This document shows positions 1 to 64,000 of a stretch of DNA of 64,000 bases, one piece after another (position 1 is the first letter of the stretch; every line of letters starts with the position of its first letter). The stretch is taken from NCBI RefSeq assembly GCF_029227855.1, contig NZ_CP074358.1. The stretch is one strand, 5' to 3'. The position numbers and the translations under genes were made by a program. The DNA is from Escherichia coli. Lineage in GTDB: Bacteria; Pseudomonadota; Gammaproteobacteria; Enterobacterales; Enterobacteriaceae. A model generated the notes under the pieces. The model made no database searches and had not been told where the DNA came from. It worked only from the letters and a program-made list of their open reading frames with translations.

Positions 1-2
1 GA

Positions 3-170
3 CGCGGGAAAGTACTTGTACTCAGGAAGGGAGATATCGAAATCCCTTCAGATCTTGCCGGGGTTCTCTATACCGAGCTTGATGAGCATGGTGGATGGAA
101 ACGCAAACTGCTGAGTGAGCTTGCGTATGCCGGTGTTCCTTTTGACAAGGATAAAGCATTAAGCGCCTGA
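3..170 (+). CDS. 3' end of an unidentified gene (55 codons in window, stop TGA 168-170)
   Basis: Open frame 3 entering from upstream of the window; ends just before a hairpin shared with the convergent gene; no motif recognised. Confidence 0.3.
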   Translation, partial: RGKVLVLRKGDIEIPSDLAGVLYTELDEHGGWKRKLLSELAYAGVPFDKDKALSA

Positions 171-185
171 TCTCCTTCATTTAGT

Positions 186-217
186 AAGAAAAAGGCCGCT
201 AAGCGGCCTTAATTTTT
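186..217. terminator. Bidirectional rho-independent terminator between convergent genes
   Basis: ggccgc-taa-gcggcc hairpin flanked by an A-run upstream and a T-run downstream (aaaaaggccgctaagcggccttaattttt). Confidence 0.6.
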
Positions 218-219
218 GG

Positions 220-2445
220 TCAGTCGTCATTTTCCAGCGCTGTTTTGAGCGCTTCCTGCTCCGGAGTCAGCTCGTTGCCGGACAGCATAACCTTCAACTT
301 CTCTTCGACTGCTGGCCAGTCATCAAAGAACGGACTGACCTGGTCACGCGCAATCCGGCGATATGCCCCTCGGTGGGAGCTGAAGACACTGGTCTGTAAT
401 CGTATCAACAGGTTAACAAGGCCTTCATCAGTGGTAGTAACTTCTCTGACCCATTGCTTCACGGTTTCACCTGAACTCATGTCTCTCCAGGCGTAGAGAT
501 ACCCGAGAAGAGACTTGCGCAGGAGAAGCTGTTGCTGAAGTTCTGGTTGATTCATACGTTCCGCAAACCTGTCACGCAACCGTTCCGTAATATCGCGACT
601 GAAAAGAGCATCTGAAGGCGAAGGTACTGCATTCTGAGCAAGTCCATGTTCCCAGATAAGATCCCGCATAAAATCGGCTATCCAGAACGGCGAAGCACCC
701 GTAACGATCAGTTTTTCCATAAGCGTGATCGTTCTGGTCTCATCAATATCCTGCATATGCTTCAGCAGATGCCGTACAACCTCATTAATGGCCATTTCAC
801 GCAGGGAAAACCATGGGTTACGGATACTGAAGCGAGTGCTCACCTCATCGGTGTGCTCGAAGAAAAAATGAACCAGTCCTGCGCACTCTTCGAAATTACG
901 TTCTCTTATCAGGCCTGGAGTCAGTCTGCTCAGTATATGTTCAAACCAGGTTCCGGACAGACTGCCCACACTGTTGATTTTTGAGAGCAGCAATTCAGAA
1001 AGCTGCTGCTGTTTTTCCGATACGCCAGCCTGTTCAAAAAGCTGTCTGAAGAATTCAGGTGGCAGAACATTCTGTGGTGAGGAGAAGGCAAAATAATATC
1101 GCCAGTGCGTCAGGCTGCTGAGTCGTTTACCGGTCGTCTGGATATGACGAAAATCCTCACTGACGGGCTCAAAAAGATTCAGATATTCATCATTATGTCC
1201 ACTGATACCTGGGATCCAGTCTGCAAGTGTCAGAAACGAGTCTGCATTTGATGCCCTGAACGTCTTCATACATCTGATAAGCCCCTCCCGGAAGTCTGCT
1301 TTCTCTCCGTCAGAAAGCATACCCTGACCGGTTTCAATCACGGACCGTTCTGTCAGGTAATGCTCTGTCCAGTCATACAGAGCCGGGTTTGTCACCCGTA
1401 TAAGCTGAAGCAGGCACAAATCAGGGAAATAAACAAAATCCCGCATCCCCGGATAAAGAAAAATCAGGGAATTAATGGCCTGATGGATTTCCCGTGGCGT
1501 CGAAAGTGCGGCACCATAGGTATCAGTCACCGCGATGAGATCCCTTACCATTCCAGAGTCTGGCGGTTGATTATTAATTTGCTGATATAGAGCCTCAGCC
1601 CGCTGGCGAAATTCATTACGTAAATCAAAGGCTTCAGGTCGGGGTAATTTAAAACTAAGCTGAATGATTTTCTGGAGATAACGGCTGCCATCTTCGATAT
1701 TCAGCGCATGTTCAACGGCATGAGTGATAATCTGCCTGTCATAACAGAGAATATGGGTAAAGCGGGGCAGATCGGCTACTGCACGCACAAGCCTGAACAC
1801 TTCCGCCACCTGGGATGGCTCCAGTCGGTCCAGATCATCCATGACAACAATGAACTTCAGATCCAGACTCACCAGTTGTCCTGCAATTTCAGCCCGAAGC
1901 TTTGTCGTGGTTTTCTGATCAACAGCCAGACGGCTGTCTGAAAATACCTTTATTCCGCCTGCTATCCAGTTAATAATGCTGGAAAACTGTCCGATATATT
2001 GAACCAGTGGAAGGACGCGCGATGAAGTATCCTGAGCATACTCAATCACTTTTTGAGCTTCCGGTGACAACAGATATTTACGCCAGAGCTTTTTGAAGCC
2101 CTTCGGGGGATAGCGTATTTCCATTTCCTGCTGGATAACCGTGGCAACCGGAAGAAAGAGCGCTTCAACCGGACTGCCGCCACTCAGCCAGGGAGAAATA
2201 TGCAGCACATGTGTGTGAGCATCTTTTTTCAGGGCAAGGTTTCTCAGGATCAGATTAAGGAGGCTTGTTTTACCCGATCCCCATGCACCTTCTATTCCGA
2301 CAACATTTGAAGCCTCCAGAGGAAGAGTAAGGATGGAACGGGATATATTTTCTGCGATATTACCGAAACCGTATCGATCCTCAGGTACATCTTCAACTGC
2401 CGCATCAAGCCCTTTCTGGTTCCACAGCTGCCTCAGTATCTTCAT
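220..2445 (-). CDS. pifA: KAP-family P-loop NTPase, 741 aa; probable PifA (phage T7 exclusion / abortive infection protein of F-like plasmids)
   Basis: Walker A GAWGSGKTS near N-terminus, Walker B-like hhhhDDLDR, size typical of KAP NTPases; PifA is a founding member of the KAP family; start 1 nt after upstream gene stop (TAATATG). Confidence 0.7.
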   Translation of the reverse strand: MKILRQLWNQKGLDAAVEDVPEDRYGFGNIAENISRSILTLPLEASNVVGIEGAWGSGKTSLLNLILRNLALKKDAHTHVLHISPWLSGGSPVEALFLPVATVIQQEMEIRYPPKGFKKLWRKYLLSPEAQKVIEYAQDTSSRVLPLVQYIGQFSSIINWIAGGIKVFSDSRLAVDQKTTTKLRAEIAGQLVSLDLKFIVVMDDLDRLEPSQVAEVFRLVRAVADLPRFTHILCYDRQIITHAVEHALNIEDGSRYLQKIIQLSFKLPRPEAFDLRNEFRQRAEALYQQINNQPPDSGMVRDLIAVTDTYGAALSTPREIHQAINSLIFLYPGMRDFVYFPDLCLLQLIRVTNPALYDWTEHYLTERSVIETGQGMLSDGEKADFREGLIRCMKTFRASNADSFLTLADWIPGISGHNDEYLNLFEPVSEDFRHIQTTGKRLSSLTHWRYYFAFSSPQNVLPPEFFRQLFEQAGVSEKQQQLSELLLSKINSVGSLSGTWFEHILSRLTPGLIRERNFEECAGLVHFFFEHTDEVSTRFSIRNPWFSLREMAINEVVRHLLKHMQDIDETRTITLMEKLIVTGASPFWIADFMRDLIWEHGLAQNAVPSPSDALFSRDITERLRDRFAERMNQPELQQQLLLRKSLLGYLYAWRDMSSGETVKQWVREVTTTDEGLVNLLIRLQTSVFSSHRGAYRRIARDQVSPFFDDWPAVEEKLKVMLSGNELTPEQEALKTALENDD

Positions 2446-2446
2446 A

Positions 2447-3538
2447 TTACAGATCTCCGTACAGGCAGCGCAGCCCGGTCAGGGCCTCCGCCAGCGGGCC
2501 TTCTTGACACCGCGTGGCGAGCTCCCGGACCAGCGTCTCAAAGGCCTCCGCCGGCATAAAAATCCGCAGGCCGTCTATCCCGAAGAAGCCCTCCGGCGTG
2601 ACGTTTCCGGGCGGGGAGAACATCACTCGCTCCCCCTGGTGACCGTGCGTCAGGGCTTCCGGATGCCGGGCATACAGCGTGAACAGGCCCAGCAGTTCGG
2701 ATAACGCTTCCCAGCCGTACGGCACCACGAAGTCCTGGCCGGTGATCAGCAGGTGCAGACGGGGTGTGGTGTACCAGGCCCCCGGGCGTTCTCCGGGGTG
2801 CTGGCCGTCAACGCGGATCTCCAGGCGCAGCGTGCCGGCCTCAATGGTTTCCGTGACGGCAGAAATAACCGGGCGCAGCTCCTGTGCCAGCGTTCTTGCC
2901 TGTTCTGTGTTCCAGTCCAGGCCGCGCAGCATCAACGGGAAAACAGCTTTCAGCCGCGGCAGGGTGAAGATTTCTGCCAGCACCGCGTCCGGCACCTCCG
3001 CCAGGCCAAAACAGTCGCTCTCGAGCGGACGCAGGAGGTGTTCGGCATACATCTGATCCACCACGGGGCGCAGCGCTGCCCGGAAGGCTTCAAACTCTTC
3101 CGTCCAGTTTTTCCCGGCCAGGCGGAAAATCCCCTTCAGGTAGTGACCGTCCACAGGGCGATCGTGCTCCACCTGCCAGGCCAGCAGGTTGCCAGTGATG
3201 TCCAGCAGCGTGTCCAGGGCCGGGAGTGTGGCCAGCCTATTATGCCCGCGCAGGAAGGCCTCCCTGACGTGAACCAGGACAAAGCGCAGTTCGTCGCGGG
3301 AGAGCGCTGACGTGCCGAAGGTCTGGCCCAGAATGATATGCCGGTACAGCTGCCGGACCGTGGCCTCCGGATCGGCAATGAGCTGAAAATACCCGTCACC
3401 GGGCGCGACCGTTTTCAGGCCGTCATCGAGGAAGCGTTCGGCTAGGGCGTTGACCGAAGTATTTTCCCGACCGGCACGCGTTTTCAGCGCCTCGATAAGT
3501 TTTTTGTGAAAACGCAGGTTAAGCTGGCTTAGCATCAT
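2447..3538 (-). CDS. pifC: 363 aa protein with N-terminal ribbon-helix-helix/Arc-like motif; probable PifC (RepC) autoregulator of the pif operon
   Basis: N-terminus LNLRFHKKLIEALKTRAGRENTSVNALAERFLDDGL resembles RHH DNA-binding domain; ~40 kDa; immediately upstream of and coupled to the KAP NTPase gene. Confidence 0.55.
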   Translation of the reverse strand: MMLSQLNLRFHKKLIEALKTRAGRENTSVNALAERFLDDGLKTVAPGDGYFQLIADPEATVRQLYRHIILGQTFGTSALSRDELRFVLVHVREAFLRGHNRLATLPALDTLLDITGNLLAWQVEHDRPVDGHYLKGIFRLAGKNWTEEFEAFRAALRPVVDQMYAEHLLRPLESDCFGLAEVPDAVLAEIFTLPRLKAVFPLMLRGLDWNTEQARTLAQELRPVISAVTETIEAGTLRLEIRVDGQHPGERPGAWYTTPRLHLLITGQDFVVPYGWEALSELLGLFTLYARHPEALTHGHQGERVMFSPPGNVTPEGFFGIDGLRIFMPAEAFETLVRELATRCQEGPLAEALTGLRCLYGDL

Positions 3539-3565
3539 CGATCCTTTAATGTTTGTTTTGTTCTT

Positions 3566-3582
3566 AATGCTAACCTAGCATT
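3566..3582. promoter_or_regulatory. Perfect palindrome aatgcta-acc-tagcatt in AT-rich region upstream of pifC; candidate operator (pifO-like)
   Basis: Inverted repeat read directly from sequence ~35 bp upstream of the pifC start on the - strand. Confidence 0.35.
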
Positions 3583-4220
3583 TTATTATTAGCTATTAAT
3601 CAGTTTTTTAGTTTTTGAAAATTGTGATGCTTCTAAAATTACTAAAATTGAGGATTTTAATGCTACAACAATGCCTGCCTCTTCTTATTTCTCCGGAGAT
3701 CCGAAAACCCCAAGTTCAGGATCTTCCTCTCCCCCCACACAACGCCACCTCCTGTAAGCACAATATGTGGTGCCGGATTCAGCTACTGATGACACTATAT
3801 GTTGTGTCATCTCCCTGACCTGTGATGCGTCGCGCAGGGGCGGAAAACAGCGATATGATGATTTCCTCAGCGTGGTACACTTCCGGAAACCCGTCAATAA
3901 CAGAAAAATCGGATCTGCCTGAAATGGGCATCCGGTAATTTAATGGCGTGGTTATATGCCTGCTTATTATCTGACAGGTGATGATTTATTTAGGGGAAAA
4001 TAATTCATGCTGACAGAGTGTTGTGCTGCCATGCGTAATAACTCTGAGCGACTGTTGCTTCCGGTATCAGTTGAGTGAGGATTTTCAGACCACCACGTTT
4101 TACTGACCAGTAAAAATTTTTTTTGCCCGCAAGGCTGACAAGTGACTTCTTTTAGAATTTCGGCATCCACAACCAATGGCAGGAAGCCCGATGCAAAAAT
4201 TTTTAAGGAGAGCTCTTTTA

Positions 4221-4460
4221 ATGAAAATTGCTCAGCAATTACTGGAAGCCGTTCTGCAATTTATGAATGCATCTGCAATGACTCAGGTGCTGACGTTGCT
4301 ATTCCTGGCTCTGATAATACAGGTACTGAAAACATTAATTACGGCGTGGATAGTAAGAAAACCATCTTCAGGAGAGATGGTTTTAGACCGGAAACCTGAC
4401 TCTGCCGGGCGTAAGGATCACTGCAGGCAGCTGTCTCAACAAAGGAAAAAACATGGCTGA
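4221..4460 (+). CDS. Small predicted membrane protein (79 aa), unknown function
   Basis: ATG 4221 preceded by aaggag; hydrophobic segment VLTLLFLALIIQVLKTLITAWIV; stop overlaps next start (ATGGCTGA). Confidence 0.35.
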   Translation: MKIAQQLLEAVLQFMNASAMTQVLTLLFLALIIQVLKTLITAWIVRKPSSGEMVLDRKPDSAGRKDHCRQLSQQRKKHG

Positions 4461-4742
4461 CTGGTTTATTGCAACTGAAGGTGTGAAGGTGGTGAAAGAT
4501 AGTGCCAGCCTGTGGCCGCAGATCATCACGGCGGTTTTGTCTGCCGGTACTGCATTTGGTGGTGTGTGGTACGGGCAGTGGCGGATAACACAGCGAGAGG
4601 AGGAAGCTGCAACAGCGAAGCTGGTCAGCGAACGTCTCTTTATTGCCACGGAGCTGGTTTTTCTGCTGGAGAGGTTTGCGCAGCGTTGTGCTCCAGCAGC
4701 AACAGCAACTGTGGAGCACGATCAGGATGGCAGAGGAGAAGC
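4453..4742 (+). pseudogene. Membrane-protein gene truncated by the IS3 insertion (about 96 native codons retained)
   Basis: Strong RBS aaaggaaaaaacATG; hydrophobic segment LWPQIITAVLSAGTAFGGVWYG; reading frame runs into the IS3 left inverted repeat and stops inside it. Confidence 0.4.
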
Positions 4743-4798
4743 TGATCTTACCCAGCAATAGTGGACACGCGGCTAAGTGAGTAAACTCTCAGTCAGAG

Positions 4799-5107
4799 GT
4801 GACTCACATGACAAAAACAGTATCAACCAGTAAAAAACCCCGTAAACAGCATTCGCCTGAATTTCGCAGTGAAGCCCTGAAGCTTGCTGAACGCATCGGT
4901 GTTACTGCCGCAGCCCGTGAACTCAGCCTGTATGAATCACAACTCTACAACTGGCGCAGTAAACAGCAAAATCAGCAGACGTCTTCTGAACGTGAACTGG
5001 AGATGTCTACCGAGATTGCACGTCTCAAACGCCAGCTGGCAGAACGGGATGAAGAGCTGGCTATCCTCCAAAAGGCCGCGACATACTTCGCGAAGCGCCT
5101 GAAATGA
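4799..5107 (+). CDS. IS3 OrfA (transposase N-terminal HTH part)
   Basis: 102 aa, helix-turn-helix and leucine-zipper-like C-terminus ([19 protein letters not shown]); inside the IS3 ends. Confidence 0.9.
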
Positions 5108-5970
5108 AGTATGTCTTTATTGAAAAACATCAGGCTGAGTTCAGCATCAAAGCAATGTGCCGCGTGCTCCGGGTGGCCCGCAGCGGCTGGTATACGTGGT
5201 GTCAGCGGCGGACAAGGATAAGCACGCGTCAGCAGTTCCGCCAACACTGCGACAGCGTTGTCCTCGCGGCTTTTACCCGGTCAAAACAGCGTTACGGTGC
5301 CCCACGCCTGACGGATGAACTGCGTGCTCAGGGTTACCCCTTTAACGTAAAAACCGTGGCGGCAAGCCTGCGCCGTCAGGGACTGAGGGCAAAGGCCTCC
5401 CGGAAGTTCAGCCCGGTCAGCTACCGCGCACACGGCCTGCCTGTGTCAGAAAATCTGTTGGAGCAGGATTTTTACGCCAGTGGCCCGAACCAGAAGTGGG
5501 CAGGAGACATCACGTACTTACGTACAGATGAAGGCTGGCTGTATCTGGCAGTGGTCATTGACCTGTGGTCACGTGCCGTTATTGGCTGGTCAATGTCGCC
5601 ACGCATGACGGCGCAACTGGCCTGCGATGCCCTGCAGATGGCGCTGTGGCGGCGTAAGAGGCCCCGGAACGTTATCGTTCACACGGACCGTGGAGGCCAG
5701 TACTGTTCAGCAGATTATCAGGCGCAACTGAAGCGGCATAATCTGCGTGGAAGTATGAGCGCAAAAGGTTGCTGCTACGATAATGCCTGCGTGGAAAGCT
5801 TCTTTCATTCGCTGAAAGTGGAATGTATCCATGGAGAACACTTTATCAGCCGGGAAATAATGCGGGCAACGGTGTTTAATTATATCGAATGTGATTACAA
5901 TCGGTGGCGGCGGCACAGTTGGTGTGGCGGCCTCAGTCCGGAACAATTTGAAAACAAGAACCTCGCTTAG
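5104..5970 (+). CDS. IS3 OrfB (transposase catalytic DDE part; expressed as OrfAB fusion by -1 frameshift)
   Basis: 288 aa with DDE/rve integrase core (WAGDITYL..., HTDRGGQY..., E in SFFHSLKVE). Confidence 0.9.
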
Positions 5971-6223
5971 GCCTGTGTCCATATTACGTGGGTAGGATCA
6001 GTTTGCATAAAAACGCAGCTATGTTGGGAGTAAAAGCACTGCGGTTATCACGAGAACTGAGAATGTTATGTGGCCTCCCTCTGCACGGCCTTTCCGATAC
6101 ACTATCGCCAACGAGGTTGGTATTGTTGAAAGCCAGAGGTAAAACACTCCAAAAGGAGTACGAAATGGTAAAGAAGTCTAAAAAGACCGAGCAAGAGATT
6201 GAGGATTTCATAAAGGGGACATC

Positions 6224-7015
6224 ATGAGTGGCCCACAATTGCTTTCCCTGCCTGGTTCTTTTTTAACGCCTCCGGCAACATTACCTGTTGCCATTGATTA
6301 CCCGGCTGCGCTGGCACTACGTCAGATGGCACTTGTGCAGGGCGAATTACCAAAATATCTGTTGGCGCCGGAGATCAGCGCCCTGCTCCGCTATGTACCG
6401 GATCTGCACCGCAAAATGTTGCTGGCCACCCTGTGGAACACGGGCGCACGTATAAACGAAGCGCTGGCGCTGACGCGGGGAGATTTTTCACTGGCGCCGC
6501 CATATCCGTTCGTACAGCTGGCCACGCTCAAACAACGGACTGAAAAAGCGACCAGAACGGCAGGCCGTGTCCCTGCTGGCAGTCAGGTGCATCGCCTGGT
6601 TCCCCTGTCCGATACACAATACGTCAGCCAACTGCAGATGATGGTGGCCACGCTGAAAATCCCACTGGAGCGCAGAAACAAACGAACCGGAAGAATGGAG
6701 AAGGCGCGCATCTGGGAAATCACCGACCGCACAGTTCGCACCTGGCTGAATGAAGCTGTAGAGGCCGCTGCGGCCGACGGCGTGACGTTCTCTGTTCCGG
6801 TTACCCCACATACTTTCCGCCATTCCTACGCGATGCATATGCTGTATGCTGGTATTCCGCTGAAGGTGCTGCAGAGCCTGATGGGGCACAAGTCGATTAG
6901 TTCGACAGATGTGTACACGAAGGTGTTTGCGCTGGATGTGGCTGCACGGCACCGGGTGCAGTTTTCGATGCCTGAGTCCGATGCTGTCACAATGCTGAAA
7001 AACAGACACGCATAA
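6224..7015 (+). CDS. resD: Tyrosine site-specific recombinase, ResD-like plasmid multimer resolvase
   Basis: C-terminal catalytic region with HTFRHSYAMHM...LMGHKSISSTDVYTKV (R..H..R..Y tyrosine recombinase signature). Confidence 0.8.
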   Translation: MSGPQLLSLPGSFLTPPATLPVAIDYPAALALRQMALVQGELPKYLLAPEISALLRYVPDLHRKMLLATLWNTGARINEALALTRGDFSLAPPYPFVQLATLKQRTEKATRTAGRVPAGSQVHRLVPLSDTQYVSQLQMMVATLKIPLERRNKRTGRMEKARIWEITDRTVRTWLNEAVEAAAADGVTFSVPVTPHTFRHSYAMHMLYAGIPLKVLQSLMGHKSISSTDVYTKVFALDVAARHRVQFSMPESDAVTMLKNRHA

Positions 7016-7152
7016 GTCACAAATCATAATTATGAATTGTGATTTATTCTATAAAAGAAGAGACCACTGCAATATGTGATCTCTTGTATGCAAGGGTGCT
7101 TAAACAGTGTGAATTCACAAGTGTGATTTCATAAGTAATAACTTCTTGATTA

Positions 7153-7428
7153 TTACGTTAGTGTTTTTAAGTATTGCTCAAGGGCTACTCTGACGATGGC
7201 ACTTACATTTTTTGGATCTTTACCATTGCGTTTATTCCTCAATGCCAGATCTTCTATTGTGACAAGCATGCTTTCACCAAGAGAGATTGTCGTCCGACAT
7301 TGTTTTTCTGGTTCGGGTTTTTCCGGCGCGCCGTATGGTTTATCCGCAAGGCGCTGAGCCAGAGCCTCTGCTTGTTCTACCGTAACTGCAGCTCTGTTTA
7401 ATGCTTGCTGGCTGGGTTTCTTCACCAT
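7153..7428 (-). CDS. Small centromere-binding protein of a type Ib partition system (ParG / small-ParB-like, 91 aa)
   Basis: Immediately downstream of and overlapping the ParA gene; RHH-like C-terminus (TTISLGESMLVTIEDLALRN...). Confidence 0.6.
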   Translation of the reverse strand: MVKKPSQQALNRAAVTVEQAEALAQRLADKPYGAPEKPEPEKQCRTTISLGESMLVTIEDLALRNKRNGKDPKNVSAIVRVALEQYLKTLT

Positions 7429-8066
7429 GGGCCAAATACCTCATTCATTAAATGTTCAATTTCTGCTCTGGCTGCTGTATTGTTCGTTTCTACTACACCG
7501 GTGCCGTTGCTCATGCAATCGCGATAGACTTTTCTGAAACAAATAACTGAATCCAGGACTTGAATTGTTGGGAATTCTTCAAGATATTCAAGGAATTCTT
7601 TTCTCTCATTTCCCCTCAAAACCGGATTGGTTGTTGCCATACTTTGTAAACAATAAACCTTAAGTTCCGGGTTAAGGTTACGCATTGCGTCTATCTGTTG
7701 TTCTAGTTCTGTAAGAGTATCCAGATCTGGTTGAGAACACTGTAGTGGCGCAATTATTTGATGTGCGACAACTCCACTCGTTATGAATTCCTTTGAGTTT
7801 CTTCCTGCGACATCCACTATTACATCATCGAACTTTTCATTCAGAGCCTGTAGTGTTTGTGTCAGGTTATCAAATTTCTCAACAAGGGTTATTGCTGGTA
7901 ACAGTCCTGCAGCTTCTCGTTCTGCATGATGTTTTGCGGCTGTTCGTTGTAGATCTCCGTTTAACAGGCAGACTTCCCTTCCTTTATTTGCGAGAGCAAT
8001 AGCCAGGTTTGATGCAATGGTAGTTTTCCCTGAACCACCTTTGTTCCCACCAACTACAGTAATCAT
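7422..8066 (-). CDS. parA: ParA-family partition ATPase (small, ParF-like, about 214 aa)
   Basis: Deviant Walker A GGNKGGSGKTT; start moved to MITVVGG (ATG at 8066 with gagg RBS) rather than the longer ORF-track start. Confidence 0.85.
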   Translation of the reverse strand: MITVVGGNKGGSGKTTIASNLAIALANKGREVCLLNGDLQRTAAKHHAEREAAGLLPAITLVEKFDNLTQTLQALNEKFDDVIVDVAGRNSKEFITSGVVAHQIIAPLQCSQPDLDTLTELEQQIDAMRNLNPELKVYCLQSMATTNPVLRGNERKEFLEYLEEFPTIQVLDSVICFRKVYRDCMSNGTGVVETNNTAARAEIEHLMNEVFGPW

Positions 8067-8084
8067 TGCAACCTCATAAATGTG

Positions 8085-8290
8085 ATGTGTGAAGTATGAT
8101 GATATTTTGACACGGTAACCTGATGTGTCAATATGCATTCATATTTATGAAGTATGAAATATGAAGTGTGTCATATGATGTAATAAATATTACTTGTGTT
8201 TTGTGATTTCATAACTATGATAGTTCTCAAATTGAGTATTACCTTGCAACCAGAAACAGTTATTTACTCAGATTGAGTATTTAAGGGGCT
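8085..8290. repeat. Iteron-rich intergenic region between divergent par operons (candidate shared centromere/promoter region)
   Basis: Repeated atgaagt(a/g)tg and tgtgatttcataa motifs between the divergent parA and parM starts. Confidence 0.5.
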
Positions 8291-8294
8291 ATAG

Positions 8295-9266
8295 ATGAAC
8301 GTATACTGCGATGATGGTTCAACAACAATCAAGTTGGCATGGAATGACAATGGGAAAATCTGTAAGTCGTTGTCGCAAAACTCATTTCGTCATGGATGGA
8401 AGGTTGACGGGTTAGGGATTCGCCAGACATTTAACTATGAACTGGATGGTAAAAAATACACGTATGATGAAGTTAGCAACCAATCTATTCTTACGACTCA
8501 TATTGAGTATCAATATACGGATGTTAACCTGTTAGCTGTGCATCACGCTTTACTGAATAGTGGATTAGCGCCTCAGCCTGTATCATTGACTGTGACTTTA
8601 CCTATCAGTGAGTTCTACACGAAAGAGTGTCAAAAAAATGAACTCAACATTCAGCGTAAAATTGAGAATTTAATGAGGCCGATTCGTCTTAATAAAGGCG
8701 ATGTTTTCACCATTGAACACGTTGATGTGATGCCTGAATCATTGCCAGCTGTGTTTTCTCGTCTGGTCATGGATAAAGTTGGTCAGTTCGAAAAATCGCT
8801 GGTAGTTGATATTGGCGGCACTACGCTTGATGTTGGTGTTATCGTTGGTCAATTTGACTCTGTAAGTGCCATTCATGGTAATTCTGGCATTGGTGTGTCT
8901 TCAGTTACGAAAGCTGCAATGAGTGCATTGCGCATGGCATCCAGTGATACCAGTTTCCTCGTTGCAGATGAATTGATTAAACGTCGTAATGATCCGGATT
9001 TTGTTCGGCAGGTTATAAATGACGAAACAAAAACTGATCTGGTCCTTAATACCATTGAGGGGGCTATTGCCAGTCTGGGGGAGCAAGTAGTCAATGAGCT
9101 CGGTGATTTTCATCATGTGAATCGTGTTTATGTTGTCGGTGGTGGGGCCCCGTTGATCTATGGTTCGATAAAAACGGCATGGCACCATCTTGGGCAAAAA
9201 GTAGTGATGATGGAGTCGCCACAGACAGCACTGGTTGAAGCTATCGCGGCTTTCAAAGAGGAGTAA
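8295..9266 (+). CDS. parM: Actin-like partition ATPase ParM/StbA
   Basis: N-terminal DDGSTTIKLAW and DIGGTTLD motifs of ParM/actin fold; 323 aa. Confidence 0.9.
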   Translation: MNVYCDDGSTTIKLAWNDNGKICKSLSQNSFRHGWKVDGLGIRQTFNYELDGKKYTYDEVSNQSILTTHIEYQYTDVNLLAVHHALLNSGLAPQPVSLTVTLPISEFYTKECQKNELNIQRKIENLMRPIRLNKGDVFTIEHVDVMPESLPAVFSRLVMDKVGQFEKSLVVDIGGTTLDVGVIVGQFDSVSAIHGNSGIGVSSVTKAAMSALRMASSDTSFLVADELIKRRNDPDFVRQVINDETKTDLVLNTIEGAIASLGEQVVNELGDFHHVNRVYVVGGGAPLIYGSIKTAWHHLGQKVVMMESPQTALVEAIAAFKEE

Positions 9267-9270
9267 TATT

Positions 9271-9663
9271 GTGGACGATGAACGGAAAAGGAAAAAATTC
9301 ACACTTTATCTGCATCCGGAAAAAGCTGCAGACTTTCAAACTTTGGAAGCGATAGAGTCCGTTCCGCGTTCTGAGCGTGGTGAGCTGTTCCGGAATGCAT
9401 TTATTTCTGGAATGGCGTTACACCAACTTGATCCTCGCCTGCCTGTATTGCTGACTGCCATTTTGAGCGAGGAGTTTTCAGCAGATCAGGTTGTAACCTT
9501 ACTCAGTCAGACGACTGGATGGAAGCCTTCTCAGGCCGATATCAGAGCTGTGTTGACTGAACTCGGTGCTTTGCAATCTGCTGAAAAAATGCCTCCTTCT
9601 GCTACTGATTCGGTGCAGGAGGCAATGAATGATGTGCGCCTTAAAATGCAAAAATTATTCTGA
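9271..9663 (+). CDS. parR: ParR/StbB centromere-binding adaptor
   Basis: Small basic ORF directly after parM; in-frame GTG at 9271 chosen just after the parM stop (ORF-track ATG at 9235 would overlap parM by 32 nt). Confidence 0.65.
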   Translation: MDDERKRKKFTLYLHPEKAADFQTLEAIESVPRSERGELFRNAFISGMALHQLDPRLPVLLTAILSEEFSADQVVTLLSQTTGWKPSQADIRAVLTELGALQSAEKMPPSATDSVQEAMNDVRLKMQKLF

Positions 9664-9674
9664 TATATCAGAAT
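9657..9674. repeat. Perfect 18-bp palindrome attctgatatatcagaat containing the stop codons of both convergent genes (parR and impB)
   Basis: Read directly; TGA at 9661-9663 (+) and TGA at 9670-9668 (-) are symmetric within the palindrome. Confidence 0.8.
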
Positions 9675-10939
9675 GAAGCAATGGGGATCTCAGTCCATTG
9701 TGTTGTATACGAAGGCGAGAGCATTTCCCGTTTCATTTGCCATTCAGGGGCGGTTCCTCGCCCCGCAAACCACACTTTCCCTTTTCCCGACTGGTTCAGT
9801 TCATCGAGTGTTTTCATTAACTTTTCACTGTTTTTACGGGGCTGGATTTCATCAAATAATCCCGGCTGCGCTATACCCGATGGTGTGAAATCAGCCAGCA
9901 TGACTCCTGCCTTCATATAGCGGTACCCTTCACGCCAGACATGGTTTAAGGCTCTGCATGCGGCGGCAATAATGTCCCGGCTGTCCTGTGTGGGCAATGG
10001 AAGCTTTTCCACAGCGGCATTGCTGTAACAGGGTTCTTTTACTGCAAAGGGGGATGTCCGTACAAATGTCGTCACCTGCCGGCAATACTGACGCTCCCCA
10101 CGTAGTTTCTCTGCGGCCCGCTCTGCATACTGAACAACAGCCTGGTGCATGGCATCTTTGTCTGTGATTCGTTCACCAAAACTGCGACTACAGACAATCT
10201 GCTGTTTTGCCGGTGGTGCTTCTTCCAGGGATATGCAGGACTCGCCGTTGAGTTCGCGTACCGTACGCTCAAGAATGACGCTGAAGTTTTTCCGGATGAA
10301 TGCCGTGTTAGCCTGCGCCAGCTGCAGTGCTGTGTTAATACCCAGCGCATTCAGCTTTTCCGTCAGTCTGCGTCCTACTCCCCAGACCTCACCAACTGGC
10401 TGCAGCCCCAGTAGCTTCAAGGTCCGATTACGGTTTTCTGCCGTCAGCGCGACCACTCCGGAAAACTGTGGCCATTGCTTTGTTGCCCACTGTGCACTTT
10501 TAGCCAGCGTTTTTGTAGGCGCAATGCCCACCCCCATGGTGAGTCCTGTCCAGCTCTTTACCTGTTCCCTGAGCTGATGACCAAAAAACTCCGGAGAGAT
10601 GCAATGATTTATCCCCCGCAAATCAATAAACATTTCATCAATTGAGTAGGGCTCAACTGCGGGAGAAAGCGACTCCAGAACAGCCATGACCCGTTGGCTC
10701 ATGCTGTGGTACAGCGCATAATTGCTGGAAAATACATGTATTTTCTTCTCCAGGCGCATCTGTCTCACCTGAAACCAGGGCTGCCCCATTCTGATGCCAA
10801 GGGCTTTTGCCTCCGGGCTGCGCGCGATCACACAGCCATCGTTATTGCTGAGTACGATGACCGGTTCGTTGCGAAGGTCCGGGCGGAAAACTTTTTCACA
10901 TGAGGCGTAGAAACTGTTGATATCAGCCAGTGCAAACAT
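9668..10939 (-). CDS. impB: Y-family error-prone DNA polymerase catalytic subunit (UmuC/MucB/ImpB family)
   Basis: N-terminus MFALADINSFYASCE...VIVLSNNDGCVIARS, typical UmuC/DinB fold; 423 aa. Confidence 0.9.
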   Translation of the reverse strand: MFALADINSFYASCEKVFRPDLRNEPVIVLSNNDGCVIARSPEAKALGIRMGQPWFQVRQMRLEKKIHVFSSNYALYHSMSQRVMAVLESLSPAVEPYSIDEMFIDLRGINHCISPEFFGHQLREQVKSWTGLTMGVGIAPTKTLAKSAQWATKQWPQFSGVVALTAENRNRTLKLLGLQPVGEVWGVGRRLTEKLNALGINTALQLAQANTAFIRKNFSVILERTVRELNGESCISLEEAPPAKQQIVCSRSFGERITDKDAMHQAVVQYAERAAEKLRGERQYCRQVTTFVRTSPFAVKEPCYSNAAVEKLPLPTQDSRDIIAAACRALNHVWREGYRYMKAGVMLADFTPSGIAQPGLFDEIQPRKNSEKLMKTLDELNQSGKGKVWFAGRGTAPEWQMKREMLSPSYTTQWTEIPIASF

Positions 10940-11376
10940 CAGCGTAACTCCCGCGTCCTGTGTATCACGTGAGTGACAACACCAAAAATACAGATGTTTT
11001 CCGGATACAGTGTGCGGAATTCCGGGCTGTCTGAAACCGGCTCCAGTGCCGGGCGTGGGCGCAACAGCAGTCGTTTGACGGTGAACTCACCGTCGATCTC
11101 AGCGATAACGATGTCCCCGTGTTGTGGTTTTTCGGCCCTGTCCACTACCAGCAGATCACCATTCTGCACGCCAGCCTGGTTCATCGATTCACCGCTGGCG
11201 CGCAGAAAGAAGGTGGCTGCAGGTCTGCTGATGCAATAGCTGTTCAGATCCAGTTCCTGCTCAGCATAATCAGTGGCAGGCGAAGGAAAACCGGCCTGGC
11301 AACGATCGGCAAACAACGGTCGCACGTAACTGTCATCGCCTGAAGGGTCAGCCGGACGGTGATAAACGGTACTCAT
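10939..11376 (-). CDS. impA: UmuD/MucA/ImpA-like LexA-type S24 peptidase accessory subunit
   Basis: 145 aa; S24 self-cleaving peptidase motifs (…AGFPSPA… SM… VVDR… GDIVIAEIDGEFTVKRL). Confidence 0.9.
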   Translation of the reverse strand: MSTVYHRPADPSGDDSYVRPLFADRCQAGFPSPATDYAEQELDLNSYCISRPAATFFLRASGESMNQAGVQNGDLLVVDRAEKPQHGDIVIAEIDGEFTVKRLLLRPRPALEPVSDSPEFRTLYPENICIFGVVTHVIHRTRELR

Positions 11377-11621
11377 GCTGCAGGCAGCCAGCTGTCGTCC
11401 TGCCAGATTTCTTCCAGCAGAGACAGGATACGTTCTTTATCCTTGTCGTTGCGGGCTCCTGTGACAGATACAGACGGGGCGCTGCCCTGGTCAATACGCA
11501 GCCAGATTTCCGGGTAGTGTGGTTTCAGACGTTGTTCGATTTCATTCTGTAGCGCCTGAAGTGTGCCTGATTTGAGGTTTTTTGTGCTCTGGCGGTCGAA
11601 AAGAATTTCAATGCGGATCAT
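11373..11621 (-). CDS. impC: ImpC-like small protein, first gene of impCAB operon (82 aa)
   Basis: Start moved to MIRIEILFDR (ATG 11621, ggaga RBS); overlaps impA start; position and size match ImpC. Confidence 0.7.
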   Translation of the reverse strand: MIRIEILFDRQSTKNLKSGTLQALQNEIEQRLKPHYPEIWLRIDQGSAPSVSVTGARNDKDKERILSLLEEIWQDDSWLPAA

Positions 11622-11644
11622 GTTCTCATCTCCCTTTTCTTTTG

Positions 11645-11660
11645 CTGTATGTATATACAG
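11645..11660. promoter_or_regulatory. LexA (SOS) box CTGTATGTATATACAG upstream of impC
   Basis: Matches CTGT-N8-ACAG consensus, about 25 bp upstream of impC start. Confidence 0.75.
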
Positions 11661-12012
11661 TATTCTAATAACTGAATTCACACAGTCAAATGTCCTTATT
11701 GTGACTAAAAAACGCTCAGCTCTCTGAGTGTGTGCCTGTATGCCTGCTGTGGACTGCTGTGTCCAGCTTATCCACAGCATTATGCGCACGGTTCTGTGGA
11801 CAAAATACCTGGTTACCCAGGCCGTGCCGGCACGTTAACCGGGCTGCATCCGATGCAAGTGTGTCGCTGTTGCCGGCCTCCTCACCCGGTCACGTTTCGT
11901 CGTTCCTCCTCCACGCGCTGCGGCTTCGGGGCCGCACCTGCATTCGTATGCGGTCGCCCGGTTACAGGTGCGGCACGGCCTGATGGAGGCCGCATGTAAG
12001 AGGAGAATTCCC

Positions 12013-12939
12013 ATGCCAAACTGGTGCGCCAATCGTATGTATTTTTCTGCCGAACCGGCACAGATTGCTGAGATTAAACGACTGGCCAGCGGTGCCGTCA
12101 CACCGTTTTATCGCCGCGCCACAAATGAAGGTATTCAGTTGTTTCTGGCCGGAAGTGCCGGACTTCTGCAAACCACTGAAGATGTGCGGTTTGAACCATG
12201 CCCCGGACTGAGCGCTGCCGGACGTGGCGTTGTATCGACGGAAAATATTGCGTTCACCCGCTGGCTGACACTCCTGCAGGACAGTGTACTGCTGGATGAG
12301 CAAAACTGCCTGATGCTGCATGAACTCTGGCTGCAGAGCGGTACTGGACAGCGTCGCTGGGAAGGATTACCGGATGATGCCAGGGAAACCATCACTGTGC
12401 ATTTCACCGCAAAAAGAGGTGACTGGTGTGACATCTGGGGTAACGAGGATATATCGGTGTGGTGGAACCGTCTGTGTGACAACGTACTGCCGGAAAAAAC
12501 CATGCCGTTTGACCTGTTGACGGTTCTGCCGACCCGCCTGGATGTTGAAGTAAATGGCTTTAACGGTGGTGTTCTGAACGGTGTTCCTTCTGCATATCAC
12601 TGGTATACAGAACGGTATGGCGTGAAGTGGCCTTGTGGGTATGACCTGAATATCAGCAGTCAGGGAGAAAACTTCATTCAGGTTGATTTCGACACGCCGT
12701 GGTGTCAGCCGGAAAGCGACGTTATTGCAGAATTAAGCCGCCGTTTCAGCTGCACGCTGGAGCACTGGTTTGCCGAACAGGGCTGTGATTTCTGTGGCTG
12801 GCAGTTGTATGAGCGCGGAGAGCTCGTTGATGTGCTGTGGGGGGAACTGGAATGGTCTTCCCCGACAGATGACGATGAGCTGCCGGAAGTCACCGGACCT
12901 GCGTGGATAGTCGACAATGTGGCGCATTATGGCGGATGA
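12013..12939 (+). CDS. Conserved hypothetical protein (308 aa), Cys/Trp-rich, first + strand gene of the leading-region block
   Basis: ATG 12013 with aggaga RBS; followed by hairpin terminator; no catalytic motif recognised. Confidence 0.55.
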   Translation: MPNWCANRMYFSAEPAQIAEIKRLASGAVTPFYRRATNEGIQLFLAGSAGLLQTTEDVRFEPCPGLSAAGRGVVSTENIAFTRWLTLLQDSVLLDEQNCLMLHELWLQSGTGQRRWEGLPDDARETITVHFTAKRGDWCDIWGNEDISVWWNRLCDNVLPEKTMPFDLLTVLPTRLDVEVNGFNGGVLNGVPSAYHWYTERYGVKWPCGYDLNISSQGENFIQVDFDTPWCQPESDVIAELSRRFSCTLEHWFAEQGCDFCGWQLYERGELVDVLWGELEWSSPTDDDELPEVTGPAWIVDNVAHYGG

Positions 12940-12952
12940 AGTATGACGGAGA

Positions 12953-12978
12953 CGGGCGGGCAACCGCCCGTTTCTTTT
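12953..12978 (+). terminator. Rho-independent terminator-like hairpin
   Basis: cgggcggg-caac-cgcccg followed by tttctttt. Confidence 0.55.
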
Positions 12979-13323
12979 CCGGTAAAGGATGTCGCCGTGC
13001 TCCTCTTTTTACTGCGCCGGCTGACGCGGCGCGGCATAAACGCTGCCTGTGGTCAGTGTCCCGCGTCCGGTGGGTACGGGACGGGCGCTTTTACCGCTCC
13101 CGGCTGGCGTCGGTGACAGTGTACGCCAGCCTGTCGCCCTTTTCTGATGAGCGCCCTTCAAGCCGCTTTCGCGGCATAGCCTTGCCGTCAAAAAGACGAC
13201 GGCTGCGGTATTCCACGGTCGGCCTGACCCGTTACCGGACGCGGTGAACAGCCCACAGGCAGCGGGGAACGGGCACCACAGGGGTGCCCTCCCGGTGCCT
13301 TCTGTAAGAGAAGGAGTGTTGTT

Positions 13324-14007
13324 ATGTCCCGTTTTGTCCTCGGTAACTGCATCGATGTTATGGCCCGTATTCCTGATAACGCCATTGATTTCATACTGAC
13401 TGACCCGCCATATCTCGTCGGTTTCCGTGACCGTTCCGGGCGCACCATCGCCGGTGATAAAACCGACGAATGGCTGCAACCGGCCTGTAATGAAATGTAC
13501 CGCGTGCTGAAAAAAGATGCGCTGATGGTGAGCTTCTATGGCTGGAACCGCGTCGATCGCTTTATGGCCGCCTGGAAAAATGCGGGATTCAGCGTGGTTG
13601 GCCACCTGGTATTTACCAAAACCTACACATCGAAGGCCGCATATGTGGGCTATCGCCACGAATGCGCTTACATCCTGGCAAAAGGGCGTCCGGCGCTGCC
13701 TCAGAAGCCATTGCCCGACGTGCTGGGCTGGAAATATTCAGGCAACCGCCATCACCCGACGGAAAAGCCTGTTACCAGCCTGCAACCACTGATTGAGAGC
13801 TTCACACACCCGAACGCGATTGTGCTGGACCCGTTTGCAGGCAGCGGCTCAACCTGTGTGGCTGCCCTTCAGTCCAGACGCCGGTATATCGGTATCGAGC
13901 TGCTTGAACAGTATCACCGTGCCGGACAGCAACGACTGGCCGCCGTGCAACGGGCCATGCAGCAGGGGGCCGCGAATAATAACTGGTTTGAACCGGAGGC
14001 TGCGTAA
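13324..14007 (+). CDS. Orphan DNA methyltransferase (N6-adenine/N4-cytosine type, beta-class motif order)
   Basis: DPPY motif IV (ILTDPPYLVGF) precedes motif I (FAGSGSTCVAA); RBS agaaggag; no restriction endonuclease partner nearby. Confidence 0.85.
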   Translation: MSRFVLGNCIDVMARIPDNAIDFILTDPPYLVGFRDRSGRTIAGDKTDEWLQPACNEMYRVLKKDALMVSFYGWNRVDRFMAAWKNAGFSVVGHLVFTKTYTSKAAYVGYRHECAYILAKGRPALPQKPLPDVLGWKYSGNRHHPTEKPVTSLQPLIESFTHPNAIVLDPFAGSGSTCVAALQSRRRYIGIELLEQYHRAGQQRLAAVQRAMQQGAANNNWFEPEAA

Positions 14008-14229
14008 ATGAACTATGCCGGACACGAAAACCTTCGTGCTGAAGTGGCGGAGGTGGCCAATGCCATGTGTGACCTTCGGGCCAGGCTGAACGATATGGAG
14101 CATCGCTGTCGCTTTGATTCCGATGTGCTCGTTGAACGCCTGGCACGCCAGACGCTGTATCGCGCCAATCGCCTGTTCATGGAGGCATATACCGAAATTC
14201 TTGAACTGGATGCGTGCTTCAAAGATTAA
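14008..14229 (+). CDS. Small hypothetical protein (73 aa), translationally coupled to the methyltransferase
   Basis: ATG directly abuts the upstream TAA stop. Confidence 0.45.
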   Translation: MNYAGHENLRAEVAEVANAMCDLRARLNDMEHRCRFDSDVLVERLARQTLYRANRLFMEAYTEILELDACFKD

Positions 14230-14241
14230 GGGGGAGACGAA

Positions 14242-14676
14242 ATGTACGGAACATGCAAAACGCTCTGCCGGGAGCTGGCAGCAAAGTATCCGGGAGACAC
14301 GCCGCTGATGCTGCTTATCTGGTCCCCGGAAGAGATTCAGGCCCTCGCTGACGGAATGGATATTTCCCTGTCCGATCATGAAATCAGGACTGTCCTGGCG
14401 CGCCTGGAGGACATCCCGGAAGACCAGCGGACTGAATCCGGTATTTCTTCCGCCGCTGCGATGGAGATTATCAGCAACGTGAGCGAAAACCGCCAGGTGA
14501 CCGTCTCTGCTGAACTGCTGGCGTCCCTGATTCAGACTGCTGAACAGGCACTGTGGAAACGTGAATGGGCCGCCCGGGATCATGGCCTCGCCGTCCCGGA
14601 ATGCGTCACCCGCCGTCAGGCGGTGATTAATCAGGCCCGCACCCTGCTGAAAAACAACACACACGAAAACGACTGA
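14242..14676 (+). CDS. DUF1380-like leading-region protein (paralog of 16394-16816)
   Basis: Shares acidic helical pattern and RQVTV(S/P)A motif with the 16394 ORF; family assignment from memory. Confidence 0.55.
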
Positions 14677-15293
14677 TGTTATCGCCGCCTGCCCTGCGGG
14701 CGGCGATACAGGGAGAACGCTTAATCATGAACGAAAACTGCACGCTGAACGCACTGATTTGTCGTCACGCCCGCAACCTGCTGCTGGCGCAGGGCTGGCC
14801 GGAGGAGACGGATGTTGATCAGCGAGATCCACAGAACTATCCGGGCTGGATCAGCATTTACGTGCGGCTGGATGCGCCCCGGCTGGCGACGTTACTCGTC
14901 AACCGCCACGATTGCGTACTGCCGCCGGTCCTGGCTTCCGCCATGCAAAAACTGACCGGAACCGGGGCGGAGCTGGTACTGTCCGGCAGTCAGTGGCAGT
15001 CGCTGCCGGTACTTCCGGCAGACGGAACGCAGGTGTCTTTCCCGTATGCCGGCGAATGGCTGATCGAAGACGAAATCAGGGCTGTACTTGCGGCGGTGCG
15101 CGATGCGGTACGCAGTGTCAGTTGCCGGGTGGCAGAAGATGCACGGCGTATCCGGGCGGCGCTGACCACCACCGGTCAGACGTTGCTGACCCGCCAGACG
15201 CGCCGCTTTCGTCTGGTTGTGAAGGAAAGCGATTACCCCTGCTGGCTTGATGAAGATGACGAAAATCTGCCGTGGTGCTCGATGCCATTCTGA
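14676..15293 (+). CDS. Hypothetical protein (205 aa if coupled start TGATG at 14676; 188 aa if ATG 14727)
   Basis: Start overlaps upstream stop; alternative ATG at 14727 has gggaga RBS. Confidence 0.45.
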
Positions 15294-15505
15294 ACCGTGG
15301 CGCACGTTTTTCCTCTGTGGAAATGTACCTGGTCTGTGAGTGTGTGGAGCATATCCTGGCCAGTGGTCTGGTCTGTGATGTGCTGCGTATACCAGATGAA
15401 CCGTCCCGTCGCTGGTTTGACCGGGATATTCTGCGGGAGGTTGTTCTGGAGGCACGGGATGAAATCCGCAGCATGGCGGATGCACTGGCGAAAATCCGGA
15501 AATGA
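15272..15505 (+). CDS. Small hypothetical protein (77 aa, GTG start)
   Basis: Overlaps end of upstream ORF by 22 nt; followed by hairpin ggcgg-ggaaaaatct-ccgcc with T-rich tail. Confidence 0.3.
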
Positions 15506-15921
15506 TGACGCTGGCGGGGAAAAATCTCCGCCTTTTCCAGCCGGTCCTCGGACAGAGCACAAAGGAAGTCGCCGCCGGGTCCGCTTTACCCGGCCATGCA
15601 GGGCATGGCCTTGTGGTTTTTCAGTTATGTGGCCTCAGCGTCGTGTGCGGGCTGTGCCGTGCCTCCATCTTAGCCGGGCTGGCGTTGATGCAAGGGTACG
15701 CTTCGCCGCTGCGGTCACCCGGTCCCTCCTTCCCGTCTGCCGTGATTTTCCGGTCGTTCACCCGCTCAGATTTCGCGGTCTCACCCTGCAACTCCCGTCA
15801 GCCGTGTGCGTCAGGCTGCGGCTTCCCTTGCGCCCCTGCATCCCCGCCTGTTCGCCCGGCTTTTATGGAGGCACGGCACCGCCCGGTGTCGCGGAATATG
15901 TGAACAACAGAGGAAAACATC

Positions 15922-16347
15922 ATGCAATATGCGAAACCTGTCACTCTGAATGTTGAAGAGTGCGACCGTCTCTCCTTTCTGCCGTATCTGTTTGGCAACG
16001 ATTTTCTGTATGCCGAGGCGTATGTGTACGCGCTGGCGCAAAAAATGATGCCGGAATATCAGGGAGGCTTCTGGCACTTCATCCGCCTGCCGGACGGTGG
16101 CGGTTACATGATGCCGGATGGCGACCGTTTCCACATGGTGAACGGTGCAAACTGGTTTGACCGTACCGTGAGTGCTGATGCCGCAGGCATCATCCTGACC
16201 TCCCTTGTGATTAACCGCCAGTTGTGGCTGTACCACGACAGCGGGGATGCAGGACTGACCCAGCTTTACCGGATGCGCGATGCGCAGTTGTGGCGTCACA
16301 TCGAATTTCACCCCGAATGCAACGCGATTTACGCGGCTCTGGACTGA
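15922..16347 (+). CDS. klcA: Antirestriction protein, KlcA/ArdB family
   Basis: [31 protein letters not shown] and [12 protein letters not shown] match recalled KlcA/ArdB pattern; 141 aa. Confidence 0.8.
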
Positions 16348-16393
16348 TTAACGGACGGGGCGGCAATGCCGCCCCTGTAAAGGAGACGAGAAC

Positions 16394-16816
16394 ATGTACT
16401 GTACTGTTAAAGAAATTATCCGCGAAGTGCTGGATACAGACGTGCCGGACAGTGAATGCGTTTTTGCCGTAGTGCTGACCCGTGGGGATGTGCGTCACAT
16501 AGCCCAGGACTGGAGTCTGACAGACGATGAGCTGGAAACCGTCATGCAGCGGCTGGACGATGCCTTTGAATATGGTGCGGATGTCAGCGTTGTTCACGGC
16601 GTTGTTCGTGAACTGATGGAAGAAAAGCGCGCCAGCCGTCAGGTGACAGTCCCGGCGGTGATGCTGGAAAAAGTGATGGCGCTGGCAGGCAGTGAAATGA
16701 AGCGCCTGTATGCCGTCGGGAGTGAGAACGGGGGCGACGGTGACGCATTCGTCAGGGAGGAACGCGAAGCAATGGACGTTGTGTTACAGGCGCTGGACGG
16801 GGAGACGATGTCATGA
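16394..16816 (+). CDS. DUF1380-like leading-region protein (140 aa)
   Basis: Acidic protein immediately after klcA, paralogous to 14242 ORF. Confidence 0.55.
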   Translation: MYCTVKEIIREVLDTDVPDSECVFAVVLTRGDVRHIAQDWSLTDDELETVMQRLDDAFEYGADVSVVHGVVRELMEEKRASRQVTVPAVMLEKVMALAGSEMKRLYAVGSENGGDGDAFVREEREAMDVVLQALDGETMS

Positions 16817-17004
16817 ATATCAGCACAGAAACCCGCGAAATTCTGCGTAATTACAGGGCCGTGATTAATGCGCGGCGTCGTGAAATGGGGCAGAAACCGC
16901 TCACCACCGCGCAGATTGTTGATGAAATCTGCGATTTTGTGGCGAATCAGCAGGCGGTTTTCCTGGGCGGTCACTACATCTTACAGGGTAGCAGAAACAG
17001 GTGA
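16813..17004 (+). CDS. Small hypothetical protein (63 aa), coupled (ATGA overlap)
   Basis: Start overlaps stop of upstream ORF. Confidence 0.4.
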   Translation: MNISTETREILRNYRAVINARRREMGQKPLTTAQIVDEICDFVANQQAVFLGGHYILQGSRNR

Positions 17005-17169
17005 TACAGGGGCAGGCGGTGGAGGCCGCCTGTCAGTCCGCGCGAAAACCCCTGGCAGGCTGACGCCTGCCGGAAGGGAAGCGGACCACGCTGGCGCGTC
17101 GCCCGTTACCCTTCCCGTCTGTGATGTGTCTGACTCAGGAGTGTTTCTTTCTTATGTTATGGAACTGTT

Positions 17170-17625
17170 CCTGATGTTGTTGTTCCTTTATCTGCTGCTC
17201 TGATTCTGACTACTGCAGTGTTGTTCTGTCTGCCGGGCGCACCTTCGGCTCCCGGCATCCCGGCAAAAGGCCGCCGGGATGTAAGGGGCAACGCCGTTTC
17301 GCGCACGCGCTCTCCGTCGTTGCGGCGGGTCCCTGCTCATTGCCTGCCGGTGCCACACACCCGTATGAGTCCCTGTCGCCGGGGGCTGATACAGCCACAA
17401 CCTGCCGCACTGACTGTCCAGGGTAAATGAACAGCCCACAAAATTTTTTACCCAAAACCCGGTAAAAAATTTTGCGTTCTGCCCAGGACAGGTGCGTCAG
17501 GCCGTGGCAGTGATGCCCCTTGCGGCGAAGGTTCTCAAACGGGTGAAGTTCATACCACAGGGAATACAGCAGCAGGTTCCCGCGAAACGTCAAAACCGCG
17601 GCTCCCGAAACTCAACGGGTGATGT
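17170..17625. repeat. Frpo/ssi-like structured non-coding repeat, copy A (short form)
   Basis: Shares 5' block ctgattctgactactgcagtgttg...cgggcgcaccttcggctcccggc and 3' block with copies B and C; lacks ~190 bp internal block; hairpin 17437-17476. Confidence 0.6.
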
Positions 17626-17853
17626 TCTTTAAAAATCAGGATTTATTTCAGGCTCCGGCAATACGCATTTATGTGTTCTGTCAGTCATCCGGCTGGCAGG
17701 TAATGAGAACGCAGGAACAGAAGGAGGAAAACACCGGAGAACGTCAGACGCAGATATGAAAAAAGCAGGTCAGGGACCTGCTTAATCCACACCGCAGAGA
17801 CTGCACGAACAGTCTTTACGGTTTCATTAATTAACGTCATAAGAGGCTAAATT

Positions 17854-18084
17854 ATGACAGTAAGTATTGTTTCACCTTCCGCAGCGGCTGTAAAGCCCCG
17901 CCGTCATCCCCGTTGCAGACGCGAAGACATCCCCGCGCCGGAAATTGACCCCGTGCTGAAAGCCTTCGGGCGACACATTGCCCGGAGTTTTCACCGGGGG
18001 CGTGGTGTACACATCCCCGCCATGAAAAACACGGCCTTCGGGCAGGTGCTCCGCACACTCGAACTGAAACGCGCTTTTAACTGA
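17854..18084 (+). CDS. Small basic hypothetical protein (76 aa)
   Basis: First ORF after repeat copy A; RBS agagg about 10 nt upstream. Confidence 0.35.
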   Translation: MTVSIVSPSAAAVKPRRHPRCRREDIPAPEIDPVLKAFGRHIARSFHRGRGVHIPAMKNTAFGQVLRTLELKRAFN

Positions 18085-18135
18085 TGAGGTGAGCCGCCCC
18101 GCGAGGGGCGGCAACAGACGGAAGGAGAACATTTT

Positions 18136-19497
18136 ATGACATTAGCAGCAATCACCATGACCGCCCCGGAAGCCGCCAGCCCTGTGCAGATGTACCGCGC
18201 GACCTACTCACCGGATGACAACAAACTGCGCCTGTATGCCGTGTCACGTCTTGACTCGGAGACGTATAAAAAAGTGCATGATGCCGGTTTCCGCTGGGCA
18301 CCAAAACAGGCGCTGTTTGTCGCGCCAGCCTGGACACCGGGCCGGGAAGACGTGCTCCTCTCACTTGCCGGAGAGATTGAGGATGAAGACAGCACGCTCG
18401 CTGAACGTCAGGAAGCACGGGCGGAGCGGTTTACCGGATACAGCGGAAAGCGGGCCAGTGAATCCGCACAGGCACTTGATGAAGTGGAAAGACTGGCCGC
18501 GATGATCCCGCCCGGTCAGCCCATTCTTGTGGGGCATCACAGCGAACGCCGCACCCGTCGTGATGCGCAGCGTATTGAAAACGGCATGAAACGAGCCGTG
18601 ATGCTCTTTGAACGTGCGGAATACTGGGAAGAGCGGGCGCGGTCGGCACTGCTTCACGCGAAGTATAAAGAACGTCCGGACGTTCGCTGGCGTCGTATCA
18701 AAAAAATCGAAGCTGATTTGCGCAAGGCTGAAAAGACCATCGCGCAGTCGCAGAAATATCTGACGATGTGGCGGGCTGAATCGCTGGATCTGAATATGGC
18801 AAAACTCATCAGCAGTCATGACCATATCAGCGCCTGTTTCCCGCTGGATACGTATCCGCGCCCGGCAGAAAAAAGCCAGTATGAAGGAAGTCGATCGTTA
18901 TGGTCGGCCCTGGATGATGACATCATCACCACGGAGCAGGCCCGCGAAATTGCGATCCGCTGTCATGAACGGCAGATTCAGCATCAACAACGCTGGGTTA
19001 ACCACTATCAGAACCGCCTGATCTATGAGCGTGCCATGCTGGACGAAAGCGGCGGCGTGGTTACCCGGACACAGGATTTTGAGCCGGGCGGACAGGTTTT
19101 CAGCCGGGGCGAGTGGCTGACCATCATCCGTGTGAACAAAAGCAACGGGGCGGTGAGTTCAGTCACAACGCCAAATTACAGTTTTCTCGGGTACAGCGGC
19201 ACGATGAAAGTGACGCCCGATCGCATCACGGACTACAAAGCACCATCGGCAGAAGAGGCTGCCGTCGCCAGTCAGGCCGCGAAGCGTCCGCCGGTAGTCA
19301 ACTATCCGGGGGAAGGTTTCCGGGAAATGACAAAGGCACAGTGGGCCGCCCTGCCCCGGGACTGTAAGGCCGTGCGCAGTGTGGCAGAAGCAGAAGACCA
19401 CGGGGCATACCGGTACCGCCGCACAATGGACAATAATTTCCGCCTGGTGAATGTGTATATCACCGACATGAAAATCACGGAAATCCCACAGAAATAA
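18136..19497 (+). CDS. Conserved hypothetical protein, 453 aa (DUF3560-like large leading-region protein)
   Basis: Long ORF with RBS ggaaggaga; charged helical middle region; family assignment from memory only. Confidence 0.65.
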   Translation: MTLAAITMTAPEAASPVQMYRATYSPDDNKLRLYAVSRLDSETYKKVHDAGFRWAPKQALFVAPAWTPGREDVLLSLAGEIEDEDSTLAERQEARAERFTGYSGKRASESAQALDEVERLAAMIPPGQPILVGHHSERRTRRDAQRIENGMKRAVMLFERAEYWEERARSALLHAKYKERPDVRWRRIKKIEADLRKAEKTIAQSQKYLTMWRAESLDLNMAKLISSHDHISACFPLDTYPRPAEKSQYEGSRSLWSALDDDIITTEQAREIAIRCHERQIQHQQRWVNHYQNRLIYERAMLDESGGVVTRTQDFEPGGQVFSRGEWLTIIRVNKSNGAVSSVTTPNYSFLGYSGTMKVTPDRITDYKAPSAEEAAVASQAAKRPPVVNYPGEGFREMTKAQWAALPRDCKAVRSVAEAEDHGAYRYRRTMDNNFRLVNVYITDMKITEIPQK

Positions 19498-19544
19498 GGT
19501 ATATCCCCCCGGGAAAATCCCCGGAGGATGACGGAGATAATGAT

Positions 19545-20108
19545 ATGCACAGTCAGTTAAGAGAACGTATCCGGCTGATGCGCGCAAGGCTGGATAACGC
19601 CGCGCCGGTTGCTGAAATCCGGGCTGAATCTCAGCTTTTTGTGACTCCTGCCCCGGTCTGTGATCGCCTGGTGATGCTGGCGGAGATCAGCAACCGTGAT
19701 CACATTCTGGAACCCTCTGCCGGCACCGGGGCCATACTGCGGGCGATTCGGGATACCGCGCCGGGGGCCATGTGTGATGCGGTGGAAATCAACAGCGGGC
19801 TGGTCCGGTATCTGCGGGAAAATTTTAACGGTGTCAGGGTTCAGTGTGGCGACTTCATGGAATGGCAGCCAGTGCAGTATTACAGCCGGGTTATCATGAA
19901 TCCGCCGTTCAGCCACGGGCAGGATATCCGGCATATCCTGCGGGCCTTTTCCCTGTTGCGTCCGGGTGGCGTGCTGGTCGCCGTCTGTCTCAACGGACCA
20001 CGCCAGCAGGAGAAGCTGTTACCGTTTTCTGACGTCCGCGAGGAGCTGCCGCGCGGCACGTTTGCTTATACCGATGTCCCGACGATGATTATTCGTCTGC
20101 GTGCCTGA
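19545..20108 (+). CDS. Small SAM-dependent methyltransferase-like protein (187 aa), candidate second orphan methyltransferase
   Basis: Motif I EPSAGTGA and NPPF motif; RBS ggagg. Confidence 0.65.
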   Translation: MHSQLRERIRLMRARLDNAAPVAEIRAESQLFVTPAPVCDRLVMLAEISNRDHILEPSAGTGAILRAIRDTAPGAMCDAVEINSGLVRYLRENFNGVRVQCGDFMEWQPVQYYSRVIMNPPFSHGQDIRHILRAFSLLRPGGVLVAVCLNGPRQQEKLLPFSDVREELPRGTFAYTDVPTMIIRLRA

Positions 20109-20264
20109 TGACACAGGGCCGGCGGGAGGATAAATGCCTGTCTGCCCGCGCCGGGAAAAAACGCGCGCCGGTGGCGCTGAAAGGGGCCGCGCTCACGCGC
20201 CGCCCCTTTCATTACGCGGACGTTCTGATGGGGGCTTCTGTTTCTTCATGCCTGTCATTTGTCT

Positions 20265-20965
20265 GTTACTGATGATGTTGTTGTTCCTGCTACTGCTACT
20301 GCTACTGCTACTGCTACTGCTACTGTTCTTCTTTTTCCTGCTGCTCTGATTCTGACTACTGCAGTGTTGTCCTGTCTGCCGGGCGCACCTTCGGCTCCCG
20401 GCTGCCTGGCGGCATCCGGTCGTCAGGCCCGACTCCGACAGGCAGCTGCTGGCGCACCTGCCAGTCTCCGCCGAACCCGCTGGCGCGGTTTCGGGCTGTC
20501 GCTACGGTCCGATGCGTGAAAACCCCGGGCTTGCAGCGACCGTTCCGGTCGCGCCACCCTTGTCGCGCCGTGGCCTGCGCTCCTGGCATCCCGGCAAAAG
20601 GCCGCCGGGATGTAAGGGGCAACGCCGTTTCGCAAACCGCGCTTCACGTCGTTGCGGCGGGTCCCTGCCCGTTGTTCTGTCCGGTGCCATTCACCTGTTT
20701 AAGCCCCTGTCGCCGGGGGCAAAGACAGCCACAACCGTCTCCGCCAGTCCAGGGGTGAAATGTACATCCCGCAAAACTTTTTGCCCAAAAGCAGGCAAAA
20801 ACTTTTGCGGTCTGCCCCCGGACAGTCGTTTCCGTCCGTGGCAGTGATGCCCCTTGCGGCGAAGGTTCTCAAAAAGGTGATGGTGAATACCGGAGGGAAC
20901 AAAAGGCAGGTCCCCGCAAAACGTCAAAACCGCGGCTCCCGAAACTCAAAAGATGATGGGGGCTG
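20265..20965. repeat. Frpo/ssi-like structured non-coding repeat, copy B (long form), immediately upstream of ssb
   Basis: Near-identical to copy C over ~620 bp; hairpin ccgcaaaactttttgcc-caaaagca-ggcaaaaacttttgcgg at 20769-20810. Confidence 0.6.
20287..20325. repeat. Hexanucleotide microsatellite (CTGCTA)x6.5
   Basis: Six perfect tandem ctgcta units plus ctg, at the 5' edge of repeat copy B; absent from copies A and C. Confidence 0.9.
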
Positions 20966-20991
20966 AAAACATCAACAGAAGGAGGCACATC

Positions 20992-21827
<836 letters not shown>

Positions 21828-21892
21828 GAGAGGTGCCGGACGGGGACACGTCCGGCAGACAATCATTATTACCGTTTTGGGAGGTACTAACT

Positions 21893-23851
21893 ATGTCAGT
21901 TACAGAGTCTAAGGCAAAAACGGAGCGTAAATCCAGCCGTAAACCTGCAAAAACGCAGGAAACAGTCCTGTCTGCCCTGCTGGCGCAGACGGAGGAAGTG
22001 AGCGTGCCGCTGGCCTCACTGATTAAATCACCGCTGAATGTGCGCACGGTGCCGTATTCTGTGGAGTCCGTCAGCGAACTGGCTGAGTCCATTAAGGGCG
22101 TTGGCCTGTTGCAGAATCTGGTCGTGCATACCCTGCCTGGTGACCGTTACGGTGTCGCCGCAGGTGGTCGCCGACTGGCTGCACTCAACATGCTGGCAGA
22201 GCGTGGCATCCTTACGGCTGACTGGCCTGTACGCGTGAAGGTCATTCCGCAGGAACTGGCGACTGCCGCATCAATGACTGAAAACGGTCATCGTCGGGAT
22301 ATGCACCCTGCCGAACAGATTGCCGGATTCCGCGCAATGGCGCAGGAAGGCAAAACACCTGCGCAGACTGGCGACCTGCTGGGCTATTCACCCCGCCACG
22401 TCCAGCGAATGCTGAAACTGGCAGACCTTGCACCCGTCATCCTTGATGCGCTGGCAGAAGACCGCATCACCACCGAACACTGTCAGGCGCTGGCGCTGGA
22501 GAACGACACCGCGCGTCAGGTGCAGGTGTTTGAAGCCGCCTGCCAGTCAGGATGGGGCGGTAAACCGGATGTGCGGGTTATCCGCAACCTGATTACCGAA
22601 AGTGAAGTGGCGGTGGCTGGGAACAGTAAATTCCGCTTCGTGGGGGCTGATGCCTTCTCGCCAGACGAACTGCGCACCGATTTGTTCAGCGACGACGAGG
22701 GTGGCTATGTGGACTGCGTGGCGCTCGATGCCGCCCTGCTGGAAAAACTCCAGGCTGTCGCAGAGTTCCTTCGGGAAGCCGAAGGCTGGGGATGGTGTGC
22801 CGGACGCATGGAGCCTGTAGATGAGTGCCGTGAGGATGCCGGAACATACCGCTGTCTGCCGGAGCCGGAAGCGGTGCTGACGGAGGCGGAAGAAGAACGT
22901 CTGAACGAACTGATGGCTCGTTACGACGCGCTGGAAAACCAGTGTGAGGAATCTGACCTGCTGGAAGCAGAAATGAAGCTGATGCGCTGCATGGCGAAGG
23001 TCAGAGCGTGGACGCCGGAGATGCGTGCCGGAGGTGGAGTGGTGGTGTCCTGGCGTTATGGCAACGTGTGTGTCCAGCGTGGTGTGCAGTTGCGCAGTGA
23101 GGATGACGTGGCTGACGACGCTGACCGCACGGAACAGGTGCAGGAGAAAGCGTCAGTGGGGGGAATCAGTCTGCCACTGCTGACGAAAATGTCTTCCGAA
23201 CGCACGCTGGCAGTCCAGGCGGCGCTTATGCAGCAACCGGACAAATCTCTGGCACTGCTGGCATGGACGCTCTGCCTGAATGTGTTTGGCAGCGGAGCGT
23301 ACAGTAAACCGGCACAAATCAGCCTGGAATGTAAACATTATTCGCTGACCAGCGATGCGCCGTCAGGGAAGGAAGGTGTCGCATTCATGGCGCTGATGGC
23401 AGAAAAAGCCCGTCTTGCTGCCCTGTTACCGGAGGGATGGTCACGGGACATGACGACCTTCCTGTCACTCAGTCAGGAGGTGCTGTTATCCCTGCTCAGT
23501 TTCTGCACCGCATGCAGCCTTAACGGTGTCCAGACCCGTGAGTGTGGTCACACGTCACGCAGTCCGCTTGACTCGCTGGAAAGCGCTATCGGATTCCACA
23601 TGCGCGACTGGTGGCAGCCGACAAAAGCAAACTTCTTCGGACACCTGAAAAAGCCGCAGATTATCACAGCCCTGAATGAGGCAGGACTGTCCGGTGCCGC
23701 ACGGGACGCGGAGAAGATGAAGAAAGGTGATGCGGCTGAACATGCAGAGCACCATAAGAAAGACAACCGCTGGGTTCCAGGCTGGATGTGTGCACCACAT
23801 CCACAGACAGATGCCACTGAACGCACCGATAACCTGGCTGATGCCGCCTGA
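21893..23851 (+). CDS. ParB-like nuclease-domain protein (652 aa) of the leading region
   Basis: N-terminal ParB/Srx box (GLLQNLVV...GGRRLAAL); RBS gggagg; start moved to MSVTESKAK. Confidence 0.8.
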   Translation: MSVTESKAKTERKSSRKPAKTQETVLSALLAQTEEVSVPLASLIKSPLNVRTVPYSVESVSELAESIKGVGLLQNLVVHTLPGDRYGVAAGGRRLAALNMLAERGILTADWPVRVKVIPQELATAASMTENGHRRDMHPAEQIAGFRAMAQEGKTPAQTGDLLGYSPRHVQRMLKLADLAPVILDALAEDRITTEHCQALALENDTARQVQVFEAACQSGWGGKPDVRVIRNLITESEVAVAGNSKFRFVGADAFSPDELRTDLFSDDEGGYVDCVALDAALLEKLQAVAEFLREAEGWGWCAGRMEPVDECREDAGTYRCLPEPEAVLTEAEEERLNELMARYDALENQCEESDLLEAEMKLMRCMAKVRAWTPEMRAGGGVVVSWRYGNVCVQRGVQLRSEDDVADDADRTEQVQEKASVGGISLPLLTKMSSERTLAVQAALMQQPDKSLALLAWTLCLNVFGSGAYSKPAQISLECKHYSLTSDAPSGKEGVAFMALMAEKARLAALLPEGWSRDMTTFLSLSQEVLLSLLSFCTACSLNGVQTRECGHTSRSPLDSLESAIGFHMRDWWQPTKANFFGHLKKPQIITALNEAGLSGAARDAEKMKKGDAAEHAEHHKKDNRWVPGWMCAPHPQTDATERTDNLADAA

Positions 23852-23905
23852 TGAACAACCACACCGCCCCGCCGGAGACGGGGCGGCAGCAAGGGAGATA
23901 TCGTG

Positions 23906-24340
23906 ATGAAAACTGAACTGACCCTGAATGCCCTGCAGTCCATGAACGCACAGGAATATGAAGATATCCGTGCTGCGGGAAGCGATATGCGCCGTAATCT
24001 CACTCACGAGGTGATGCGTGAAGTGGACGCACCGGCTAACTGGATGATGAATGGCGAGTATGGCAGTGAGTTCGGGGGCTTTTTCCCCGTCCAGGTTCGT
24101 TTCACGCCAGCCCACGAACGTTTCCACCTGGCGTTATGTTCACCGGGCGATGTCTCTCAGGTCTGGGTGCTGGTTCTGGTGAATGCCGGTGGTGAGCCGT
24201 TTGCGGTGGTTCAGGTACAGCGGCGGTTTGCACCGGAAGCCGTCAGCCATTCACTGGCACTGGCGGCGTCACTGGACGCGCAGGGGTACAGCGTCAGTGA
24301 CATCATCCATATCCTGATGGCGGAAGGAGGTCAGGCATGA
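23906..24340 (+). CDS. psiB: Plasmid SOS inhibition protein B
   Basis: 144 aa matching recalled PsiB ([25 protein letters not shown]...). Confidence 0.9.
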
Positions 24341-25056
24341 GCGCACGTTCACAGGCACTGGTTCCTCTCAGCACAGAGCAACAGGCCGCATGGCGGGCGG
24401 TGGCGGAGACCGAAAAACGCCGCCATCAGGGTAACACGCTGGCTGAATATCCGTATGCGGGGGCGTTTTTCCGCTGTCTGAACGGAAGCCGCAGGATATC
24501 GCTGTCTGACCTGCGATTTTTCATGCCGTCCCTGACCGCAGAAGAACTGCACGGCAACCGTCTTCAGTGGCTGTATGCCATCGATGTGCTGATTGAAACA
24601 CAGGGCGAGGTCTGCCTCCTTCCCCTTCCCGGTGATGCAGCAGAGCGCTTGTTCCCGTCGGTGCGGTTTCGTGTCAGGGAACGCAGTCGCCATAAATCCG
24701 CGCTGGTCATGCAGAAGTACAGCCGCCAGCAGGCGAGGGAGGCAGAGCAGAAAGCCCGTGCGTACCAGGCGCTGGTCGCTCAGGCTGAAATCGAACTGGC
24801 ATTCCATTCGCCGGAAACAGTCGGAAGCTGGCATGCACGCTGGAGTGACCGGGTGGCAGAGCATGACCTGGAAACCCTGTTCTGGCAGTGGGGCGAGCGT
24901 TTTCCGTCACTGGCCGGAATGGAACGCTGGCAGTGGCAGGATATGCCATTCTGGCAGGTCATCGCAGAGGCTGGTATGGCGGCAAGGGTGGTTGGTCATG
25001 CTGTTCGTGAGATGGAGCGGTGGATGGTGCCGAACAAACTCCGGGAGGCAGCGTGA
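24337..25056 (+). CDS. psiA: Plasmid SOS inhibition protein A
   Basis: 239 aa, coupled to psiB (ATGA overlap), matches recalled PsiA. Confidence 0.9.
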
Positions 25057-25249
25057 TGCGGCAACAATCACACGGATTTCCCGTGAACGGTCTGAATGAG
25101 CGGATTATTTTCAGGGAAAGTGAGTGTGGTCAGCGTGCAGGTATATGGGCTATGATGTGCCCGGCGCTTGAGGCTTTCTGCCTCATGACGTGAAGGTGGT
25201 TTGTTGCCGTGTTGTGTGGCAGAAAGAAGATAGCCCCGTAGTAAGTTAA

Positions 25250-25320
25250 TTTTCATTAACCACCACGAGGCATCCCTATGTCTAGTCCACATCAGGATAG
25301 CCTCTTACCGCGCTTTGCGC
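25250..25320 (-). ncRNA. sok: Candidate Sok-like antisense RNA of the hok/mok locus (approximate coordinates)
   Basis: Inferred from hok/sok architecture; region antisense to the mok translation-initiation region. Confidence 0.35.
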
Positions 25321-25490
25321 AAGGAGAAGAAGGCCATGAAACTACCACGAAGTTCCCTTGTCTGGTGTGTGTTGATCGTGTGTCTCACACTGTTGATATT
25401 CACTTATCTGACACGAAAATCGCTGTGCGAGATTCGTTACAGAGACGGACACAGGGAGGTGGCGGCTTTCATGGCTTACGAATCCGGTAA
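25278..25490 (+). CDS. mok: Mok-like overlapping reading frame (modulator of hok translation)
   Basis: 70-codon ORF overlapping hok in another frame, as in hok/sok loci. Confidence 0.5.
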
Positions 25491-25494
25491 GTAG
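25336..25494 (+). CDS. hok: Hok-family membrane toxin (52 aa)
   Basis: [52 protein letters not shown]; not in the ORF track because <60 aa; RBS aggagaag. Confidence 0.9.
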
Positions 25495-25744
25495 CAACCT
25501 GGAGGCGGGCGCAGGCCCGCCTTTTCAGGACTGATGCTGGTCTGACTACTGAAGCGCCTTTATAAAGGGGCTGCTGGTTCGCCGGTAGCCCCTTTCTCCT
25601 TGCTGATGTTGTACGGGCATGAACAACCTGACTTCAGGAAGGTCGTTTCCCTTCAGGAACGGGGATGAACGCGCGCCTGCGGCGCCCGTTCTTTTCCCCC
25701 GCCTTCTCTGGTTATGGCCTGTCAGAAATCACATCACCTTCCCT

Positions 25745-26395
25745 GTGATTATTCTCTTTTTCTTCCTGCTCTGATTCTGACTACTGCAGTGTTGTCCTGT
25801 CTGCCGGGCGCACCTTCGGCTCCCGGCTGCCTGGCGGCATCCGGTCGTCAGGCCCGACTCCGACAGGCAGCTGCTGGCGCACCTGCCAGTCTCCGCCGAA
25901 CCCGCTGGCGCGGTTTCGGGCTGTCGCTACGGTCCGATGCGTGAAAACCCCGGGCTTGCAGCGACCGTTCCGGTCGCGCCGCCTCTGTCGCGCCGTGGCC
26001 TGCGCTCCTGGCATCCCGGCAAAAGGCCGCCGGGATGTAAGGGGCAACGCCGTTTCGCAAACCGCGCTTCACGTCGTTGCGGCGGGTCCCTGCCCGTTGT
26101 TCTGTCCGGTGCCATTCACCTGTTTAAGCCCCTGTCGCCGGGGGCTGATACAGCCACAACCTGCCGCACTGACTGTCCAGGGTAAATGAACAGCCCGCAA
26201 AACTTTTTGCCCAGAAGCAGGCAAAAACTTTTGCGGTCTGCCCCCGGACAGTCGTTTCCGGCCGTGGCAGTGATGCCCCATGCGGCGAAGGTTCTCAAAC
26301 AGGTGATGGTGAATACCGGAGGGAACAAAAGGCAGGTCCCCGCAAAACGTCAAAACCGCGGCTCCCGAAACTCAACAGATGATGGGGGCTGAAAA
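25745..26395. repeat. Frpo/ssi-like structured non-coding repeat, copy C (long form)
   Basis: Near-identical to copy B; hairpin 26195-26236; 3' part resembles copy A (ctgatacagccacaacctgccgcactgactgtccagggtaaatgaacagccc). Confidence 0.6.
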
Positions 26396-26416
26396 CCAGA
26401 GAGAGGAGAAAGCAGG

Positions 26417-26704
26417 ATGAGTACCCGAAATATCCAAGTTAACACCGCGTCGTACACGCTTCTTGTTGCCGGGAAGAAAAAAAACACCGGGGAAGAGTGG
26501 GACGTCCTGGAATTCAGCAGCCTGACTGAGCTGAAAAAATATCGCAAAAGCCACCCGGAAAAGATGGCCTTCAGTTATAGCTACGCGCTCAGTCAGGGTG
26601 TGGATAAGCAGTTCCGCCATATCAACATTGCGGAAGCCGATCACTTCAAACAGTTCCTGCGTCAGATTAAGCGTGCCGGCCTCGATATCCGGGCGATCTG
26701 CTGA
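26417..26704 (+). CDS. Small conserved leading-region protein (95 aa)
   Basis: ATG 26417 with aggagaaagcagg RBS directly after repeat copy C. Confidence 0.55.
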   Translation: MSTRNIQVNTASYTLLVAGKKKNTGEEWDVLEFSSLTELKKYRKSHPEKMAFSYSYALSQGVDKQFRHINIAEADHFKQFLRQIKRAGLDIRAIC

Positions 26705-26823
26705 CCGGATGTGATGAATACCCCTCCTGATTGTTGCAATCTTGTTAATGGAGATCGGGGGGGGATGATATTAAGCGGAAAAATTTTTTATTAAATTTAT
26801 TCTTTCATAAAGGAGTAGCTGTT

Positions 26824-27588
26824 ATGCGATTAGCTTCCCGTTTTGGTCGGTATAATTCCATCCGCCGTGAACGTCCTTTAACGGATGATGAATTAATGCA
26901 GTTCGTGCCTTCGGTATTTTCCGGTGATAAACCTGAGTCCCGGAGTGAACGTTATACGTATATTCCAACAATCAATATCATCAATAAGTTACGTGATGAA
27001 GGTTTCCAGCCATTCTTTGCCTGTCAGAGTCGGGTTCGTGATTTGGGACGTCGCGAATACAGTAAACATATGTTACGTCTTCGCAGGGAAGGGCATATTA
27101 ACGGACAGGAAGTTCCTGAAATTATCCTGCTTAATTCACATGATGGTTCATCCAGTTATCAGATGATCCCCGGAATTTTTCGTTTTGTCTGCACAAATGG
27201 CCTGGTGTGCGGAAATAATTTTGGCGAAATCCGCGTTCCACATAAAGGTGATATTGTCGGGCAGGTTATCGAGGGAGCGTATGAAGTGCTCGGTGTCTTT
27301 GATAAGGTCACTGATAATATGGAGGCGATGAAAGAAATTCATCTTAACAGTGACGAGCAACATTTATTTGGCAGAGCTGCACTGATGGTCAGGTATGAAG
27401 ATGAAAATAAAACGCCAGTGACACCTGAACAGATAATTATTCCCCGTCGTCGGGAAGACAAACAGAACGATCTCTGGACAACCTGGCAGCGGGTTCAGGA
27501 GAATATGATAAAAGGTGGATTATCGGGGCGAAGTGCCTCCGGAAAAATACCAGGACAAGAGCCATTACAGGTATTGATGGTGATATAA
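26824..27588 (+). CDS. Conserved leading-region protein (254 aa), oriT-proximal
   Basis: RBS aaaggag; no catalytic motif recognised. Confidence 0.6.
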   Translation: MRLASRFGRYNSIRRERPLTDDELMQFVPSVFSGDKPESRSERYTYIPTINIINKLRDEGFQPFFACQSRVRDLGRREYSKHMLRLRREGHINGQEVPEIILLNSHDGSSSYQMIPGIFRFVCTNGLVCGNNFGEIRVPHKGDIVGQVIEGAYEVLGVFDKVTDNMEAMKEIHLNSDEQHLFGRAALMVRYEDENKTPVTPEQIIIPRRREDKQNDLWTTWQRVQENMIKGGLSGRSASGKIPGQEPLQVLMVI

Positions 27589-27940
27589 GAATCAACAAGG
27601 CGTTATGGGTGATTGCCGAACAGTTCAGAAAGTGGAAGTCATGATAATATAAGTAAAGCCCCGAAAAAATTTTCGGGGCTTTACTTATATTATCATTTTT
27701 CGGCATTGCTGTGTCGTCTGATATACCTCAATTTCATCAACCGGCTTTCCGGTTGTCTGTAAATATTGTGCCCGCGAAAAATGGTCTGGCAGGAGGCTGC
27801 GCAGTTACCGGGTATATATAAGATGGGTTCCCGCTTCGCGGGGCTTCGGCCAGTCAGTATTGTCACTCATATGATATTTTTGTGTGTGGCCTTCCATGCC
27901 GCTTTTGCGGCATAACCGGTATCTGACAATGTCTGTAAGA

Positions 27941-28450
27941 TTAATTGTTCTGCACGCTGTTAATTTCCGGAAGTGATTTCTTCGTGGCCGGAAGCCGGAT
28001 ACCTTTACTGCTTTTTATCCCGGTATAAATCCGGTAAACATCTGATGCGTAGGCAAGACGTCTCTGGTTCTGGCGTTCGGTTTTCCTGAATCCGGCATTG
28101 TATGCACCAACGGCCTCCCAGGTGACGCCCCATTTTTTAAATGCTATTGCCAGATAATAAGCACCGGTATAAATGTTCATGCAGGGATCTGTTGTCAGAT
28201 GTTCTGGCTTAATTCCGTAGCGGGCCAGTTCGTTAAAATGCTGGGAATCTACCTGCATCAGTCCGCTGCCATATCCCGTTACCGGATTAATACCGATGGC
28301 ATTAACCCGGTAACGGGATTCTTGCCATGATATTGCTCTCAGTAAATCAGGATCTATTTTGTAATCCCGGCCTGCAAGATCAAAGCAATCAGTGGCCTGG
28401 CAGATCTCATTTATAAACATCAGGCAGATGGCTAACATCCATTTTTTCAT
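27941..28450 (-). CDS. Lytic transglycosylase (F plasmid gene X / orf169 / P19 family), 169 aa
   Basis: Signal peptide [19 protein letters not shown]; SLT motifs ISWQESRY and GLMQV; start moved to MKKW (ATG 28450). Confidence 0.85.
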
Positions 28451-28499
28451 TTTTCCACCTCTGGTGACTTTATCCGTAAATAATTTAACCCACTCCACA

Positions 28500-28860
28500 A
28501 AAAGGCTCAACAGGTTGGTGGTTCTCACCACCAAAAGCACCACACCCCACGCAAAAACAAGTTTTTGCTGATTTTTCTTTATAAATAGAGAGTTATGAAA
28601 AATTAGTTTCTCTTACTCTCTTTATGATATTTAAAAAAGCGGTGTCGGCGCGGCTACAACAACGCGCCGACACCGCTTTGTAGGGGTGGTGCTGACTATT
28701 TTTATAAAAAACATTATTTTATATTAGGGGTGCTGCTAGCGGCGCGGTGTGTTTTTTTATAGGATACCGCTAGGGGCGCTGCTAGCGGTGCGTCCCTGTT
28801 TGCATTATGAATTTTAGTGTTTCGAAATTAACTTTATTTTATGTTCAAAAAAGGTAATCT
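28500..28860. other. oriT: Origin of transfer (oriT) with F-type nic region and inverted/direct repeats
   Basis: Bottom strand carries ttgcgtggggtgtggtgcttttggtggtgagaacc (F-like nic sequence, nick near 28540/28541); 14-bp inverted repeat gcggtgtcggcgcg/cgcgccgacaccgc at 28639-28676; direct repeats gctgctagcgg(c/t)gcg. Confidence 0.75.
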
Positions 28861-28863
28861 CTA

Positions 28864-29247
28864 ATGGCTAAGGTGAACCTGTATATCAGCAATGATGCCT
28901 ATGAAAAAATAAATGCGATTATTGAGAAGCGTCGACAGGAAGGGGCAAGGGAAAAAGATGTCAGTTTTTCAGCAACAGCTTCAATGCTTCTTGAACTGGG
29001 GCTTCGTGTACATGAGGCTCAGATGGAGCGTAAAGAGTCTGCATTTAATCAGACTGAGTTTAATAAATTGCTTCTTGAATGCGTTGTAAAAACACAATCA
29101 TCAGTAGCGAAAATTTTGGGTATTGAGTCTCTCAGTCCTCATGTCTCCGGAAATCCAAAGTTTGAATATGCCAATATGGTTGAAGATATCAGGGAGAAGG
29201 TATCATCTGAGATGGAACGATTTTTTCCAAAAAATGATGATGAATAA
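28864..29247 (+). CDS. traM: TraM relaxosome accessory protein
   Basis: 127 aa matching recalled F TraM (MAKVNLYISNDAYEKINAIIEKRRQEGAREKDVSFSATASMLLELGL...). Confidence 0.95.
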   Translation: MAKVNLYISNDAYEKINAIIEKRRQEGAREKDVSFSATASMLLELGLRVHEAQMERKESAFNQTEFNKLLLECVVKTQSSVAKILGIESLSPHVSGNPKFEYANMVEDIREKVSSEMERFFPKNDDE

Positions 29248-29354
29248 AAGAAATTTGACTTCGTTCAAATATCAGAGTTTTTATGATTTAAAAAGGTGAC
29301 AGTACGAAAGATAATTAGTATATTAATTACGTGGTTAATGCCACGTTAAAATTT

Positions 29355-29435
29355 GAATTTGAAAATCGCCGATGCAGGGAGTTCTCTCCTCCCTGCATCG
29401 ACTGTCCATAGAATCCTTTGTGAGGAGGTTCCTAT
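29355..29435 (-). ncRNA. finP: FinP antisense RNA (approximate), complementary to the traJ leader
   Basis: 12-bp perfect hairpin cgatgcagggag-ttctctc-ctccctgcatcg at 29370-29400 in the traJ 5' UTR; architecture of FinOP systems. Confidence 0.5.
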
Positions 29436-30123
29436 GTATCCGATGGATCGTATTCAACAAAAACATGCTCGTCAAATAGATCTGCTGGAAAATCTGACGG
29501 CAGTTATTCAGGATTATCCAAATCCAGCCTGTATCAGGGACGAAACTGGAAAATTTATTTTTTGCAATACGCTGTTTCATGAGTCATTTCTTACACAAGA
29601 TCAAAGTGCTGAAAAATGGCTTCTGTCGCAGAGAGATTTTTGTGAATTGATCTCTGTCACAGAGATGGAAGCATACAGGAATGAGCATACGCATCTTAAT
29701 CTTGTAGAGGATGTTTTTATTCAGAACAGATTCTGGACAATATCTGTCCAGTCATTTCTTAATGGACACAGAAATATCATTCTGTGGCAATTTTATGATG
29801 CTGCTCATGTTCGTCATAAAGACAGTTATAATCAAAAAACGATTGTCAGTGATGATATCAGAAATATAATCAGAAGAATGAGTGATGATTCTTCTGTATC
29901 ATCATATGTAAATGATGTCTTTTACTTATATAGCACCGGAATCAGTCATAATGCTATAGCAAGAATATTAAACATATCCATCTCCACATCAAAGAAACAC
30001 GCGTCTCTGATATGCGACTACTTCTCTGTTTCTAATAAAGATGAGTTAATCATCTTACTCTACAATAAAAAGTTTATTCATTATTTGTACGAGAAGGCTA
30101 TGTGTATCATAAATACGCGTTAA
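29434..30123 (+). CDS. traJ: TraJ transfer activator (229 aa)
   Basis: ATG 29434 with gaggagg RBS; AT-rich gene; position between traM and traY. Confidence 0.85.
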   Translation: MYPMDRIQQKHARQIDLLENLTAVIQDYPNPACIRDETGKFIFCNTLFHESFLTQDQSAEKWLLSQRDFCELISVTEMEAYRNEHTHLNLVEDVFIQNRFWTISVQSFLNGHRNIILWQFYDAAHVRHKDSYNQKTIVSDDIRNIIRRMSDDSSVSSYVNDVFYLYSTGISHNAIARILNISISTSKKHASLICDYFSVSNKDELIILLYNKKFIHYLYEKAMCIINTR

Positions 30124-30221
30124 TAAAGTGTTAATAAAATATAGGCTTTCCGTCTATTTACCTTTTCTGATTATTCTGCAAACATAAGTAGTAACCAGAA
30201 GATAAACAGCGGGAGGTGTTA

Positions 30222-30617
30222 TTGAAAAGATTTGGTACACGTTCTGCAACAGGTAAGATGGTAAAACTAAAATTACCTGTAGATGTGGAAAGTCTATTAA
30301 TTGAGGCAAGTAACAGAAGCGGAAGAAGTCGATCGTTTGAGGCAGTAATAAGACTTAAAGATCATCTTCACCGCTATCCAAAGTTTAACAGGGCAGGGAA
30401 TATCTATGGTAAGTCGCTGGTTAAGTATCTGACAATGCGTCTGGATGATGAAACTAACCAGCTACTTATTGCAGCCAAAAATCGTAGTGGATGGTGTAAA
30501 ACAGATGAGGCTGCAGACAGAGTTATTGATCATTTGATCAAGTTTCCTGATTTTTATAACTCGGAGATATTCAGGGAGGCAGATAAAGAGGAAGATATAA
30601 CATTTAATACACTCTAG
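30222..30617 (+). CDS. traY: TraY oriT-binding RHH protein (131 aa, TTG start)
   Basis: MKRFGTRSATGKMVKLKLPVDVESLLIEASNRSGRSRSFEAVIRL (tandem RHH); gggagg RBS 5 nt upstream of TTG. Confidence 0.85.
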   Translation: MKRFGTRSATGKMVKLKLPVDVESLLIEASNRSGRSRSFEAVIRLKDHLHRYPKFNRAGNIYGKSLVKYLTMRLDDETNQLLIAAKNRSGWCKTDEAADRVIDHLIKFPDFYNSEIFREADKEEDITFNTL

Positions 30618-30649
30618 TTTTATTCATTTATCCGAAATTGAGGTAACTT

Positions 30650-31009
30650 ATGAATGCTGTTTTAAGTGTTCAGGGTGCTTCTGCGCCCGTCAAAAAGAAG
30701 TCGTTTTTTTCTAAATTCACTCGTCTGAATATGCTTCGCCTGGCTCGCGCTGTGATCCCGGCTGCTGTTCTGATGATGTTCTTCCCGCAACTGGCAATGG
30801 CAGCACAGGGCCAGGACCTGATGGCAAGCGGTAACACCACGGTTAAGGCGACCTTCGGTAAGGACTCCAGTGTTGTTAAATGGGTCGTTCTGGCTGAAGT
30901 TCTGGTCGGTGCGGTCATGTACATGATGACCAAAAACGTCAAGTTCCTGGCCGGTTTTGCCATCATCTCTGTATTTATTGCTGTGGGTATGGCCGTCGTT
31001 GGCCTCTGA
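30650..31009 (+). CDS. traA: Propilin TraA (F-pilin precursor)
   Basis: Long leader then mature pilin ...[65 protein letters not shown]. Confidence 0.95.
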
Positions 31010-31023
31010 CAGGAAATAAAACG

Positions 31024-31335
31024 ATGTCGGGAGACGAGAATAAACTTAAGAAATATCGTTTCCCGGAAACACTGACCAACCAGAGCCGCTGGTTTGGCCT
31101 GCCACTGGATGAACTGATCCCCGCAGCAATCTGTATTGGCTGGGGTATCACAACATCGAAATATCTGTTCGGTATTGGTGCAGCGGTTCTGGTTTATTTC
31201 GGGATTAAAAAACTGAAAAAAGGGCGGGGCAGTTCCTGGTTACGTGACCTGATTTACTGGTATATGCCAACAGCCCTGCTGCGCGGTATTTTTCATAATG
31301 TTCCCGATTCGTGTTTCCGGCAGTGGATTAAATAG
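31024..31335 (+). CDS. traL: TraL pilus assembly protein
   Basis: Small membrane protein following traA in F order. Confidence 0.85.
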
Positions 31336-31356
31336 AACTGATACCAGGATTGTTAT

Positions 31357-31923
31357 ATGGAACACGGTGCCCGTTTAAGTACCAGTCGTGTAATGGCCAT
31401 CGCCTTTATATTTATGTCAGTGCTTATTGTTCTCAGCCTCTCTGTTAACGTCATTCAGGGGGTGAATAACTACCGTCTTCAGAATGAGCAACGCACTGCG
31501 GTGACGCCAATGGCATTTAATGCCCCCTTTGCCGTGTCACAGAATAGTGCCGATACCTCTTATTTACAGCAGATGGCGCTGTCATTTATTGCCCTCCGTC
31601 TGAATGTTTCATCAGAAACTGTCGATGCCTCACATCAGGCGCTTCTGCAATATATTCGTCCGGGGGCACAGAACCAGATGAAAGTTATTCTGGCCGAAGA
31701 AGCCCAGCGTATTAAAAACGATAACGTGAATTCTGCTTTTTTCCAGACCAGTGTCCGTGTCTGGCCTCAGTATGGCCGTGTGGAAATTCGTGGAGTGCTT
31801 AAAACCTGGATTGGTGATTCAAAACCTTTCACTGATATCAAACATTACATCCTTATTCTGAAGCGGGAAAACGGGGTGACCTGGCTGGATAATTTCGGGG
31901 AAACAGACGATGAGAAAAAATAA
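31357..31923 (+). CDS. traE: TraE pilus assembly protein
   Basis: 188 aa with N-terminal TM; F gene order. Confidence 0.9.
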
Positions 31924-32638
31924 TACAGCAATAATATTCGGCGGCCTGTTTTTTTCCTGCAACGTGATGGCCGGAGCCGGTACGCTGGCCCCCACAGTGG
32001 TGCCAATGGTGAACGGTGGTCAGGCCAGTATTGCCATCAGTAATACCAGCCCGAATCTGTTTACCGTTCCCGGTGACCGGATTATCGCCGTGAACAGTCT
32101 GGATGGTGCCCTGACCAATAATGAGCAGACTGCTTCCGGCGGTGTGGTGGTGGCCACCGTCAACAAAAAGCCCTTTACGTTCATTCTGGAAACTGAGCGG
32201 GGTCTGAACCTTTCCATTCAGGCCGTTCCCCGTGAAGGCGCGGGGCGTACCATTCAGCTGGTCAGTGACCTGCGCGGAACCGGAGAAGAAGCCGGCGCGT
32301 GGGAAACGTCCACGCCTTACGAATCCCTGCTTGTGACCATCAGCCAGGCTGTCCGTGGCGGAAAATTACCTGCAGGCTGGTATCAGGTTCCTGTGACAAA
32401 GGAAACCCTGAAGGCCCCTGCGGGTCTGTCTTCAGTGGCAGATGCAGTATGGATGGGGAATCACCTGAAGATGGTCCGCTTTACCGTGGAAAATAAAACG
32501 CTGTCTGCCCTGAATATCCGGGAAAGTGATTTCTGGCAGCCGGGAACCCGTGCCGTGATGTTCAGCCAGCCTGCCAGCCAGTTACTGGCAGGTGCGCGCA
32601 TGGATGTGTATGTCATCCGTGACGGGGAGGGCAACTGA
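31910..32638 (+). CDS. traK: TraK secretin-like T4SS protein
   Basis: 242 aa, signal peptide; F gene order. Confidence 0.9.
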
Positions 32639-34065
32639 TGGCCAGTATCAATACCATTGTGAAACGCAAGCAGTACCTGTGGCTGGGGATTGTGGTTGTC
32701 GGTGCAGCCTCCGCGATTGGTGGTGCGCTGTATCTGTCTGATGTGGACATGTCCGGTAACGGTGAAACCGTGGCTGAACAGGAGCCTGTGCCGGATATGA
32801 CCGGTGTGGTGGATACGACCTTTGATGACAAGGTGCGTCAGCATGCCACCACCGAGATGCAGGTGACGGCAGCGCAGATGCAGAAGCAGTATGAGGAAAT
32901 CCGTCGTGAGCTGGATGTTCTGAACAAACAGCGCGGTGATGACCAGCGTCGTATTGAAAAGCTGGGACAGGACAATGCCGCCCTGGCAGAGCAGGTAAAA
33001 GCCCTGGGTGCTAATCCCGTCACGGCGACCGGTGAGCCTGTACCGCAGATGCCTGCCTCACCGCCCGGCCCGGAAGGCGAACCACAGCCAGGAAACACCC
33101 CCGTATCCTTCCCGCCGCAGGGCAGCGTTGCTGTTCCACCGCCGACGGCGTTTTATCCCGGGAATGGTGTCACGCCACCACCACAGGTGACGTACCAGTC
33201 TGTGCCGGTGCCTAACCGGATACAGCGTAAGGTGTTTACCCGTAATGAGGGAAAACAGGGACCATCACTGCCGTACATTCCGTCAGGAAGTTTTGCGAAA
33301 GCCATGCTGATTGAAGGGGCGGATGCCAATGCCTCTGTCACCGGTAATGAATCCACGGTGCCGATGCAGCTGCGTATCACCGGCCTGGTGGAAATGCCGA
33401 ACAGCAAGACGTATGACGCAACGGGATGTTTTGTGGGTCTGGAAGCCTGGGGGGATGTGTCCAGTGAGCGTGCCATTGTACGCACCCGCAATATCAGTTG
33501 CCTGAAGGACGGCAAAACTATTGATATGCCGATTAAGGGGCATGTCAGCTTCCGGGGTAAAAACGGTATCAAGGGCGAAGTGGTGATGCGTAACGGCAAA
33601 ATCCTCGGCTGGGCATGGGGCGCGGGATTTGTTGACGGTATCGGTCAGGGAATGGAGCGCGCCTCCCAGCCGGCTGTCGGGCTGGGTGCCACAGCCGCTT
33701 ACGGGGCTGGTGATGTCCTGAAAATGGGTATCGGTGGCGGCGCATCGAAAGCCGCACAGACGCTCAGTGACTACTACATCAAACGTGCCGAACAGTATCA
33801 CCCGGTGATACCGATTGGTGCGGGCAACGAAGTGACCGTGGTGTTCCAGGACGGCTTCCAGCTGAAAACCGTGGAAGAGATGGCGCTGGAACGCACGCAG
33901 AGCAGAGCGGAAGAAGACAATCCGGAAAGTCCGGTTCCTGTTCCGCCATCGGCTGAAAGTCATCTTAACGGCTTTAATACTGACCAGATGCTGAAGCAGC
34001 TGGGCAACCTGAATCCGCAGCAGTTTATGTCCGGCAGCCAGGGAGGGGGCAACGATGGCAAATAA
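32638..34065 (+). CDS. traB: TraB (VirB10-like) T4SS protein
   Basis: 475 aa, N-terminal TM, coiled coil and Pro-rich linker, C-terminal VirB10-like domain. Confidence 0.9.
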   Translation: MASINTIVKRKQYLWLGIVVVGAASAIGGALYLSDVDMSGNGETVAEQEPVPDMTGVVDTTFDDKVRQHATTEMQVTAAQMQKQYEEIRRELDVLNKQRGDDQRRIEKLGQDNAALAEQVKALGANPVTATGEPVPQMPASPPGPEGEPQPGNTPVSFPPQGSVAVPPPTAFYPGNGVTPPPQVTYQSVPVPNRIQRKVFTRNEGKQGPSLPYIPSGSFAKAMLIEGADANASVTGNESTVPMQLRITGLVEMPNSKTYDATGCFVGLEAWGDVSSERAIVRTRNISCLKDGKTIDMPIKGHVSFRGKNGIKGEVVMRNGKILGWAWGAGFVDGIGQGMERASQPAVGLGATAAYGAGDVLKMGIGGGASKAAQTLSDYYIKRAEQYHPVIPIGAGNEVTVVFQDGFQLKTVEEMALERTQSRAEEDNPESPVPVPPSAESHLNGFNTDQMLKQLGNLNPQQFMSGSQGGGNDGK

Positions 34066-34645
34066 TATGTCGTCCCGTCAGGCGTGCCATGCCGCCCGGT
34101 ATGTTGTCGCCCGGGTTCTGCGAGGACTGTTCTGGTGTCTGAAGTACACCGTCATTCTGCCACTGGCCACAATGGCCCTGATGGCTCTGTTTGTTTTATG
34201 GAAGGACAACACCACGCCGGGGAAATTACTGGTTAAGGAGATTAACTTCGTAAGACAAACAGCACCTGCCGGACAGTTCCCGGTCAGTGAATGCTGGTTT
34301 TCTTCCTCTGATTCTTCAGGCAGATCAGAAATACAGGATATCTGCCATTACCGCGCGGCTGATGCTGCAGATTATGTCAGGGAGACTGACCGGTCACTGA
34401 TGCAACTGGTCACCGCATTATGGGCAACACTGGCACTGATGTATGTCTCGCTGGCAGCGATCACCGGGAAATATCCGGTGCGACCCGGAAAAATGAAATG
34501 TATCCGGGTGGTAACCGCAGATGAACATCTGAAGGAAGTTTATACGGAAGACGCTTCCCTGCCGGGAAAAATCAGGAAATGCCCTGCTTATCTTCCTGAT
34601 GACAGAACAAACAGAAACAACGGAGATAAAAATGAACATGCGTAA
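34055..34645 (+). CDS. traP: TraP
   Basis: 196 aa membrane protein in F position. Confidence 0.8.
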   Translation: MANNMSSRQACHAARYVVARVLRGLFWCLKYTVILPLATMALMALFVLWKDNTTPGKLLVKEINFVRQTAPAGQFPVSECWFSSSDSSGRSEIQDICHYRAADAADYVRETDRSLMQLVTALWATLALMYVSLAAITGKYPVRPGKMKCIRVVTADEHLKEVYTEDASLPGKIRKCPAYLPDDRTNRNNGDKNEHA

Positions 34646-34829
34646 TATTAATGTTATTACAGCCCTCTCTGTGCCAGGTAAAACCGTGTCAGATGATTTT
34701 ATGCATGCTGTTCTCTGTAACTGCGCCACAAGAATCGTACTTCCTGCACCGGAGAAATTCGGTTCTGAGTCATTGCCGGACAATTTTAATATGACTGCTG
34801 TCGGTGTGATGAAGAATTCAGAAATATAA
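34632..34829 (+). CDS. trbD: TrbD (65 aa)
   Basis: Start moved to MNMRNINV (ATG 34632); F order. Confidence 0.65.
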   Translation: MNMRNINVITALSVPGKTVSDDFMHAVLCNCATRIVLPAPEKFGSESLPDNFNMTAVGVMKNSEI

Positions 34830-34840
34830 GGAACCCTTCG

Positions 34841-35092
34841 ATGAATAAGCTGGTTTCTGATGGCAGCGTCAAAAAAATAAATTATCCGGTGCTGTATGAG
34901 TCCGGAATAACACCTCCGTTATGTGAAGTCAGTGCACCAGAACCTGATGCGGGGGGAAAACGCATTGTGGCATATGTTTATAAATCATCACGGAGTACGG
35001 TTTTTGAAAATCCTGACATTGTAAAAACCTGTACGGTCAGGGATTTGAAGAAGGATTTTGTGAACTGCGATGAGAAAGGTGAGGGACAATGA
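34841..35092 (+). CDS. trbG: TrbG (83 aa)
   Basis: Size and position as in F. Confidence 0.7.
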   Translation: MNKLVSDGSVKKINYPVLYESGITPPLCEVSAPEPDAGGKRIVAYVYKSSRSTVFENPDIVKTCTVRDLKKDFVNCDEKGEGQ

Positions 35093-35604
35093 AACAGATT
35101 TCTTTATTTATTCCTCTGCTGGGGACCTTATTACTTTCCGGCTGTGCCGGAACCAGTACGGAATTTGAGTGTAACGCCACCACATCCGATACCTGTATGA
35201 CGATGGAGCAGGCCAATGAGAAGGCCAAAAAACTGGAGCAGTCCTCAGAAGCAAAGCCGGTTGCGGCATCACTGCCGCGCCTGGCTGAAGGGAACTTCCG
35301 GACAATGCCGGTGCAGACCGTCACCGCGACCACTCCGTCCGGCAGCAGACCTGCGGTGACAGCACATCTGGAGCAGAAACTGCTGGTACCACGCCCGCTG
35401 TTTACCGCTGCCCGGGAAGTGAAAACGGTTGTTCCGGTCAGTTCAGTTACGCCGGTAACACCTCCTCGTCCGCTAAGAACGGGTGAGCAGACGGCAGCAT
35501 TATGGATAGCGCCTTATATTGATAACCAGGATGTTTATCATCAGCCATCCAGCGTGTTTTTTGTTATTAAACCGTCTGCGTGGGGAAAACCACGTATTAA
35601 TTAA
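35089..35604 (+). CDS. traV: TraV outer-membrane lipoprotein
   Basis: Lipobox LLLSGCAG; 171 aa. Confidence 0.9.
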   Translation: MKQISLFIPLLGTLLLSGCAGTSTEFECNATTSDTCMTMEQANEKAKKLEQSSEAKPVAASLPRLAEGNFRTMPVQTVTATTPSGSRPAVTAHLEQKLLVPRPLFTAAREVKTVVPVSSVTPVTPPRPLRTGEQTAALWIAPYIDNQDVYHQPSSVFFVIKPSAWGKPRIN

Positions 35605-35738
35605 CTGGCCCTGAAGTTGTATATCAGCCGGCAATGCCGGCGGGCTTTCTGTATTCAAAATCTGCCTGTAAAACGAGTGCCCTGTGCGTGAAAAGGGATG
35701 GGCGGTAGCGTGTCAGAACATGTCGGGAGGAATATTCC

Positions 35739-35960
35739 GTGAGTGATGAAGCCGATGAAGCATATTCAGTGACAGAACAACTGACCATGACAGGAATAAA
35801 CCGGATACGCCAGAAAATAAATGCTCATGGTATTCCTGTTTATCTCTGTGAAGCATGCGGAAATCCTATTCCGGAAGCCCGGCGGAAAATATTTCCCGGT
35901 GTGACGTTGTGCGTTGAATGTCAGGCGTATCAGGAAAGACAGAGAAAACATTATGCATAA
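35739..35960 (+). CDS. traR: TraR (DksA/TraR zinc-finger family)
   Basis: C4 zinc finger CEACGNPIPE...CVECQ; 73 aa. Confidence 0.9.
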   Translation: MSDEADEAYSVTEQLTMTGINRIRQKINAHGIPVYLCEACGNPIPEARRKIFPGVTLCVECQAYQERQRKHYA

Positions 35961-36119
35961 GTCAGTCGCAGAACATAGTGATTTAATTCCGGATGAACAT
36001 GAGTGGATATTCAGAAAACAGAAATCTTTGTATATGCGCCGGGAAATGGCGCGTTAATTACAGGTATTCCCTTCATGGCTACCGCATTTCTCGCTTTATT
36101 TTTCAACTAAGGAATTCAT

Positions 36120-38747
36120 GTGAATAACCCACTTGAGGCCGTCACTCAGGCGGTTAACTCCCTCGTCACAGCACTGAAACTGCCTGACGAATCCGCAAAG
36201 GCCAATGAAGTTCTGGGCGAAATGAGCTTCCCGCAGTTCAGCCGTCTGCTGCCGTACCGTGATTACAACCAGGAATCCGGTCTGTTCATGAATGACACCA
36301 CGATGGGCTTTATGCTGGAAGCCATCCCCATCAATGGGGCGAATGAGTCCATTGTGGAGGCCCTCGATCACATGCTGCGCACCAAACTGCCGCGCGGTAT
36401 TCCGTTGTGTATCCATCTGATGTCCAGTCAGCTGGTTGGTGACAGGATTGAATACGGGCTGCGTGAGTTCTCCTGGTCAGGTGAACAGGCTGAACGGTTT
36501 AACGCCATTACCCGGGCCTATTATATGAAAGCGGCAGCGACACAGTTTCCGCTGCCGGAGGGGATGAATCTGCCCCTGACCCTGCGCCATTACCGGGTGT
36601 TTATCTCGTACTGTTCTCCTTCGAAGAAAAAAAGCCGGGCCGACATTCTGGAAATGGAAAACCTGGTGAAAATCATCCGGGCGTCGTTACAGGGGGCCAG
36701 TATCACCACACAGACGGTGGATGCACAGGCCTTTATCGATATTGTCGGGGAGATGATTAACCATAACCCGGACTCCCTGTACCCGAAAAGACGTCAGCTG
36801 GACCCGTATTCTGATCTGAATTATCAGTGTGTGGAGGACAGTTTTGATCTGAAAGTCCGGGCTGATTACCTGACGCTGGGCCTGCGTGAGAACGGCAGGA
36901 ACAGCACGGCCCGCATCCTGAATTTCCATCTGGCCCGTAACCCGGAAATCGCCTTCCTGTGGAACGTGGCCGACAACTACAGCAACCTGCTGAACCCGGA
37001 ACTGTCCATCTCCTGTCCGTTCATCCTGACGCTGACTCTGGTGGTGGAAGACCAGGTGAAAACCCACAGCGAAGCCAACCTGAAGTACATGGACCTGGAG
37101 AAAAAGTCGAAGACCTCCTATGCCAAATGGTTTCCGTCCGTGGAGAAAGAGGCGAAGGAGTGGGGGGAACTGCGTCAGCGGCTGGGCTCCGGTCAGTCCT
37201 CCGTGGTGTCCTACTTCCTCAACATCACAGCATTCTGCAAGGACAATAATGAAACGGCGCTGGAAGTGGAGCAGGACATCCTGAACAGCTTTCGTAAAAA
37301 CGGTTTTGAGCTGATTTCACCGCGCTTTAACCACATGCGCAATTTCCTGACCTGCCTGCCCTTTATGGCCGGGAAAGGGCTGTTTAAACAGCTGAAAGAG
37401 GCCGGAGTGGTTCAGCGCGCAGAGAGCTTTAATGTTGCCAACCTGATGCCGTTAGTGGCGGATAACCCCCTGACACCGGCAGGTCTGCTGGCACCCACCT
37501 ACCGTAACCAGCTGGCGTTTATCGATATTTTCTTCCGGGGGATGAATAACACCAACTACAACATGGCGGTCTGTGGCACCTCCGGGGCCGGTAAAACCGG
37601 GCTGATACAGCCACTTATCCGCAGCGTGCTGGACTCCGGAGGCTTTGCCGTGGTGTTCGACATGGGGGATGGATACAAGTCCCTGTGTGAGAACATGGGC
37701 GGGGTGTATCTGGACGGTGAAACCCTGCGTTTTAACCCGTTTGCGAACATCACCGATATTGACCAGTCAGCGGAGCGTGTCCGTGACCAGTTGTCAGTGA
37801 TGGCCAGCCCCAACGGTAACCTGGATGAAGTGCATGAAGGTCTGCTGTTGCAGGCGGTCAGAGCCTCCTGGCTGGCCAAAGAGAACAGAGCACGTATTGA
37901 TGACGTGGTGGATTTCCTGAAAAACGCCAGTGACAGCGAGCAGTATGCCGAGTCACCGACTATCCGCAGCCGTCTGGACGAAATGATTGTGCTGCTTGAC
38001 CAGTACACTGCCAACGGCACTTACGGCCAGTATTTTAACTCTGATGAGCCGTCCCTGCGGGATGACGCAAAAATGGTGGTGCTGGAGCTGGGCGGACTGG
38101 AAGACCGTCCGTCACTGCTGGTTGCGGTGATGTTCTCCCTGATTATCTACATCGAGAACAGGATGTACCGCACGCCGCGTAACCTCAAGAAACTGAACGT
38201 TATTGATGAAGGCTGGCGTCTGCTGGACTTCAAAAATCACAAGGTCGGTGAATTTATTGAGAAAGGCTACCGTACGGCCCGCCGTCATACCGGTGCCTAT
38301 ATCACCATCACACAGAACATCGTCGACTTTGACTCTGATAAGGCCTCCAGTGCTGCCCGCGCGGCATGGGGTAACTCCTCCTACAAAATTATCCTCAAAC
38401 AGAGTGCGAAGGAGTTCGCGAAATACAACCAACTGTATCCGGACCAGTTCCTGCCACTGCAGCGCGACATGATTGGTAAGTTTGGTGCGGCCAAAGACCA
38501 GTGGTTCAGTTCCTTCCTGCTGCAGGTGGAAAACCATTCCTCCTGGCACCGTCTGTTTGTGGACCCGTTAAGCCGCGCCATGTACAGCTCTGACGGCCCG
38601 GATTTTGAGTTTGTGCAGCAGAAGCGTAAAGAGGGGCTGAGTATTCATGAGGCGGTGTGGCAGCTGGCGTGGAAGAAGTCAGGGCCGGAGATGGCTTCGC
38701 TGGAAGCCTGGCTGGAAGAACATGAGAAATACAGGAGTGTTGCATGA
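36120..38747 (+). CDS. traC: TraC (VirB4-like) T4SS ATPase
   Basis: 875 aa; Walker A CGTSGAGKTG; GTG start. Confidence 0.95.
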   Translation: MNNPLEAVTQAVNSLVTALKLPDESAKANEVLGEMSFPQFSRLLPYRDYNQESGLFMNDTTMGFMLEAIPINGANESIVEALDHMLRTKLPRGIPLCIHLMSSQLVGDRIEYGLREFSWSGEQAERFNAITRAYYMKAAATQFPLPEGMNLPLTLRHYRVFISYCSPSKKKSRADILEMENLVKIIRASLQGASITTQTVDAQAFIDIVGEMINHNPDSLYPKRRQLDPYSDLNYQCVEDSFDLKVRADYLTLGLRENGRNSTARILNFHLARNPEIAFLWNVADNYSNLLNPELSISCPFILTLTLVVEDQVKTHSEANLKYMDLEKKSKTSYAKWFPSVEKEAKEWGELRQRLGSGQSSVVSYFLNITAFCKDNNETALEVEQDILNSFRKNGFELISPRFNHMRNFLTCLPFMAGKGLFKQLKEAGVVQRAESFNVANLMPLVADNPLTPAGLLAPTYRNQLAFIDIFFRGMNNTNYNMAVCGTSGAGKTGLIQPLIRSVLDSGGFAVVFDMGDGYKSLCENMGGVYLDGETLRFNPFANITDIDQSAERVRDQLSVMASPNGNLDEVHEGLLLQAVRASWLAKENRARIDDVVDFLKNASDSEQYAESPTIRSRLDEMIVLLDQYTANGTYGQYFNSDEPSLRDDAKMVVLELGGLEDRPSLLVAVMFSLIIYIENRMYRTPRNLKKLNVIDEGWRLLDFKNHKVGEFIEKGYRTARRHTGAYITITQNIVDFDSDKASSAARAAWGNSSYKIILKQSAKEFAKYNQLYPDQFLPLQRDMIGKFGAAKDQWFSSFLLQVENHSSWHRLFVDPLSRAMYSSDGPDFEFVQQKRKEGLSIHEAVWQLAWKKSGPEMASLEAWLEEHEKYRSVA

Positions 38748-39130
38748 GTTCAACGCAGAAACCCGCCGACGTCACGGCAGAACGACGCAGCCACTGGTGG
38801 TGGAAGGTGCCGGGATGCCTGGCAATGGTGTTACTGAACGCAGCCGTCAGTTACGGCATTGTCAGACTGAACGCACCGGTGACTGTCGCCTTCAACATGA
38901 AACAGACCGTGGATGCGTTTTTTGACAGCGCCAGTCAGAAACAACTGTCAGAAGCGCAGTCAAAAGCCCTTTCAGCGCGTTTTAACACGGCACTGGAAGC
39001 CAGCCTGCAGGCGTGGCAGCAGAAACACCACGCGGTCATTCTGGTGTCGCCTGCTGTGGTACAGGGGGCACCGGATATCACCCGGGAAATCCAGCAGGAT
39101 ATTGCCCGGCGAATGAGGGCGGAACCATGA
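38744..39130 (+). CDS. trbI: TrbI
   Basis: 128 aa, N-terminal TM; F order. Confidence 0.85.
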   Translation: MSSTQKPADVTAERRSHWWWKVPGCLAMVLLNAAVSYGIVRLNAPVTVAFNMKQTVDAFFDSASQKQLSEAQSKALSARFNTALEASLQAWQQKHHAVILVSPAVVQGAPDITREIQQDIARRMRAEP

Positions 39131-39759
39131 GATGCCGGGGGCTGATTGCCCTGCTGATATGGGGGCAGAGTGTGGCCGCCGCCGATCTTGGTACCTGGGG
39201 CGATCTGTGGCCGGTAAAGGAGCCGGACATGCTGACGGTGATCATGCAGCGCCTGACGGCACTGGAGCAGTCCGGTGAGATGGGCCGGAAAATGGATGCC
39301 TTTAAGGAGCGGGTGATCCGCAACAGTCTGCGGCCCCCTGCCGTGCCCGGTATCGGACGCACGGAGAAATACGGTAGCCGGTTGTTTGACCCGTCCGTCA
39401 GACTGACTGCGGATATCCGGGATAACGAAGGGCGGGGGGTTGCCCGTCAGGGTGAAGTGATGAATCCGCTGCAGTATGTTCCTTTTAACCAGACGCTGTA
39501 TTTCATCAATGGCGATGATCCGGCGCAGGTGGCCTGGATGAAACGCCAGACGCCGCCCACACTGGAGAGCAAAATTATCCTCGTGCAGGGCAGTATCCCG
39601 GAGATGCAGAAGTCTCTGGACAGCCGTGTTTACTTTGACCAGAACGGTGTGCTCTGCCAGCGCCTCGGCATTGATCAGGTCCCGGCACGGGTGAGCGCCG
39701 TTCCCGGCGATCGCTTCCTGAAGGTGGAATTTATTCCGGCAGAGGAGGGCAGAAAATGA
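39127..39759 (+). CDS. traW: TraW pilus assembly protein (210 aa)
   Basis: Start moved to MRCRGLIALLIWGQSVAA (signal peptide), ATG 39127 overlapping trbI stop. Confidence 0.85.
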   Translation: MRCRGLIALLIWGQSVAAADLGTWGDLWPVKEPDMLTVIMQRLTALEQSGEMGRKMDAFKERVIRNSLRPPAVPGIGRTEKYGSRLFDPSVRLTADIRDNEGRGVARQGEVMNPLQYVPFNQTLYFINGDDPAQVAWMKRQTPPTLESKIILVQGSIPEMQKSLDSRVYFDQNGVLCQRLGIDQVPARVSAVPGDRFLKVEFIPAEEGRK

Positions 39760-40748
39760 AGCGAAGCCTGTGGCTGCTGATGTTATTCCTTCTCGCCGGT
39801 CATGTCCCTGCAGCGTCTGCGGATTCTGCCTGTGAGGGGCGTTTTGTAAACCCGATCACGGATATCTGCTGGAGCTGTATTTTCCCGCTCTCGCTGGGCA
39901 GTATCAAAGTCAGTCAGGGTAAGGTCCCCGACACGGCGAACCCGTCGATGCCCATTCAGATTTGTCCGGCACCGCCGCCGCTGTTCAGGCGTATCGGGCT
40001 GGCCATTGGTTACTGGGAGCCGATGGCGCTGACGGACGTCACCCGATCACCGGGATGCATGGTTAACCTGGGCTTCAGCCTGCCGGCTTTTGGTAAAACG
40101 GCACAGGGAACGGCGAAAAAGGATGAGAAGCAGGTGAACGGGGCGTTCTATCACGTTCACTGGTACAAATACCCGCTGACGTACTGGCTTAACATCATCA
40201 CATCGCTGGGCTGTCTGGAAGGTGGTGACCTGGATATCGCTTATCTTTCTGAAATCGACCCCACCTGGACGGACAGCAGCCTGACCACCATTCTCAATCC
40301 GGAAGCTGTCATCTTTGCCAATCCGATAGCACAGGGGGCCTGTGCAGCAGATGCCATTGCCAGCGCCTTTAATATGCCTCTCGATGTTCTGTTCTGGTGT
40401 GCCGGTTCGCAGGGCAGTATGTACCCGTTCAATGGCTGGGTGAGTAATGAGTCCAGTCCGTTGCAGTCTTCCCTGCTGGTCAGTGAACGCATGGCGTTCA
40501 AGCTGCACCGTCAGGGCATGATTATGGAAACCATCGGGAAAAATAACGCCGTCTGTAATGAATATCCGTCCCCAATCCTGCCCAAAGAACGCTGGCGTTA
40601 CCAGATGGTGAATATGTACCCGGACAGCGGACAGTGCCACCCGTTCGGGCGCAGTGTGACCCGCTGGGAAACCGGGAAAAATCCGCCCAATACAAAGAAA
40701 AACTTCGGCTACCTGATGTGGCGTAAACGTAACTGTGTCTTCCTGTGA
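39756..40748 (+). CDS. traU: TraU
   Basis: 330 aa with signal peptide; F order. Confidence 0.9.
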   Translation: MKRSLWLLMLFLLAGHVPAASADSACEGRFVNPITDICWSCIFPLSLGSIKVSQGKVPDTANPSMPIQICPAPPPLFRRIGLAIGYWEPMALTDVTRSPGCMVNLGFSLPAFGKTAQGTAKKDEKQVNGAFYHVHWYKYPLTYWLNIITSLGCLEGGDLDIAYLSEIDPTWTDSSLTTILNPEAVIFANPIAQGACAADAIASAFNMPLDVLFWCAGSQGSMYPFNGWVSNESSPLQSSLLVSERMAFKLHRQGMIMETIGKNNAVCNEYPSPILPKERWRYQMVNMYPDSGQCHPFGRSVTRWETGKNPPNTKKNFGYLMWRKRNCVFL

Positions 40749-40753
40749 GGTGA

Positions 40754-41395
40754 ATGATGAAGCTGAGTATGAAATCTCTGGCAGCACTGCTGATGATGCT
40801 GAACGGGGCGGTTATGGCGTCAGAAAACGTGAACACTCCTGAAAACCGCCAGTTCCTGAAGCAGCAGGAAAATTTAAGCAGACAACTGCGTGAAAAACCT
40901 GACCATCAGCTGAAAGCCTGGGCGGAGAAGCAGGTGCTGGAAAACCCCCTTCAGCGTTCAGATAACCATTTCCTGGATGAGCTGGTTCGTAAACAGCAGG
41001 CTTCGCAGGACGGGAAACCCCGGCAGGGTGCTCTGTATTTTGTGTCGTTTTCCATTCCCGAAGAGGGGCTGAAACGAATGCTGGGCGAAACCCGGCACTA
41101 CGGTATACCCGCCACACTGCGGGGCATGGTGAACAATGACCTGAAGACCACCGCTGAAGCCGTGCTGTCCCTGGTGAAAGACGGCGCGACTGATGGTGTT
41201 CAGATCGACCCGACGCTGTTTTCACAGTACGGCATTCGCAGTGTACCGGCACTGGTGGTGTTCTGCAGTCAGGGATACGACATCATCCGGGGAAACCTGC
41301 GGGTCGGCCAGGCGCTGGAGAAAGTGGCCGCCACGGGTGACTGCCGGCAGGTGGCTCATGATTTACTGGCAGGGAAAGGAGATTCCGGGAAATGA
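40754..41395 (+). CDS. trbC: TrbC
   Basis: Signal peptide, about 212 aa; F order. Confidence 0.85.
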   Translation: MMKLSMKSLAALLMMLNGAVMASENVNTPENRQFLKQQENLSRQLREKPDHQLKAWAEKQVLENPLQRSDNHFLDELVRKQQASQDGKPRQGALYFVSFSIPEEGLKRMLGETRHYGIPATLRGMVNNDLKTTAEAVLSLVKDGATDGVQIDPTLFSQYGIRSVPALVVFCSQGYDIIRGNLRVGQALEKVAATGDCRQVAHDLLAGKGDSGK

Positions 41396-43200
41396 AACGT
41401 ATTTTACCTCTGATACTGGCTCTGGTTGCCGGCATGGCACAGGCTGACAGCAACAGTGATTACCGGGCCGGCTCTGATTTTGCTCACCAGATCAAAGGAC
41501 AGGGAAGCAGCAGTATTCAGGGCTTTAAGCCACAGGAGAGTATCCCCGGCTATAACGCGAATCCGGACGAGACAAAATATTACGGTGGCGTGACTGCCGG
41601 CGGGGATGGCGGCCTGAAAAATGACGGCACCACGGAATGGGCGACCGGTGAAACCGGAAAAACCATCACAGAGTCATTCATGAACAAGCCGAAAGACATT
41701 CTTTCACCGGATGCACCGTTTATCCAGACCGGCAGGGATGTGGTGAACCGGGCTGACAGCATTGTGGGAAACACCGGGCAGCAGTGCAGTGCGCAGGAGA
41801 TTAGCCGGAGTGAATACACGAATTACACCTGTGAGCGGGATTTACAGGTGGAGCAGTACTGCACACGAACTGCCCGTATGGAGCTGCAGGGGAGTACCAC
41901 ATGGGAAACCCGGACGCTGGAGTATGAAATGAGTCAGCTACCTGCACGTGAAGTGAATGGTCAGTATGTTGTCTCCATTACCTCTCCCGTTACCGGTGAA
42001 ATTGTCGATGCGCATTACAGCTGGAGTCGTACTTACCTACAAAAGAGTGTACCTATGACAATTACAGTACTGGGAACACCACTGAGCTGGAATGCCAAAT
42101 ACTCAGCAGATGCCTCATTTACACCAGTACAGAAAACACTGACTGCCGGTGTGGCTTTTACGTCATCTCACCCCGTCCGGGTCGGGAATACAAAATTCAG
42201 ACGTCATACGGCAATGAAGCTGCGTCTGGTTGTCAGGGTAAAAAAAGCCTCGTACACCCCGTATGTTGTCTGGTCTGAAAGCTGCCCGTTCAGCAAGGAG
42301 CTGGGGAAACTGACAAAAACAGAATGTACGGAGGCTGGCGGGAACAGGACGCTGGTGAAAGACGGTCAGTCATACAGTATGTACCAGAGCTGCTGGGCAT
42401 ACCGGGACACGTATGTCACACAGTCAGCAGACAAGGGAACCTGTCAGACCTACACCGACAATCCAGCCTGTACCCTGGTGTCACACCAGTGCGCCTTTTA
42501 CTCCGAAGAAGGTGCCTGTCTGCATGAATATGCCACGTACTCCTGTGAGTCAAAAACATCCGGGAAAGTGATGGTCTGCGGGGGAGACGTCTTCTGTCTC
42601 GATGGCGAATGCGATAAGGCTCAGAGCGGGAAGAGTAATGATTTTGCCGAAGCAGTTTCTCAGCTGGCAGCACTGGCCGCTGCAGGTAAGGATGTTGCGG
42701 CGCTGAACGGGGTGGATGTCCGTGCTTTCACCGGTCAGGCGAAATTTTGTAAGAAGGCTGCAGCCGGATACAGCAACTGCTGTAAGGACAGCGGCTGGGG
42801 ACAGGATATCGGGCTGGCCAAATGCAGCAGTGATGAAAAAGCCCTGGCTAAAGCAAAATCAAACAAACTGACCGTCAGTGTCGGAGAGTTCTGTTCGAAG
42901 AAAGTGCTGGGTGTCTGTCTGGAGAAAAAACGCAGCTACTGTCAGTTTGATTCGAAGCTGGCGCAGATAGTCCAGCAGCAGGGGCGCAACGGTCAGCTGA
43001 GTATCAGTTTTGGCAGTGCGAAGCATCCTGACTGTCGGGGGATTACGGTTGATGAGCTGCAGAAAATTCAGTTCGACAGACTGGATTTCACTAACTTCTA
43101 CGAAGACCTGATGAATAACCAGAAAATCCCGGACAGTGGTGTTCTGACGCAGAAAGTGAAAGAGCAGATTGCTGACCAGCTGAAACAGGCAGGACAGTAA
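41392..43200 (+). CDS. traN: TraN mating-pair stabilisation outer-membrane protein
   Basis: 602 aa, signal peptide, Cys-rich C-terminal half. Confidence 0.95.
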   Translation: MKRILPLILALVAGMAQADSNSDYRAGSDFAHQIKGQGSSSIQGFKPQESIPGYNANPDETKYYGGVTAGGDGGLKNDGTTEWATGETGKTITESFMNKPKDILSPDAPFIQTGRDVVNRADSIVGNTGQQCSAQEISRSEYTNYTCERDLQVEQYCTRTARMELQGSTTWETRTLEYEMSQLPAREVNGQYVVSITSPVTGEIVDAHYSWSRTYLQKSVPMTITVLGTPLSWNAKYSADASFTPVQKTLTAGVAFTSSHPVRVGNTKFRRHTAMKLRLVVRVKKASYTPYVVWSESCPFSKELGKLTKTECTEAGGNRTLVKDGQSYSMYQSCWAYRDTYVTQSADKGTCQTYTDNPACTLVSHQCAFYSEEGACLHEYATYSCESKTSGKVMVCGGDVFCLDGECDKAQSGKSNDFAEAVSQLAALAAAGKDVAALNGVDVRAFTGQAKFCKKAAAGYSNCCKDSGWGQDIGLAKCSSDEKALAKAKSNKLTVSVGEFCSKKVLGVCLEKKRSYCQFDSKLAQIVQQQGRNGQLSISFGSAKHPDCRGITVDELQKIQFDRLDFTNFYEDLMNNQKIPDSGVLTQKVKEQIADQLKQAGQ

Positions 43201-43223
43201 GGTAGGGAAAATAACCGGGGAAA

Positions 43224-43484
43224 ATGATGAAAGTCATATTCACGTCGAACCGTTTTATTGATTTTCTTATCCGGCTTTTGATTACAGCGATTGTCATTTC
43301 CCCAGTAATTATCTGGTCGTGGGATACGGTAAAAGAAACCACTGCAGGTGAGATACTTGCTGCTGCTTTCGTTATTTTTTACTCCGGTGTGCTCCTGTTT
43401 ATTCTGTATTTTTGTTTTTCTGCCCTGACTGACCTGCAGAAACCTGATGAAAGAAAAAGTGATGAAAGGAATGAAGATGAATAA
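43224..43484 (+). CDS. trbE: TrbE
   Basis: 86 aa membrane protein; F order. Confidence 0.75.
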   Translation: MMKVIFTSNRFIDFLIRLLITAIVISPVIIWSWDTVKETTAGEILAAAFVIFYSGVLLFILYFCFSALTDLQKPDERKSDERNEDE

Positions 43485-44220
43485 AGCATTACTGCCGCTG
43501 TTACTCTGCTGCTTTATTTTTCCGGCGTCAGGAAAAGATGCAGGCTGGCAGTGGTATAACGAGAAAATAAATCCGAAGGAAAAAGAAAATAAACCAGTAC
43601 CTGCAGCCCCCCGTCAGGAGCCGGACATTATGCAGAAACTGGCCGCACTGCAGACGGCAACAAAGCGGGCGCTGTACGAAGCTATTCTGTATCCCGGCGT
43701 GGATAATTTTGTGAAATATTTCCGGCTGCAGAATTACTGGACTCAGCAGGCCGGGTTTTTCACCATGAGCGCCAAAAAAGCCATGCTGGCGCATCCCGAA
43801 CTGGACTATAACCTGCAGTACAGCCATTACAACGGCACGGTCCGGAACCAGCTGGCGGCAGACCAGGTGCAGCAGCGACAGGCCATTGCGAAACTGGCTG
43901 AACACTACGGCATCATGTTCTTTTACCGGGGGCAGGACCCCATCGACGGGCAGCTGGCGCAGGTCATTAATGGCTTCAGGGATACCTATGGTCTGAGTGT
44001 TATTCCCGTTTCCGTGGATGGCGTGATTAATCCGCTGTTGCCGGATTCCCGGACTGACCAGGGGCAGGCGCAGCGCCTCGGCGTGAAATATTTCCCGGCC
44101 ATGATGCTGGTTGACCCGAAACAGGGCAGTGTTCGTCCGTTATCATACGGTTTTATTTCGCAGGACGACCTGGCAAAACAATTCCTGAACGTTTCTGAAG
44201 ATTTTAAACCCAATTTTTAA
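43477..44220 (+). CDS. traF: TraF (thioredoxin-fold pilus assembly protein), 247 aa
   Basis: Start moved to MNKALLPLLLCCFIFPASG signal peptide. Confidence 0.9.
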   Translation: MNKALLPLLLCCFIFPASGKDAGWQWYNEKINPKEKENKPVPAAPRQEPDIMQKLAALQTATKRALYEAILYPGVDNFVKYFRLQNYWTQQAGFFTMSAKKAMLAHPELDYNLQYSHYNGTVRNQLAADQVQQRQAIAKLAEHYGIMFFYRGQDPIDGQLAQVINGFRDTYGLSVIPVSVDGVINPLLPDSRTDQGQAQRLGVKYFPAMMLVDPKQGSVRPLSYGFISQDDLAKQFLNVSEDFKPNF

Positions 44221-44235
44221 TCGCGGATTTGATTT

Positions 44236-44583
44236 ATGAGTGAAGATTATTTGAAAATGTTTACAGGTGTTGTTCTGTTAATATTTGTCATTATTGCCGG
44301 TTATTTCTTTTCTGAGCGTAATGACAGGAAAATGTTTCTCCTGAGCTCACTGGTTTTCCTTGTTATTAATATCGCGTGTTTATATGTGCTGACTGCCAGT
44401 CTCTGGTTTCTGTGTGGTGCAATTATGAATCAGGGCGCAGCAATGGTTGTTCCAATGGTTATTGGCTCATTACCGAACGTTACGAGCTTCGACGGGTTCA
44501 GAAGAATATTTATCTGTATTATGTTGTCATCAGTATGGTCCGGAGTGATGTGGTTTTTTATAAGGGGGCTTATGACAGGCTAA
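44236..44583 (+). CDS. trbA: TrbA
   Basis: 115 aa polytopic membrane protein; F order. Confidence 0.75.
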   Translation: MSEDYLKMFTGVVLLIFVIIAGYFFSERNDRKMFLLSSLVFLVINIACLYVLTASLWFLCGAIMNQGAAMVVPMVIGSLPNVTSFDGFRRIFICIMLSSVWSGVMWFFIRGLMTG

Positions 44584-44701
44584 GTCATATAAAACGGTAA
44601 TAAAAACCATACAAAATAATGAGGTTGATCTGATTAATATCACACAAACGCGAATATTACAGACATAAATACTCTCATGTAAATAATAACCGGAGTTTAA
44701 C

Positions 44702-44986
44702 ATGATAAGTAAACGTAGATTCTCTTTACCCCGGCTTGATATTACGGGAATGTGGGTATTTTCCCTGGGTGTCTGGTTTCATATCGTCGCCCGTCTTGTT
44801 TACAGCAAACCCTGGATGGCTTTTTTTCTGGCGGAGTTGATTGCGGCCATCCTTGTGCTGTTCGGCGCATACCAGGTGCTGGATGCATGGATTGCCCGTG
44901 TCAGCCGGGAAGAGCGTGAGGCACTGGAAGCCAGGCAACAGGCCATGATGGAAGGGCAGCAGGAGGGCAGACATGTCTCTCATTAA
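44702..44986 (+). CDS. traQ: TraQ pilin chaperone
   Basis: 94 aa, TM segment; F order. Confidence 0.85.
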   Translation: MISKRRFSLPRLDITGMWVFSLGVWFHIVARLVYSKPWMAFFLAELIAAILVLFGAYQVLDAWIARVSREEREALEARQQAMMEGQQEGRHVSH

Positions 44987-45518
44987 ATCACTGTTGTTCA
45001 CCCTGTTGCTGGCAGCCGCTGCCGTGCAGGCCTCCACCCGGGATGAAATTGAACGACTCTGGAATCCGCAGGGCATGGCCGCGCAGCCTGCACAACCGGC
45101 AGCAGGCACGTCAGCCAGGACAGAAAAGCCAGCCCCCCGCTGGTTCCGCCTCAGCAACGGCAGGCAGGTTAACCTGGCCGACTGGAAGGTGGTGCTGTTT
45201 ATGCAGGGGCATTGCCCTTACTGTCACCAGTTTGACCCGGTACTGAAACAGCTGGCACAGCAGTACGGCTTTTTCGTTTTTCCCTACACCCTGGATGGTC
45301 AGGGGGATACCGCCTTTCCGGAGGCATTGCCGGTGCCACCGGACGTGATGCAGACCTTCTTCCCGAATATCCCAGTGGCCACACCGACCACCTTCCTGGT
45401 CAACGTCAACACGCTTGAGGCATTACCGCTTTTACAGGGGGCAACGGATGCTGCCGGTTTTATGGCGCGGATGGATACCGTTCTGCAGATGTACGGAGGG
45501 AAAAAAGGTGCGAAATAA
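44973..45518 (+). CDS. trbB: TrbB thioredoxin-like disulfide isomerase
   Basis: CPYC active-site motif; signal peptide. Confidence 0.9.
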   Translation: MSLIKSLLFTLLLAAAAVQASTRDEIERLWNPQGMAAQPAQPAAGTSARTEKPAPRWFRLSNGRQVNLADWKVVLFMQGHCPYCHQFDPVLKQLAQQYGFFVFPYTLDGQGDTAFPEALPVPPDVMQTFFPNIPVATPTTFLVNVNTLEALPLLQGATDAAGFMARMDTVLQMYGGKKGAK

Positions 45519-45810
45519 GCAGGTGGTGTTACTCATTGCCGGAATATCCGGCATCGCGACGGGAATAATCGTCAGCCTGAATATCCCCTTTATCCATCAG
45601 GGGCTTTTTTATCCCGCCAGCCCTGTAGAAATTGTCGTTTCGCTGTGCCTTACCTTTTCTGTTTCTGTTGTGTTTTTTGTGGGGGCAATTGTGGGATGGA
45701 TTTCGGTGTCTGAAATATATTACAGCCGCAGGACTGGACGGAAATATCGGGATATTCCTGCTGAAATGTCGTATGCGCCGGGAGAACAAATTAAGGGAGG
45801 GCAAGAATGA
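45508..45810 (+). CDS. trbJ: TrbJ (about 100 aa, GTG start overlapping trbB end)
   Basis: Small membrane protein between trbB and traH; start uncertain. Confidence 0.55.
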   Translation: MRNKQVVLLIAGISGIATGIIVSLNIPFIHQGLFYPASPVEIVVSLCLTFSVSVVFFVGAIVGWISVSEIYYSRRTGRKYRDIPAEMSYAPGEQIKGGQE

Positions 45811-47183
45811 TGCCACGCATTAAACCTCTTCTGGTTCTTTGTGCTGCTTTACTGACGGTCACACCCGCAGCGTCAGCGGATGTGAACAGCGACATGAATC
45901 AGTTCTTTAACAAGCTGGGCTTCGCCTCCAATACCACACAGCCGGGCGTCTGGCAGGGGCAGGCCGCCGGTTATGCTTACGGTGGCTCCCTGTATGCCCG
46001 TACTCAGGTCAAAAATGTTCAGCTGATTTCCATGACGCTGCCGGATATCAATGCCGGATGTGGCGGCATCGACGCCTATCTCGGCTCGTTCAGTTTTATT
46101 AATGGCGAGCAGCTGCAGCGTTTTGTTAAGCAGATTATGAGCAATGCTGCCGGTTACTTTTTTGACCTTGCCCTGCAGACAACGGTGCCGGAAATCAAAA
46201 CCGCAAAAGACTTCCTGCAGAAAATGGCAAGCGACATTAACAGTATGAACCTCAGTTCCTGCCAGGCTGCACAGGGGATTATCGGCGGGCTTTTTCCCCG
46301 GACGCAGGTGTCCCAGCAGAAAGTCTGTCAGGACATTGCCGGTGAGAGCAATATTTTTGCTGACTGGGCGGCTTCCCGGCAGGGATGTACCGTTGGCGGG
46401 AAATCTGACAGTGTCAGGGATAAAGCCAGCGACAAGGATAAGGAGCGGGTGACCAAAAACATCAACATCATGTGGAATGCGCTTTCCAAAAACAGAATGT
46501 TTGACGGCAACAAAGAGCTGAAAGAATTTGTGATGACGCTGACCGGCTCACTGGTGTTTGGTCCCAACGGCGAAATCACACCGCTGTCAGCCAGAACCAC
46601 TGACCGCTCAATTATCCGGGCCATGATGGAAGGCGGCACAGCAAAAATTTATCACTGCAACGATTCTGATAAATGCCTGAAAGTGGTGGCAGAGACACCG
46701 GTGACCATCAGCCGGGATAATGCACTGAAGTCTCAGATTACTAAACTTCTGGCCAGCATTCAGAACAAGGCGGTCAGTGACACGCCTCTGGATGACAAGG
46801 AAAAAGGCTTTATTTCCAGTACCACCATCCCCGTCTTCAAATACCTGGTTGACCCGCAGATGCTCGGTGTTTCCAACAGTATGATTTACCAGCTGACGGA
46901 CTATATCGGTTACGACATCCTGCTGCAGTACATTCAGGAGCTGATACAGCAGGCCCGGGCGATGGTGGCCACAGGAAATTATGACGAAGCAGTTATCGAA
47001 CATATTAACGACAACATGAATGATGCCACCCGGCAGATTGCGGCGTTTCAGTCACAGGTGCAGGTACAGCAGGATGCGCTGCTGGTTGTCGATCGTCAGA
47101 TGAGCTACATGCGTCAGCAGCTTTCCGCCCGCATGCTCAGTCGTTACCAGAACAACTATCACTTCGGAGGGAGCACGCTGTGA
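45807..47183 (+). CDS. traH: TraH
   Basis: 458 aa, signal peptide; F order. Confidence 0.95.
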   Translation: MMPRIKPLLVLCAALLTVTPAASADVNSDMNQFFNKLGFASNTTQPGVWQGQAAGYAYGGSLYARTQVKNVQLISMTLPDINAGCGGIDAYLGSFSFINGEQLQRFVKQIMSNAAGYFFDLALQTTVPEIKTAKDFLQKMASDINSMNLSSCQAAQGIIGGLFPRTQVSQQKVCQDIAGESNIFADWAASRQGCTVGGKSDSVRDKASDKDKERVTKNINIMWNALSKNRMFDGNKELKEFVMTLTGSLVFGPNGEITPLSARTTDRSIIRAMMEGGTAKIYHCNDSDKCLKVVAETPVTISRDNALKSQITKLLASIQNKAVSDTPLDDKEKGFISSTTIPVFKYLVDPQMLGVSNSMIYQLTDYIGYDILLQYIQELIQQARAMVATGNYDEAVIEHINDNMNDATRQIAAFQSQVQVQQDALLVVDRQMSYMRQQLSARMLSRYQNNYHFGGSTL

Positions 47184-50002
47184 ATGAAGTTTATGTGATT
47201 GCCGGTGGTGAGTGGTTGCGGAATAACCTGAACGCCATTGCCGCCTTTATGGGAACCAGGACGTGGGATTCCATTGAAAAAATTGCGCTCACATTGTCTG
47301 TTCTCGCGGTGGCCGTGATGTGGGTACAGCGGCACAACGTGATGGATTTGCTGGGCTGGGTGGCCGTGTTTGTGCTTATCAGCCTGCTGGTTAATGTCCG
47401 CACATCGGTGCAGATTATTGATAACAGTGACCTGGTCAAAGTTCACCGGGTGGATAATGTACCGGTCGGACTGGCGATGCCACTTTCACTGACGACCCGT
47501 ATCGGGCATGCAATGGTGGCCAGTTACGAGATGATCTTCACGCAACCGGACAGTGTCACCTACAGCAAAACGGGGATGCTGTTTGGCGCAGAACTGGTAT
47601 CAAAAAGCACCGACTTTTTGTCCCGCAATCCGGAAATCGCCAATCTTTTCCAGGATTATGTGCAGAACTGCGTGATGGGGGATATTTACCTGAACCACAA
47701 ATACACGCTGGAGGAGCTGATGGCCTCCGCTGATCCCTACACGCTGATTTTTTCCCGCCCCAGTCCGCTACGGGGCGTTTATGACAGCAATAATAATTTC
47801 GTGACCTGTAAGGACGCGTCGGTTTCGCTGAAAGACAAGCTGAATCTGGATACACAGAGTGGCGGAAAAACCTGGCATTATTATGCCCAGCAGCTATTTG
47901 GTGGACGCCCTGATCCGAACCTGTTGTTCAGTACGCTGATTGGCGACAGTTACAGTTACTTCTATGGCTCAAGTAAATCAGCCAGCCAGATCATCCGCCA
48001 GAATGTCACCATCAATGCGCTGAAGGAGGGGATCACCAGTTATGCCGCGCGTAATGGTGATTCAGCCAGCCTGGTGAATCTGGCCACCACGTCATCGATG
48101 GAGAAGCAACGTCTGGCACATGTCTCCATCGGTCATGTGGCGATGCGGACACTGCCCATGACGCAGACCATCCTGACGGGGATCGCCATCGGTATTTTCC
48201 CGCTTCTGGTACTGGCGGTTGTCTTCAACAAACTGACGCTATCCGTCCTGAAAGGCTATGTGTTTGCCCTGATGTGGTTGCAGTCATGGCCAATGTTGTA
48301 CGCCATTCTGAACAGCGCCATGACATTTTATGCGAAGCAGAATGGTGCACCGGTGGTGCTCTCGGAAATTTCACAGATACAGCTGAAATACTCCGATCTG
48401 GCTTCCACTGCCGGGTATCTTTCCATGATGATCCCGCCATTATCCTGGATGATGGTCAGGGGACTCGGGGCCGGATTTTCCAGTGTGTACAGCCATTTCG
48501 CTTCCTCTGCTATCAGCCCGACTGCCAGTGCGGCAGGTAGTGTGGTTGACGGTAATTACTCCTACGGCAACATGCAGACGGAAAACGTGAACGGCTTCAG
48601 CTGGAGCACCAACAGCACCACGTCGTTTGGTCAGATGATGTACCAGACCGGCAGTGGCGCAACCGCCACACAGACCCGTGACGGTAATATGGTGATGGAT
48701 GCGAGCGGGGCGATGTCCCGTTTACCGGTCGGTATCAATGCAACGCGTCAGATTGCGGCGGCACAACAGGAAATGGCCCGGGAGGCGTCGAACAGAGCAG
48801 AAAGCGCCCTGCATGGGTTCAGCAGCAGTATTGCCAGTGCCTGGAACTCGCTCAGTCAGTTTGGTTCTAACCGGGGGAGCAGTGATTCTGTCACCGGTGG
48901 TGCTGACAGCACGATGAGCGCACAGGACTCCATGATGGCCAGCCGTATGCGCAGCGCAGTGGAAAGCTATGCGAAGGCGCATAATATCAGTAATGAGCAG
49001 GCGACAAGAGAACTGGCATCAAGAAGTACGAGAGGTTCTGCGGGGATGTATGGCGATGCTCATGCTGAATGGGGGGTTAAACCTAAAATTCTTGGTGTTG
49101 GTGGTGGCGTAGGTGTTAGAGGTGGTGGTCGGGCAAGTATTGACTGGAGTGATGAGGATGCGCATCAGGCCAGCAGTGGTTCACGGGCCAGCCATGATGC
49201 TCGCCATGATATCGATGCCAGGGCTACACAAGACTTTAAAGAGGCCAGCGATTACTTTACCAGTCGCAAGGTCAGTGAATCCGGCAGCCATACGGACAAT
49301 AATGCCGATTCCCGTGTGGACCAGCTGTCTGCAGCCCTGAACTCAGCAAAACAGAGTTACGACCAGTACACGACGAATATGACCCGCAGCCATGAATATG
49401 CTGAAATGGCATCCCGTACTGAAAGCATGAGTGGGCAGATGAGTGAAGACCTGTCGCAACAGTTTGCACAGTATGTGATGAAACACGCGCCGCAGGATGC
49501 CGAAGCTATTCTGACAAACACCAGTTCACCGGAGATTGCAGAACGCCGTCGGGCTATGGCGTGGTCTTTCGTTCAGGAACAGGTGCAGCCTGGTGTTGAT
49601 AATGCCTGGCGTGAATCCCGTGGGGACATCGGTAAAGGAATGGAGAGCGTACCTTCGGGGGGGGGCAGCCAGGATATTATTGCTGATTATCAGGGGCATC
49701 AGGCCATTATTGAGCAAAGAACGCAGGACAGTAATATCCGTAATGATGTAAAACATCAGGTTGATAATATGGTCACAGAATACCGAGGCAATATCGGAGA
49801 TACTCAGAGCAGCATACGTGGCGAAGAAAATATTGTAGGAAGACAGTATTCTGAACTACAAAATCACCATAAAACAGAGGCATTATCTCAGAATAATAAA
49901 TATAATGAAGAAAAATCGGGTCAGGAAAGAATGCCCGGGGCTGACAGTCCACAGGAACTGATGAAAAGAGCAAAGGAGTATCAGGATAAGCACAAGCAAT
50001 AA
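47180..50002 (+). CDS. traG: TraG (F-type, VirB6-like N-terminal domain plus mating-pair stabilisation/entry-exclusion C-terminal domain)
   Basis: 940 aa; polytopic N-terminal half, hydrophilic C-terminal half. Confidence 0.95.
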   Translation: MNEVYVIAGGEWLRNNLNAIAAFMGTRTWDSIEKIALTLSVLAVAVMWVQRHNVMDLLGWVAVFVLISLLVNVRTSVQIIDNSDLVKVHRVDNVPVGLAMPLSLTTRIGHAMVASYEMIFTQPDSVTYSKTGMLFGAELVSKSTDFLSRNPEIANLFQDYVQNCVMGDIYLNHKYTLEELMASADPYTLIFSRPSPLRGVYDSNNNFVTCKDASVSLKDKLNLDTQSGGKTWHYYAQQLFGGRPDPNLLFSTLIGDSYSYFYGSSKSASQIIRQNVTINALKEGITSYAARNGDSASLVNLATTSSMEKQRLAHVSIGHVAMRTLPMTQTILTGIAIGIFPLLVLAVVFNKLTLSVLKGYVFALMWLQSWPMLYAILNSAMTFYAKQNGAPVVLSEISQIQLKYSDLASTAGYLSMMIPPLSWMMVRGLGAGFSSVYSHFASSAISPTASAAGSVVDGNYSYGNMQTENVNGFSWSTNSTTSFGQMMYQTGSGATATQTRDGNMVMDASGAMSRLPVGINATRQIAAAQQEMAREASNRAESALHGFSSSIASAWNSLSQFGSNRGSSDSVTGGADSTMSAQDSMMASRMRSAVESYAKAHNISNEQATRELASRSTRGSAGMYGDAHAEWGVKPKILGVGGGVGVRGGGRASIDWSDEDAHQASSGSRASHDARHDIDARATQDFKEASDYFTSRKVSESGSHTDNNADSRVDQLSAALNSAKQSYDQYTTNMTRSHEYAEMASRTESMSGQMSEDLSQQFAQYVMKHAPQDAEAILTNTSSPEIAERRRAMAWSFVQEQVQPGVDNAWRESRGDIGKGMESVPSGGGSQDIIADYQGHQAIIEQRTQDSNIRNDVKHQVDNMVTEYRGNIGDTQSSIRGEENIVGRQYSELQNHHKTEALSQNNKYNEEKSGQERMPGADSPQELMKRAKEYQDKHKQ

Positions 50003-50022
50003 TATTGTATGGGGAGATGATA

Positions 50023-50520
50023 ATGAAAAATTTAGCTCATATTGCTCTGGTGACGGTGATACAGCTCATTGCCTGTTATCTGGCTGATTGGGGGAGTGCC
50101 GAAACAGTTTTTATCCTGTGCTTTATTGTACTATGGCAGGGATTGTTTATATGGTTATTTTCTCAAATACGAAAAAAACGGCATGTGTCGGATGAGTTTA
50201 AATTCAGTAAAGGCGTTTGGTATATACTGATGCCAGTATCTTCCTTACTCTCTCCGTTATTAAGCCTGATGGTTTTTATCATTGGTACACTATACGAATT
50301 AAGGCGAATTAGTGGTTGTGTAAGTGTAAGAGAATGGATGCAATCTCAGGTAAATGAACAAACTAATGAAGATTTGCATCTGGATTTTGATGATGTGAAT
50401 TTTGATTATGTGGATTTTTATCGTACTAATCCGGCAACAGGATTAGCTATGCATGGAGGATTTGATTCAGCAGGAAATACTTTTGGGACTTGTTGGCAGG
50501 ACTATGATGACAGGCGATAA
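50023..50520 (+). CDS. traS: TraS entry-exclusion inner-membrane protein
   Basis: AT-rich hydrophobic ORF between traG and traT; ATG 50023 with ggggag RBS. Confidence 0.7.
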
Positions 50521-50551
50521 GAAAACTGTGGTTTGTAATAAAGGTAATTTG

Positions 50552-51283
50552 ATGAAAACAAAAAAATTGATGATGGTTGCACTGGTCAGTTCCACTCTGG
50601 CCCTTTCAGGGTGTGGTGCGATGAGCACAGCAATCAAGAAGCGTAACCTTGAGGTGAAGACTCAGATGAGTGAGACCATCTGGCTTGAACCCGCCAGCGA
50701 ACGCACGGTATTTCTGCAGATCAAAAACACGTCTGATAAAGACATGAGTGGGCTGCAGGGCAAAATTGCTGATGCTGTGAAAGCAAAAGGATATCAGGTG
50801 GTGACTTCTCCGGATAAAGCCTACTACTGGATTCAGGCGAATGTGCTGAAGGCCGATAAGATGGATCTGCGGGAATCTCAGGGATGGCTGAACCATGGTT
50901 ATGAAGGCGCAGCAGTTGGTGCAGCGTTAGGTGCCGGTATCACCGGATATAATTCCAGTTCTGCCGGTGCCACACTCGGTGTGGGCCTTGCTGCCGGTCT
51001 GGTGGGTATGGCTGCAGATGCGATGGTGGAAGATGTGAACTATACCATGATCACGGATGTGCAGATTGCAGAGCGTACTAAGGCAACGGTGACAACGGAC
51101 AATGTTGCCGCCCTGCGTCAGGGCACATCAGGTGCGAAAATTCAGACCAGTACTGAAACAGGTAACCAGCATAAATACCAGACCCGTGTGGTCTCAAATG
51201 CGAACAAGGTTAACCTGAAATTTGAAGAGGCGAAGCCTGTTCTCGAAGACCAGCTGGCCAAATCAATCGCAAATATTCTCTGA
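50552..51283 (+). CDS. traT: TraT surface-exclusion / serum-resistance lipoprotein (243 aa)
   Basis: Lipobox LALSGCGA; start moved to [14 protein letters not shown]. Confidence 0.95.
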
Positions 51284-51290
51284 TTATCTT

Positions 51291-51317
51291 CCGGAGGCTG
51301 GTCTGACCGGCCTCCTG
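51291..51317 (+). terminator. Hairpin after traT (possible partial terminator)
   Basis: ggaggctggtc-t-gaccggcctcc stem; no strong T-run. Confidence 0.4.
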
Positions 51318-51535
51318 ACTGACGCCTCGCTTTGCTCGTTGTCCAACCCCGGAAAGAAATAAAATAAATTTTATTTCTCCCCGGCGTTTCCGAAATAAAT
51401 ATGAAAACACTGAGCGGTTGTGCAAATTCTTTGTGCGACCGTGAAGTGTTGCCGGCGAAGCCGGAATTTAACGGTTATTAATTTTTTCATCATTAATAAT
51501 CAGTCCGACTGACTTTCTTTCTTCGGAATATCATC

Positions 51536-53725
51536 ATGAGTTTTAACGCAAAGGATATGACCCAGGGCGGTCAGATTGCGTCCATGCGTATCCGCATGTT
51601 CAGCCAGATCGCCAATATCATGCTTTACTGCCTGTTTATTTTTTTCTGGATACTCGTTGGTCTGGTTTTATGGGTAAAAATAAGCTGGCAGACGTTTGTG
51701 AACGGCTGTATTTACTGGTGGTGTACCACGCTGGAAGGCATGCGGGATTTAATCAAGTCCCAGCCGGTCTATGAGATCCAGTATTACGGCAAAACCTTCC
51801 GGATGAATGCTGCTCAGGTACTGCATGATAAATATATGATCTGGTGCGGAGAGCAGCTATGGTCCGCATCCGTTCTGGCCACAGTTGTGGCACTGGTTAT
51901 TTGCCTGATTACCTTCTTTGTTGTCTCCTGGATTCTGGGGCGTCAGGGTAAACAACAGAGCGAAAATGAAGTCACAGGTGGTCGTCAGCTGACAGACAAT
52001 CCGAAAGACGTTGCCCGGATGCTGAAAAAAGACGGCAAGGACTCCGATATCCGGATTGGCGACCTGCCGATTATCCGGGATTCTGAAATCCAGAACTTCT
52101 GTCTGCACGGCACGGTCGGGGCCGGTAAGTCGGAAGTTATCCGTCGTCTGGCCAACTACGCCCGTCAGCGCGGTGATATGGTGGTGATTTATGACCGTTC
52201 AGGGGAATTTGTTAAAAGTTACTATGATCCCTCCATCGATAAGATCCTGAATCCGCTGGATGCCCGCTGTGCCGCCTGGGATTTATGGAAGGAGTGTCTG
52301 ACACAGCCGGATTTTGATAATACGGCAAATACCCTGATCCCGATGGGCACAAAAGAGGACCCGTTCTGGCAGGGTTCAGGACGTACCATTTTTGCGGAAG
52401 CGGCGTACCTGATGCGTAATGACCCCAACCGCAGCTACAGCAAACTGGTGGACACACTGCTTTCCATCAAAATCGAAAAACTGCGTACCTTCCTGCGTAA
52501 TTCACCGGCGGCCAACCTGGTGGAAGAGAAAATTGAGAAAACGGCGATTTCCATCCGTGCTGTGCTGACCAACTACGTGAAAGCCATCCGTTACCTGCAG
52601 GGGATTGAGCATAACGGTGAGTCTTTTACCATCCGTGACTGGATGCGGGGTGTCCGGGAAGATCAGAAAAACGGCTGGCTGTTTATCTCGTCGAATGCCG
52701 ACACCCATGCCTCCCTGAAGCCGGTGATCTCCATGTGGCTGTCCATTGCCATTCGTGGTCTGCTGGCAATGGGAGAAAACCGTAACCGTCGTGTGTGGTT
52801 TTTCTGTGATGAGCTACCCACGTTACACAAACTGCCGGACCTGGTGGAGATCCTGCCGGAAGCCCGTAAGTTCGGTGGCTGTTATGTGTTTGGTATCCAG
52901 TCCTATGCCCAGCTGGAAGATATCTACGGTGAGAAAGCGGCTGCCACGCTGTTTGACGTCATGAACACCCGTGCCTTTTTCCGTTCTCCCAGCCATAAGA
53001 TTGCAGAGTTCGCTGCCGGTGAGATTGGTGAGAAAGAGCACCTGAAAGCCAGCGAGCAGTACTCCTACGGTGCTGATCCGGTACGTGACGGGGTATCGAC
53101 CGGTAAGGATATGGAGCGCCAGACGCTGGTCAGTTATTCCGACATTCAGTCTCTGCCGGATTTGACCTGTTATGTCACCCTGCCCGGACCGTATCCGGCA
53201 GTAAAACTCTCACTGAAATATCAGGCACGTCCGAAGGTTGCCCCTGAGTTTATTCCGCGTGACATCAACCCGGAAATGGAGAACCGCCTGAGCGCCGTAC
53301 TTGCCGCAAGGGAAGCAGAAGGTCGTCAGATGGCCAGCCTCTTCGAACCGGATGTGCCGGAAGTTGTTTCCGGAGAAGACGTGACTCAGGCTGAACAGCC
53401 GCAACAGCCGCAACAGCCGCAACAGCCGCAACAGCCGCAACAGCCGGTGTCTCCTGCCATCAACGATAAGAAGTCAGATTCAGGTGTGAATGTTCCGGCA
53501 GGGGGGATCGAGCAGGAGCTGAAAATGAAACCGGAAGAAGAGATGGAACAGCAACTGCCACCCGGGATCAGTGAATCCGGTGAAGTGGTGGATATGGCCG
53601 CTTATGAGGCATGGCAACAGGAAAATCATCCGGACATCCAGCAGCAGATGCAGCGTCGTGAAGAGGTGAACATTAATGTGCACCGGGAGCGCGGGGAGGA
53701 TGTTGAGCCGGGAGATGATTTCTGA
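51536..53725 (+). CDS. traD: TraD type IV coupling protein
   Basis: 729 aa; N-terminal TM segments, Walker [10 protein letters not shown]-terminal (QQP)n tail. Confidence 0.95.
53393..53446 (+). repeat. 9-bp tandem repeat (caacagccg x6, first unit gaacagccg) encoding the TraD QQP tail
   Basis: Read directly from sequence; translates to [18 protein letters not shown]. Confidence 0.9.
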
Positions 53726-56700
53726 TGATGAGTATCGCGCAGGTCAGATCGGCCGGAAGTGCCGGTAACTATTATACCGACAAGGATAATTACTATGTGC
53801 TGGGCAGCATGGGAGAACGCTGGGCCGGCAGGGGGGCTGAACAGCTGGGACTGCAGGGCAGTGTCGATAAGGATGTTTTTACCCGTCTTCTGGAGGGAAG
53901 GCTGCCGGACGGAGCGGATCTAAGCCGCATGCAGGATGGCAGTAACAGGCATCGTCCCGGCTACGACCTGACCTTCTCCGCCCCCAAAAGTGTCTCCATG
54001 ATGGCCATGTTAGGTGGCGATAAGCGCCTGATTGATGCACATAACCAGGCCGTGAACTTTGCTGTTCGTCAGGTGGAGGCGCTGGCCTCCACACGGGTGA
54101 TGACGGACGGACAGTCAGAAACGGTGCTGACCGGTAATCTGGTGATGGCACTGTTTAACCACGACACCAGTCGCGATCAGGAACCACAGTTACACACGCA
54201 TGCGGTGGTGGCTAATGTCACGCAGCATAACGGTGAGTGGAAGACACTGAGCAGTGACAAAGTGGGGAAAACGGGGTTCATTGAGAATGTGTACGCTAAT
54301 CAGATTGCCTTTGGCAGGCTCTATCGGGAAAAACTGAAAGAGCAGGTTGAGGCGCTGGGCTATGAAACCGAAGTGGTGGGTAAGCACGGTATGTGGGAGA
54401 TGCCGGGCGTACCGGTGGAGGCCTTTTCCGGACGCTCACAGGCTATCCGAGAGGCCGTCGGGGAAGATGCCTCGCTGAAATCCCGGGATGTGGCGGCACT
54501 GGATACGCGAAAATCCAAACAGCACGTCGATCCTGAAGTCAGAATGGCTGAATGGATGCAGACGCTGAAGGAAACCGGGTTCGACATCCGGGCATATCGT
54601 GACGCGGCGGATCAGCGTGCGGAGACCCGCACGCAGGCGCCCGGGGCTGTTTCACTGGAGGGGCCGGATGTGCAGCAGGCGGTGACACAGGCGATTGCCG
54701 GATTAAGTGAACGAAAAGTGCAGTTTACGTACACGGACGTGCTGGCCAGAACAGTCGGCATACTGCCGCCGGAAAATGGTGTGATTGAACGGGCACGCGC
54801 CGGTATCGATGAGGCCATCAGCCGTGAGCAGCTCATCCCCCTCGATCGTGAGAAGGGGCTGTTCACGTCCGGGATTCATGTGCTCGATGAGCTGTCAGTC
54901 CGGGCACTCAGTCGTGACATCATGAAACAGAACCGGGTGACCGTACATCCGGAGAAAAGTGTCCCCCGGACGGCCGGTTACAGCGATGCGGTCAGTGTTT
55001 TGGCACAGGATCGCCCGTCGCTGGCTATTGTGTCCGGGCAGGGCGGTGCAGCCGGGCAGCGTGAGCGGGTGGCGGAGCTGGTCATGATGGCCCGGGAGCA
55101 GGGGCGGGAGGTGCAGATTATCGCCGCTGACCGTCGCTCGCAGATGAACCTGAAGCAGGATGAACGGCTGTCCGGTGAGCTGATAACCGGACGTCGTCAG
55201 CTGCAGGAGGGCATGGCCTTCACGCCGGGCAATACTGTTATCGTTGACCAGGGCGAAAAACTCTCCCTGAAAGAGACGTTAACCCTGCTGGACGGTGCTG
55301 CACGTCATAACGTACAGGTCCTGATAACCGACAGCGGGCAGCGAACCGGTACAGGCAGTGCACTGATGGCCATGAAAGATGCCGGGGTGAACACATATCG
55401 CTGGCAGGGGGGAGAACAGCGGCCGGCCACCATCATCAGTGAACCGGACCGTAATGTCCGCTATGCCCGGCTGGCAGGAGATTTTGCGGCCAGCGTGAAA
55501 GCCGGAGAAGAGAACGTGGCACAGGTCAGCGGGGTACGGGAACAGGCCATACTGACACAGGCCATTCGCAGTGAGCTGAAAACACAGGGCGTGCTCGGAC
55601 GCCCGGAGGTAACCATGACCGCCCTGTCGCCGGTCTGGCTGGACAGCCGGAGCCGTTATCTGCGGGATATGTACCGTCCGGGGATGGTGATGGAGCAGTG
55701 GAACCCGGAGACACGCAGTCATGACCGCTATGTTATCGACCGGGTGACGGCGCAGAGTCACAGCCTGACCCTGCGGGATGCGCAGGGTGAAACGCAGGTG
55801 GTGCGTATTTCCTCCCTGGACAGCAGCTGGTCGCTGTTCCGGCCGGAAAAAATGCCGGTGGCAGACGGCGAGCGACTGAGGGTGACAGGGAAAATTCCCG
55901 GACTCCGCGTCTCCGGCGGTGACCGCCTGCAGGTGGCATCCGTCAGTGAAGATGCGATGACGGTTGTTGTGCCGGGGCGGGCTGAACCGGCCTCCCTGCC
56001 TGTGAGCGATTCACCATTCATGGCACTGAAGCTGGAGAACGGCTGGGTGGAAACGCCAGGGCATTCCGTCAGCGACAGTGCGACGGTTTTTGCCTCCGTC
56101 ACACAGATGGCAATGGACAATGCCACCCTGAACGGTCTGGCCCGCAGTGGTCGTGATGTCCGGCTGTATTCCTCACTGGATGAAACCCGTACTGCGGAAA
56201 AACTTGCCCGCCATCCCTCCTTTACGGTGGTTTCTGAGCAGATAAAGGCGCGTGCCGGTGAGACATTGCTGGAAACCGCTATCAGTCTGCAGAAAGCCGG
56301 ACTTCACACGCCGGCACAGCAGGCCATTCATCTGGCCCTTTCTGTGGTGGAAAGTAAAAACCTGGCCTTCAGCATGGTGGACCTGCTGACAGAGGCGAAG
56401 TCGTTTGCTGCAGAAGGAACCAGTTTTGTTGACCTGGGACGGGAAATCAATACGCAGATAAAACGCGGTGATTTACTGCATGTGGATGTGGCAAAAGGCT
56501 ATGGCACAGACCTGCTGGTTTCCCGTGCGTCGTATGAGGCAGAAAAGAGCATTCTTCGCCATATTCTCGAAGGTAAGGAGGCGGTCACGCCGCTGATGGA
56601 GAGAGTACCTGGCGAACTCATGGAGAAACTGACATCAGGACAGCGTGCCGCCACCCGCATGATACTGGAAACGTCCGACCGTTTCACGGTGGTGCAGGGC

Positions 56701-58995
56701 TATGCCGGTGTGGGTAAGACCACACAGTTCCGGGCGGTGATGTCAGCCGTGAACATGCTGCCGGAGAGAGAGCGTCCCCGTGTCGTTGGGCTGGGGCCCA
56801 CGCACCGTGCGGTCGGGGAGATGCGCAGTGCCGGCGTGGATGCGCAGACACTGGCGTCTTTTCTGCATGACACGCAGCTGCAGCAGCGCAGCGGAGAAAC
56901 GCCGGATTTCAGCAACACGCTGTTCCTGCTTGATGAGAGCTCAATGGTGGGCAATACCGACATGGCACGGGCATACGCCCTGATTGCGGCCGGTGGCGGT
57001 CGTGCTGTGGCCAGCGGCGACACGGACCAGCTGCAGGCCATCGCGCCCGGTCAGCCTTTCCGTCTCCAGCAGACGCGCAGTGCTGTCGATGTGGCCATCA
57101 TGAAGGAGATTGTGCGTCAGACGCCGGAACTGCGGGAGGCGGTATACAGCCTGATTAACCGGGATGTGGAAAGGGCACTGTCCGGGCTTGAGAGTGTGAA
57201 ACCGTCTCAGGTGCCACGTCAGGAGGGCGCATGGGCACCGGAGCACTCCGTGACGGAGTTCAGTCACAGCCAGGAAGCGAAACTGGCAGAAGCGCAGCAG
57301 AAGTCGATGCTGAAAGGCGAGGCTTTCCCGGATGTCCCCATGACACTGTATGAAGCCATTGTCCGCGACTATACCGGCAGGACACCGAAAGCACGGGAGC
57401 AGACGCTTATTGTCACGCACCTGAATGAGGACCGGCGCGTGCTGAACAGCATGATTCATGATGCACGGGAAAAGGCCGGTGAGCTGGGGCAGGAGCAGGT
57501 CATGGTGCCTGTCCTGAACACAGCGAATATACGCGACGGGGAGTTGCGTCGTCTCTCCACCTGGGAGACACATCGGGACGCACTTGCCCTGGTGGATAAT
57601 GTGTATCACCGGATTGCCGGTATCAGCAAGGATGACGGGCTGATAACCCTGCAGGATGCGGAAGGTAACACGCGGCTGATTTCGCCCCGGGAGGCGGTGG
57701 CTGAAGGCGTCACACTGTACACTCCGGACACCATCCGGGTGGGAACCGGTGACCGGATGCGCTTCACGAAGAGTGACCGGGAGCGCGGTTATGTGGCCAA
57801 CAGCGTCTGGACGGTGACAGCGGTTTCCGGTGACAGTGTCACGCTGTCGGACGGACAGCAGACCCGGGTGATTCGCCCCGGTCAGGAGCGGGCAGAGCAA
57901 CATATTGACCTGGCCTATGCCATCACCGCCCACGGTGCGCAGGGGGCAAGTGAAACCTTTGCCATTGCGCTTGAAGGCACGGAAGGTAACCGGAAACAGA
58001 TGGCCGGCTTTGAGTCAGCCTACGTGGCCCTGTCGCGTATGAAGCAGCATGTGCAGGTGTATACCGATAACCGTCAGGGCTGGACGGATGCCATTAACAA
58101 TGCCGTACAGAAAGGAACTGCCCACGATGTGCTTGAGCCGAAATCGGACCGGGAGGTCATGAATGCAGAGCGGCTGTTCAGTACGGCGCGGGAGCTGCGG
58201 GACGTGGCGGCCGGCCGTGCCGTTCTCCGTCAGGCAGGGCTGGCCGGGGGAGACAGTCCTGCACGGTTTATTGCACCCGGGCGCAAATATCCGCAGCCGT
58301 ATGTGGCACTGCCGGCTTTTGACCGTAACGGCAAGTCAGCAGGTATCTGGCTGAACCCGCTGACCACGGATGACGGAAATGGGCTGCGGGGCTTCAGTGG
58401 TGAAGGCCGGGTGAAAGGCAGCGGGGATGCGCAGTTCGTGACCCTGCAGGGCAGCCGTAACGGAGAGAGCCTGCTGGCTGATAATATGCAGGATGGTGTC
58501 CGGATTGCCCGTGATAATCCTGACAGCGGTGTGGTGGTAAGAATCGCCGGTGAAGGTCGTCCGTGGAATCCCGGTACCATCACCGGTGGTCGCGTGTGGG
58601 GGGATATCCCGGACAACAGCGTTCAGCCGGGAGCCGGAAATGGCGAACCGGTCACGGCAGAGGTACTGGCACAGCGGCAGGCTGAAGAGGCCATCCGCCG
58701 TGAAACGGAACGCCGTGCGGATGAAATTGTCCGTAAAATGGCAGAGAACAAACCTGACCTGCCGGACGGCAAAACAGAGCAGGCTGTCAGGGATATTGCC
58801 GGGCTGGAGCGTGACCGATCTGCCATATCTGAACGGGAAGCCGCGCTGCCGGAGAGTGTACTGCGTGAACCACAACGGGTGCGGGAAGCGGTCCGGGAGG
58901 TCGCCCGGGAAAATCTGCTGCAGGAGCGACTGCAGCAGATGGAGCGGGATATGGTTCGTGACCTGCAGAAAGAGAAAACCCTGGGCGGAGACTGA
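53725..58995 (+). CDS. traI: TraI relaxase-helicase (MobF family)
   Basis: 1756 aa; N-terminal relaxase (HTH...H.H motifs), two helicase regions with Walker A GYAGVGKTT; start overlaps traD stop (TGATG). Confidence 0.97.
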   Translation: MMSIAQVRSAGSAGNYYTDKDNYYVLGSMGERWAGRGAEQLGLQGSVDKDVFTRLLEGRLPDGADLSRMQDGSNRHRPGYDLTFSAPKSVSMMAMLGGDKRLIDAHNQAVNFAVRQVEALASTRVMTDGQSETVLTGNLVMALFNHDTSRDQEPQLHTHAVVANVTQHNGEWKTLSSDKVGKTGFIENVYANQIAFGRLYREKLKEQVEALGYETEVVGKHGMWEMPGVPVEAFSGRSQAIREAVGEDASLKSRDVAALDTRKSKQHVDPEVRMAEWMQTLKETGFDIRAYRDAADQRAETRTQAPGAVSLEGPDVQQAVTQAIAGLSERKVQFTYTDVLARTVGILPPENGVIERARAGIDEAISREQLIPLDREKGLFTSGIHVLDELSVRALSRDIMKQNRVTVHPEKSVPRTAGYSDAVSVLAQDRPSLAIVSGQGGAAGQRERVAELVMMAREQGREVQIIAADRRSQMNLKQDERLSGELITGRRQLQEGMAFTPGNTVIVDQGEKLSLKETLTLLDGAARHNVQVLITDSGQRTGTGSALMAMKDAGVNTYRWQGGEQRPATIISEPDRNVRYARLAGDFAASVKAGEENVAQVSGVREQAILTQAIRSELKTQGVLGRPEVTMTALSPVWLDSRSRYLRDMYRPGMVMEQWNPETRSHDRYVIDRVTAQSHSLTLRDAQGETQVVRISSLDSSWSLFRPEKMPVADGERLRVTGKIPGLRVSGGDRLQVASVSEDAMTVVVPGRAEPASLPVSDSPFMALKLENGWVETPGHSVSDSATVFASVTQMAMDNATLNGLARSGRDVRLYSSLDETRTAEKLARHPSFTVVSEQIKARAGETLLETAISLQKAGLHTPAQQAIHLALSVVESKNLAFSMVDLLTEAKSFAAEGTSFVDLGREINTQIKRGDLLHVDVAKGYGTDLLVSRASYEAEKSILRHILEGKEAVTPLMERVPGELMEKLTSGQRAATRMILETSDRFTVVQGYAGVGKTTQFRAVMSAVNMLPERERPRVVGLGPTHRAVGEMRSAGVDAQTLASFLHDTQLQQRSGETPDFSNTLFLLDESSMVGNTDMARAYALIAAGGGRAVASGDTDQLQAIAPGQPFRLQQTRSAVDVAIMKEIVRQTPELREAVYSLINRDVERALSGLESVKPSQVPRQEGAWAPEHSVTEFSHSQEAKLAEAQQKSMLKGEAFPDVPMTLYEAIVRDYTGRTPKAREQTLIVTHLNEDRRVLNSMIHDAREKAGELGQEQVMVPVLNTANIRDGELRRLSTWETHRDALALVDNVYHRIAGISKDDGLITLQDAEGNTRLISPREAVAEGVTLYTPDTIRVGTGDRMRFTKSDRERGYVANSVWTVTAVSGDSVTLSDGQQTRVIRPGQERAEQHIDLAYAITAHGAQGASETFAIALEGTEGNRKQMAGFESAYVALSRMKQHVQVYTDNRQGWTDAINNAVQKGTAHDVLEPKSDREVMNAERLFSTARELRDVAAGRAVLRQAGLAGGDSPARFIAPGRKYPQPYVALPAFDRNGKSAGIWLNPLTTDDGNGLRGFSGEGRVKGSGDAQFVTLQGSRNGESLLADNMQDGVRIARDNPDSGVVVRIAGEGRPWNPGTITGGRVWGDIPDNSVQPGAGNGEPVTAEVLAQRQAEEAIRRETERRADEIVRKMAENKPDLPDGKTEQAVRDIAGLERDRSAISEREAALPESVLREPQRVREAVREVARENLLQERLQQMERDMVRDLQKEKTLGGD

Positions 58996-59014
58996 TACAG
59001 GAAGATAAACGCTG

Positions 59015-59761
59015 ATGACAACGGATAACACGAACACAACACGTAATGATTCACTGGCTGCCCGGACCGATACTTGGTTGCAGTCGTTGCTGGTCTGGTC
59101 ACCCGGACAGCGGGATATCATCAAAACGGTGGCACTGGTGCTGATGGTTCTGGACCATGCAAACCGCATTCTACATCTGGACCTGTCGTGAATGTTTCTG
59201 GTCGGGCGTGGGGCCTTTCCGCTGTTTGCCCTGGTGTGGGGGCTGAATCTGTCCCGTCATACGCATATCCGGCAGGAGGCCATTAACCGGCTGTGGGGAT
59301 GGGCGGTGATTGCCCAGTTCGCATATTATCTGGCCGGCTTTCCCTGGTATGAGGGGAATATCCTGTTTGCCTTTGCAGTTGCGGCACAGGTGCTGACATG
59401 GTGTGAAACGCGCACCTGGTGGCGTTCCGCAGAGACCATGTTGCTTCTGGCAATGTGGTTACCTTTCTCCGGCACCAGTTACGGCATTGCCGGGCAGCTG
59501 ATGCTGGCAGTCAACCACAGGCTGTACCGGGCGGAAGACAGAATGGAACGTCTGGCGCTGGTCGCCTGCCTGCTGGCTGTTATTCCGGCGCTTAACCTTG
59601 CCACCAGTGATGCAGCGGCGGTGGCCGGCCTTGTGATGACGGTGCTGACCGTTGGTCTGGTGTCGTGTGCAGGAAAATCATTACCCCGTTTCTGGCCCGG
59701 GGATTTTTTCCCGACGTTCTATGCCTGTCATCTGGCTGTGCTGGGCGTTCTGGCGCTGTGA
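59015..59761 (+). pseudogene. traX: traX (F-pilin acetylase) interrupted by an in-frame TGA at codon 59 (59189-59191)
   Basis: 58-codon ORF from ATG 59015 and the 189-codon ORF 59192-59761 are contiguous in one frame, separated by a single TGA; together they give a TraX-sized polytopic membrane protein. Confidence 0.7.
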
Positions 59762-59815
59762 CGGGTGTGGTATCTTTGGCCGCAAGAGGATGATTCGTCA
59801 GAGGCAGAACACAGC

Positions 59816-60376
59816 ATGACAGAGCAGAAGCGACCGGTACTGACACTGAAGCGGAAGACAGAGGGAACAGCGCCTGTCCGCAGCCGGAAAACCATCATCA
59901 ATGTCACCACGCCACCAAAATGGAAGGTGAAAAAGCAGAAGCTGGCGGAGAAAGCGGCTCGGGAGGCAGAGCTGGCGGCAAAAAAAGCGCAGGCCAGACA
60001 GGCGCTGTCCATTTATCTGAACCTGCCCACACTGGATGAAGCCGTGAACACCCTGAAGCCCTGGTGGCCGGGATTATTTGACGGTGACACCCCCCGGCTT
60101 CTGGCCTGCGGTATCCGGGACGTGTTACTGGAAGACGTGGCGCAGCGGAATATCCCGCTCTCGCATAAAAAACTGCGCAGGGCGCTGAAGGCCATCACCC
60201 GTTCAGAAAGCTATCTGTGTGCCATGAAAGCCGGTGCCTGCCGGTATGACACGGAAGGGTATGTGACGGAGCATATTTCTCAGGAGGAGGAAGCGTATGC
60301 GGCAGAGCGTCTGGATAAAATCCGTCGCCAGAACCGGATAAAGGCAGAACTTCAGGCCGTGCTTGATGAGAAATAA
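59816..60376 (+). CDS. finO: FinO fertility-inhibition RNA chaperone (186 aa), apparently intact
   Basis: [17 protein letters not shown]...; uninterrupted reading frame; hairpin gcctcc-N10-ggaggc after stop. Confidence 0.9.
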
Positions 60377-61233
60377 AAAAAAGCCTCCATCAGAGAGAGG
60401 AGGCAGGGAAATAAGGCTTAAAAGGAAATAACTTCCGTACCCGAAAGGAAGCCAGTCCACTGAATTATTTACCACAATAATACTGACGACTAAAAGGGAG
60501 GGGCAGAAAAATGAATGGATTCAGAAACAGTTCACGGAACGGTCAGGTCTGGCGCTGGCAGCGTGCCGGAAGCCGGGCCGTTATTCTGGAGGTCAGTGGA
60601 CGCTGGATGGATGCGGCAGAAGCATGGCGACGGGCTGCCGGTGTTGCGCCCCGGACAGACTGGCGGCAGTTTGCCCGAAAAAGGGCTGCACACTGCCACC
60701 GGCGCTGCCGGGGAAGGGTGTAACGAAAAAAGCAGCCTTCATTACTCCTGGAGTCAGAAGGCTGAATAATGCATGAGATTTACTTTTTTAATCTCCGGTC
60801 GGGTAGTATGACCGGACAACTCTGAGTAGCACAGAGTTTTTTTCCGTATTAAGTCGTGATTTTATATTTTGTGATTTATTTCACAAAATAAGGTGTTATT
60901 CAATGTGTGCTGCAATATTCAGGATGCCTGAAATACAGGTGCCATTTATTTGATATGGAGAATAACATGAGGGAATATATTCCACTGGTATTATTTATCT
61001 TTTCATAGCCGGTATTGTCTGCAGATATTTATGGGCAGGTTGTTCGTGTACTGGGCCAGCAGGAAAGTCTGTGCAGAAGCTTACGGTTTGAATAAGTTGA
61101 ACCCCATAAGACTCTGATTAATATAATTTGTGGCACACAGATACTTGCGGGAAAAGTGTTTCGCACTGAATCTTAACTGGAAATGTAAACTATTTTTAAC
61201 ACCCCCAAAATCCTTTTGGGGAACAACTCATGC

Positions 61234-61551
61234 TTACAATTTCTGCCCCATACATTTTCTCCAGGCACTCCCCTCATTACCATTGTCGAGGAACGTAGAG
61301 GTTGCATATGGAATGCCTCTGATTTTTGTTGATGTGAATGGGCCATCAGACGTCGAAGTTGTACGGAGTTTTGATGTTAGTACGTATTTACCACTTATGC
61401 CTTTCTCTGCCAGAGCTCTTGATTTTATGATAACTAAATCTGCACATTTCTCTGCGGCTACATATTGCGGGTCTTTTTCAACCTTTCCAGCACATGCAGT
61501 TATCGTTAAAACGGTAGCGGCGGCTAACAACTTACCTGGTTTCATCTTCAT
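61234..61551 (-). CDS. Putative lipoprotein (105 aa), unknown function
   Basis: Signal peptide with lipobox LTITACAG; modest RBS. Confidence 0.45.
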   Translation of the reverse strand: MKMKPGKLLAAATVLTITACAGKVEKDPQYVAAEKCADLVIIKSRALAEKGISGKYVLTSKLRTTSTSDGPFTSTKIRGIPYATSTFLDNGNEGSAWRKCMGQKL

Positions 61552-61888
61552 ACCTTATTGGGTGTATTAAAAACAGTAGGCTGCCAAAGTCTTAAACAAG
61601 TTTCAATTCTCCATGACTGCTCAACATCAGACAGAGGGAATTCCCATTCTGGACCAGCGGGAGCATACGAACAATAATTTACGGTTTCGCGCTATAGCTG
61701 GCTCAAGTTAGGTTGGACCCTGAATCTCCAGACAACCAATATCTGATCGCGCCAGTGGTGGCAGTTATTAAGCAACAGGGAATGTAGTATTATCGCGGCG
61801 GGTGTCTGAGCCTTTCTGGTTCAGGCAAGACGCAGGTACCAGAAATGCGAAGACCCCACTTGTTAATCCATTAACTCGTGAGGTCTGC

Positions 61889-62095
61889 ATGAAGTACCTT
61901 AACACTACTGATTGTAGCCTCTTCCTTGCAGAGAGGTCAAAGTTTATGACGAAATATGCCCTTATCGGGTTGCTCGCCGTGTGCGCCACGGTGTTGTGTT
62001 TTTCACTGATATTCAGGGAACGGTTATGTGAGCTGAATATTCACAGAGGAAATACAGTGGTGCAGGTAACTCTGGCCTACGAAGCACGGAAGTAA
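61889..62095 (+). CDS. srnB: SrnB/Hok-family membrane toxin (68-aa frame; Hok-like core from internal Met at 61946)
   Basis: MKYLNTTDCSLFLAERSKFMTKYALIGLLAVCATVLCFSLIFRERLCELNIHRGNTVVQVTLAYEARK; hairpin cggggac-ggaa-gtccccg downstream at ~62104-62128. Confidence 0.85.
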   Translation: MKYLNTTDCSLFLAERSKFMTKYALIGLLAVCATVLCFSLIFRERLCELNIHRGNTVVQVTLAYEARK

Positions 62096-62378
62096 GCTGC
62101 CGGGCGGGGACGGAAGTCCCCGCTTTCCGGAAGTGTGAGGTATTTCAGGGGCAGACACCCTATATACCAGAAACAGCCGGTCCCGCCCGGGGCCGGCACC
62201 CTGGCTAAGGCATTTCCAGCTTTTCAGTCATTTCATTATCAAAATCACATTAAACGGTCGTAATCAGACATGATTTGTGCGCCAACACAGATCATCGTCA
62301 CAACTTTCAAGTCGCTGATTTCAAAAAACTGTAGTATTCTCTGCGAAACGATCCCTGTTTGAGAATTGAGGAGGCGAG

Positions 62379-62636
62379 ATGTCGCAGACAGAAAATGCAG
62401 TGACTTCCTCATCAGGCACCAAGCGTACATACCGGAAAGGTAACCCTGTTCCGGCCAGAGAGAGGCAAAGAGCTTCTCTGGCTCGCAGAAGCAACACTCA
62501 TAAGGCTTTTCATGCGGTTATTCAGGCCCGGTTAAAAGACAGGCTGAGTGAACTGGCGGATGAGGAAGGTATTACTCAGGCGCAGATGCTTGAAAAACTG
62601 ATTGAATCAGAGCTGAAACGCAGAGCGACTTCGTAA
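62379..62636 (+). CDS. repA2: RepA2/CopB copy-number repressor of IncFII replicons
   Basis: 85 aa, [11 protein letters not shown]... with GITQAQ helix; gaggagg RBS. Confidence 0.85.
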
Positions 62637-62714
62637 ATATTCACATTCTTGCTTATCTCAGGAGTGAGTGGTAGATTGCTGATCGTTTAAGGAATTTTGT
62701 GGCTGGCCACGCCG

Positions 62715-62810
62715 TAAGGTGGCAGGGAACTGGTTCTGATGTGGATTTACAGGAGCCAGAAAAGTGAAAACCCCGATAATCTTCTCTAACTTTGGCGAGT
62801 CCAGAAAGAT
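62715..62810 (-). ncRNA. copA: CopA-like antisense RNA (approximate), targeting the repA1 leader (CopT)
   Basis: Located between copB and tap; sense strand carries tttggcg loop motif as in CopT; coordinates inferred. Confidence 0.4.
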
Positions 62811-62869
62811 TACCGGGGCTAACAAGAAACTGCATAGAAGCTGTTGCTCTATGCGGGGAGTATAGTTAT

Positions 62870-62944
62870 ATGCCCGGAAAAGTTCAAGACTTCTTTCTGT
62901 GCTCACTCCTTCTGTGCAACATAAGTGCAGGATGGTGTGACTGA
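62870..62944 (+). CDS. tap: Tap/RepA6 leader peptide (24 aa) translationally coupled to repA1
   Basis: [24 protein letters not shown]; stop TGA overlaps repA1 GTG start. Confidence 0.75.
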
Positions 62945-63794
62945 TCTTCAACAAACGTATTACCGCCAGGTAAAGAACCCGAATCCGGTGTTTACACCCC
63001 GTGAAGGAGCAGGAACGCTGCCGTTCTGCGAAAAACTCATGGAAAAGGCGGTGGACTTCACCTCCCGTTTTGATTTCGCCATTCATGTGGCGCATGCCCG
63101 TTCGCGTGGTCTGCGTCGGCGCATGCCACCGGTACTGCGTCGCCGGGCCATTGATGCGCTGCTGCAGGGGCTGTGTTTTCACTATGACCCGCTGGCCAAC
63201 CGCGTCCAGTGCTCCATCACCACGCTGGCCATTGAGTGCGGACTGGCGACGGAGTCTGCTGCCGGAACACTTTCCATCACCCGTGCCACCCGTGCCCTGA
63301 CGTTCCTGTCAGAGCTGGGATTGATTACCTATCAGACGGAATATGACCCGCTTATTGGCTGCTATATTCCGACCGACATCACGTTCACACCGGCGCTGTT
63401 TGCCGCTCTCGATATCTCAGAAGAGGCGGTGGCTTCCGCACGCCGCAGCCGTGTGGAATGGGAAAACAGACAGCGCAAAAAGCAGGGGCTGGATACCCTA
63501 GGTATGGATGAACTGATTGCGAAAGCCTGGCGTTTTGTGCGTGAGCGTTTCCGCAGTTACCAGACAGAGCTTAAGTCCCGGGGAATAAAGCGTGCCCGTG
63601 CGCGTCGTGATGCGAACAGGGAACGCCAGGATATCGTCACCCTGGTGAAACGACAGCTGACACGTGAAATCTCGGAAGGACGCTTCACTGCCAATCGTGA
63701 GGCGGTAAAACGCGAAGTGGAGCGTCGTGTGAAGGAGCGCATGATTCTGTCACGTAACCGTAATTACAGCCGGCTGGCCACAGCCTCCCCCTGA
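62937..63794 (+). CDS. repA1: RepA1 replication initiator of IncFII (RepFIIA) replicon
   Basis: GTG start at 62937; [39 protein letters not shown]... matches recalled RepA1. Confidence 0.9.
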
Positions 63795-63969
63795 ACCTGA
63801 CCTCCTCTGAATAATCCGGCCCGCGCCGGAGGCTTCCGCACGTCTGAAGCCCGATAGTGCACAAAAAAACAGCACCACATACAAAAAACAACCTCATCAT
63901 CCACCTTCAGGTGCATCCGGTTCCCCCTGTTTTTAATACAAAATACGCCTCAGCTATGGGGAATTTTGC

Positions 63970-63978
63970 TTATCCACA
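63970..63978 (+). promoter_or_regulatory. DnaA box TTATCCACA at the start of the vegetative origin downstream of repA1
   Basis: Exact consensus DnaA box about 175 bp after the repA1 stop; origin continues beyond window. Confidence 0.6.
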
Positions 63979-64000
63979 TTTAACTGCAAGGGACTTCCCC

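What the first reader, a model, noticed from the sequence alone, without database searches (positions are those of the whole stretch)
9657..9674. Perfect 18-bp palindrome built around the two convergent stop codons of parR and impB
attctgatatatcagaat is its own reverse complement. TGA of parR (9661-9663) and TGA of impB (9670-9668, bottom strand) sit symmetrically inside it, leaving only 4 nt between the genes. It may act as a compact bidirectional terminator or a protein-binding site, or be a junction scar between modules.
Basis: seen in the sequence. Interest (0 to 1): 0.3.

Follow-up and report, generated by a model that had tools for sequence, protein, structure and literature searches.

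The report
Palindrome on decayed ParR site
The perfect 18-bp palindrome where the plasmid genes parR and impB meet is real, but it is probably an incidental, lineage-specific feature that replaced a binding site for the partition protein ParR, which related plasmids still have at that spot.

Summary
ATTCTGATATATCAGAAT (9657-9674) is a perfect palindrome containing both convergent TGA stops, with a 4-nt TATA gap.

- Terminator: the RNA hairpin is weak (7 bp, 2 G-C pairs, -5 kcal/mol). There is no U tract on the parMR-sense strand and only an offset U-rich tail on the impB-sense strand. The terminator scan does not call it.
- Junction scar: the head-on parR/impB abutment (gaps of 1-4 nt) occurs in several diverged plasmid lineages, so it is old. 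The mosaic breakpoint lies about 50 nt inside impB (~9721).
- ParR site: the palindrome scores -7 bits against the ParR-box matrix.

In 8 of 15 related par1 lineages, a canonical ParR box (TACTCA-N3-TGAGTA) starts 3-4 nt after the parR stop, whatever gene follows. The window lineage (pB171 type, 981 plasmid records) is nested among them and carries a decayed version. About five changes, including ImpB's last codon Ile to Phe, destroyed the box and produced the palindrome.

My best reading is a relic with no dedicated function. A weak 3' hairpin role remains possible. The downstream and intragenic ParR boxes are the more interesting lead.

The parts
9657..9674 (.). Perfect 18-bp palindrome ATTCTGA-TATA-TCAGAAT. 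Each 7-nt arm is the last base of the penultimate codon, then Phe (TTC), then TGA, of parR (left arm) and impB (right arm, bottom strand).
   Evidence: Unique in the window even with 3 mismatches allowed.
9271..9663 (+). parR (stbB) of a pB171-type par1 locus, 130 aa. An alternative TTG start lies at 9235.
   Evidence: Pfam Plasmid_stab_B, E=1e-29. About 97% identical over 130 aa to PDB 2JD3 'StbB protein', E=1e-78. That 2JD3 is pB171 ParR is from memory. Annotation in pS65EC.
9668..10939 (-). impB, a Y-family (UmuC-like) DNA polymerase subunit, 423 aa, ending ...PIASF*.
   Evidence: Pfam IMS, IMS_C and DUF4113; annotation.
9662..9682 (.). Position homologous to the 3' ParR box of related par1 loci. 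Here it is decayed: TGATATATCAGAATGAAGC, against TGATACTCAAATTGAGGC in L010/L016/L017.
   Evidence: Best matrix score here is -7.0 to -7.5 bits, against 12.6-26.9 bits at the same offset in 8 relatives. Alignments.
8221..8241 (.). Upstream ParR box 1 in parC1 (tagttCTCAAATTGAGtatta).
   Evidence: Direct-repeat family D2; matrix 26.3 bits. [quoted passage not shown]
8262..8282 (.). Upstream ParR box 2 in parC1 (atttaCTCAGATTGAGtattt), 41 bp from box 1.
   Evidence: 27.7 bits.
8492..8512 (.). ParR-like box inside parM (codons ~68-72, ACT CAT ATT GAG TAT).
   Evidence: Matrix 22.2 bits. The five codons are identical at all synonymous sites in the 6 box-bearing lineages of the 7 examined, while flanking codons vary. 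The same box string is present in 3 further loci.
8295..9266 (+). parM (stbA), actin-like partition ATPase.
   Evidence: Pfam StbA_N and ParM_N.
9643..9656 (.). A-rich tract (AAAATGCAAAAATT) encoding the Lys-rich ParR C-terminus. On the impB-sense strand it is the U-rich tail AAUUUUUGCAUUUU after the hairpin.
   Evidence: Similar Lys-codon tracts occur in relatives.
9679..9700 (+). Second small hairpin on the parMR-sense strand (7 bp, 8-nt loop, -6.6 kcal/mol), followed by UGUUGUAU. It lies inside the impB tail codons.
   Evidence: Not conserved in relatives.
9690..9722 (.). Mosaic breakpoint zone. To the right, the imp operon is 97-100% identical to that of IncI-gamma/K plasmids. To the left, the impB tail and par genes are diverged.
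   Evidence: ImpB is 98% identical but ParM only 37% between the window and L003.
10939..11621 (-). impA (UmuD-like, 10939-11376) and impC (DinI-like, 11373-11621).
   Evidence: Pfam Peptidase_S24 and DinI; annotation.
11645..11689 (-). imp promoter (TTGACT-16-TAGAAT, 11689-11662) with a perfect LexA box CTGTATGTATATACAG (11645-11660).
7153..8066 (-). par2 (parA ATPase 7422-8066; small RHH parB 7153-7428), divergent from par1. Together they form the 'double par locus'.

Best explanation
The palindrome is a lineage-specific by-product with no dedicated function. It sits on the decayed remains of a ParR operator-like box that related par1 (parMRC) loci carry immediately after the parR stop codon.

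In the common ancestor, parR and impB already abutted head-on, and the box (TACTCA-N3-TGAG) overlapped impB's last codons (...Ala-Ser-Ile-stop). In the pB171-type lineage about five mutations destroyed the box: a 1-nt insertion or substitution in the spacer, ImpB's last codon ATT (Ile) to TTC (Phe), a change in each box arm, and TTA as ParR's penultimate codon. Together these made the two gene ends (A-TTC-TGA on each strand) exact mirror images around TATA.

The change could have come from drift, or from a templated (quasi-palindrome template-switch) mutation. That step is inferred, not shown.

As RNA the palindrome forms only a weak 7-bp hairpin, so transcription from either side is not expected to stop efficiently there. 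Its uniformity in about 980 plasmids reflects the youth of the lineage (>=95% identity), not demonstrated selection.
For: Weak structure: -5.0 kcal/mol and 2 of 7 G-C pairs. The minus-strand context folds no better than shuffles (z = -0.2). It is not called by the terminator scan, and terminator-type scores are -66 to -90.

Lineage-specific:
- 981 plasmid records carry it, all >=90% identical over 46 nt: 632 exact, 345 with one mismatch, 4 more divergent. In the two sampled records the single mismatch is a SNP outside the palindrome.
- No palindrome occurs at the same junction in L003 (gap 1 nt), L010/L016/L017 (gap 3 nt), or L020/L025 (gap 4 nt).
- A scan of one genome from each of 100,044 species finds it in par/imp context only in one Escherichia contig.

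Relic of a box:
- A ParR box starts 3-4 nt after the parR stop in 8 of 15 lineages (12.6-26.9 bits). The next gene can be impB abutting, impB 28 nt away, psiB, or a hypothetical gene.
- The window scores -7 bits at the same offset.
- The window lineage is nested among box-bearing lineages in a ParM+ParR tree.

No sign of constraint:
- In pCFR-9161, where impB is IS26-truncated, the palindrome carries 2 substitutions.
- A second perfect 18-bp palindrome inside impB coding sequence is not conserved, so such palindromes do arise incidentally here.
Against: All the derived changes go in the direction of perfect symmetry. I estimate roughly 2e-3 by chance, post hoc, which hints at a directional process such as selection for a hairpin or templated mutation.

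On the parMR-sense strand, the 61 nt around the junction fold better than all 200 shuffles (z = -2.9). On the impB-sense strand the hairpin is followed by a U-rich tail.

Within-lineage diversity is too low to test for constraint. No transcript 3'-end data were available.

Tree support for nesting is moderate (54-79% bootstrap), and recombination is frequent in this region.
Confidence: 0.55

Rival explanations
1. The palindrome is a weak RNA 3'-end element. It could act as a low-efficiency intrinsic terminator or 3' stabilising stem-loop for the SOS-induced impCAB mRNA (hairpin plus AAUUUUUGCAUUUU). Alternatively, together with the second hairpin at 9679-9700, it could act as a 3' structure for parMR mRNA. 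In either case it may have taken over an insulating role from the lost ParR box.
For: The hairpin forms in the minimum-free-energy folds of both strands. The plus-strand 61-nt context has z = -2.9, with 0 of 200 shuffles folding as well. A U-rich tail follows on the minus strand. The derived mutations all increase symmetry. impCAB over-expression is toxic, so control of transcription around this operon matters (PMC10286972). The 1-4-nt gene gaps leave no room for a canonical terminator.
Against: The hairpin is only -5 kcal/mol with 2 G-C pairs. The U tract is offset by AA and interrupted. There is no U tract on the plus strand. The terminator scan does not call it, and scores lie far below two classic terminators. 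The U-rich tail is a by-product of the Lys-rich ParR C-terminus and is also present in relatives without the hairpin. The hairpin is not conserved outside one young lineage.
Confidence: 0.25
2. The palindrome is a protein-binding site, either a variant ParR operator (half-sites TCAGAAT spaced by 4) or the target of another dimeric DNA-binding protein.
For: It occupies exactly the position of a conserved ParR box in relatives. It has perfect dyad symmetry. Its half-site TCAGAAT matches the box half-site TGAGTAT at 5 of 7 positions (my comparison of the consensus).
Against: The matrix score is -7 bits, while this plasmid's own upstream and intragenic boxes are canonical at 22-28 bits. The arm spacing differs (4 against 3). 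No second copy or near copy exists in the 64-kb window. It is not a LexA box: it reads CTG-N6-CAG, not CTGT-N8-ACAG, and the true LexA box is at 11645. There is no Rfam or other motif match.
Confidence: 0.1
3. The palindrome is a scar left when a par module and an imp module were joined by recombination or transposition.
For: The region is mosaic. The imp operon is 97-100% identical between IncF and IncI/K plasmids whose par genes differ. In one plasmid (pSCU-175-3) an IS3-family element is inserted exactly at the palindrome centre.
Against: The homology breakpoint is at about 9721, inside impB, not at 9657-9674. The parR/impB abutment with 1-4-nt gaps is shared by lineages with ParR identity of 28-69% and diverged impB tails, so the junction predates the lineage. 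The junction sequence aligns base-for-base with relatives.
Confidence: 0.03

Closest known systems
Bidirectional intrinsic terminators between convergent bacterial genes (hairpin flanked by an A tract and a U tract; from my own knowledge, e.g. Ju et al. 2019)
   Same: It is an inverted repeat placed symmetrically between two convergent genes. An A-rich tract on one side gives a U-rich tail for one direction.
   Different: The stem is A+T-rich and weak (-5 kcal/mol). The flanks are not symmetric, with no U tract for the parMR direction. It overlaps both stop codons rather than lying in an intergenic spacer. It is not conserved in relatives.
ParR operator/centromere boxes of the pB171 par1 locus (parC1; Ringgaard et al. 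2007, as cited in PMC9426499; ParR structure PDB 2JD3)
   Same: The palindrome lies where 8 of 15 related par1 loci have a box of the same consensus as the parC1 boxes (TAATACTCAAATTGAGTATTA). Its sequence aligns to that box with about 5 changes.
   Different: It no longer matches the box (-7 bits). Its symmetry centre is shifted about 6 nt and its arm spacing is 4 rather than 3.
Dual centromere arrays flanking type Ib par operons (pB171 par2 parC1/parC2, pSM19035, pESBL; PMC7602700)
   Same: [quoted passage not shown]
   Different: Those are type Ib (ParA/ParB) systems with arrays of repeats. Here it is a type II (ParM/ParR) locus with a single downstream box and one intragenic box, and the window's own downstream box is decayed.
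Quasi-palindrome template-switch mutations (from my own knowledge of E. coli mutagenesis literature)
   Same: Several nearby changes all convert an imperfect inverted repeat into a perfect one.
   Different: The pre-existing complementarity in the inferred ancestor (TTCTGA...TCA) is short. No intermediate sequences were found, so a single templated event is only a possibility.

Membership tests
Rho-independent (intrinsic) terminator | Stable, usually G+C-rich stem-loop | tested here: not met
   7-bp stem, 2 G-C pairs, -5.0 kcal/mol. Fails the scan's criterion of at least 3 G-C pairs.
Rho-independent (intrinsic) terminator | U tract immediately 3' of the stem, on both strands if bidirectional | tested here: not met
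   The plus strand is followed by GAAGCAAUGG (tail score 0.02). The minus strand is followed by AAUUUUUGCAUUUU (tail score 1.32, against 2.8-4.2 for two of the three controls).
Rho-independent (intrinsic) terminator | Transcript 3' ends map just after the hairpin | not testable with these tools
   No Term-seq or RNA-seq data were accessible.
Rho-independent (intrinsic) terminator | Structure kept in diverged relatives, by conservation or compensatory changes | tested here: not met
   No comparable hairpin at the junction in L003, L010, L016, L017, L019, L020 or L025.
ParR operator box of pB171-family par1 loci | Match to consensus TACTCA-N3-TGAGTA | tested here: not met
   -7.0 to -7.5 bits, against 22-28 bits for this plasmid's three boxes and 12.6-26.9 bits for the 3' boxes of relatives.
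ParR operator box of pB171-family par1 loci | Positional homology to a box in related loci | tested here: met
   Same offset (3-4 nt after the parR stop) and alignable sequence.
ParR operator box of pB171-family par1 loci | Bound by ParR | not testable with these tools
   Requires EMSA or ChIP.
Recombination/module junction scar | Homology to other replicons ends at the feature | tested here: not met
   Breakpoints lie at about 9690-9722.
Recombination/module junction scar | Gene adjacency restricted to the lineage carrying the feature | tested here: not met
   The same convergent abutment occurs in L003, L010, L016, L017, L020 and L025.
LexA (SOS) box | CTGT-N8-ACAG | tested here: not met
   The palindrome is CTG-N6-CAG. 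The genuine box of the imp operon is at 11645-11660.
Any curated RNA family (Rfam 15) | Covariance-model match | tested here: not met
   No hit at gathering threshold. Only chance-level hits with E >= 0.2.

The most novel reading that the evidence does not exclude
pB171-family type II partition loci may have ParR sites not only upstream of parM but also inside parM (codons ~68-72) and directly after parR. ParR would then bracket or loop its whole operon and could act as a protein roadblock, insulating par from the convergent, toxic, SOS-induced impCAB operon. In the pB171-type lineage itself the 3' site would have been swapped for an 18-bp hairpin-forming palindrome that takes over that insulating job. 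The first part (extra boxes are real ParR sites) I rate at about 0.6. The full reading, including functional replacement by the palindrome, is much less likely.
Probability: 0.1. Interest if true: 0.6.

Novelty: new variant of a known kind. Interest (0 to 1): 0.33.

Why it matters
The palindrome itself matters little. It is probably a neutral relic and a poor terminator.

Tracing it uncovered a lead I did not find described in the papers I could search. In many relatives of the well-studied pB171 par1 system, a canonical ParR box sits at a fixed position just after parR, and another sits inside parM with frozen synonymous sites.

If ParR binds these, the type II partition complex of this family spans its own operon. 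It may also shield the operon from, or interfere with, the abutting SOS mutagenesis operon impCAB, whose over-expression is toxic (PMC10286972). pB171, the model plasmid, belongs to the lineage that lost the 3' box, which would explain why experiments on it did not reveal the site.

Tried and rejected
- **Within-lineage polymorphism as a test of constraint.** 981 records fall into only two major haplotypes, and the common SNPs lie outside the palindrome, so there is no statistical power.
- **A second copy or half-site enrichment.** There is no other copy within 3 mismatches. TTCTGATA occurs 5 times against 1.4 expected, but two of the five are the palindrome itself.
- **LexA, CRP, FNR, Fur or IHF-type sites.** Spacing and sequence do not fit (inspection; for LexA).
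- **Rfam.** Nothing relevant.
- **Literature on the pB171 ParR sites and on imp/par transcript ends.** Only secondary statements were found.
- **Distant blastn with the L017 junction.** It was swamped by unrelated plasmid umuC genes.
- **Coding constraint of ImpB (...ASI*) as the explanation for the box in L010/L016/L017.** Rejected, because the box is present where impB is 28 nt away (L019) or absent (L021, L024).
- **Cruciform extrusion or a conjugative ssDNA promoter role.** Considered and dismissed without a test, because 7-bp arms are too short (my knowledge).

Full report
**Observation.** Positions 9657-9674 read ATTCTGATATATCAGAAT, which is its own reverse complement. The symmetry stops there, with T9656 facing G9675. 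The parR ORF ends with TGA at 9661-9663. The impB ORF (9668..10939, minus strand) ends with TGA read from 9670 to 9668. The two stops are separated by TATA. RefSeq annotation of a 100%-identical plasmid, pS65EC (IncFIA/FIB), places the same two genes 4 nt apart. Each arm of the palindrome is 'A-TTC-TGA': both proteins end in Phe-stop.

**Chance.** The window has two perfect palindromes of 18 bp or more, against 0.29 expected, and 26% of simulated windows have at least one. The second one (10728-10745) lies in impB codons 65-71 and is not conserved in diverged impB genes, so it is an incidental control. Conditional on two TGA stops 4 nt apart, six more complementary pairs are needed, about 2-3e-4 by my arithmetic. 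The location is therefore improbable, but that figure is post hoc.

**Gene identities.** The 130-aa ParR is about 97% identical to PDB 2JD3 'StbB protein', which from memory is pB171 ParR. Pfam confirms the following:
- ParM (StbA_N/ParM_N) and ParR (Plasmid_stab_B);
- ImpB (IMS, IMS_C, DUF4113), ImpA (Peptidase_S24) and ImpC (DinI);
- a divergent ParA/RHH-ParB pair.

This is the 'double par locus' of pB171 type. The imp operon has a sigma-70-like promoter with a perfect LexA box at 11645-11660. The window is an F-type plasmid, with FinP/traJ, CopA and sok matches.

**Terminator test.**
- The isolated hairpin is 7 bp with 2 G-C pairs and -5.0 kcal/mol.
- On the parMR-sense strand it can extend to 9 pairs and is followed by GAAGCAAUGG, with no U tract.
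- On the impB-sense strand it is followed by AAUUUUUGCAUUUU. The 61-nt context on that strand folds no better than shuffles (z = -0.2). The plus-strand context does fold better (z = -2.9), thanks to a second small hairpin at 9679-9700.
- The consensus terminator scan does not report it.
- A d'Aubenton-Carafa-type score (formula from memory) gives -66 (impB sense) and -84 to -90 (parMR sense), against about +2 and +21 for two classic terminators.
- The U-rich tail is the complement of the Lys-rich ParR C-terminus. It is also present in relatives that lack the hairpin.

**Close relatives.**
- 981 plasmid records carry the junction.
- Over a 46-nt block, 632 are exact and 345 differ at one position. 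In the two sampled records (L005, L009) that position is the 9649 C/A Gln/Lys SNP outside the palindrome.
- Four records are more divergent.
- In pCFR-9161, where impB is truncated by IS26, the palindrome has two substitutions.
- In pSCU-175-3 an IS3-family element sits exactly at the palindrome centre.
- The whole lineage is at least 95% identical, so conservation says nothing about selection.

**Junction-scar test.** Megablast hits from IncI-gamma/K plasmids start at window 9690 or 9722. A three-way alignment shows near identity to the right of about 9721 and ordinary divergence to the left. ImpB is 98% identical between the window and L003, although ParM is only 37% identical. The recent exchange boundary is therefore inside impB, about 50 nt from its stop. 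The head-on parR/impB abutment itself is shared by diverged lineages:

| Locus | Source | Stop-to-stop gap |
|---|---|---|
| L003 | IncK-type plasmid | 1 nt |
| L010 | Leclercia | 3 nt |
| L016 | Citrobacter | 3 nt |
| L017 | Enterobacter | 3 nt |
| L020 | metagenome | 4 nt |
| L025 | gut metagenome | 4 nt |

None of these has the palindrome. An exact-match scan of one genome from each of 100,044 species found the 18-mer 25 times. Only one hit, an Escherichia contig, is in par/imp context.

**What the site is in relatives.**
- Upstream of parM, every member of this par family has 1-3 (mostly 2-3) boxes of consensus TAATACTCAAATTGAGTATTA, about 41 bp apart. [quoted passage not shown]
- A position matrix built only from 27 upstream boxes finds a further box whose core starts 3-4 nt after the parR stop in 8 of 15 lineages: L024 26.9 bits, L025 23.4, L010 and L017 20.8, L021 20.4, L016 18.3, L019 18.0, and L020 12.6.
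- In the loci examined individually, non-par sequence scored at most about 5 bits. Across the whole 64-kb window there were two chance hits of at least 12 bits.
- The gene after the box differs. impB abuts in six lineages, impB is 28 nt away in L019, psiB follows in L021, and a hypothetical gene follows in L024. The box therefore belongs to par and is not a side effect of ImpB's ...Ala-Ser-Ile-stop codons.

**State in the window.** The window scores -7 bits at the same offset. Its sequence TGATATATCAGAATGAAGC aligns with TGATACTCAAATTGAGGC with one indel and four substitutions. In an NJ tree of ParM+ParR, the window lineage groups with L010/L017 (66% bootstrap), and box-bearing lineages lie on both sides of the deepest split of the core clade. 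The simplest reading is that the box was lost in the window lineage, and independently in L022, L023 and L026.

**How the palindrome arose (inference).**
- The left arm TTCTGA is ancestral: L017 and L019 have it.
- The right arm became TCAGAA when ImpB's last codon changed from ATT to TTC.
- The spacer became TATA.
- The outer A:T pair came from TTA as ParR's penultimate codon.

All derived changes increase symmetry. That is compatible with drift, with a templated quasi-palindrome mutation, or with weak selection for a hairpin. I cannot distinguish these.

**Verdict.**
- Observation confirmed.
- Most likely (0.55): a lineage-specific relic with no dedicated function.
- Next (0.25): a weak RNA 3' element.
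- Then (0.10): a protein-binding site.
- Last (0.03): a junction scar.

The more interesting result is the conserved downstream box and an intragenic ParR-like box in parM. The intragenic box is at 8492-8512, and its five codons are frozen at all synonymous sites in the 6 box-bearing lineages of the 7 examined. impCAB over-expression is toxic (PMC10286972), so a ParR roadblock at this junction would be a sensible hypothesis to test.

Noticed in passing
window 8492-8512 (inside parM); same position in L010, L011, L013, L016, L017, L019, L021, L022: A canonical ParR-like box (ACGACTCATATTGAGTATCA) lies about 200 nt into parM. In the 7 lineages examined codon by codon, the codons ACT CAT ATT GAG TAT are identical at every synonymous site in the 6 that carry the box (ParM identity down to 66%), while neighbouring codons vary. 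The most distant lineage (L014) lacks the box. The same box string is also present in L019, L021 and L022. It looks like a DNA-level constraint, a candidate intragenic ParR site.
   Followed up: partly
L010 2879-2899, L016 2858-2878, L017 2666-2686, L019 2886-2906, L020 850-870, L021 2883-2903, L024 2882-2902, L025 2883-2903: A ParR box sits at a fixed offset (3-4 nt) after the parR stop in 8 of 15 par1 lineages, independent of the downstream gene. I did not find this described in the papers I could search or read.
   Followed up: yes
window ~9690-9722: There is a mosaic breakpoint inside impB. The imp operon to the right is 97-100% identical to that of IncI-gamma/K plasmids whose par loci are unrelated or highly diverged. 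The last ~18 impB codons co-diverge with par.
   Followed up: partly
window 10728-10745: A second perfect 18-bp palindrome, GAAAATACATGTATTTTC, lies within impB codons 65-71. It is not conserved in impB genes of about 70% identity, so it is probably incidental.
   Followed up: yes
L015 (pSCU-175-3) ~2867: An IS3-family element is inserted exactly at the centre of the palindrome (...ttcTGATAT|TGAACCGCCCCGGG), with unrelated genes beyond it. This is a single case, so it is not evidence that the palindrome is an insertion hot spot.
   Followed up: partly
L002 ~2900-2965 (IncI-gamma plasmid p1-S1-KEN-03-A): In this plasmid the 3' end of impB is flanked by an array of about seven AGATAACA octamers and a type Ib parAB locus, instead of parMR. 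The octamers resemble the ParB-binding repeats reported for pESBL (PMC7602700).
   Followed up: no
window 11645-11689: A perfect LexA box, CTGTATGTATATACAG, adjoins the -10 of a TTGACT-16-TAGAAT promoter upstream of impC. This is as expected for the SOS-regulated imp operon.
   Followed up: yes
window 11818-11844 / 11956-11982: An inverted repeat with 27-nt arms (81% complementary, 111 nt apart) lies between the imp promoter region and the DUF1281 gene in the plasmid leading region. Its nature is unknown.
   Followed up: no
window 3637-3657 and 29043-29063: The ParR-box matrix hits these sites at 19.1 and 14.9 bits. The first is inside rclA in an IS-flanked insert and is taken as chance. The second is about 300 nt upstream of the traJ 5' UTR and was not examined.
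   Followed up: partly
L027 1166-1183, L036 8604-8621, L041 11729-11746 (Silvimonas spp.): The same 18-mer occurs at what looks like one conserved locus in three Silvimonas species, with shared flanks (ctgttttc...tatga). This is unrelated to par/imp.
   Followed up: no
window 25162-25338 and 61800-61956; 17760-17859; 60620-60802: There are two sok antitoxin RNA matches and several antisense RNA families first described on pHK01 (AS-pc01, AS-pc02, AS-traI, AS-traG).
   Followed up: no

Follow-up and report, generated by a model that had tools for sequence, protein, structure and literature searches.

The window, a stretch of 64,000 nucleotides of Escherichia coli DNA, carries on its minus strand (9668–11621) an intact impC-impA-impB operon whose products are, in this order, a DinI-like protein, a self-cleaving subunit of the UmuD type and a Y-family polymerase resembling UmuC. 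The operon is the classical plasmid-borne impCAB, known from thousands of enterobacterial plasmids, and is the plasmid counterpart of dinI plus umuDC. We interpret it as a LexA-repressed operon in its customary place, where the leading region ends farthest from oriT, on a conjugative plasmid of the IncFII/F type, on which the imp and psi modules act in sequence rather than as antagonists; we assign this reading a probability of roughly 0.88.

The three genes are co-oriented in the order dinI-like, umuD-like and umuC-like, and their stop and start codons are coupled. ImpC (11373–11621, minus strand; 82 aa) is a small protein that scored 65 bits against the Pfam DinI family (PF06183, cut-off 24) and matched the DinI structure 1ghh with an E value of 7e-6. 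Its score against the NCBIfam DinI equivalog was 41 bits (cut-off 111), which makes it a member of the broader DinI-like family and not a DinI equivalog. The impC stop codon shares an ATGA overlap with the start codon of impA (10939–11376, minus strand), which encodes the UmuD-like S24 self-cleaving subunit of 145 aa. ImpA matched the UmuD subfamily model NF007621 with 143 bits (cut-off 110) as well as Pfam Peptidase_S24. In the alignment with UmuD (8gmt_B, E value 3e-36), residues Ala28-Gly29 of ImpA correspond to Cys24-Gly25, Ser64 to Ser60 and Lys101 to Lys97. The impA stop and impB start codons share a TGATG overlap, and the same one-base overlap joins umuD and umuC of E. coli.

ImpB (9668–10939, minus strand; 423 aa) is the catalytic subunit of a UmuC-like Y-family DNA polymerase. 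It aligned over its full length (1–421 of 422) with the UmuC subfamily model NF002955, scoring 793.7 bits against a cut-off of 431, and contains the Pfam domains IMS, IMS_C, IMS_HHH and DUF4113. Its catalytic acidic residues are D6 and, within the SIDE motif, D101 and E102. Compared with the depositor-named proteins of p15A37 (LC567050.1), ImpC and ImpA are 100% identical and ImpB is 98% identical, its mismatches being concentrated in the final ~10 residues. These identities and the family assignments agree with the original prediction that the locus is an imp operon. At least 765 plasmid records carry the imp region with ≥99% identity. We also considered a terminator common to the convergent stbB and impB genes; the 18-bp palindrome at 9656–9673 has a folding energy of only −5.8 kcal/mol (z 0.02), equal to that of shuffled sequences, and was rejected.

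Direct reading of the sequence places a Shine-Dalgarno motif (GGGAG, 11630–11634, minus strand) 8 nt 5′ of the impC ATG. Further upstream we identified a strong sigma-70-type promoter, P_imp (11662–11689, minus strand), composed of the −35 hexamer TTGACT (11689–11684), a 16-nt spacer and the −10 hexamer TAGAAT (11667–11662). The hexamers match at 10 of 12 positions, the best score in the region. The LexA operator (SOS box) at 11643–11662 reads TACTGTATATACATACAGCA on the minus strand. The final base of the −10 hexamer is also the first base of this 20-mer, so that bound LexA would overlie the start site as well as the edge of the −10 element. Just upstream of P_imp, a terminator-like hairpin followed by a T-run (11705–11728, minus strand; CTCAGAGAGCTGAG then CGTTTTTTAG) may insulate the promoter.

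Scored against the LexA consensus TACTG(TA)5CAGTA, the 20-mer matches at 18 of 20 positions and is the sole site within three mismatches in the 64 kb; its core, CTGTATGTATATACAG, was found exactly once (11645–11660; 0 expected from shuffles). A consensus LexA box upstream of impC, as had been predicted, is thus present and unique, and the interval proposed for the operon with its box, 9668–11660, starts precisely at the impB stop codon and finishes where the LexA box ends. The window contains 51 CTG-N10-CAG sites, the runner-up reaching 12/20, which is chance level; a score of 18 was never reached in 200 shuffles. LexA boxes sought near the psiB, ssb and tra promoters did not rise above chance (best 12/20). 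The CTGT...ACAG core is unchanged in seven aligned alleles, and the adjoining bases vary.

The same 20-mer is listed for impCAB on the IncI1 plasmid pTF2 with a heterology index (HI) of 1.60, and in a LexA-defective (SOS-constitutive) host carrying pTF2, a setting that reflects the lexA mutation and not damage, ImpC, ImpA and ImpB were 21-, 9- and 2-fold more abundant, respectively (PMC12211044). The predicted SOS control of imp is therefore supported on a near-identical sequence. Based on the identity of the operators, LexA is expected to bind the allele in the window as well, the promoter spacer being 18 nt in pTF2 and 16 nt here. That the CTGT-N8-ACAG palindrome could be a chance match or the site of another protein, with imp constitutive or otherwise regulated, has in our estimate next to no probability. 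One further CTGT-N8-ACAG match does occur in the window by chance, and the link of this particular allele to LexA is read from its sequence. However, a match of this quality was never attained in shuffles, the operator touches the −10 hexamer, its core has stayed constant in diverged alleles whose surrounding bases differ, and the identical operator on pTF2 confers LexA-dependent protein levels (PMC12211044).

The spacer of 16 nt represents a rare promoter allele and is the only local peculiarity of the locus; it measures 18 nt in the aligned I-complex alleles and in one other aligned IncF allele. A second LexA box was considered and rejected. pTF2 has a weak second LexA-like site, AACTGAATCCACACACAGTC (HI 13.5; PMC12211044), and the homologous stretch in the window is 2 bp shorter, leaving CTG-N8-CAG, which is not of the LexA type. 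The shorter spacer thus removes this weak site.

The operon most closely resembles impCAB of I-complex plasmids (TP110, R64, ColIb-P9, pTF2, pMS7163B and pESBL) and of the Shigella virulence plasmid in gene order, stop/start overlaps and −35/−10 hexamers. The likeness to IncI1/I-complex impCAB extends to the identical LexA 20-mer, to the proteins (ImpC and ImpA 100%, ImpB 98%) and to the neighbours, the operon lying between a partition module and a DUF1281/yfaB gene. Besides the length of the P_imp spacer, two differences are apparent. The backbone here is IncFII/MOBF/MPF_F, whereas theirs is MPF_I, and the final ~10 ImpB residues differ, next to a parM/stbB-type partition module here and a parA/parB-type module there.

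Similarity to the chromosomal umuDC and dinI genes of E. coli includes an S24 subunit whose cleavage-site context and Ser/Lys dyad are shared, a UmuC-subfamily polymerase, a DinI-type RecA modulator and LexA control. The N-terminal arm of ImpA is longer than that of UmuD, and Ala-Gly replaces Cys-Gly at the cleavage site. The imp locus also differs from the chromosomal genes in being plasmid-borne, in carrying its dinI-like gene within the same operon and in encoding an ImpC that falls under the DinI equivalog cut-off. To our knowledge, the mucAB, samAB and rumAB operons do not contain a third, dinI-like gene. The umuDC homologues mucAB (pKM101), samAB and rumAB (R391) of other mobile elements mark the end of leading-region anti-defence islands, and our operon is like them in lying at the oriT-distal limit of its leading region and in having an orientation unsuited to transcription from the transferred strand (PMC11541004).

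The psiB gene, which encodes the conjugation SOS inhibitor (23906–24340, plus strand; 273 bits against the NF010255 equivalog, cut-off 100), and psiA (24337–25056, plus strand; 419 bits against NF010258, cut-off 243) are adjacent and co-oriented with a 4-base overlap. They start 12.2 kb from the LexA box, matching the 12 kb originally given. An F-type oriT nick-site motif, GTGT/GGTGCTTTT, has a single exact match (28533–28545, minus strand), flanked by the SLT gene and traM; from established knowledge of the F and R100 oriT we take this match to be the nick site. Because the motif lies on the minus strand, this strand is the transferred (T) strand. The impCAB operon is 16.9 kb from nic, inside the leading block. 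It had been described as sitting next to the leading region, but it in fact forms that region's known distal boundary: Samuel et al. 2024 found umuDC-like operons at the far edge of leading-region islands, about 90% of them not oriented for early expression (PMC11541004).

Orientation distinguishes impCAB from the zygotically induced genes. Both nic and impCAB are on the minus strand, whereas psiB, psiA and the plasmid ssb gene (20992–21531; 375 bits against NF010292, cut-off 265) are on the plus strand. For impCAB the T-strand is the sense strand and hence no template for transcription, so that double-stranded DNA is needed. For psiB, ssb and the other plus-strand leading genes the T-strand is the template, which makes them readable from incoming ssDNA via hairpin promoters. 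Candidates for such promoters are present in the window. A dispersed repeat of the Frpo/ssi type, a candidate class 1 ssDNA promoter, occurs in three copies (20310–20970, minus strand; 17164–17636; 25735–26396), and the T-strand at 20560–20960 folds into a hairpin of ~330 nt (−116.6 kcal/mol, z −9.0), with ssb as the first gene after it, directly 3′. The hairpin scan agreed with folding in locating strong T-strand hairpins at 13.0, 17.3, 20.6 and 26.1 kb. The most distal of these (13021–13260, minus strand; z −8.7) is a candidate class 3 ssDNA promoter just 5′ of a methylase gene (13324–14007, plus strand; 496 bits against NF010253). In pESBL, a class 3 promoter lies 5′ of M.EcoGIX (PMC12672017), and the hairpin may be its equivalent, judged by likeness of position and not by sequence comparison.

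At P_imp itself, the hairpin scan detected no large T-strand hairpin that would rebuild the −35 and −10 elements; small local hairpins are all that accompany this linear, duplex-type promoter. The intergenic DNA upstream of imp does have some T-strand secondary structure (z about −5 with mononucleotide shuffles, −2.8 with dinucleotide shuffles), and ssDNA might conceivably play some role there. We also considered whether an inverted repeat of ~165 nt at 11818–11982 could be an ssDNA promoter arranged back-to-back with P_imp. The significance of this repeat is modest (z −2.8, dinucleotide shuffles), and the hairpin at 13021–13260 was preferred as the candidate for the published methylase promoter because it is much stronger.

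The original prediction saw an opposing logic in SOS-induced imp and SOS-suppressing psi genes. Both modules do reside on one plasmid, but strand orientation and timing take away most of the opposition between them. Were they truly antagonistic, RecA in plasmid-bearing cells would be held inactive by the plasmid's own PsiB and PsiA, imp would be muted and its LexA box would be a relic carried along by linkage. The presence of both modules on one replicon and the lowering of SOS induction by over-expressed PsiB (PMC2958807) are in line with this. Against it, psiB is expressed transiently, from ssDNA promoters that do not work as duplex DNA (PMC2958807, PMC12672017), the imp ORFs are complete and retain every catalytic residue, and strong purifying selection acts on the imp genes of I-complex plasmids (PMC10286972). 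Moreover, the imp plasmids TP110 and pINV confer UV protection and mutagenesis according to Runyen-Janecky 1999 and Lodwick 1990, as cited by PMC12211044 and PMC10286972, and these effects need active RecA. We consider such antagonism very improbable.

In the sequential reading that we favour, the minus strand, nicked at ~28.54 kb, would enter the recipient with its 5′ end leading, as the nic motif and its strand indicate. The plus-strand ssb, parB-like, psiB, psiA, methylase and anti-restriction genes would then be transiently transcribed from ssDNA, as suggested by their orientation, by the Frpo/ssi-type T-strand hairpins in the window and by the ssDNA transcription of leading genes published for F, ColIb-P9 and pESBL. 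As published for PsiB, its binding to free RecA would prevent the incoming ssDNA from triggering SOS; R64drd and R100-1, both with psiB, caused no SOS induction in E. coli recipients, and PsiB of F is reportedly expressed too weakly for full SOS suppression (PMC2958807). The imp operon would be silent at first, since an ordinary duplex sigma-70 promoter in the orientation seen here should not fire before the complementary strand is made. After duplex formation, host LexA would hold P_imp off via the near-consensus operator, LexA being intact in the recipient partly because PsiB had kept RecA quiet. Repression of this kind agrees with the report that overexpressed impCAB is toxic (PMC10286972).

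Once the plasmid is established, the ssDNA promoters would be silent and no more PsiB would be made, and DNA damage would activate RecA and lead to LexA cleavage. The very strong operator (HI 1.6) would rank imp among the last and most damage-dependent SOS genes. ImpC would temper the co-protease activity of RecA, and ImpA would be cut at Ala28-Gly29 by its Ser64/Lys101 dyad, residues that are in place here. ImpA′2-ImpB would then act as a pol V-like translesion polymerase providing UV protection and mutagenesis. The activities of ImpA and of this polymerase are those described in the literature on TP110, pINV and UmuD′2C.

The location of imp in the leading region also suggests that the operon might be expressed briefly in each new transconjugant, either in the interval between synthesis of the second strand and binding of LexA to the new operator, or through residual RecA* lowering LexA. 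The outcome would be a burst of ImpC, acting with PsiB as an extra moderator of RecA, or a short mutagenic window after transfer. Such a pulse would suit the distance of imp from nic within the leading block, the DinI-like nature of ImpC, the first and most strongly induced product, and the possibly incomplete suppression of SOS by F-type PsiB. PMC4151985 offers a precedent in plasmid-borne error-prone polymerases that raise mutation after horizontal transfer, and our literature search found no published measurement against the idea. Nevertheless, the orientation of imp is opposite to that of all zygotically induced genes, P_imp is without a large hairpin promoter, and its near-consensus operator answers to a host protein that is already present, unlike a plasmid-encoded repressor. 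Samuel et al. concluded that such operons are not expressed early (PMC11541004). In pESBL recipients, only the six ssDNA-promoter operons were induced; genes outside them were repressed at 15 min and had recovered by 30 min (PMC12672017). We therefore regard the pulse as unlikely. We give slightly less credence still to the idea that the edge placement is itself functional, with each transfer producing, upon completion of the second strand, a short LexA-escaping pulse of ImpC and ImpAB that is tuned by PsiB and, on this plasmid, by the rare 16-nt-spacer allele, which is devoid of the second weak LexA site.

The original prediction held the system to be known in outline, and the impCAB operon, its SOS box, SOS induction, overexpression toxicity, island-edge position and “wrong” orientation for early expression are indeed already published. 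Our literature search on psiB together with imp or umu expression returned genome descriptions and reviews only. We found no paper measuring imp expression in fresh transconjugants with versus without psiB, and the mutation rate in this setting likewise appears unmeasured. The question is incremental, its expected outcome would be unsurprising, and part of the answer is probably contained in the existing pESBL RNA-seq data. The finding is real but ordinary and carries little weight as a discovery. If the placement of imp were functional after all, new transconjugants would cross a brief RecA-modulated or mutagenic state that aids the adaptation of plasmid and host to each other. More generally, plasmid-borne error-prone polymerases can increase mutation supply in antibiotic-stressed hosts.

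Three minus-strand ORFs make up the operon identified in the original prediction as impCAB: impC (11621–11373, 82 aa), impA (11376–10939, 145 aa) and impB (10939–9668, 423 aa), joined by ATGA and TGATG overlaps. ImpB matched the UmuC subfamily model over its full length (794 bits, cut-off 431), comprises IMS, IMS_C, HhH and DUF4113 domains, and carries the acidic residues D6, D101 and E102. ImpA belongs to the UmuD subfamily (143 bits, cut-off 110) and also matched Peptidase_S24; in its alignment with the UmuD structure 8gmt_B (E 3e-36), Ala28-Gly29 falls on the cleavage site and Ser64 and Lys101 on the catalytic dyad. Pfam places ImpC in the DinI-like family (65 bits), and the protein also matches the DinI structure 1ghh; its score against the NCBIfam DinI equivalog model is under the cut-off. 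These family assignments, together with 100%, 100% and 98% identity to the proteins that the depositors of LC567050.1 named from impC, impA and impB, bear out the identification, and the limits of the predicted interval, 9668–11660, coincide with the impB stop codon and the outer edge of the LexA box.

The LexA box was equally well placed upstream of impC. The motif CTGTATGTATATACAG occurs once in the window (11645–11660; chance expectation 0), and the 20-bp site containing it (11643–11662) shares 18 of its 20 bases with the consensus TACTG(TA)5CAGTA; nowhere else in the window is there a site with three or fewer mismatches. Among all 51 CTG-N10-CAG sites of the 64-kb window, the second best scored 12/20, the level of shuffled sequence, and none of 200 shuffles reached 18/20. 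On the minus strand, the order is TTGACT, a 16-nt spacer, TAGAAT, the LexA 20-mer, 7 nt, GGGAG, 8 nt and ATG. The −10 hexamer and the LexA site share one base, the final T of the former and the first base of the latter, so bound LexA would sit over both the −10 edge and the transcription start. The IncI1 plasmid pTF2 has an identical 20-mer, TACTGTATATACATACAGCA, with a heterology index (HI) of 1.60, and in an SOS-constitutive lexA mutant its ImpC, ImpA and ImpB rose 21-fold, 9-fold and 2-fold, respectively (PMC12211044). The shuffle statistics, the position at a promoter, conservation across alleles and the pTF2 proteomics (PMC12211044) rule out a palindrome arising by chance.

The sigma-70-type promoter upstream of impC, P_imp (11662–11689), is a rare allele. 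Its spacer (11668–11683) is 16 nt long (GTGTGAATTCAGTTAT) with an internal EcoRI site, whereas among the alleles aligned it is 18 nt in four from the I-complex and one other from IncF; being 2 bp shorter, the allele in the window lacks the CTG-N10-CAG spacing of a weak second LexA-like site reported in pTF2 (PMC12211044). The 241-bp promoter region reached at least 99% identity in only ~20 of 4174 matching plasmid records. The 2.5-kb imp region did so in at least 765 PLSDB plasmids, and at least 5000 PLSDB records, mostly from Escherichia, Salmonella, Klebsiella and Shigella, match it at 80% or more. Most differences between ImpB and its I-complex counterpart fall in the last ~10 residues, and the end of impB abuts a parM/stbB-type partition module here but a parA/parB-type module in the I-complex, which looks like a recombination joint. 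The spacer and the ImpB end are small variations on a known element. Just upstream of P_imp lie a terminator-like hairpin with a T-run (11728–11705) and a cluster of CTGTGGAC / TCCACAG motifs (11745–11803), possibly binding sites for a regulator. The cluster has two direct and two inverted copies, making overlapping palindromes.

At the other end of the operon, a perfect 18-bp palindrome (ATTCTGATATATCAGAAT, 9656–9673) holds the stop codons of the convergent stbB (plus strand) and impB (minus strand). We considered it as a terminator for both genes and rejected it: the weak RNA fold (−5.8 kcal/mol, z 0.02) makes this role unconvincing. Another IncF plasmid carries a deletion derivative (NZ_OU342920.1, 2883–3630) in which a truncated, 180-nt impC, together with the imp promoter, is fused straight to a shortened psiB, with impAB and the entire distal leading region gone.

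The window represents an IncFII, F-type conjugative plasmid with CopA, FinP and the traJ leader, and its best-matching record is typed MOBF/MPF_F. The F-type oriT nick motif (F/R100), GTGT|GGTGCTTTT, occurs once, on the minus strand (28533–28545), and traM comes after the oriT region. This makes the minus strand the one that is transferred (T-strand), with lower-coordinate DNA entering first. The predicted SOS inhibitor genes psiB (23906–24340) and psiA (24337–25056) are present on the plus strand, as are ssb (20992–21531), a parB-like leading-region gene and a methylase gene (13324–14007); all five have the incoming strand as template. Hok/sok-type loci (Rfam sok) lie just after psiA (25162–25338) and near the IncFII replicon (61800–61956). 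A KAP-family P-loop NTPase (741 aa) followed by a 363-aa protein of no assigned function (220–3538, minus strand), an IS3-family element (4799–5970) and, beyond it, a tyrosine recombinase and a ParA/CopG pair form a putative cargo or defence-like module.

Three copies of a dispersed repeat of the Frpo/ssi type, the hairpin-type ssDNA promoters of leading regions, occur at 17164–17636, 20310–20970 and 25735–26396, and fold on the T-strand as very stable long hairpins (20560–20960: −116.6 kcal/mol, z −9.0). In pESBL recipients at 15 min, class 1 Frpo/ssi and additional promoter classes drive six operons, up to ~500-fold, and conventional promoters recover only by ~30 min (PMC12672017); the T-strand hairpins of the window match this published picture. 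A homology-free scan added a strong hairpin directly 5′ of the methylase gene (13021–13260, z −8.7), probably corresponding to what was described in pESBL as the "class 3" ssDNA promoter of M.EcoGIX. If so, the overlapping "hypothetical" ORF (12936–13247), which had no Pfam match, may be spurious. The annotated antisense RNA AS-pc01 (Rfam, antisense to pHK01_035; 17760–17859), ~120 nt past the first Frpo/ssi copy, may be linked to ssDNA-promoter activity. A further T-strand hairpin signal (27481–27840, z about −10.7) lies near oriT, between a DUF945/DUF932 gene and an SLT (orf169-like) gene. We found no duplex sigma-70 promoter for the divergent DUF1281/yfaB gene (ATG ~12037). In the interval separating this gene from P_imp, a 27-nt inverted repeat (11818–11844/11956–11982; 81% complementary, 111 nt apart) is predicted to form a ~165-nt hairpin (z −2.8 against dinucleotide shuffles). 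This region has three substitutions in ~230 nt relative to an I-complex allele and may act as another ssDNA promoter or as an ssi element.

The distance from the nick site to impCAB is 16.9 kb; the operon is past the last strong hairpin and runs in the opposite direction to the leading genes. Its sense strand is the T-strand and P_imp is an ordinary duplex promoter, so imp should be unreadable before the complementary strand has been made. A pulse of zygotic imp expression following second-strand synthesis is improbable, being opposed by this orientation, by the operator strength and by the pESBL expression pattern (PMC12672017). The idea that PsiB mutes imp permanently conflicts with the transience of psiB expression and with imp genes that are intact and, in I-complex plasmids, under purifying selection (PMC10286972).

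Both the arrangement of impCAB and psiB and the logic behind it have been published. Lodwick et al (1990) defined the operon on TP110, and Runyen-Janecky et al (1999) showed that it provides protection from UV and mutagenesis in Shigella, both as cited in PMC12211044/PMC10286972; for the I-complex plasmid pMS7163B, forcing expression of impCAB caused a severe growth defect (PMC10286972); umuCD homologues mark where leading-region islands end, and about 90% of such operons are reported to face away from the direction needed for early expression (Samuel et al, 2024, Nature; PMC11541004); and SOS is not induced in E. coli recipients of R64drd and R100-1, which carry psiB (Baharoglu et al, PMC2958807). 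The observation behind the original prediction is confirmed and its interpretation supported.

Most likely, the psiB/ssb and imp modules work one after the other, as indicated by the orientation, operator, residues and hairpins computed in the window and by analogy with ssDNA transcription, PsiB action and SOS induction of imp published for close relatives. During entry, ssDNA promoters would drive a short-lived burst of SSB and PsiB synthesis, and PsiB would stop RecA activation on the T-strand, leaving LexA intact. Once the second strand is made, the duplex P_imp would at once be bound by host LexA at its near-consensus operator, so the toxic operon would stay off; we infer that new transconjugants show no imp pulse. 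In the established host, with the ssDNA promoters silent and PsiB gone, real DNA damage would lead to LexA cleavage and imp derepression. HI relates to the induction order of SOS genes, and the strong operator suggests that derepression would come late and only at high damage. ImpC would then temper RecA co-protease activity, and ImpA would cleave itself, allowing ImpA'2-ImpB to carry out translesion synthesis.

Follow-up and report, generated by a model that had tools for sequence, protein, structure and literature searches.

An M.EcoGIX-family methylase, its putative single-stranded DNA promoter and the coupled gene yubE in the leading region of an IncF-like Escherichia coli plasmid

We analysed a 64,000-nucleotide stretch of Escherichia coli DNA (the window) and found that it encodes a member of the experimentally characterised M.EcoGIX family of orphan DNA adenine methyltransferases, followed without a single intervening base by yubE, a gene of 73 codons. 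Upstream of the pair lies a strongly conserved hairpin, which is predicted to serve as a promoter while the plasmid is single-stranded. We consider it very likely that the locus as a whole is explained by a leading-region methylase that would be expressed from this hairpin promoter, with YubE as a separate early factor. The methylase system is already known and extremely common, and it is also present in plasmid F.

Results

The methylase belongs to the M.EcoGIX family

The methylase gene and its landmarks are the following.

13324..14007, + strand: M.EcoGIX-family orphan beta-class DNA adenine methyltransferase gene, 227 aa, from the ORF table and homology
13312..13316, + strand: methylase Shine-Dalgarno AGGAG, 7 nt 5' of the ATG, read from the sequence
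13402..13413, + strand: catalytic motif IV DPPY, methylase residues 27-30
13834..13851, + strand: SAM-binding motif I FAGSGS, methylase residues 171-176

The initial annotation described a 227-aa beta-class protein with DPPY ahead of FAGSGS, and the ORF table, the sequence and the Pfam match all bear this description out. Residues 21-201 match N6_N4_Mtase (PF01555) with E=2.6e-38 over model positions 1-219 of 221, and the NCBIfam model NF010253 (PRK13699, 'DNA methyltransferase') scores 496 bits, well above its cutoff of 244. Because motif IV precedes motif I, the enzyme has the permuted order of the beta class. Both motifs are well kept among 16 methylase homologues: D27, P28 and Y30 of motif IV are invariant and P29 is replaced by L in one homologue, while F171, A172, G173 and S174 of motif I do not vary.

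M.EcoGIX (ecoGIXM) was described from the IncI1 plasmid pESBL of E. coli O104:H4, with YfbB of R64 and YfeA of F as published homologues. The window methylase is 93% identical to M.EcoGIX of pESBL-EA11 (NC_018659.1) over 227/227 residues. The 15 of 227 residues that differ are conservative or surface-type substitutions, and motifs IV and I are untouched. The likeness extends to the locus, since in pESBL too the enzyme has 227 residues and the same motifs, has the same neighbours on both sides, abuts a small gene (Hp9), lies behind a hairpin and points towards oriT. The two plasmids differ in their replicons: that of the window is IncF-like, with best plasmid matches typed IncFIB/IncFII and IncFIA/IncFIC, and YubE is only 79% identical in amino acids to Hp9. 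Sequence comparison thus places the window methylase in the M.EcoGIX family, and by analogy we infer that it behaves identically to M.EcoGIX.

What is established about this family? M.EcoGIX is a low-specificity, single-strand-specific m6A methylase, and both it and M.BceJIII modify only single-stranded DNA, at the degenerate motif SAY; changing DPPY to APPA abolishes M.EcoGIX activity, and DNA polymerase I is an associate of the enzyme (PMC7736820). When M.EcoGIX was replaced by a cassette, pESBL transfer into recipients carrying EcoGIII or EcoRI fell by up to 1000-fold, a defect that was absent if the donor pre-methylated the sites (PMC4288162). Protection requires the native orientation of oriT, which implies that the recipient synthesises M.EcoGIX from the entering strand (PMC7736820). 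Of the gene families for which plasmid leading regions are enriched, orphan methylases are some of the most prominent (PMC11541004). The suggestion that an orphan methylase in a conjugative leading region could pre-methylate entering DNA is thus supported for the window copy by analogy with its 93%-identical relative, which does so (PMC4288162; PMC7736820). The accompanying suggestion that such an enzyme might rewire host regulation finds no support, as M.EcoGIX acts on single strands and chromosomal DNA stays unmethylated (PMC7736820).

Two further enzymes are useful comparators. Chains named 'Adenine specific DNA methyltransferase (DpnA)' are found among the PDB sequence matches of the methylase. 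DpnA, from the DpnII system of Streptococcus pneumoniae, is a beta-class N6-adenine methylase of small size, which modifies incoming single-stranded DNA and so pre-empts restriction; the window methylase would resemble it functionally in methylating incoming single strands. DpnA differs in being chromosomal and GATC-specific, in lying within a complete restriction-modification cassette and in serving DNA uptake by the host rather than plasmid invasion. M.BceJIII of Burkholderia cenocepacia J2315 (pBCJ2315) is likewise a beta-class enzyme of a MOBF/MPF_F conjugative plasmid, is 61% identical in amino acids to the window methylase, and shares the SAY single-strand m6A activity of M.EcoGIX (PMC7736820). 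Its surroundings are different, however, and the ORF downstream of it encodes 168 aa and is not YubE.

The pair lies in the leading region of conjugative plasmids

The methylase-yubE pair continues downstream into two further genes.

14242..14676, + strand: DUF1380 gene (Hp10 in pESBL), 12 nt 3' of yubE in the same operon, phrog_9024
14727..15506, + strand: ychA-like gene (YchA/Hp11 in pESBL), the last gene before the next ssDNA promoter, split by a 1-nt indel

The window is collinear with pESBL through umuDC, DUF1281, methylase, yubE, DUF1380, ychA and klcA, and with plasmid F through the methylase region, ssb, a ParB-like gene, psiB, hok, an SLT gene, traM, traJ and traY. The order DUF1281, hairpin, methylase, yubE, DUF1380, ychA and klcA, on to ssb, psiB and psiA, is that of both pESBL and F; in F the methylase occupies 54166-54849 and yubE 54850-55071. 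A DUF1380 gene follows yubE in 20 of the 21 genome loci, as it does in L030-L032 and L038-L041, the other loci of plasmid type; after yubE in L021 and L029, no such gene was found. The split in the ychA-like gene is a single gap relative to L001 and L003 (99.5-99.8% identical), which brings in a stop after about residue 188.

From collinearity with F, traM lies at about 28.86 kb and oriT just before it, at about 28.6 kb. The methylase gene therefore lies some 15 kb away from oriT and is directed towards it, and all genes are on the + strand. The polarity of F transfer is established. Taken with the position and orientation of the methylase gene relative to oriT, it makes the - strand of the window the transferred strand and thus the template for these genes.

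The pair is very widespread. At least 5000 plasmid records carry the 1.1-kb methylase-yubE segment at 80% identity or more, most of them conjugative and from Escherichia, Salmonella, Klebsiella and Shigella. Identical copies are found in IncFIB/IncFII and IncFIA/IncFIC plasmids, and the matching plasmids are typed MOBF/MPF_F. Within E. coli, the pair is present in 3374 of 5426 complete genomes, and 4633 of the 4689 places at which the segment occurs are on plasmids.

A conserved hairpin upstream of the methylase gene forms on the transferred strand

The spacer in front of the methylase gene contains one candidate regulatory element.

13041..13292, - strand (transferred, template): putative class 3 ssDNA promoter, a long imperfect hairpin, from its fold, covariation and identity to pESBL

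Over 384 nt (12940-13323), the spacer is 98.4% identical to pESBL in DNA sequence, compared with 89.9% for the methylase coding sequence and 80.3% for yubE. This stronger conservation of the spacer than of the genes was absent from the initial annotation.

The - strand of the spacer folds into a long branched hairpin of -109.7 kcal/mol, against -77.2 ± 4.2 kcal/mol for shuffled sequences (z = -7.75). Its core, 13041-13292, is 74-81% identical in diverged plasmids of Raoultella, Entomohabitans, Cedecea and Erwinia and in metagenomic contigs. In an alignment of ten hairpin sequences, RNAalifold called 79 pairs, 14 of which show compensatory double changes. With this structure held fixed, 97.7% of cells pair; when the partners were slid by 1-3 columns as a control, pairing fell to 35-44% and the compensatory pairs to 0-2. 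The pair table also differs between strands. It contains 43 cells with a G·T wobble on the - strand where the + strand would have an A·C mismatch, and only 6 of the reverse kind. This bias indicates that selection for the hairpin structure acts on the transferred DNA strand rather than on mRNA.

Conventional promoter signals were not seen. A search of 12850-14700 for a sigma-70 consensus promoter gave none, neither 5' of the methylase gene nor before yubE, and within the hairpin itself neither inspection by eye nor a consensus scan assigned -35 and -10 boxes convincingly. A 2025 study of pESBL describes six operons, each with a hairpin in front of it, whose expression rises up to about 500-fold in fresh transconjugants (PMC12672017). 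According to the same study, the hairpin 5' of M.EcoGIX is unlike Frpo/ssi, is named class 3 and is conserved in F, and 5' RACE confirmed the start site of the M.EcoGIX operon at this hairpin (PMC12672017). By sequence, the hairpin of the window corresponds to the class 3 ssDNA promoter of pESBL and is predicted to be a promoter.

The class-1 Frpo/ssi ssDNA promoters of F and ColIb-P9 work on a shared principle, in which a hairpin of the transferred strand mimics a duplex promoter. Copies of this class lie in the window at 17248-17624, 20520-20970 and 25946-26396. They share no sequence with the hairpin 5' of the methylase gene, which the pESBL study classes separately, as class 3 (PMC12672017).

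The junction of the methylase gene and yubE is conserved

Two features define the second gene of the pair.

14008..14229, + strand: yubE (PF27407, phrog_4830; 'Hp9' in pESBL), 73 aa, predicted helical hairpin
13995..13999, + strand: yubE Shine-Dalgarno GGAGG, inside the last methylase codons (P-E-A-A)

A 73-codon ORF had been reported to start directly at the methylase stop codon, and this is exactly what we found: the TAA occupies 14005-14007, and the ATG of yubE (14008-14010) begins at the very next base. Since the ATG abuts the stop and the Shine-Dalgarno lies within the methylase coding sequence, the two proteins would be made together.

The initial annotation also proposed checking whether the small coupled ORF is conserved. 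We examined the 18 complete junctions in loci from species-representative genomes. In all 18, from various Enterobacterales, the start of yubE abuts or overlaps the stop of the methylase gene, and the string CCGGAGGC-N-GC is likewise kept in 18/18. The junction itself takes several forms (TAAATG, TAATG, TGATG and ATGA), and CCGGAGGC precedes it every time, encoding at once the P-E-A-A end of the methylase and the Shine-Dalgarno of yubE. Distant YubE proteins of 29-42% identity are again encoded directly 3' of a methylase of the M.EcoGIX family, of 214-233 aa. Such abutting or overlapping junctions occur far beyond chance, and co-expression of the methylase and yubE is clearly selected.

YubE matches phrog_4830 over positions 1-73 of 73 (E=5.8e-36), and PF27407, a family named YubE, is recorded for all YubE homologues of 71-100% identity. 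Our local copy of Pfam-A, which lacks PF27407, gave no match to YubE, nor did NCBIfam or PADLOC. Across 16 diverged loci, the dN/dS of yubE is 0.10-0.29 at dS of up to 1.6, similar to the 0.07-0.13 of the methylase gene. AlphaFold predicts a two-helix antiparallel hairpin (helices 7-33 and 41-72) with a pLDDT of 91.8. The most conserved residues are at both termini, MNY... and ...LDxxFxD, and these would sit side by side at the open end of the predicted hairpin.

The family is small, with 117 representatives at 50% identity clustering. The 21 YubE loci from species-representative genomes are on plasmid-like contigs of Enterobacterales or on evident contaminant contigs, and other members are in prophage-like contigs. 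Searches for function gave little. A profile search of PDB sequences with YubE returned chance coiled-coil matches (E>=0.2), Foldseek of the model against PDB gave generic helical hairpins and nothing with E<1, and our literature search found no functional study of YubE.

Discussion

What does YubE do?

We conclude that YubE is, most likely, not a subunit of the methylase but a separate factor of early establishment: probably a co-translated early gene with a separable function, and we infer that it acts independently of the methylase.

The most plausible specific role is an independent one in anti-defence or establishment, for example as an inhibitor of restriction or of another defence, with YubE merely co-expressed with the methylase; we put this a little short of an even chance. 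In its favour, yubE lies in a leading-region anti-defence island, in the orientation that permits transcription from entering DNA (PMC11541004), and the protein is small and fast-evolving yet under purifying selection. Prophage homologues adjoin genes for Lar, Dam, methylases and toxin-antitoxin systems. The gene also survives where the methylase is not intact: in two contigs, a RES-domain gene stands in place of the first 86 residues of the methylase, DPPY among them, yet yubE is complete and has a ribosome-binding site of its own. Against such a role, YubE has no PADLOC or NCBIfam match and no informative structural match, and the literature search gave no experimental report on it. Transposon insertions in Hp9 left pESBL transfer to a non-restricting recipient unaltered, a result that would still permit a conditional role (PMC4288162).

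A broader proposal ties YubE to the beta-class methyltransferases of mobile elements, both in plasmid leading regions and in a prophage branch, where it would either tune the methylase (its targeting, dosage or toxicity) or block restriction or another defence. In the prophage-like branch, a toxin-antitoxin pair is followed by YubE, phrog_331 and then either a different beta-class methylase, of 353 aa, or none, and the locus adjoins dinI and smpB. In both kinds of mobile element, YubE recurs close to beta-class methylases and anti-restriction genes. We treat this recurrence as a lead rather than a result, and we hold the proposal tentatively, as rather improbable.

Could YubE instead be a dedicated subunit or modulator of the methylase, for example one that directs it to ssDNA or to DNA polymerase I or limits its toxicity, with coupling to fix the stoichiometry? 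We think this unlikely. The junction with its embedded Shine-Dalgarno, kept in 18/18 loci through four sequence variants, speaks for it, as does adjacency that persists down to 29-40% YubE identity; prophage homologues, too, lie two genes 5' of another beta-class methylase. The published M.EcoGIX knockout may be polar on yubE. Purified M.EcoGIX becomes less active when it is purified further, as though a factor went missing, but the factor lost was identified as DNA polymerase I (PMC7736820). Moreover, the M.EcoGIX ORF cloned without yubE yields SAY methylation in vivo (PMC7736820). M.BceJIII has the same activity without YubE; the 168-aa ORF 3' of it is unrelated, and as a candidate for a hidden YubE it was rejected at an hhalign probability of 2%.

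YubE is also kept where the methylase is truncated or absent, and it evolves much faster than the methylase: in Candidatus Erwinia dacicola (L024), identity to the window is 48% for YubE and 83% for the methylase. An AlphaFold model of the methylase joined to YubE by a (GGGGS)5 linker, built from a shallow paired alignment of 16 rows and without interface scores, reached a pTM of 0.58 with lowered confidence in YubE, and we read this prediction as weakly negative. The initial annotation called the small protein a partner of the methylase. The coupling of stop and start that this implied is real and conserved; a functional partnership is unproven and rather disfavoured by the activity of the solo clone, by M.BceJIII and by YubE beside a truncated methylase. 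The close and widely conserved junction is compatible with a functional link, as is the fact that YubE recurs near two architectures of beta-class methylase. We nevertheless regard such a link as unlikely, and the evidence speaks against an obligate unit of the two proteins.

The methylase as a stand-alone enzyme

It is very improbable that the methylase is part of a classical Type II restriction-modification system, whether its modification half or what remains of one, or that it regulates host genes epigenetically in the manner of Dam or CcrM. The best PADLOC models for it are named MTase_II (PDLC03228, E=2.2e-141), and the closest solved relatives among its PDB sequence matches include CcrM and methylases of restriction-modification systems. 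Yet no endonuclease stands among the neighbours of the methylase in the more than 30 loci inspected, the gene is plasmid-borne at nearly all of its places in E. coli, and M.EcoGIX is silent during normal growth and spares the chromosome (PMC7736820). That no restriction endonuclease gene is adjacent had been noted before, and both the PADLOC scan and the neighbour annotations agree: PADLOC models, including those for restriction enzymes, matched none of the 4 neighbouring proteins scanned, and in identical and near-identical plasmids the neighbours are annotated as DUF1281, DUF1380, hypothetical proteins and an antirestriction protein. Because neither PADLOC nor the annotations of identical and related plasmids gave a cognate endonuclease, we rejected the remnant. 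YubE as a controller (C) protein was also rejected, as it is predicted to be a two-helix antiparallel hairpin, matches no HTH family and has no structural match with E<1.

That the 73-codon ORF is a chance open frame has a negligible probability, for its small size, its annotation as just 'hypothetical protein' and the lack of a match in the local Pfam-A copy are outweighed by the dN/dS values given above, a length that stays at 72-74 codons in every complete homologue, even at 29% identity, its own conserved Shine-Dalgarno, the curated families PF27407 and phrog_4830 and a confidently predicted fold; it is a real gene.

A model for early expression

We return to the leading-region methylase with YubE as a separate early factor. 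In conjugation, the - strand of the window would enter the recipient first, from oriT at about 28.6 kb. While single-stranded, 13041-13292 would fold into the long hairpin, and host RNA polymerase would use it as a class 3 ssDNA promoter. The short-lived transcript is predicted to span the methylase gene, yubE, the DUF1380 gene and the ychA-like gene, and the 73-aa YubE would be translated from the same message as the methylase. The methylase would set m6A at SAY on single-stranded DNA during synthesis of the complementary strand, such that many restriction sites would be modified before the plasmid turns double-stranded. Conversion of the hairpin to duplex would then shut the promoter off. 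The family, the gene order and orientation, the conserved hairpin with its strand bias, the junction and the purifying selection on yubE come from the present analysis; the ssDNA specificity, SAY, the protection from restriction, the zygotic induction and the transcription start come from published work on the 93%-identical enzyme.

The initial annotation implied that the methylase was new, which it is not: it is a characterised, textbook-level gene that plasmid F carries as well. What is new here amounts to small descriptive additions: the support that covariation and strand bias give to the class 3 hairpin, the variant forms of the conserved junction, and the branch of YubE in phages.

Among the anti-restriction devices of plasmids by which antibiotic resistance spreads in Enterobacteriaceae, the methylase is one of the most common, and its role is already established. 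YubE is present in about 60% of complete E. coli genomes and, by analogy with pESBL, would be induced together with the methylase operon within minutes of plasmid entry. The published M.EcoGIX knockout was a cassette replacement, and no polarity control for it was found in the main text of the report (PMC4288162); yubE may therefore contribute to the knockout phenotype. Thus, if YubE is no bystander, part of the anti-restriction phenotype attributed to M.EcoGIX would be due to loss of the coupled yubE.

The region between the DUF1281 gene and the methylase

Public annotations place a gene of their own between the DUF1281 gene and the operon of the methylase and the 73-aa protein YubE, and a stem-loop is visible in folds of the same stretch.

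12936-13247 (approximate), plus strand: annotated 'hypothetical protein' ORF (for example O3K_RS25895, 312 nt, in pESBL, the IncI1 plasmid with M.EcoGIX)
12952-12978, plus strand: G+C-rich stem-loop followed by TTTCTTTT, directly 3' of the DUF1281 stop codon

The 'hypothetical protein' call overlies the conserved hairpin of the ssDNA promoter. Moreover, the call is suspect because the sequence is G+C-rich and several of its frames have long stop-free stretches. The annotation is probably spurious. The stem-loop looks like a candidate intrinsic terminator between the DUF1281 gene and the methylase operon; a terminator scan gave no call for it.

Flanking genes and further ssDNA-promoter candidates

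Several other features lie on either side of the methylase and yubE genes.

9690-11789, minus strand: umuC/umuD/dinI-like (impCAB-type) operon, immediately upstream of the DUF1281 gene
14727-15506: ychA-like gene, broken by a 1-nt indel relative to L001 and L003
15562-15903: putative 'class 2' ssDNA promoter
17248-17624, 20520-20970 and 25946-26396: three copies of a repeat of ~380-450 nt
19.7-20.3 kb (approximate): putative 187-aa class I SAM-dependent methyltransferase, placed only by homology to L003 17958-18521

As in the window, the umuC/umuD/dinI-like operon of pESBL lies on the opposite strand beside the DUF1281 gene, and umu genes frequently border leading-region anti-defence islands (Samuel et al.). 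The ychA-like product is 259 aa in L001 and L003, plasmids 99.5-99.8% identical to the window; in the window, the indel divides the frame into two ORFs (14676..15293 and 15272..15505). The window copy is either a pseudogene or the result of a sequencing error.

The segment at 15562-15903 is 95.6% identical to the pESBL segment immediately 5' of ardA and itself lies 5' of a klcA-type antirestriction ORF (15922..16347); it is probably the counterpart of the 'class 2' ssDNA promoter of PMC12672017. The three repeat copies align with segments of the F plasmid that lie immediately 5' of ssb or within the hok region. We infer from sequence that these copies would be class-1 Frpo/ssi single-stranded-DNA promoters. 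Farther along the leading region, 5' of ssb, the near-identical plasmid CP058011.1 carries an annotated second methyltransferase (class I SAM-dependent, 187 aa).

YubE in other gene neighborhoods

In two contigs, a RES-domain (HEPN_RES_NTD1/RES) gene occupies the place of the 5' part of the methylase (L025 2179-4222; L026 980-3032). The methylase remnant spans residues 87-209 only and lacks the catalytic DPPY, and yubE is intact 3' of it in both.

The YubE family also has a prophage-like branch (L027, L028, L035, L036 and L037). Here the gene order is a HicAB or HigBA-type toxin-antitoxin pair, YubE and then a protein of 73-76 aa assigned to phrog_331. In L027 and L035 the next gene encodes a phage-type beta methylase of 353 aa (phrog_67). 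This methylase is absent from the corresponding position in L036 and L037, which terminate at dinI and smpB, an end typical of an ssrA-integrated prophage.

Follow-up and report, generated by a model that had tools for sequence, protein, structure and literature searches.

By gene order and protein identity, the genes surrounding klcA in the 64,000-nt stretch of DNA analysed here (the window) are the klcA/DUF1380 early genes of the F-plasmid leading region, an ordinary and already known block apart from a private frameshift. With good confidence we explain the whole as a conserved IncF/IncI-type leading-region 'establishment' block, which comprises two early-expressed cassettes on the first-entering strand (Table 1). 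As judged by sequence comparison, the block is orthologous to the leading regions of F, R64, and pESBL: its proteins are 91-98% identical to their F orthologues, gene order and gene lengths are equal in F, and at least 5000 PLSDB plasmids carry block DNA at ≥90% identity. The F sequence (NC_002483, 54166-57837) contains, in the same order and orientation, genes for a methylase, a 73-aa protein, a DUF1380 protein and a protein of ~258-259 aa, followed by a gap of ~414 nt and by genes for an antirestriction protein, a second DUF1380 protein and a 63-aa protein. The gene table of pESBL lists, in matching order, M.EcoGIX, Hp9, Hp10, YchA/Hp11, KlcA/ArdB, Hp12, and Hp13, with the same lengths as here except for ychA (777 nt in pESBL and 780 nt in the intact version of the gene considered here). 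The neighbours of the block in the leading region are ssb, psiB, psiA, and a ParB-like gene. Two differences from the known plasmids were found. In the studied plasmid ychA is broken by a private 1-bp deletion, which sets the plasmid apart from F, R64, pESBL, and pMbl488, and the plasmid also has an additional Frpo-like element and a DUF3560/methyltransferase operon between the 63-aa gene and ssb, whereas F has neither at that spot. All open reading frames reported in the first-pass annotation of this DNA are present at their coordinates; that annotation had missed the identity with the F/R64/pESBL leading region, the single frameshifted ychA, and the ssDNA-promoter hairpin 5' of klcA.

Table 1. 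Genes and structural elements of the leading-region block (positions in the window)
Feature	Position	Strand	Basis
Large imperfect hairpin upstream of the methyltransferase gene, start of cassette 1	13041..13264	-	inverted repeat I2
M.EcoGIX/YfeA-type adenine DNA methyltransferase, 227 aa, first gene of cassette 1	13324..14007	+	PHROG, F identity
YubE-family protein, 73 aa (yfeB in LC744499)	14008..14229	+	phrog_4830
DUF1380-A, 144 aa (YcgB/YubF; Hp10 of pESBL)	14242..14676	+	PF07128
ychA-type gene, 259 aa if intact, broken by 1-bp deletion	14727..15505	+	comparison with relatives
Intrinsic-terminator-like stem-loop with T-rich tail, after ychA	15592..15620	+	consensus scan
Imperfect hairpin of ~240 nt, class 2/'ssp2' homologue, 5' of klcA	15648..15885	- (transferred)	inverted repeat I1, fold
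klcA/ardB anti-restriction gene, 141 aa (YubI/YfgB of F)	15922..16347	+	Pfam, PDB, F identity
DUF1380-B, 140 aa (YcjA/YubJ; Hp12 of pESBL), strongly acidic	16394..16816	+	PF07128
Basic protein, 63 aa (Hp13 of pESBL)	16813..17004	+	conservation in F, L007/L008

The genes had been described as a single array of coupled reading frames. They are instead organized into two transcription units, cassette 1 encoding the methyltransferase, YubE, DUF1380-A, and YchA, and cassette 2 encoding KlcA, DUF1380-B, and the 63-aa protein, since a terminator-like site at 15592 and a hairpin of the transferred strand (T-strand) separate them. The terminator-like site, a match to the consensus, reads GGCCATGCAGGGCATGGCC followed by TTGTGGTTTT, and is the probable end of cassette 1. 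The dN/dS values of all six intact genes are low (0.05-0.29), which argues that the genes are real. The region 12900-17700 contains no sigma70-like double-stranded promoter (2.1 are expected), and the interval 14242-17004 contains no Rfam family at gathering thresholds.

The element located 5' of klcA has a predicted ssDNA fold of -70.5 kcal/mol (z = -6.0; none of 200 shuffled sequences was as stable), and the base of its stem, at 15648/15885, lies 37 nt ahead of the klcA start codon ATG. Candidate promoter boxes read from this fold, -35 TTGCAT (15693-15688) and -10 TAAGAT (15672-15667), are located on the non-template arm with a 15-nt spacer and with a 3-nt bubble inside the -10 box. In 5 of the 6 aligned elements both TTGCA and TAnnnT are kept, and the klcA copy in pMbl488 has an insertion at the -35 box. 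All six sequences retain the basal stem, and 16 of the 55 hairpin pairs are changed on both sides; such covariation is equally compatible with single-stranded DNA and with RNA, and with a fold of either strand. The hairpin is ≥95% identical in 4326 of the 5000 best PLSDB records, and it recurs in divergent loci whose KlcA proteins are 40-48% identical. In its position directly 5' of klcA and as a long imperfect T-strand hairpin, it corresponds to the published class 2/ssp2 ssDNA promoter of F and pESBL, and its promoter role is predicted by homology; the match to F ssp2 follows from the orthologous position in F. Class 2 of pESBL also has a near-identical copy 5' of ardA (PMC12672017), and such a second copy is found 5' of ardA in pMbl488 (IncK2/Z; 91% identity over 344 nt, L003:15959-16298). 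In F, ssp2 is active only as single-stranded DNA and acts as a roadblock that is resolved by UvrD, and its deletion cuts transfer 5-fold into EcoKI and 36-fold into EcoGIII recipients (bioRxiv 10.64898/2026.01.09.698686).

The predicted principle of this element, by which a hairpin of the transferred strand would rebuild the -35 and -10 boxes, is like that of the Frpo/class 1 ssDNA promoters (Masai and Arai, 1997, as cited in PMC12672017), from which class 2 is ranked as a separate class (PMC12672017). Two Frpo-like copies are located downstream (17164-17624 and 20310-20958). A BLAST search of the window with the klcA-upstream element returned only the element itself, thus it has no detectable sequence in common with these copies. 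The hairpin that precedes the methyltransferase gene has arms (13041-13071 and 13234-13264) that are 84% complementary, and the ssDNA fold of 12940-13323 on the minus strand reaches -109.7 kcal/mol (z = -7.75); by its position and fold it is a candidate class 3 ssDNA promoter in the classification of PMC12672017. This hairpin falls outside the coordinates covered by the first-pass annotation.

The assignment of the 141-aa product to the KlcA/ArdB family, originally made from sequence motifs, holds: the motifs are present, the protein matches PF03230 (Antirestrict; E = 1.9e-26, residues 45-141) and the anti-restriction family phrog_10132 (9.2e-20), and it aligns over its full length with the structures of KlcA from RP4 (2KMG, E = 1.8e-18, residues 5-141 paired end to end with 6-142) and ArdB (2WJ9, E = 3e-7, residues 11-141). 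The likeness to these PF03230 proteins includes the conserved motifs, and the gene lies here in a leading region. The protein is 97.9% identical to its F counterpart (dN/dS 0.05). It is thus a member of the KlcA/ArdB family with predicted anti-restriction activity. The F gene yfgB is driven by ssp2 and is 93% identical to R64 ArdB, and relief of type I restriction has been published for the F/R64 orthologue context (bioRxiv 10.64898/2026.01.09.698686).

In cassette 1, the methyltransferase matches a PHROG DNA methyltransferase family (7.5e-61) and is 93.8% identical to the F methylase, and its divergent homologues bear PF01555; F YfeA itself is 91% identical to M.EcoGIX (PMC4288162). The start codon of yubE directly abuts the methyltransferase stop codon. 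YubE matches phrog_4830 (5.8e-36), its homologues are labelled PF27407 YubE, and its dN/dS is 0.11-0.13; the protein has no match in the Pfam library version used. At the end of cassette 2, the 63-aa protein (pI 9.8) is 98.4% identical to its F orthologue and 46.6% identical in L007/L008, with a dN/dS of 0-0.05, and has no significant Pfam or PDB match and no PHROGs family. For the 73-, 259-, and 63-aa proteins nothing informative was found in NCBIfam, PADLOC, or Pfam, and the first two belong in PHROGs to families of unknown function only. More generally, the DUF1380 proteins, YchA, YubE, and the 63-aa protein received no functional assignment from Pfam, NCBIfam, or PADLOC, their PHROGs matches were confined to families of unknown function, and no relative in the PDB was found for them by sequence (single proteins and family profiles) or by fold.

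The first-pass annotation had also proposed that small genes in the block are joined by overlapping start and stop codons. This is the case for the 63-aa gene, whose start overlaps the DUF1380-B stop by 4 nt (ATGA), an overlap that F and two divergent loci also have. It is not the case for the 205-aa (14676-15293) and 77-aa (15272-15505) reading frames, which comparison with relatives identifies as halves of one ychA-type gene split by the 1-bp deletion, their apparent overlap thus being a frameshift artefact. The deletion affects a C run at about 15270, where the window has CTG-CCG and relatives such as LC744499 have CTGCCCG; in the 99.9% identical plasmid CP057601.1 the ychA coding sequence is intact and encodes 259 aa. 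Among the 607 PLSDB records that match 15241-15300, none does so at ≥99% and 472 do so at 95-99%, the best of the matches listed differing at a single position; therefore, none of the 607 has the deletion. Both reading frames are open here and overlap by 22 nt, as would be expected of two translationally coupled genes or of a programmed frameshift site at 15272-15293. However, that interpretation is refuted by the intact relatives and the absence of the deletion from the PLSDB matches, and we give it almost no credence; furthermore, divergent YchA homologues are single unsplit proteins of 257-266 aa, and the 77-aa frame lacks a ribosome-binding site ahead of its GTG start. Conservation favours the ychA start at ATG 14727 over that at 14676. 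Since the gene is broken, ychA appears to be dispensable at least in this plasmid copy.

The two proteins that flank ychA and klcA had been regarded as acidic paralogs, and both properties are borne out. DUF1380-A matches nearly the whole PF07128 profile (E = 2.3e-50, positions 1-136 of 137) as well as phrog_9024 (1.7e-70), and DUF1380-B, which is annotated as DUF1380 family/YcjA in source records, matches the same families weakly but significantly (PF07128, E = 6.1e-5, residues 1-99; phrog_9024, 7.9e-6). In BLASTP the two proteins align over 111 aa with 29% identity (E = 1e-8), both contain the RQVTV(S/P)A motif, and the C-terminal hairpin region of DUF1380-B aligns within the family alignment. 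DUF1380-A has a net charge of -8 (pI 4.9) and a dN/dS of 0.22 relative to F, and DUF1380-B has a net charge of -16 (pI 4.3). The AlphaFold (AF2) model of DUF1380-A (pLDDT 84.5) is all-helical with a C-terminal helical hairpin, and a fold search of the PDB with this model returned generic helical hairpins only and no solved relative; the AlphaFold model of YchA likewise has no solved structural relative. A tblastn search of 50,697 phage records gave no DUF1380 match, although a PHROG family exists. Several other assignments were rejected. An acyl-carrier-like (ACP-like) DUF1380 protein is suggested by a non-significant Pfam PP-binding hit (E = 0.018), and the family alignment lacks a conserved serine where the GxxS motif would place it; the NCBIfam hit of DUF1380-B to FabG2 is noise (18 bits, where the cutoff is 339); and homology between YchA and DUF1380 scores a probability of 0.4% in hhalign (E = 0.16). 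The latter idea had arisen from a common (D/E)EIR(T/A)VLA stretch and the DNA repeat D15.

The acidity of these proteins had suggested that they could be DNA mimics, in which case the DUF1380 proteins, and acidic DUF1380-B above all, would occupy the groove in which restriction enzymes, or other DNA-targeting defences, bind DNA, in the manner of ArdA and Ocr. The B-type proteins keep a net charge of -10 to -16 and a D+E content of 16-22% despite divergence to about 25-38% identity, and they adjoin klcA in an early-expressed anti-restriction operon. ArdA and Ocr are, like the DUF1380 proteins, small, acidic, and early-expressed in leading regions; however, this is an analogy only, and no similarity in sequence or fold between DUF1380-A and these known mimics was found. 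The mimic proposal has no support so far from the DUF1380-A model, which is all-helical, and the A-type proteins are only mildly acidic (net -2 to -11), whereas the negative charge of classic DNA mimics is far larger than that of DUF1380-A. We regard this proposal as quite improbable. The other suggestion of the first-pass annotation, some different anti-defence function, is plausible.

Across the roughly ten loci compared, several of which lie on short contigs, each DUF1380 subfamily stays with the partners of its own cassette, and does so down to about 25-40% identity. DUF1380-A always comes after the methyltransferase and YubE genes in divergent loci, and DUF1380-B lies directly 3' of klcA in F, pMbl488, L004, L005, L006, L007, and L008. 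The subfamilies might thus serve as cofactors or chaperones, DUF1380-B of KlcA/ArdB and DUF1380-A of the methyltransferase, on which the first gene of each cassette would depend for its full activity, its stability, or its timing. Such a role would fit the genetic linkage of each subfamily with its particular upstream partner, seen in every divergent locus examined, and also the distance between klcA and the DUF1380-B gene, which stays short throughout (about 41-59 nt). It is nevertheless unlikely: cloned klcA/ardB confers anti-restriction in vivo by itself, and in RP4 it is presumably klcB, not a DUF1380 gene, that comes after klcA. Moreover, in-frame DUF1380-A::YchA fusions of 375 aa occur naturally, one of them on 15 contigs, and thus the fusion partner of DUF1380-A is YchA and not the methyltransferase. 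Deletion of M.EcoGIX alone lowered pESBL transfer into restricting recipients (PMC4288162), which speaks against the cofactor role but does not in itself make the methyltransferase independent of DUF1380-A.

Alternatively, the DUF1380 proteins, YchA, and the 63-aa protein may aid establishment rather than counter defence, for example by handling the incoming single strand, by regulating second-strand synthesis, or by dampening host stress responses. Among the neighbours, ssb, psiB, psiA, and the ParB-like gene have roles on single-stranded DNA and in the SOS response, and the adjacent hairpin sets the timing of conversion via UvrD; however, the proteins have no recognisable nucleic-acid-binding or enzymatic domains, and transfer into K-12, which would still call for handling of the single strand, does not depend on these genes. 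Such a role seems to us doubtful. A bolder reading would make these four proteins effectors of anti-defence or establishment, with folds that lack a solved relative, organized as two co-evolving pairs (DUF1380-A/YchA and DUF1380-B/63-aa protein), each located behind a different anti-restriction gene and directed against host barriers beyond classical restriction. This reading is possible rather than probable; if it is true, it would explain why genes that rank among the most frequent in leading regions are dispensable in K-12 matings.

The two cassettes can be placed in a common scheme that is published for F and pESBL and extended here by homology. The transferred single strand would fold, and its long hairpins would imitate double-stranded promoters, from which host RNA polymerase would read the anti-restriction genes ahead of complementary-strand synthesis; conversion to double-stranded DNA would turn these hairpin promoters off. 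The klcA-proximal hairpin would also halt complementary-strand synthesis until it is resolved by UvrD. KlcA/ArdB is expected to act against type I restriction, and the M.EcoGIX-type methyltransferase, being active on single strands, would give partial, sequence-independent protection. The DUF1380 paralogs, YchA, and the 63-aa protein may then be cassette-specific accessory establishment or anti-defence factors for particular recipients. Our best guess is that acidic DUF1380-B works with the translationally coupled basic 63-aa protein, and DUF1380-A probably works with YchA; beside the latter pairing, we note that the two proteins are naturally fused in some plasmids. In pESBL, all five genes score as non-essential for maintenance and for K-12 transfer, which fits recipient-specific factors, since such factors would be needed only in certain recipients.

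The leading region of F, R64, and pESBL occurs in thousands of resistance and virulence plasmids, and the block described here adds nothing new to it. Its protein families are among the commonest uncharacterised families of leading regions, with DUF1380-A ranked 7th, YchA 10th, and DUF1380-B 14th (Samuel et al., 2024, PMC11541004, Supplementary file 3). DUF1380-A, YchA, and DUF1380-B would be expressed in the first minutes after entry alongside known anti-restriction genes. The partnership of each DUF1380 subfamily with its cassette, the natural DUF1380-A::YchA fusions, and the conserved overlap of the DUF1380-B and 63-aa genes narrow the experiments to be done. Should one of these proteins prove to block a host defence, it would offer a target through which the spread of IncF/IncI resistance plasmids could be curbed.

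The 3.1-kb stretch that carries the klcA block is matched at ≥90% identity by at least 5000 PLSDB plasmids, mostly conjugative plasmids of Escherichia, Klebsiella, Salmonella and Shigella, with the top matches at 99.9% identity. Plasmid F has the identical gene set and order, with gene lengths equal or nearly so and proteins 91-98% identical; the IncI1 plasmid pESBL has the identical series M.EcoGIX, Hp9, Hp10 (DUF1380-A), YchA/Hp11, KlcA/ArdB, Hp12 (DUF1380-B) and Hp13 (the 63-aa protein) (PMC4288162 Table 2), and the IncK2/Z plasmid pMbl488 likewise carries the block. Since the block is flanked by umuDC/dinI and ssb-psiB-psiA, with FinP and the traJ 5' UTR at ~29.3 kb, it belongs to the leading region; from the known geometry of F, we take the transferred strand to be the minus strand. 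The Rfam matches in the window are typical for IncF plasmids. The best plasmid match, CP057601.1 (pRHB21-C11_2; 63,983 bp), is 99.9% identical over the 3.1 kb queried and close in size to the window, so the window may represent almost all of such a plasmid.

Features of the klcA block and of its plasmid surroundings (window coordinates)
Feature	Coordinates	Strand	Source or position
Large hairpin	13041-13264	-	5' of M.EcoGIX-like methyltransferase gene
ORF 144 aa (DUF1380-A)	14242-14676	+	Mechanical ORF list
ORF 205 aa	14676-15293	+	Mechanical ORF list
ORF 77 aa	15272-15505	+	Mechanical ORF list
Terminator-like stem-loop	15592		ychA-klcA gap
~240-nt imperfect inverted repeat	arms 15648-15679, 15854-15885		ychA-klcA gap
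ORF 141 aa (KlcA)	15922-16347	+	Mechanical ORF list
ORF 140 aa (DUF1380-B)	16394-16816	+	Mechanical ORF list
ORF 63 aa	16813-17004	+	Mechanical ORF list
~460-nt element, two copies	17164-17624, 20310-20958		
AS-pc01 antisense RNA	17760-17859	-	Rfam; just 3' of block
sok, two copies	25162-25338, 61800-61956		Rfam
traJ 5' UTR and FinP	29329-29440		Rfam
AS-pc02	60620-60802		Rfam
CopA	62762-62852		Rfam

Every ORF named in the first-pass annotation is present on the plus strand, and its klcA and DUF1380 calls and general outline were right; the 205-aa and 77-aa ORFs that it lists need correction. The 141-aa protein matches Pfam Antirestrict (E = 1.9e-26) and aligns end to end with solved KlcA (2KMG, 1.8e-18) and ArdB (2WJ9, 3e-7); because these alignments support 141 aa, we used this form rather than the 100-aa form in the deposited CP057601.1 annotation (10047-10349 of that locus), which starts 41 codons late. 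The proposed paralogy of the two ~140-aa proteins is real: BLASTP aligns them at 29% identity over 111 residues (E = 1e-8), both match PF07128 DUF1380 (2.3e-50 for A, 6.1e-5 for B), and the RQVTV(S/P)A motif lines up in both. Both are acidic, as described, with net charges of -8 (A) and -16 (B).

The 205-aa and 77-aa ORFs belong to a single disrupted gene, named YchA in the sources and matching no Pfam family. Alignment to LC744499 shows that a C run at ~15270 is one C short in the window (CTG-CCG vs CTGCCCG), and re-insertion of this C restores a 259-aa protein. CP057601.1 has one 259-aa CDS annotated at this site, and divergent YchA homologs are single proteins of 257-266 aa with a start equivalent to ATG 14727. 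Because one C is missing and the relatives encode a single protein, the overlap is a frameshift artefact. A 60-nt probe over the deletion site retrieved 607 PLSDB records, none at ≥99% identity and 472 at 95-99%, and the best hits among the matches listed differ by one position; the source is either a private mutation or a homopolymer sequencing error.

The genes form two cassettes rather than a single array, split within the 416-base non-coding gap between ychA and klcA by a terminator-like stem-loop and a large hairpin. In a single-stranded-DNA fold of the transferred strand, this hairpin reaches -70.5 kcal/mol (shuffles mean -50.8; z = -6.0). Of the 5000 best-matching plasmids, 4326 carry the element at ≥95% identity, which makes it more conserved than the block as a whole, where the majority of the 5000 top records lie at 90-95%. 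pMbl488 has a second copy, 91% identical to that of the window, 5' of ardA. This hairpin occupies the equivalent spot even in loci where KlcA is only 40-48% identical, and when six sequences are aligned, 16 of the 55 predicted pairs prove to be altered on both sides with pairing retained. The element corresponds to published single-stranded-DNA promoters: a class 2 promoter is described 5' of both klcA and ardA of pESBL, and F has homologs (PMC12672017). In F, ssp2 drives the ArdB homolog yfgB and halts complementary-strand synthesis until UvrD acts; when ssp2 is deleted, transfer drops 5-fold if the recipient carries EcoKI and 36-fold if it carries EcoGIII (2026 preprint, 10.64898/2026.01.09.698686). 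On the non-template arm of the modeled fold, TTGCAT and TAAGAT are candidate klcA promoter elements in the correct orientation; the candidate -10 contains a 3-nt bubble, and the spacer is 15 nt.

The second large hairpin, on the transferred strand 5' of the methyltransferase gene (z = -7.75), is by its position a candidate class 3 single-stranded-DNA promoter, a class placed 5' of the methyltransferase in pESBL (PMC12672017). The two ~460-nt elements, which share blocks of 75-98% identity and precede the 76-aa/DUF3560/methyltransferase operon and ssb, respectively, are probably Frpo/ssp1-type single-stranded-DNA promoters. A short tandem run of CTG/CTA-rich units in a 12-nt register (family D1, 20263-20340) lies just 5' of the second copy. 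No sigma70-type double-stranded promoter was found on either strand of 12900-17700 (2.1 expected from shuffles), consistent with operons that depend on promoters of the single-stranded-DNA type.

A profile search with A and B against 1.84 billion proteins (E ≤ 0.001) retrieved 270 representatives, many of them fragments, indicating a small family whose full-length members fall into A and B types. In divergent loci, A-type genes lie 3' of a PF01555 methyltransferase gene and then a YubE-family gene of 72-74 aa, and are followed by a YchA-like gene wherever the contig reaches far enough. B-type genes lie ~41-59 nt 3' of klcA, and in F, pMbl488 and two divergent loci (L007 and L008) the next gene encodes 58-63 aa, its start overlapping the B-type stop. 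This subfamily-specific context is kept to ~25-40% protein identity. Acidity is a uniform feature of the B type (net -10 to -16) and is less marked in the A type. Other plasmids encode in-frame DUF1380-A::YchA fusions of 375 aa (P0123, P0305 and P0360, the last on 15 contigs), joined at a QAR(N/T)LL motif common to both proteins; P0274 (418 aa) appears to have arisen by read-through. The L007 leading region (a GCA_040225255.1 contig) is a divergent version of both cassettes. One of its cassettes has two YchA paralogs ~430 nt apart (4718-5491 and 5919-6707), 43% and 25% identical to the window YchA, respectively; P0380, a close relative of the second, is annotated as Pectobacterium versatile. 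All six intact genes of the block have dN/dS of 0.05-0.29 against F and pMbl488, and are thus under purifying selection.

For the uncharacterized proteins, PDB, NCBIfam and PADLOC profile searches gave no significant match, and PHROGs matches were to families of unknown function only; a search of 50,697 phage records found none for DUF1380-A, and a full-text literature search returned no paper on DUF1380 function. Among the top leading-region families of Samuel et al. (2024), DUF1380/YcgB ranks 7 (n = 3957), KlcAHS 9, YchA 10 and YcjA/YubJ/PF07128 14, all except KlcA labeled uncharacterized (PMC11541004). In pESBL transposon sequencing, Hp10, Hp11, KlcA/ArdB, Hp12 and Hp13 each scored 1.00 'non-essential', both for plasmid maintenance and for transfer into K-12. 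The DNA mimicry earlier suggested for the DUF1380 paralogs has no support so far; the best-supported inference is that they have an accessory role in anti-defense or establishment. The block is an extremely common, well-known plasmid backbone segment, the expression logic of which was already worked out in 2025-2026. To this we add the diagnosis of the ychA frameshift, the division into two cassettes (with the hairpin supported by covariation), the synteny particular to each DUF1380 subfamily, the naturally occurring fusions of DUF1380-A to YchA, and two confident predicted models, of DUF1380-A and YchA, with folds that have no solved relatives.
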